Below, piece after piece: positions 1 through 11,073 of a stretch of DNA of 11,073 nt. This DNA comes from Clostridium sp. CAG:594 (GTDB taxonomy: Bacteria > Bacillota_I > Bacilli_A > RF39 > UBA660). Both the position numbers and the translations under genes were made by a program. Every line of letters begins with the position of its first letter. Position 1 is the first letter of the stretch. The stretch is from the NCBI GenBank assembly GCA_000434835.1, contig FR881490.1, forward strand, positions 37,519 through 48,591. Reading direction: 5' to 3'. A model generated the notes under the pieces. It ran no database searches. It was not told the DNA's origin and saw only the letters and a program-made list of their open reading frames with translations.

Positions 1-745
1 AAGGCAAATAACTGCCGCCACTTCCTCCTGATGAACCATTATTTTTATGAGAATATTTTCTATTTAAACAAGATGTTTGAGTTTCGCTATCCTTACAACC
101 TAATCCCTCAAGATATTTAATTGTATTTTTCATCTCTTTAATAGATTCTTCTTGTGAGTGACCTTCTTCATTTAAAGAAGTCTTTGTTTCGTTTAACTTA
201 GCTACTTGTGTATTAAGGTCAGATTGTAGTGAAGCAAGTTCATCTTTTTTACTAGCTAACTCGGTTTTTATTTTATCATTTTCCTTAATCATACTATTCA
301 TTTCTTCTACTACTTTTTTATTATAGTTAGAAATTTGTTCAGTAATAGATAAACGATAAATTAAATCTGTCAAACTTTCTGCACCCATTATGTATTCAAG
401 CATTGATGACCCAGAAGATGAAACCTGATAATAACGCATCAAATCTTTTGTTTCATTATTCTTTTTATCTATGTCTTTTTCTAGTTGCTCACTTTCTTTA
501 GTTTTCTTATCTATATCATTATTTATTTTTTCCATTTGAGAATAAATTGAATTAATTCTACTATTGGTATTATCTATGTCTTTTTGGTTTTGAGCTTTCT
601 TATTGTTTGTATCTTCTAATTGTTTTTGAATTTTATTTAGTTCAGTTTTCCATTGTCCTAATGTTTTTTCCTTTGCATTTACTGTTGTAATTGGTATTAA
701 AAATAATATAAATAGTAATAAACTATATTTTAATATTTTCTTCAT
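1..745 (-). CDS. Secreted coiled-coil protein: N-terminal part of a PcsB/CwlO/EnvC-like FtsEX-associated peptidoglycan-hydrolase or activator. Partial, the 3' end lies beyond the window start.
   Basis: Not in the ORF track because no stop lies in the window. Manual translation from the ATG at 745-743 stays open to position 2: MKKILKYSLLLFILFLIPITTVNA|KEKTLGQWKTELNKIQKQLEDTNNKK...LMRYYQVSSSGSSMLEYIMGAESLTDLIYRLSITEQISNYNKKVVEEM...GSSGGSGGSYLP. It has a signal peptide, long K/E/N/Q-rich heptad-like segments, and the 'sss..ldyilgaeSltDli.R' motif typical of PcsB/CwlO N-terminal domains. The start overlaps the ftsX stop (TAATG). Confidence 0.6.
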   Translation of the reverse strand, partial: MKKILKYSLLLFILFLIPITTVNAKEKTLGQWKTELNKIQKQLEDTNNKKAQNQKDIDNTNSRINSIYSQMEKINNDIDKKTKESEQLEKDIDKKNNETKDLMRYYQVSSSGSSMLEYIMGAESLTDLIYRLSITEQISNYNKKVVEEMNSMIKENDKIKTELASKKDELASLQSDLNTQVAKLNETKTSLNEEGHSQEESIKEMKNTIKYLEGLGCKDSETQTSCLNRKYSHKNNGSSGGSGGSYLP

Positions 746-1668
746 TATATCTTTAAGTACTTCCTTACTGCTCTATAACTACCAAACATACCAACAACAA
801 CACCTAATCCTAACAATATTAATGATACCCAGTATATAAATGGTTCTGCTGGAACTAATTTAACAAATGGTGAGAATAATTGTCCATTAAAATGTTTATA
901 TAATGCTGAGTACCCATATAAAGTTGCAGCGATAGGTATTAATGCTCCTATAAATCCTAAGCAAAATCCTTCAATTACAAATGGTTGCTTAATTGAGAAG
1001 TTAGATGCTCCAACAAGTCTCATTATTTCTATTTCTCTTTTTCTTGAGAAGATAGTTATTTTAATTGTGTTAGTAATTAAGAATAAGGTTACAAATACTA
1101 ATGCTATCATTGCAATTATCATTGCTTTTTCTAAAACTTTAAATACTTTAAGAAGGTTTTCTACCATTCCTTGTCCATATCTTACGTCTTTAACTAATCC
1201 TAATTCTTTAACTTGCTCTGCGGTTTTTGATATTTTTTCAGTATCTTTAACTTTAACTAGTAACGTATCATATAAAGGATTAGTATCATCTGACCAACTA
1301 TCTATAATTGCAGAAAGTGATTCAGAAGTATCTTTCATTTCATCTGCTATTTGTGTTTTAGTTTGATGTTCAACAGATTCCACGTTTTTATATGATTCTA
1401 TGTTTTTCTTTAAATCTTCTATTTGTTCATTTGTTGCACTTGTATCGATAAATGTTACTATCGTAAAGTCTTCTTTGACTAACTTAGTCATATTTTCTAC
1501 GTTATATGATGCTATTAGCGCTATTCCTACTATTAGTAATGTAATTGTAATACACGAGATAGATGCAATTGATAAGCTCAAGTTTCTTCCTACGCTTTTA
1601 AATCCATCCCTTATGTTTCTTCCAAGTATTCTAATTGCTTTCATAATGAGTATAACTTCCTTTCTCAT
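745..1668 (-). CDS. ftsX: Cell-division ABC transporter permease-like protein FtsX
   Basis: The layout is one N-terminal TM segment, a large extracytoplasmic domain, then three C-terminal TM segments (FtsX/MacB type). It sits immediately downstream of ftsE and overlaps it. The true start may be the second Met ([17 protein letters not shown] at 1644), which follows GAAAGGAAG. Confidence 0.85.
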   Translation of the reverse strand: MRKEVILIMKAIRILGRNIRDGFKSVGRNLSLSIASISCITITLLIVGIALIASYNVENMTKLVKEDFTIVTFIDTSATNEQIEDLKKNIESYKNVESVEHQTKTQIADEMKDTSESLSAIIDSWSDDTNPLYDTLLVKVKDTEKISKTAEQVKELGLVKDVRYGQGMVENLLKVFKVLEKAMIIAMIALVFVTLFLITNTIKITIFSRKREIEIMRLVGASNFSIKQPFVIEGFCLGFIGALIPIAATLYGYSALYKHFNGQLFSPFVKLVPAEPFIYWVSLILLGLGVVVGMFGSYRAVRKYLKI

Positions 1669-2329
1669 AATCTTTTACAAGTTTTCCATTGTCTAATAAA
1701 ACGACTCTTTTCTTCATCTTATTAACCATTTCTCTATCATGAGTAGCCATTACAACGGTAGTACCTAAATCGTTAATTTTTTCAATTACTTTCATAACTT
1801 CTAAACTTGTATCTGGATCTAGGTTACCTGTTGGTTCATCACAAATCAAAAGTTTTGGAGAATTAACTATTGCACGCGCTATTGCAACACGTTGTTGTTC
1901 ACCACCTGACAATTGGTTTGGATAACTCTTGGTTTTTGATTTTAAACCAACTAAATCAAGAGCCTTTAATACTTTTCTTTTTACCTCATTAGTTGGAAGA
2001 CCATATATTTCAAGTGCAAAAGCTACGTTTTCATATACGGTTAGTTTTGGCAATAATTTATAATCTTGAAACACTATTCCAATTTTTCTTCTTAATTTAT
2101 AAACCTTATTATTTTTTACTTTAGCAACGTTTATACCACCAACATAAATTTCTCCATTAGTTGGTCTTTCTTCACGATATAGCATTTTTATAAGGGTAGA
2201 TTTCCCTGAACCTGACGCCCCTATTACGAATACGAACTCACCTTTTTTTATATCAAGGTTCATATCATATACAGCGTTTACACCATTTTTGTATGTTTTT
2301 TCAACATTTCTAAACTTAATAAATTCCAT
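1631..2329 (-). CDS. ftsE: Cell-division ATP-binding protein FtsE (ABC ATPase)
   Basis: Walker [13 protein letters not shown] signature LSGGEQQRV, Walker [13 protein letters not shown], and H-loop ATHD. It is 232 aa and paired with ftsX. The SD AAAGGAAGGTG lies 7 nt upstream of the ATG. Confidence 0.9.
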
Positions 2330-2359
2330 ATTACTGCACCTTCCTTTAATTCTTTTTTA

Positions 2360-3265
2360 TTAGATAATACTTGTATTACCTGTGTATATACCAGATGTTT
2401 GATATGCATCTGTTACTAATATTACTGCTTTTGGATCAATTTGTGTTACTCCACTTTTTAGCTCAAAGTAATCACCAGTTGGAACAACACACATTATTAA
2501 TTGATCTTTTTTATTTGTATAACCACCTCTTGTTTCAATTAACGTTATACCTAAATTTAATTCATTTAACAAATAGTCACAGACTAAGTCATCTTCTTTT
2601 GTTGTAATATAAACAGCTTTATTACTAGATATTCCAATTACTACTTTATCAACCATAATATTAATTAAATATAATACTATCAATGCATAAAGTACCCTTG
2701 TCCATCCGAAGAAGAAGCCACCTGCTAAAACAATAAGTCCATCAGTCATTAGCATAGAAGTTCCAATTGAAACTTTAAAATATCTTGCTACTATTTGATT
2801 TAATATATCAGTTCCACCAGTTGTAAATCCACTTTTAAATATAATACCAGATGCAGTACCTACGCACACACCGCCTACTATTGATATTAAAAGTAAATTA
2901 TCGTTTGAAATATGAATATAATCTCCTATATTTGCCGTAAATTTAACAAATAGTGGGAATAAAACTGAACCTACAACCGAGTCTAGAGTTTTTCTTTTTC
3001 CTAATAATAACAAACTTAAAATTAGGAAAAAGACGTTTAAGATAAGTATCATAACAGAAGGATCTATTATCTTTTGGGTAATTATTGATATACCACTTGC
3101 ACCACCATATACTATATTATTTTTAAAAAAGAATAAATTATATGCTGCTGCATAAATTGCGGTACCAATAATTAGAAATACATATTTTTTAAAGAGGTTT
3201 GCCTTTTCTATCATCGCTAATACTTTAGAATCTTTTTTACTTCTAATTTTTCTTATTAGTCTCAT
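2360..3265 (-). CDS. YitT-family integral membrane protein (with a DUF2179-type C-terminal domain)
   Basis: Multi-TM N-terminal region with GGASGISII and GGTDIL motifs, followed by a soluble C-terminal domain (ITLIETRGGYT...VVPTGDYFELK), as in the YitT/YpjC/YqfU family. The SD AAGGAG lies 9 nt upstream of the ATG at 3265. The start overlaps the prfB 3' end by 23 nt. Confidence 0.75.
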   Translation of the reverse strand: MRLIRKIRSKKDSKVLAMIEKANLFKKYVFLIIGTAIYAAAYNLFFFKNNIVYGGASGISIITQKIIDPSVMILILNVFFLILSLLLLGKRKTLDSVVGSVLFPLFVKFTANIGDYIHISNDNLLLISIVGGVCVGTASGIIFKSGFTTGGTDILNQIVARYFKVSIGTSMLMTDGLIVLAGGFFFGWTRVLYALIVLYLINIMVDKVVIGISSNKAVYITTKEDDLVCDYLLNELNLGITLIETRGGYTNKKDQLIMCVVPTGDYFELKSGVTQIDPKAVILVTDAYQTSGIYTGNTSII

Positions 3266-4359
3266 TTATTTTTTCTCCTTTTAAATTACTTTCTATAAAT
3301 CCGTCTAAATTACCATCTAAAACTTTATTAACATTAGATGTTTCGTAACCTGTTCTATGGTCTTTTATCATTGAGTATGGATGAAGTACATAACTTCTTA
3401 TTTGCGATCCAAATTCTATTCCACTATGGTCACTTTTCATAGAATCTATTTTTTCTTTTCTCATTTTTAGTTCTATTTGATAAAGCTTACTTTTTAAAAC
3501 TTTAAGTGCTGTTTCTTTATTTTTTATCTGACTTCGTTCGTTTTGACAAGTAACTACTATTCCGGTTGGTATATGAGTTACCCTAACAGCAGAATCAGTT
3601 GTATTTACTCCTTGTCCTCCAGCGCCACTACTTCTATATACGTCTATTCTAACGTCGGAATCTTTTATTTCTATATCTATATCATCGTCAAATTCTGGTA
3701 TAACATCAACGGCTGCAAAAGAAGTATGACGTCTGTTATTTGAGTCAAACGGAGATAATCTAACTAGCCTATGAACGCCTTTTTCATTTTTTAAGTACCC
3801 GTAAGCATATGCTCCTTTTACAATATACACAATACTTTTTATTCCGGCCTCTTCGCCTTCTTGCTCATCTATTACTTCATATGAATAATTTTTTTTATCA
3901 AAATATTTTGTGTACATTCTAGAAAGCATCATTGTCCAATCACAGCTTTCTGTACCACCTGCCCCGGCGTGTATTTCAAAAATGGCGGCATTATTATCAA
4001 ATTTTCCAGATAAATATGTAAGAGTTTCTTGCTTTTCTAACTCTATAGTAGAATCTTCATATAATTTTTCAAATTCTTCTTTTAAAGTAGAATCTAAGGT
4101 ATTTTCATCAAACTCTTTAAACTGATTTAAAGTATCTATATTTTCTTTCAACTTAATAATAGGGTTAATAATCTCATTTAATTCACTCATTTTTTTAGTT
4201 AGTTTTTCTGCATTCTTACTATCATCCCAAATATTTGGTTCTGATAATTTCTTATTTAATTTTTTTATCTCTTTTTGCTTTTCATCTGCCTCAAAGAGAC
4301 CTCCATATTTGATTAAACTTGCTATTTAATATTTCTATATCTTTATTTGTAATTTCCAT
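3243..4359 (-). CDS. prfB: Peptide chain release factor 2, expressed through a programmed +1 ribosomal frameshift
   Basis: GGQ motif (SGAGGQGVNTTDSAVR) and the RF2-specific SPF tripeptide (RLSPFD). The ORF track starts at an internal Met (4190). The real gene starts at the ATG at 4359-4357 (MEITNKDIEILNSKFNQIWRSL) and meets an in-frame TGA at 4293-4291. Reading continues in the +1 frame from GAG at 4292-4290 (EADEKQKEIKKLNKKLSEPNIWDD...), which is in frame with the annotated ORF. The product is about 371 aa. Confidence 0.93.
4291..4304 (-). promoter_or_regulatory. prfB autoregulatory +1 frameshift site (internal SD-like GGAGG, then TCT CTT TGA G)
   Basis: The minus strand reads tatGGAGGtctCTTTGAgg. 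This has the canonical RF2 architecture: an SD-like element 3 nt upstream of the slippery CTT codon, followed by TGA. Confidence 0.9.
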
Positions 4360-4376
4360 ATAATCACCTATAATAT

Positions 4377-4385
4377 AGTATAACA
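4377..4385 (-). promoter_or_regulatory. Candidate extended -10 element (TGtTATACT) upstream of prfB
   Basis: The minus strand reads gTGtTATACTatattatAGGTGAttatATG. The -10 sits only about 7 nt from the SD, so the leader would be very short. No clear -35 is visible. Confidence 0.3.
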
Positions 4386-4565
4386 CATTTTTTTTCTTAT
4401 TTAAATCCATTACAAAAAAAACACAGTATTTTTTAACATTTTAAATTCTATTAAAATTTTTAAACCTTTAATACATAAAAAATATAAATAAATTATAACC
4501 AACGAAAATTTCTTTTAAAACATCTAGAATATGAAATTATATTTTTTTAAGAAAAATTATCATAA

Positions 4566-5840
4566 TTAAATTTGACCATTATATTTATACAATTTTTTTA
4601 CTATTGGTGAATATTCTACTTTGGATAAATCTTTTTCTTTTTTATAAGAAATATACTTTGTTAGATACATACTTTGAACAAGCATTTGATAATCATCTAA
4701 TATTTGGTCTTCAAATTTGGAATCAATAGTGATAATTCTACTATAATATTTTTTCAATTCTTCTAGCATGATTCTGTCAAATTCAGTATTTCTATTATAA
4801 TAAATAGCTACATTATTATAATTAATAGCAAGTGTACTCCTACCATGACAATAAGAATATTTATCATGAACTATTGGTATTCCAATTCCGGATTCAACCA
4901 TAGTTGATTCTAAATATTTTGATGCCACACTTGTATCGTAACCACTAAATATTTCGTATATATCACTTTCTAAATCAAATTCAAATGATGATTCTTCTAT
5001 ACAATCTAATATCAAATCTTTTTGTCCATTTAAATAATAGTCCATCAATATGCTTACCGGAATTAATGTAGCACCAACAGAAATAAAACTATTTTCTTTT
5101 GGAATATTAGTATTATATTTTAAATAAGTTACATCACTATCATTAAAAGAGTTGTTGGACAATAGATATTTTTTTAACTGATTTTCAAAAGATAATTCAA
5201 CTCCGTAATTATTTCCGCTGTAACTACACGATATAACATTTTTAAATGCTTTATTATTTTGATATAAGAAGTCTCTTGGCTCACTATTTATTGAAACTAT
5301 ACCGTTTTTAGCATTAATAACCTTTGCTCCAAATTCACTAACCACACTTGAGCCTCCAACACCACTAAATAATGTTGGACCACTTAATTTAGATAATTCT
5401 TTTCTAATAAATTTCAAATCAGTAGATTCTAATGAATCAATAACTCTTTCTTTTAAAATATCAAAATTAACTTGCATATTTTTTTGATAATATTTTTTGA
5501 ATTGATTATAGTCTATTACTGGCACATTATCATCTTTTTCACCAATTTTACAACAGTAACAATCTCCGTTATCAAAAATTTCATAAAATTTTTCATTGTA
5601 TTTTAGCAAATAACAAAATGTATTTTTAAATGTAATTCCATTTTTAAATCCATATTTATTAATTTGATCAAACAAAGTTGATATATAACCAATAAAAATA
5701 AGGTCTTTTTCACTTAAAAATTCTCTACCGTTGTGCAGAAAATAGCAATCGTCAAATTCCCCATATTGTTCAATAAAAATATTAATCCAATTAATATATT
5801 CATCATTTAATATCAGTTTTATAAATTTTTTATTTTCCAT
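4566..5840 (-). CDS. Uncharacterised 424-aa protein: an unrecognised N-terminal domain (about aa 1-145) fused to a putative tandem SIS-type phosphosugar-binding/isomerase fold (about aa 146-424)
   Basis: The long ORF has the SD AAAGGAG 7 nt upstream of its ATG. Motif-level resemblance to SIS proteins: SGVGGSSVVSEFGAKVI (compare GxGGS..A), ISCSYSGNNYGVE (compare S-Y/Q-SGNT/ET-xE), and IFSGYDTSVASKYLESTMVESGIGIPIVHDKYSYCHGRSTLAI (compare the second SIS subdomain G.G....A.EgaLK.kE.....a.....e.kHGp.ali of GlmS/AgaS/FrlB). I recognise nothing in the N-terminal domain, which includes DCYFLHNGREF and a CYCC cluster. No signal peptide or TM segment is present. Confidence 0.45.
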   Translation of the reverse strand: MENKKFIKLILNDEYINWINIFIEQYGEFDDCYFLHNGREFLSEKDLIFIGYISTLFDQINKYGFKNGITFKNTFCYLLKYNEKFYEIFDNGDCYCCKIGEKDDNVPVIDYNQFKKYYQKNMQVNFDILKERVIDSLESTDLKFIRKELSKLSGPTLFSGVGGSSVVSEFGAKVINAKNGIVSINSEPRDFLYQNNKAFKNVISCSYSGNNYGVELSFENQLKKYLLSNNSFNDSDVTYLKYNTNIPKENSFISVGATLIPVSILMDYYLNGQKDLILDCIEESSFEFDLESDIYEIFSGYDTSVASKYLESTMVESGIGIPIVHDKYSYCHGRSTLAINYNNVAIYYNRNTEFDRIMLEELKKYYSRIITIDSKFEDQILDDYQMLVQSMYLTKYISYKKEKDLSKVEYSPIVKKLYKYNGQI

Positions 5841-5847
5841 AATAATT

Positions 5848-5879
5848 CTCCTTTTAAGTTAACTATAACTTAAAAGGAG
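5848..5879 (-). promoter_or_regulatory. Perfect palindrome (14-bp arms, 4-nt spacer) containing the SD of the 424-aa gene. It could be an operator or an RBS-sequestering hairpin.
   Basis: The minus strand reads CTCCTTTTAAGTTA-tagt-TAACTTAAAAGGAG, followed by aattatt and the ATG (5840). Arms are 5866-5879 and 5848-5861. The element takes up most of the 51-nt gap between the WYL gene stop and the 424-aa gene start. Confidence 0.6.
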
Positions 5880-5891
5880 GCAATATTTCGT

Positions 5892-6494
5892 CTACTCATA
5901 TTTTTCATCTAATAATTCACAATTTATTATTCTTTTCAATTCAAAATGTCTAATATCTTGTCTCATTTCACAAAATGCTGCACAGTACCAACCATTTTGA
6001 AACAAAAACATTTCAGCAGGATATATAATTCTTTGATTTTCACCCTTACCATAAGAATAATACAATAATTTAACTTTTCTTTTTTCTTTTATGGCTCTTG
6101 TTAACAAATTGTATTTTTTTCCAGTTTCTTCTTTTAAATTTAACTCTTTTTCTTCTTGTTTGCTCCCTATATAAACCCCTTTTATTTTATCTTGAAGCAT
6201 AATTAATTCTTCTTTTATCTTCTTATCTTTTTCTTTTAATATATATTTATCTAATAATTTTGCATCTTTTAATTTAAATTTTCTAATTGGCATACGAATC
6301 TGCTGATTTAATACATATCCTCCATATGGTCCCATAATTGTATCTATATAAATCCCTGCTTTTTCTAAATCTTCTTTATAAACTCTAATCATCCTTTCTG
6401 ATACTTCAAGCTCATTAGAAAGTTCATTAATACTATATTTTTTTCCGTATTGTAACAATTCTAACATTGTTATAACATTAGATACTTTAGACAT
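5892..6494 (-). CDS. HTH-WYL domain transcriptional regulator (short form, no C-terminal extension)
   Basis: The N-terminal winged-HTH of the HTH_11/DeoR-like type reads VITMLELLQYGKKYSINELSNELEVSERMIRVYKEDLEKAGIYIDTIMGPYGGYVL. The C-terminal WYL-type beta-barrel motif reads RKVKLLYYSYGKGENQRIIYPAEMFLFQNGWYCAAFCEMRQDIRHFELKRI. I prefer the start at the second ATG (6494, MSKVSNV...), which has the SD AGGTGG 4 nt upstream. The ORF-track ATG at 6512 lies inside a TATAAT box. Confidence 0.75.
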   Translation of the reverse strand: MSKVSNVITMLELLQYGKKYSINELSNELEVSERMIRVYKEDLEKAGIYIDTIMGPYGGYVLNQQIRMPIRKFKLKDAKLLDKYILKEKDKKIKEELIMLQDKIKGVYIGSKQEEKELNLKEETGKKYNLLTRAIKEKRKVKLLYYSYGKGENQRIIYPAEMFLFQNGWYCAAFCEMRQDIRHFELKRIINCELLDEKYE

Positions 6495-6510
6495 AAAACC
6501 ACCTACATTC

Positions 6511-6519
6511 ATTATATCA
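6511..6519 (-). promoter_or_regulatory. Candidate extended -10 element (TGaTATAAT) for the WYL-regulator operon
   Basis: The minus strand reads tttatGAtATAATgaatgtAGGTGGttttATG. There is no good -35. The leader would be extremely short, so this is tentative. Confidence 0.35.
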
Positions 6520-6525
6520 TAAATT

Positions 6526-6553
6526 AAAAAAAGACTAAGAATAAATCTTAGCC
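6526..6553 (-). terminator. Weak intrinsic terminator immediately upstream of the WYL-operon promoter
   Basis: The minus strand reads GGCTAAG-atttatt-CTTAGTC, followed by TTTTTTT. The stem is 7 bp with one G-U pair. Confidence 0.4.
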
Positions 6554-6673
6554 TCTTATTACATCAGATAGTAATTAATATTAATTTTTAAATAATTTTT
6601 TATTGAAACATTGCAAGTTTTTATTCAACAACTTATCTAAGACAAAGGCCATGCCTAAAATTACCTGATCACA

Positions 6674-6710
6674 GAAAAACCCGCAATCCCTTATTTCATG
6701 CGGATTTGCG
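6674..6710 (-). terminator. Orphan intrinsic terminator following the SEC-C remnant
   Basis: The minus strand reads CGCAAATCC-gcatgaaataag-GGATTGCG, followed by GGTTTTTCTG. The stem is 8 bp with a one-base bulge. It begins 4 nt after the remnant's TAA stop. Confidence 0.5.
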
Positions 6711-6713
6711 AGT

Positions 6714-6761
6714 TTATTTACCACAACATTGCTTATATTTTTTACCACTGCTACATGGATA
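6714..6761 (-). pseudogene. Orphan SEC-C zinc-binding motif remnant, a fossil 3' end of secA or of another SEC-C protein
   Basis: The minus strand encodes YPCSSGKKYKQCCGK followed by TAA, and is preceded by an in-frame TAG. The live SecA tail is MCPCGSGKKYKQCCGK followed by TAG (8062-8109). The two share 37 of 45 nt, with most differences at synonymous positions. Upstream in the same frame (up to about 6830) is a decayed Lys-rich stretch with stops: PSAKKCEFKGKNATK*SQVIAK*. Confidence 0.7.
6715..6731. repeat. 17-bp exact direct repeat, left copy (tatttaccacaacattg), shared with the secA 3' end
   Basis: Identical to 8063-8079. Both copies encode QCCGK plus part of the stop codon on the minus strand. 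Confidence 0.85.
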
Positions 6762-6850
6762 CTATTTTGCTATCACTTGGCTTCACTTTGTTGCATTTTT
6801 CCCTTTAAATTCACACTTTTTTGCACTTGGTTACACTCGGCTTTTATAGC

Positions 6851-6874
6851 AGAAAGTATCTAAAAACGTATCTA
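6851..6874. repeat. Inverted repeat, left copy, containing two GTATCTA heptamers (6856-6862 and 6868-6874)
   Basis: agaaagtatctaaaaacgtatcta. Its reverse complement tagatacgtttttagatactttct matches 7961-7983 except for one T in the T-run. Confidence 0.85.
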
Positions 6875-6886
6875 ATTTTTAACTAA

Positions 6887-7371
6887 TTAAATTTGCAATA
6901 ATGTAAACATATTTGCAATGATATTCATAAAATCAAATATTGCTGATGTATATGATTTTATCACTACATCATATATAAGCCACATAAGCATTGTAAAAAT
7001 AATTAACAATTTAAATTTTCTTACATCTTTTATATTCATTAACCATATATATGAAACTGTACTAATTAGCGGTAACAATCCAATATATCCCAAATTATTA
7101 AATTTAAAAGTTAAAATTATTGCTAAAATTGTTATGATTATTTTTTCTTTTAATCCTAATTTGTTTTTATAACATAGTATATTTCTAATCATACTTGTGC
7201 ATTTATTATAGCTCCGGTTATACCACCTAAAATGATATTACTAACTACTGACATTCCTATTTGTACTGTCTGAAAATATAATATTTTTTTCTTTTGTTTT
7301 AGCATACCAGACTATAGCATTAATATTGAAGCAATGAGCGCAATTATATTCCCTATTATTATACTTACCAT
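6887..7371 (-). pseudogene. YgjV-family inner-membrane protein gene, disrupted by an in-frame TAG and a frameshift
   Basis: From the ATG at 7371 the frame reads MVSIIIGNIIALIASILML-TAG(7314-7312)-SGMLKQKKKILYFQTVQIGMSVVSNIILGGITGAIINAQV-TGA(7191-7189). It then overlaps (ATGA) the ORF-track ORF 6887-7192 (MIRNILCYKNKLG...LWLIYDVVIKSY...). Joined, the pieces give about 161 aa with the layout of a single YgjV-family protein. The family call comes from remembered sequence patterns. Confidence 0.5.
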
Positions 7372-7455
7372 TACTATCTCCTAATTTTATCAACTATTTT
7401 ACAACATTTATTATAAACTTCGGAATCTTCTCAATATCTACTTTTAATATCTTCA

Positions 7456-7533
7456 TCACTCAAATTTTACTTTTGAAATCTCTACCATTTTTCTAGCAAC
7501 TGCAATTGAATGTCTTAATCTATCTTCATCCAT
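7456..7533 (-). pseudogene. Truncated HD-domain phosphohydrolase-like gene stub (25 codons)
   Basis: The ATG at 7533 directly follows the cutA-like stop (TAAATG). The translation MDEDRLRHSIAVARKMVEISKVKFE then a stop resembles the N-terminus of small clostridial-type HD-domain proteins ('R..HS.gVA..m'). Continuation fragments (LSDEDIKSRY followed by a stop) appear only in another frame. Confidence 0.4.
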
Positions 7534-7851
7534 TTATTTTATTTCCTTATCTATCCAATTTAAATATTCTTCATTTATACTCGTAATATTATACACAGCA
7601 AATTCAAAACATTCATAGCTATGTTTACTCTTTATAACTTCATATATTTCTTTTAGATAGTTTTTCTTAGTTTTCATTTGAAGTAAATATTCTTTTTCTT
7701 CTTCTCTCTCATTATTCCAATTCCAGCTGCTTTCACTCTCAAGAATGTGACAACTAGCGACTAATTTTTTATCTAATAATTCTTTTGCGATACTTTTTAT
7801 TTCCTCATAATTATCATTTGCTGTTTCTAACATACAATATTCATTCATCAT
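7534..7851 (-). CDS. cutA: CutA1-family divalent-cation tolerance protein
   Basis: KLVASCHILESESSWNWNNEREEEKEYLLQMKTKKNYLKEIYEVIKSKHSYECFEFAVYNITSINEEYLNWIDKE matches the CutA pattern (LAACvni...S.Y.W.g.i.e..E..l..KT.......l...i...HpYe.Pei.a..i......YL.Wi..e). The ORF-track start at 7857 is a GTG inside the SD AAGGTGA. The ATG at 7851 or 7848 is more likely. Confidence 0.75.
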   Translation of the reverse strand: MMNEYCMLETANDNYEEIKSIAKELLDKKLVASCHILESESSWNWNNEREEEKEYLLQMKTKKNYLKEIYEVIKSKHSYECFEFAVYNITSINEEYLNWIDKEIK

Positions 7852-7960
7852 TATCACCTTTAATTATAATTAAATCATTTTTACCATTATCACTATGGCA
7901 ATGTTCCAAACCCCTAAAAAGCATTGAAAATACTATGTTTTTCTTATCCATTTTTGTTTC

Positions 7961-7983
7961 TAGATACGTTTTAGATACTTTCT
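7961..7983. repeat. Inverted repeat, right copy: TAGATAC-gttt-TAGATAC tandem heptamers, upstream of the cutA-like gene
   Basis: tagatacgttttagatactttct. A further inverted heptamer copy (aacGTATCTA) lies at 7999-8008 and a partial copy (aacgtat) at 7987-7993. Positions 7961-7970 and 7999-8008 form a perfect 10-bp inverted pair. Confidence 0.85.
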
Positions 7984-8033
7984 CGCAACGTATTTAGTAA
8001 CGTATCTAAATAATATTGCCTAATTTTATGTAT

Positions 8034-8059
8034 AAAAAAGCCTTTATTTCAAGGCTTTT
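8034..8059 (-). terminator. Intrinsic terminator of the live secA gene
   Basis: The minus strand reads AAAAGCCTT-gaaata-AAGGCTTTT then TTATA, starting 3 nt after the secA TAG stop. The stem is AT-rich with only 3 G-C pairs. Confidence 0.55.
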
Positions 8060-8061
8060 AA

Positions 8062-10557
8062 CTATTTACCACAACATTGTTTGTATTTTTTTCCTGAGCC
8101 ACATGGACACATGTCATTACGTCCTATTTTCTTACCCTTTTTAATAGTCTTTTTTACTCCTTGTTCTTTTGCTTCGTTAGTACTTCCCTTAACTTGCTTT
8201 GCTTGCAAATTTTGTCTTATTTCAGCTTTTAATAAATACAAAGTAGTATCTTTACAAATGTTATCTAACATTTTATCAAATAATTCAAATCCTTCTCTTA
8301 TATAAGCTTGAAGAGGATCCTCATTAGCATAACCCCTTAATGAAACGCCTTCTCTTAAATGGTCCATAGTATTAATATGTTCCATCCAGTAGTTATCAAT
8401 GACTTGTAAGCTTATAGCTTTTTCAAAGTCTTTTCTTATTTCATCAGGTAATTCTTTTATTTTTTCTTCATATTCTTTTAATACCTTGCTTTGTATAACA
8501 TCAATTATGTCATTTATTTCCTTATTTAATATTTCAGATAATTTTAAGTTAGAATTATTAAGTAAGTTTTCATTTACATATTCAACTATTTCATTACAAT
8601 CAGCTTCTAAAATTACACCATGTTCATTAGTGTGTCTTCTTACTAGTAATTCAATAAGCTCTTTCATTGTATTAATAACATAGTTGTGAACATCTTCATT
8701 GTCTAGTATTTCATTTCTTCTAGCATACATTATTTCACGATGTTTACCCATTACATCGTCATATTGTAATAAATGTTTACGTGCATCAAAGTTGTTTCCT
8801 TCAACTCTTTTTTGTGCTGTTTCAACTGATCTTGTAATAGTTTTACTACGCATGTTTCTTTCACTATCTAAACCAGCCATTTCTAAGATAGACTTAAATC
8901 TATCAGTACCAAATCTTACCATTAATTCATCTTCAAATGATACGAAAAATTGGCTATAACCTGGATCTCCTTGACGACCTGAACGTCCTCTTAACTGGTT
9001 ATCTATACGTCTTGACTCGTGTCTTTCAGTACCTATTACGCATAATCCGCCTAACTCTTTAACACCTTCTCCAAGCTTGATATCAGTACCACGTCCTGCC
9101 ATATTAGTTGCAATAGTAACAGAGCCCTTCTCACCTGCTTTTGCAATTATTTCTGCTTCTCTTGCATGGTTTTTAGCATTTAATATTTCATGCTTTATAT
9201 GAGCTTTCTTTAGCATACTACTTAATAATTCATTGGTTTCTATGGCAATTGTACCAACTAATACTGGTTGTCCTTTTTCGTGTCTTCTTTTAATTTCGGC
9301 GATTATTGCCTTATATTTTTCTTCTTTTGTTGAATAAATTAAATCAGCTGCATCAACTCTTATTACTGGTAAGTTAGTTGGAATTTCAATTACATACATA
9401 TTGTATATGTTTCTAAATTCTTCTTCCTCTGTTTTAGCAGTACCTGTCATACCAGATAACTTTTCATACATTCTAAAGTAATTTTGGAATGTAATGGTAG
9501 CAAGTGTCTTTGTTTCTTCTTCTATTTCTACGTTTTCTTTAGCTTCAATTGCTTGATGAAGCCCGTCAGAAAACGCTCTACCAGGCATAAGTCTTCCGGT
9601 AAATTGGTCAACAATTACAACCTTACCTTCTTGAACAACGTAATCAACATCATTATGCATTGTATAGTTTGCTTTTAATGCTTGATTAACGTGGTGAACT
9701 AATGCAGAATGCTCAATATCATAAAGGTTTGCTATTCTAAAGTATTTTTCACCTTTTTCCGTTCCTTGGTCTGTTAATGTTATATCTTTTGTTTTTTCAT
9801 CTATTGTATAATCTTCATTTTCTCTTAAAGTTTTAACAAATCTATCAGCATCCTTATAAAGATTAGCTGACTTCATAACACCACCAGATATTATAAGTGG
9901 AGTTCTAGCCTCATCAATTAATACAGAGTCAACCTCATCTATAATTGCAAAATGAAGTGGTCTTTGAACTCTATCCTCAGCGTTAACAACCATGTTATCT
10001 CTTAAGTAGTCAAAACCTAATTCGTTATTTGTTGAATATAAAATATCACAATTATAAGCTTCTTTTTTCTCCTTAGATGACATTTCTCTTAAGTTAACAG
10101 CTACTGTTAATCCTAAAAATCTATATATTTGACCCATCCACTCAGCATCACGAGTTGCTAAATATTCGTTAACCGTTACTACGTGAACACCTTTTTCAGT
10201 TAATGCATTTAAGTATGCTGGCATAACGCAAGTTAAAGTTTTACCTTCACCAGTTTTCATTTCTGCAATATTACCAAAATGAATTGCAAGGGCTCCTAAA
10301 ACCTGTACATAAAATGGCTTTTCCCCAATTACACGGTAAGCTGCTTCTCTAGCTACTGCAAAAGCATCTGGTAATATATCATCTACCGTTTCACCATCTT
10401 TTAATCTCTTTTTTAATTTATTAGTGCATCCTTGAAGTTGTTTATCAGTCATCTTTTTATATTTATCATCTAACTCAAATACTTCATCTGCAATTAGTTT
10501 AAACTTCTTTAATTCTTTATATTCATGATCAAAAATTTTCTTTAAAAATCCTAACAT
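8062..10557 (-). CDS. secA: Preprotein translocase ATPase SecA
   Basis: 831 aa. Motifs seen: Walker A MKTGEGKTL, DEAD-like IIDEVDSVLIDEARTPLIISG, TNMAGRGTDI, RLRGRSGRQGDPG, and the C-terminal SEC-C zinc motif CPCGSGKKYKQCCGK. Confidence 0.97.
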   Translation of the reverse strand: MLGFLKKIFDHEYKELKKFKLIADEVFELDDKYKKMTDKQLQGCTNKLKKRLKDGETVDDILPDAFAVAREAAYRVIGEKPFYVQVLGALAIHFGNIAEMKTGEGKTLTCVMPAYLNALTEKGVHVVTVNEYLATRDAEWMGQIYRFLGLTVAVNLREMSSKEKKEAYNCDILYSTNNELGFDYLRDNMVVNAEDRVQRPLHFAIIDEVDSVLIDEARTPLIISGGVMKSANLYKDADRFVKTLRENEDYTIDEKTKDITLTDQGTEKGEKYFRIANLYDIEHSALVHHVNQALKANYTMHNDVDYVVQEGKVVIVDQFTGRLMPGRAFSDGLHQAIEAKENVEIEEETKTLATITFQNYFRMYEKLSGMTGTAKTEEEEFRNIYNMYVIEIPTNLPVIRVDAADLIYSTKEEKYKAIIAEIKRRHEKGQPVLVGTIAIETNELLSSMLKKAHIKHEILNAKNHAREAEIIAKAGEKGSVTIATNMAGRGTDIKLGEGVKELGGLCVIGTERHESRRIDNQLRGRSGRQGDPGYSQFFVSFEDELMVRFGTDRFKSILEMAGLDSERNMRSKTITRSVETAQKRVEGNNFDARKHLLQYDDVMGKHREIMYARRNEILDNEDVHNYVINTMKELIELLVRRHTNEHGVILEADCNEIVEYVNENLLNNSNLKLSEILNKEINDIIDVIQSKVLKEYEEKIKELPDEIRKDFEKAISLQVIDNYWMEHINTMDHLREGVSLRGYANEDPLQAYIREGFELFDKMLDNICKDTTLYLLKAEIRQNLQAKQVKGSTNEAKEQGVKKTIKKGKKIGRNDMCPCGSGKKYKQCCGK
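8063..8079. repeat. 17-bp exact direct repeat, right copy, inside the secA 3' end
   Basis: tatttaccacaacattg, identical to 6715-6731. Confidence 0.85.
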
Positions 10558-10583
10558 ATATTCAAATCATCTCCTTAAAAAAT

Positions 10584-10592
10584 ATTGTAACA
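10584..10592 (-). promoter_or_regulatory. Candidate extended -10 element (TGtTACAAT) for secA
   Basis: The minus strand reads ttttttTGtTACAATattttttAAGGAG, in the hpf-secA spacer. Confidence 0.35.
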
Positions 10593-10643
10593 AAAAAAAG
10601 AAAATAATTAAAGATTTTTAACTATTTTCCTTTAAGTTTATTA

Positions 10644-11073
10644 TTAATTTGTTTCAATAATTCCGTAATTTCCATCTTTTCTTAGATATAGAACGCAAAT
10701 ATTATTAGTTTCAGCATTTTTAAATACAAAGAATGAATGTCCTAACATTTCCATTTGCATTATAGCTTCTTCTTCATCCATTGGTTTCATATCTACTTTC
10801 TTTCTTTTTAAAACCTTTGATTCATCTTCTTCAAACTTATCTTCTAAATCAATTTCAAAGTTTTGAATTACGTTTTTCTTGTTTTTAGAATTGATCTTCG
10901 TTTTATGTTTTCTTATTTGCCTTTCTAGCTTATCAACTGTTAAATCGATAGCTGCATACAAATCTGAATGTGCTTCTTCGCTTCTTAAAGTATAATGCAT
11001 AGCTGGTACTGTTATCTCAATTTTTTGTTCTTTTCCGCGAACCTTAATTACCACACTTGCAGTTATGTTATCA
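10644..11073 (-). CDS. hpf: Ribosome hibernation-promoting factor, long form (5' end lies beyond the window end)
   Basis: LRSEEAHSDLYAAIDLTVDKLERQIRKHKTK is the conserved end of the S30AE/HPF N-domain. A Lys/Glu-rich linker follows, then the C-terminal dimerisation domain (KPMDEEEAIMQMEMLGHSFFVFKNAETNNICVLYLRKDGNYGIIE). The frame stays open to the window edge (DNITASVVIKVRG...), so the ORF-track start codon is internal. Confidence 0.9.
   Translation of the reverse strand, partial: DNITASVVIKVRGKEQKIEITVPAMHYTLRSEEAHSDLYAAIDLTVDKLERQIRKHKTKINSKNKKNVIQNFEIDLEDKFEEDESKVLKRKKVDMKPMDEEEAIMQMEMLGHSFFVFKNAETNNICVLYLRKDGNYGIIETN

Follow-up and report, generated by a model that had tools for sequence, protein, structure and literature searches.

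Introduction

WYL regulators commonly stand beside defence genes (PMC9122601), and several studies describe the sensing of single-stranded nucleic acid by WYL proteins (PMC11662680, PMC9186387, PMC11804915, PMC6547453). For CapW, DriD and PafBC it is known from the literature that binding of single-stranded DNA by the WYL domain leads to derepression. A different set of proteins is built on the SIS fold, which occurs in enzymes such as GlmS, NagB-II and FrlB and also as the sensor domain of RpiR/MurR regulators. Sensor SIS domains are single, not double.

Here we report on a locus in which a WYL regulator gene is directly followed by the gene of a 424-aa protein with a predicted double-SIS fold. 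The locus lies in a window of 11,073 nt from Clostridium sp. CAG:594 (contig FR881490.1, positions 37,519 to 48,591), the window being the whole stretch of DNA that was analysed. The WYL-SIS pair is conserved and undescribed, and belongs to uncultured gut bacteria. Our literature search found nothing relevant on WYL together with SIS, Ham1 or PfkB, and no described system or paper that matches the pair.

Results

Both open reading frames of the pair, as proposed in a first-pass annotation of the window, were confirmed (Table 1); the WYL gene is the upstream one and a spacer of 51 nt separates the two. The 424-aa protein had been called an orphan, which it is not, as its homologues form 1527 clusters at 90% identity and 268 at 50% identity, and the pair is common among RF39-type bacteria, with at least 104 species-level genomes carrying it. 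The SIS enzymes form a small, unnamed family. Pairing with a WYL gene is conserved: of the 159 loci with observable upstream sequence, 140 (88%) have one at -1 in the same orientation, and so do 20 of 24 clusters at 60% identity. The identities of the two proteins co-vary (Spearman 0.57). The pattern used to search metagenomes recovered 84 of 88 loci in validation. No copy of the pair was found on phages, plasmids or viral contigs in the phage, plasmid and IMG/VR collections searched.

Table 1. Features of the WYL-SIS locus, in window coordinates
Feature	Coordinates	Strand	Remarks
HTH-WYL regulator gene	5892..6512	(-)	206-aa ORF; 200 aa from start at 6494
Second gene of the pair, 424-aa protein	4566..5840	(-)	
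N-terminal domain (aa 1-118)	5487..5840	(-)	lineage-specific; in-frame insertion after third codon
Predicted double-SIS catalytic core (aa 119-424)	4566..5486	(-)	AF2 model, Foldseek, conserved columns
secA 3' end remnant and terminator hairpin	6667..6762	(-)	left border of the pair
Putative WYL promoter region	6495..6560	(-)	extended -10 TGATATAAT at 6519-6511, read from sequence
Conserved control element, 58-59 nt	5838..5896	(-)	covariance model, covariation, folding
Box GUAGACGAAAUAUU	5895-5882	(-)	invariant; 5' part of control element
14-bp hairpin of control element	5879-5848	(-)	follows box

The 424-aa protein is confidently modelled (AF2, pLDDT 93.9) as a double-SIS enzyme fold of the GlmS/NagB-II/FrlB/PGI-PMI kind. 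The top 50 Foldseek matches to the model are all double-SIS proteins (E 2e-12 to 1e-9), with Lmo0035, NagB-II, the isomerase domain of GlmS, GlmD and FrlB-like proteins among them at E ~1e-11, which bears out the SIS fold first proposed for it. Sequence comparison of the protein with PDB, Pfam and PHROGs gave nothing useful, and Pfam had no match, SIS (PF01380) included. Among 64 relatives Pfam SIS is matched at E<=0.01 in only 10; those fused to PfkB score 26.6-37.7 bits against a cut-off of 25 bits, except P0231 at 18.3 bits. Profile searches did not assign the enzyme confidently to any curated family, all scores being far below the cut-offs. The PGI/PMI family TIGR02128 is weakly matched by 38 of the 64 members (best 1.8e-8), and by the window protein over aa 156-211 only (15.8 bits, E 0.005, against a cut-off of 213.9 bits), while the PGI/PMI structure 1tzb is a marginal profile match (E 0.4). 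The best solved-structure profile match of the family is a B. subtilis FrlB-like protein, 3eua (5.8e-5), and MurR is among the weak matches. In PADLOC-DB 2.0 the enzyme matched no defence model; an Avs2 match (E 0.045, 9.1 bits) was rejected as spurious.

The phosphate-binding loops of the core are kept, as GxGGS and as SYSG at 204-207 (alignment consensus and alignment to 3eua/5uqi). Across the 64 aligned sequences G162, G163, E316, H332 and G333 are invariant columns, while S164 and the C-terminal tail show little or no variation. The invariant Glu-His pair, E316/H332, is spaced 16 residues and aligns with the ME...YFHG segment of 3eua.

The N-terminal domain is likewise confidently folded in the model (pLDDT 92.8). 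Its fold has no significant match in the PDB (best E 0.29), and the fold search rules out a degenerate Ham1 or PfkB domain; Pfam did not match it either, and neither search showed the Ntn glutaminase domain of GlmS. Most family members lack this domain, their length being mostly 304-318 aa with a start at about query residue 119, and in L025 exactly this segment is missing. Where present it varies more than the core does; P0009 is a mosaic.

In the regulator, Pfam finds WYL (PF13280, 1.2e-16) over aa 134-199 and HTH_11 (1.4e-7); the winged HTH spans about aa 10-70, with Rrf2/DeoR-type HTH matches over aa 13-71. Pfam, the AlphaFold model and Foldseek together support the architecture proposed at first pass, HTH-WYL followed by a novel N-terminal domain and an SIS fold. 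The only PADLOC matches of the regulator are to generic WYL models (1.5e-29), and the solved structures closest to it are WYL domains, those of PafBC (7.4e-7), CapW and BrxR. It lacks the C-terminal WCX extension, ending 7 residues after the WYL domain, and its homologues are 191-209 aa long compared to ~290-320 aa for wHTH-WYL-WCX regulators. Among relatives it is unusually conserved (84-89%). Translation probably starts at the ATG at 6494, which has an AGGTGG Shine-Dalgarno sequence on its 5' side and gives the form called in most public assemblies; the upstream ATG overlaps the extended -10 box. Terminator-like hairpins lie upstream of the WYL gene at 6688-6667 and 6557-6529. The latter, flagged as a hairpin, is an inverted repeat, GGCTAAGA-N5-TCTTAGTC, that spans the -35 position of the WYL promoter and is a candidate autoregulatory operator. 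A block of ~110 nt upstream of WYL is common to the cassettes of L001, L002, L025, L028-L032 and L163 and is not kept in other clades.

The conserved box and hairpin in the spacer between the two genes are a new result. The covariance model finds one sense-strand match per locus, always at the WYL-SIS junction, and Rfam had no match over 5838-5896 even at E<=10. Both box and hairpin are confined to loci with a WYL gene and are not present in WYL-less loci. In the covariance-model alignment 95.1% of cells are paired, two-sided changes occur in 9 of 11 pairs and 94 compensatory cells are observed against 21.9 in shuffles; this alignment was fitted to the model and leans towards structure, the independent check being single-sequence folds with shuffles. 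Folded in this way, the window hairpin has -18.4 kcal/mol (z -5.5), and the 76 unique elements have a median z of -4.6 with the Shine-Dalgarno sequence paired in 74 of them. The sense strand forms G-U wobble pairs, a sign of an RNA hairpin. RNAalifold had found no structure in a MAFFT alignment of the spacer, in which stems of unequal length were out of register, and the covariance-model alignment took its place.

The 5' arm of the hairpin contains CCUCC, which pairs with the Shine-Dalgarno GGAG of the SIS gene (5851-5848); the loop holds a -10-like TATAGT (5867-5862), and an A/U-rich tract and then the SIS ATG (5840-5838) follow. The hairpin resembles an intrinsic terminator, with at least five U among the next eight nucleotides in 48 of 76 unique relatives; in the window it is strong, but its tail is AAUUAUUAUG. 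Such a terminator-like gate that sequesters the Shine-Dalgarno sequence suggests that the enzyme gene is normally off, and the proposal that the pair is self-contained and tightly regulated was supported. Three lineages have a separate terminator between WYL and the element, so that a promoter has to lie within the element or directly beside it. Of 84 unique elements, 63 have TAnnnT at a constant offset and 79 have TA. One clade has not conserved the T at -7, and the 21 nt between a -35-like TAGACG and the -10-like hexamer are too long for a standard promoter. The box is non-palindromic, unlike typical HTH operators. A second copy of the box elsewhere, as a sign of a regulon, was not found above chance, nor was an alternative antiterminator structure for the hairpin. 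A pseudoknot between box and loop was rejected, the complementarity being only 3-6 nt of A/U and not kept between clades.

The first-pass annotation saw the pair as an accessory module wedged into the secA-prfB junction. The junction is a real insertion site at which the 3' end of secA is duplicated: a remnant at 6715-6762, encoding ..CSSGKKYKQCCGK* and followed by the hairpin at 6688-6667, forms a 48-nt direct repeat (83% identical) with the real secA end at 8063-8110. In the window, however, these repeats bracket cutA/ygjV rather than the WYL-SIS pair. In relatives the repeats do bracket the pair (L018, L025, L020), with an integrase fragment and retron cassettes adjoining, and in L017, L024 and L031 the SIS gene has short remnants of the secA end on its downstream side. 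Cassettes at this hot spot hold a retron RT (6.3e-127) with an ATPase, RhuM/PDC-S05 (4.5e-135), HD-NUDIX, a weak viperin-like radical SAM protein and integrase fragments, and also hygiene genes (a DNA alkylation repair enzyme, an ITPase-type NTPase, CutA); in L018 a Schlafen/AlbA_2 gene shares the cassette with the pair.

The phylogeny of the pair disagrees with that of SecA, and a patch of 83.8% identity lies between flanks of 96% identity, a mosaic that bespeaks allelic replacement. A vertically inherited core operon, with WYL and SIS more conserved than SecA, was rejected on these discordant pairs, the mosaic patch and the bracketing repeats. The order WYL-SIS-prfB-ftsEX persists in clades with an enzyme only 64-68% identical, where its divergence is in step with RF2 and FtsE, which argues that the pair is largely an old resident and not a recent accessory insert. 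The pair is old at the secA-prfB junction, yet with recombination and horizontal exchange.

In the window the pair has prfB downstream, and Ham1 and PfkB partners are absent. In other lineages such partners are found, so that the 'single effector' of the first description does not hold generally. Ham1, the commonest, is at +1 in 11 of 28 clusters at 60% identity; PfkB is at +1 in 3 of the 28 and at -1 in 2 clusters. Sister lineages have Ham1::SIS and PfkB::SIS fusions, the latter in at least 6 clusters. As judged from sequence motifs, the +1 protein is DHH/DHHA1-like in 2 clusters and Maf-like in 1. The PfkB kinases have a Cys4 insertion and fall into no curated kinase family, their weak matches to fructokinase, ribokinase, fructoselysine kinase and ribose-1-phosphate kinase models being far below cut-offs. 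One locus has the order WYL-SIS-Ham1-NUDIX-deoxyribosyltransferase-like-ASCH, and another PfkB-SIS-class II aldolase (FucA model, 1.1e-53), with an ORF nearby that looks like an MtnA-type isomerase by eye only. Elsewhere the pair adjoins rpsL-rpsG-fusA-tuf or hisS, or lies in a kinase-isomerase-aldolase cluster. No PTS or sugar transporter was found in the loci read in detail or among recurrent neighbour families.

Discussion

Our data most likely describe a WYL-switched, normally silent phosphosugar enzyme that acts on nucleotide- or sugar-phosphate stress. The reading as a whole, which we put at a probability of roughly 0.45, is one of inducible clean-up or salvage, directed at sugar phosphates that are damaged or derive from nucleotides, and not one of a toxin or of central metabolism. 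The HTH-WYL sensor-regulator and a GlmS/PGI-PMI/FrlB-type enzyme would form a self-contained regulatory unit, in which transcription that runs on from the WYL gene would be terminated, and translation blocked, at the hairpin. Like PafBC, DriD and CapW, the WYL protein would bind a signal (single-stranded nucleic acid or a nucleotide), and would then act at the box and turn the enzyme on. For this it would drive a promoter with its -10 in the hairpin loop, or else bind RNA beside the hairpin. The enzyme itself would open and then isomerise (or deaminate or deglycate) a phosphorylated sugar, supplied in sister lineages by the fused or adjacent PfkB kinase or Ham1-type NTP pyrophosphatase.

The fold, the catalytic residues, the WYL pairing, the Ham1 and PfkB fusions and neighbours, the control element and the absence from phages, plasmids and viral contigs support inducible clean-up or salvage. 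Against it stand the low scores of the enzyme relative to curated cut-offs, the lack of Ham1 and PfkB in the window cassette, the non-palindromic box, the 21-nt spacing and the T at -7 that one clade has not conserved; the island setting and the horizontal exchange, too, suit a conflict system no less than a stress module. The earlier hedge between a defence module and a sugar-phosphate module still stands, and now leans towards a nucleotide or sugar-phosphate enzyme.

A niche catabolic module is doubtful in our view. Here the enzyme would be an Amadori 6-phosphate deglycase working with a PfkB kinase on a fructosamine-type substrate, as FrlB/FrlD and FraB/FraD do, or a ribose or hexose phosphate isomerase that feeds a scavenged nucleoside sugar into glycolysis. 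The match to FrlB-like 3eua, the PfkB fusions and neighbours with their weak sugar-kinase matches, the aldolase locus with its MtnA-type neighbour and the weak PGI/PMI matches all fit such a module. However, the loci read in detail and the recurrent neighbour families include no PTS or sugar transporter, sugar catabolism leaves Ham1 unexplained as the commonest partner, a WYL regulator with a default-off hairpin would be unusual for a sugar operon, and the kinase and isomerase matches are all far below family cut-offs.

We think it unlikely that the pair is an anti-phage or anti-plasmid module, in which WYL would keep a harmful enzyme off until infection makes single-stranded DNA or RNA, and the SIS enzyme (elsewhere with Ham1 or PfkB) would then act on a non-canonical sugar phosphate or nucleotide, which would be depleted, modified or made so that replication is blocked. 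The company of the pair at the secA-3' hot spot, the bracketing repeats and remnants, the Schlafen/AlbA_2 gene, the discordance with SecA and the divergent patch, the strict default-off control, the variable N-terminal domain and the frequency of WYL regulators beside defence genes all speak for it. Yet no PADLOC model fits the enzyme, the pair is missing from the phage, plasmid and viral collections, its neighbours elsewhere are ribosomal and elongation factor genes, hisS or a kinase-isomerase-aldolase cluster, in the 64-68% clade it keeps its synteny with prfB and diverges as housekeeping genes do, the regulator lacks the WCX domain of BrxR and CapW, and plain hygiene genes also sit in hot-spot cassettes. 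We found no evidence for the defence function that had been suggested, and the combination of genes matched no described system in the literature, nor the enzyme a PADLOC model.

Also improbable, taking its parts jointly, is a reading in which the pair, joined in sister lineages by Ham1 or PfkB, makes up the core of a hitherto undescribed system for conflict or genotoxic stress that centres on nucleotides or sugars. WYL would sense single-stranded nucleic acid and release a hairpin-locked isomerase-type enzyme, this enzyme would make or destroy a non-canonical sugar phosphate or nucleotide precursor, and the cassette would spread among gut RF39 bacteria via the secA-3' integration hot spot.

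We regard as very unlikely a housekeeping replacement, in which the enzyme, as an analogue of Pgi, RpiA/B or GlmS, would stand in for a core isomerase or aminotransferase putatively missing from the reduced RF39 genomes. The wide distribution of the pair, the conserved catalytic residues and the location among core genes are compatible with it, whereas the gate suggests a gene that is normally off, the pair undergoes horizontal exchange and allelic replacement, and the N-terminal domain and partner genes vary. We give very little credence to a non-enzymatic SIS protein that binds phosphosugars or nucleotides as co-sensor with WYL in a two-part regulator: the sensor role of SIS in RpiR/MurR, the weak MurR match, the co-varying identities and the unusual conservation of WYL would suit it, but the Glu-His pair, phosphate loops and C-terminal tail are invariant or nearly so in 64 diverse members, the fusions with Ham1 and PfkB, both catalytic domains, point to a pathway, and this SIS is double.

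RF39-type bacteria abound in the gut, are uncultured and have reduced genomes; an unnamed conserved pair in them marks a gap in knowledge. The pair ties a WYL sensor, so far a matter of DNA-damage and phage-defence regulons, to a metabolic-type enzyme, which the Ham1 and PfkB fusions connect with nucleotide house-cleaning and with sugar or nucleoside phosphorylation. Box and hairpin offer a testable target for gene control by a short WYL protein, and could reveal whether WYL proteins act on RNA or on hairpin-embedded promoters. The cassette arrays at the secA 3' end offer a new source in which the accessory and defence genes of this lineage can be sought.

Comparison with known systems

With the isomerase domain of GlmS/GFAT, NagB-II, GlmD, FrlB/FraB and AgaS-like Lmo0035 the enzyme shares the modelled two-SIS fold (TM 0.6-0.7 on the target), both phosphate loops (GxGxS and SxSG) and a conserved tail at the C-terminus that includes Lys. 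As in GlmS, a Glu and a His lie 16 residues apart; we take E488/H504 of GlmS to be the counterpart of E316/H332. It differs from this group in identity (only 11-16%), in not matching Pfam SIS, and in its partners, which are WYL, Ham1 and PfkB instead of amino-sugar genes; it has no glutaminase domain and carries an extra 118-aa N-terminal domain without known fold. The nearest curated sequence family is the archaeal-type bifunctional PGI/PMI (TIGR02128, PRK08674), similar in length (~300 aa) and in the spacing of the catalytic Glu and His, but far from the window protein in score. A PfkB kinase next to a double-SIS enzyme (in 5 of 28 clusters) or fused to it recalls FrlD/FrlB and FraD/FraB, although the window has no kinase, the loci examined have no transporter, and the regulator is of WYL rather than GntR or LacI type.

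Like PafBC, DriD, SiwR, BrxR and CapW, the regulator combines a winged HTH with WYL and lies directly upstream of its presumed target, and by analogy with WYL switches it may be ligand-gated (PMC11662680, PMC9186387, PMC11804915). It is only 200 aa long and without the dimerisation domain, WCX, of BrxR/CapW. Its conserved target is a metabolic-type enzyme, unlike those of known WYL factors, and in place of an inverted repeat at a divergent promoter there is a non-palindromic box with an RNA hairpin inside the operon. The candidate binder has HTH and WYL domains and not a known RNA-binding attenuator fold, unlike PyrR, HutP, TRAP and LicT-type systems. As in those systems, a terminator-like hairpin also hides the Shine-Dalgarno sequence, and the conserved single-stranded motif that adjoins it is a candidate protein-binding site.

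The secA-prfB junction and its hot spot

What is new here is a gene pair under WYL control whose SIS (phosphosugar-binding fold) family and control element are both new. All genes in the window lie on the minus strand, in the order hpf, secA, cutA, a broken ygjV, HTH-WYL, the 424-aa gene, prfB, yitT, ftsE and ftsX. The first-pass annotation had placed both genes of the pair and their 51-nt spacer correctly, and we confirm that observation; its interpretation is supported in part. Almost the same sequence as the window is found in a contig of 'uncultured Tenericutes UMGS957', and all relatives are MAGs from gut or rumen under the labels Bacilli, Tenericutes or Erysipelotrichaceae, which we take to be the RF39-type lineage. 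The G+C content is 0.19-0.26 over the pair and its flanking spacers (window 4000-6500) and 0.29-0.35 in secA, prfB and ftsE. The prfB gene shows the usual programmed +1 frameshift arrangement (window ~4291-4305 and 4190-4365), with a short upstream ORF terminating at CTT TGA behind a GGAGG-like motif and a main ORF (3243-4190) without the N-terminus.

Features of the window around the WYL-SIS pair
Feature	Position	Strand	Description
WYL gene	5892-6512	minus	ORF
424-aa enzyme gene	4566-5840	minus	ORF
Perfect inverted repeat GGCTAAGA-N5-TCTTAGTC	6529-6557		overlaps -35 position of WYL promoter
secA 3'-end copy, 48 nt	6715-6762		83% identical to 8063-8110; with terminator, just upstream of WYL
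Segment with cutA (CutA1, 1.8e-22) and a ygjV-like membrane gene	6887-7400 and 7534-7857		between secA-tail copies

The two secA-tail copies in the window bracket cutA and ygjV, the latter retaining an ORF only for its C-terminal 101 aa with the frames upstream interrupted, and this segment looks like a decaying inserted cassette. A conspecific strain, 98.9% identical over the secA region, carries a different 4-kb insert at this place (locus L001, 5489-8873), which holds a tyrosine integrase split into ORFs of 173 and 229 aa and two unknown genes of 266 and 407 aa. Remnants of the SecA zinc-finger tail (..CGSGKKYKQCCGK, then stop) with a terminator recur in relatives, 2 to 8 per locus and in a single orientation, and between one copy and the next lie from one gene to several, at most six, forming cassettes of 1-3 kb. 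The secA 3' end is a serial integration hot spot, seen in the window and in the related loci L018 (1-14200) and L025 (8700-14100). Its cassettes hold a retron RT with an ATPase, RhuM/PDC-S05, HD-NUDIX, radical SAM and GNAT genes, a DNA alkylation repair enzyme, an ITPase-type NTPase and integrase fragments. In L018 the cassettes hold radical SAM, HD-NUDIX plus RhuM, a nucleotidyltransferase, and an ATPase plus retron reverse transcriptase (6.3e-127), and there a Schlafen-like gene shares a cassette with WYL-SIS; L025 has a truncated integrase between secA and WYL.

That the pair itself is an inserted cassette, as the first-pass annotation held in reading it as an accessory cassette wedged into the secA-prfB junction, is true in part. 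Repeats of the secA tail bracket the pair in L018, L025 and L020, and its G+C lies below that of the flanks. The identities of WYL and SIS go together (Spearman 0.57), and each follows that of SecA only slightly (0.26 for WYL and 0.19 for SIS). Such discordance reaches SecA at 68% with SIS at 96%, and SecA at 99% with an SIS core at 79%; between the window and L012 the flanks are ~96% identical and the pair 83.8%. It speaks against a recent insertion that the synteny WYL-SIS-prfB-(yitT)-ftsEX persists in a clade with the enzyme at 64-68% identity, in step with RF2 and FtsE. The pair adjoins rpsL-rpsG-fusA-tuf or hisS in more distant lineages, and it was not found in the phages, plasmids and IMG/VR contigs searched. 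We read the pair as an old resident of the junction, beside an active integration hot spot, that has been swapped by recombination and at times picked up and moved by the hot-spot elements.

The WYL regulator

Pfam assigns the regulator a winged HTH (1.4e-7) and a WYL domain (1.2e-16), and among solved structures it comes closest to the WYL domains of PafBC, CapW and BrxR. The BrxR/CapW family has a WCX extension, whereas the window protein stops just past its WYL domain and therefore has none. Translation more probably begins with the ATG at 6494 (200 aa): the ATG of the longer ORF overlaps an extended -10 box, TGATATAAT (6519-6511), the Shine-Dalgarno AGGTGG sits before 6494, and the majority of public gene calls give 200 aa. 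The inverted repeat at the WYL promoter is kept, with an upstream block of ~110 nt, in the cassettes of distant genomes (L025, L028-L032 and L163) and not in other clades, and is a candidate autoregulatory operator.

We collected 80 genome and 118 metagenome loci, the latter retrieved by a DNA signature of the enzyme's catalytic segment that was validated on 84 of 88 known loci. The pairing proved to be conserved among homologues. Upstream sequence is available for 159 loci, and 140 of these have a WYL gene immediately before the enzyme on the same strand; for clusters at 60% identity the figure is 20 of 24. These counts cover enzyme carriers rather than RF39 genomes at large, every locus having been fetched via the enzyme gene.

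A hairpin in the WYL-SIS spacer

The spacer between the two genes is the best-conserved non-coding sequence in the collected loci. Its consensus is a box, (A)GUAGAC[G/C]AAAUA[U/C]U, after which comes a hairpin of 11-14 bp whose 5' arm CCUCC is paired to the enzyme's Shine-Dalgarno GGAGG, then a U run and the AUG. The box is retained irrespective of its UAG serving as WYL stop codon, and even where another gene, or 4.7 kb, lies between WYL and enzyme. A covariance model built from 16 sequences gave exactly one strong sense-strand match per locus, always at the WYL-SIS junction, and no element was found with it in the WYL-less loci. In the alignment fitted to this model, on which the covariation figures rest, pairing is seen in 95.1% of cells and two-sided changes in 9 of 11 pairs, with 94 compensatory cells compared to 21.9 in shuffles and a collapse in slid controls. 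Folding the 76 unique elements one by one offers an independent check: 66 have z below -3 (median -18 kcal/mol), the Shine-Dalgarno is paired in 74, and at least 5 U follow within 8 nt of the stem in 48; the window hairpin reaches -18.4 kcal/mol (z -5.5). The many sense-strand G-U pairs in the stem indicate a hairpin formed in RNA. No Rfam family matches it, and it is new to Rfam.

Of 84 unique elements, 79 share a TA at the same place in the hairpin loop, and in 63 it is part of TAnnnT; a TG often comes before it, resembling an extended -10. Three lineages have a separate A-tract/hairpin/U-tract terminator (z -4.3 to -5.9) between WYL and the element, so the enzyme gene there needs a promoter within or right at the element.

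The 424-aa enzyme and its partners

The 424-aa protein has no match in Pfam and none in the PDB by sequence. Its alignment-based AlphaFold model (pLDDT 93.9) was matched by Foldseek to double-SIS enzymes only (E ~1e-11, identity 11-16%), namely Lmo0035, NagB-II, the GlmS/GFAT isomerase domain, GlmD and a FrlB-like protein, which bears out the SIS fold proposed earlier. G162, G163, E316, H332 and G333 never vary across 64 diverse homologues; S164 and several more are close to invariant. The Glu and His, 16 residues apart as they are in GlmS and PGI/PMI, align to the catalytic segment of the FrlB-like 3eua. Among curated families archaeal-type PGI/PMI comes closest in sequence, matched by 38 of 64 members, always with scores well under the curated cut-off, and the enzyme falls under the curated threshold of every named family tested. 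On its modelled fold and motifs it is a member of the SIS superfamily, predicted to work like phosphosugar enzymes of the GlmS/PGI-PMI/FrlB type.

The N-terminal domain that the first-pass annotation called novel also stands: residues 1-118 are modelled with confidence as a domain of their own, for which a fold search gave no significant hit. It is an in-frame insertion behind the third codon, more variable than the SIS core; exactly this segment is absent from L025, and the majority of family members, at 304-318 aa, are without it. This is a small family: clustering at 50% identity gives 268 clusters among 1.84 billion proteins, and no name is attached to it in the public sources searched.

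Outside the window's clade the commonest gene following the enzyme encodes a divergent Ham1-type NTP pyrophosphatase (11 of 28 clusters). A PfkB kinase lies downstream in 3 clusters and upstream in 2, DHH/DHHA1-like and Maf-like proteins, both named from motifs read in sequence, also occur at +1, and Ham1::SIS and PfkB::SIS fusions are found in several clusters. The adjacent PfkB kinases form a distinct subgroup (L086 1671-2552; L186 3715-4629; L116 1184-2086) set apart by a CPxC insertion and by a CxC motif at the C-terminus, possibly a zinc site; they fit no curated kinase family, the best weak matches being ribose-1-phosphate kinase, fructokinase and ribokinase. These partner genes and fusions point to a phosphorylated sugar or nucleotide-derived compound as the substrate.

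Proposed mechanism and function

Our data show an RNA hairpin that hides the enzyme's ribosome-binding site, looks terminator-like and is found together with the WYL gene. Transcripts running on past WYL would halt, or remain untranslated, at this hairpin until the WYL protein, acting at the box, turned the enzyme on. By analogy with CapW, DriD, PafBC and WYL1, its signal is probably a single-stranded nucleic acid or nucleotide. The box may be recognised as DNA, lying at roughly -40 to -27 in a promoter with its -10 in the hairpin loop, a mechanism to which we give slightly less than even odds; activated transcripts would then begin in the 3' arm, leaving the Shine-Dalgarno free, much like the replacement of -35 recognition by PafBC and DriD. 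A plain promoter is disfavored by the 21-nt gap from the -35-like TAGACG to the -10 and by a poor -7 position in one clade. Less probable, and still a serious candidate, is that the WYL domain, which is Sm-like, recognises the A/U-rich box in the RNA and alters hairpin stability. Two lineages keep the hairpin even though a terminator already stands upstream, which favors an RNA role; in two other lineages it has decayed, which favors an insulator role.

The enzyme would then act on a phosphosugar, supplied in sister lineages by the PfkB kinase or the Ham1 pyrophosphatase. The best-supported reading, with a probability of about 0.45, is a stress-induced nucleotide or sugar-phosphate enzyme. One locus (L085 1549-3604) has the order WYL-SIS-Ham1-NUDIX-nucleoside 2-deoxyribosyltransferase-like-ASCH and looks like a compact nucleotide house-cleaning group. 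In a WYL-less lineage, PfkB-SIS-class II aldolase (FucA/AraD-like, 1.1e-53; L110 ~2262-4829) resembles a kinase-isomerase-aldolase sugar salvage set. A nearby ORF in L110 appears, by eye, MtnA-type isomerase-like. A role of the pair in niche catabolism, though unlikely, ranks next. A defence role is possible, though of low probability.

The conserved lock over the Shine-Dalgarno, the links to Ham1 and PfkB and the hot-spot setting make the function of the pair directly testable. We found no precedent for the Ham1 and SIS pairing in the literature searched; that of PfkB and SIS is reminiscent of fructosamine kinase/deglycase pairs.
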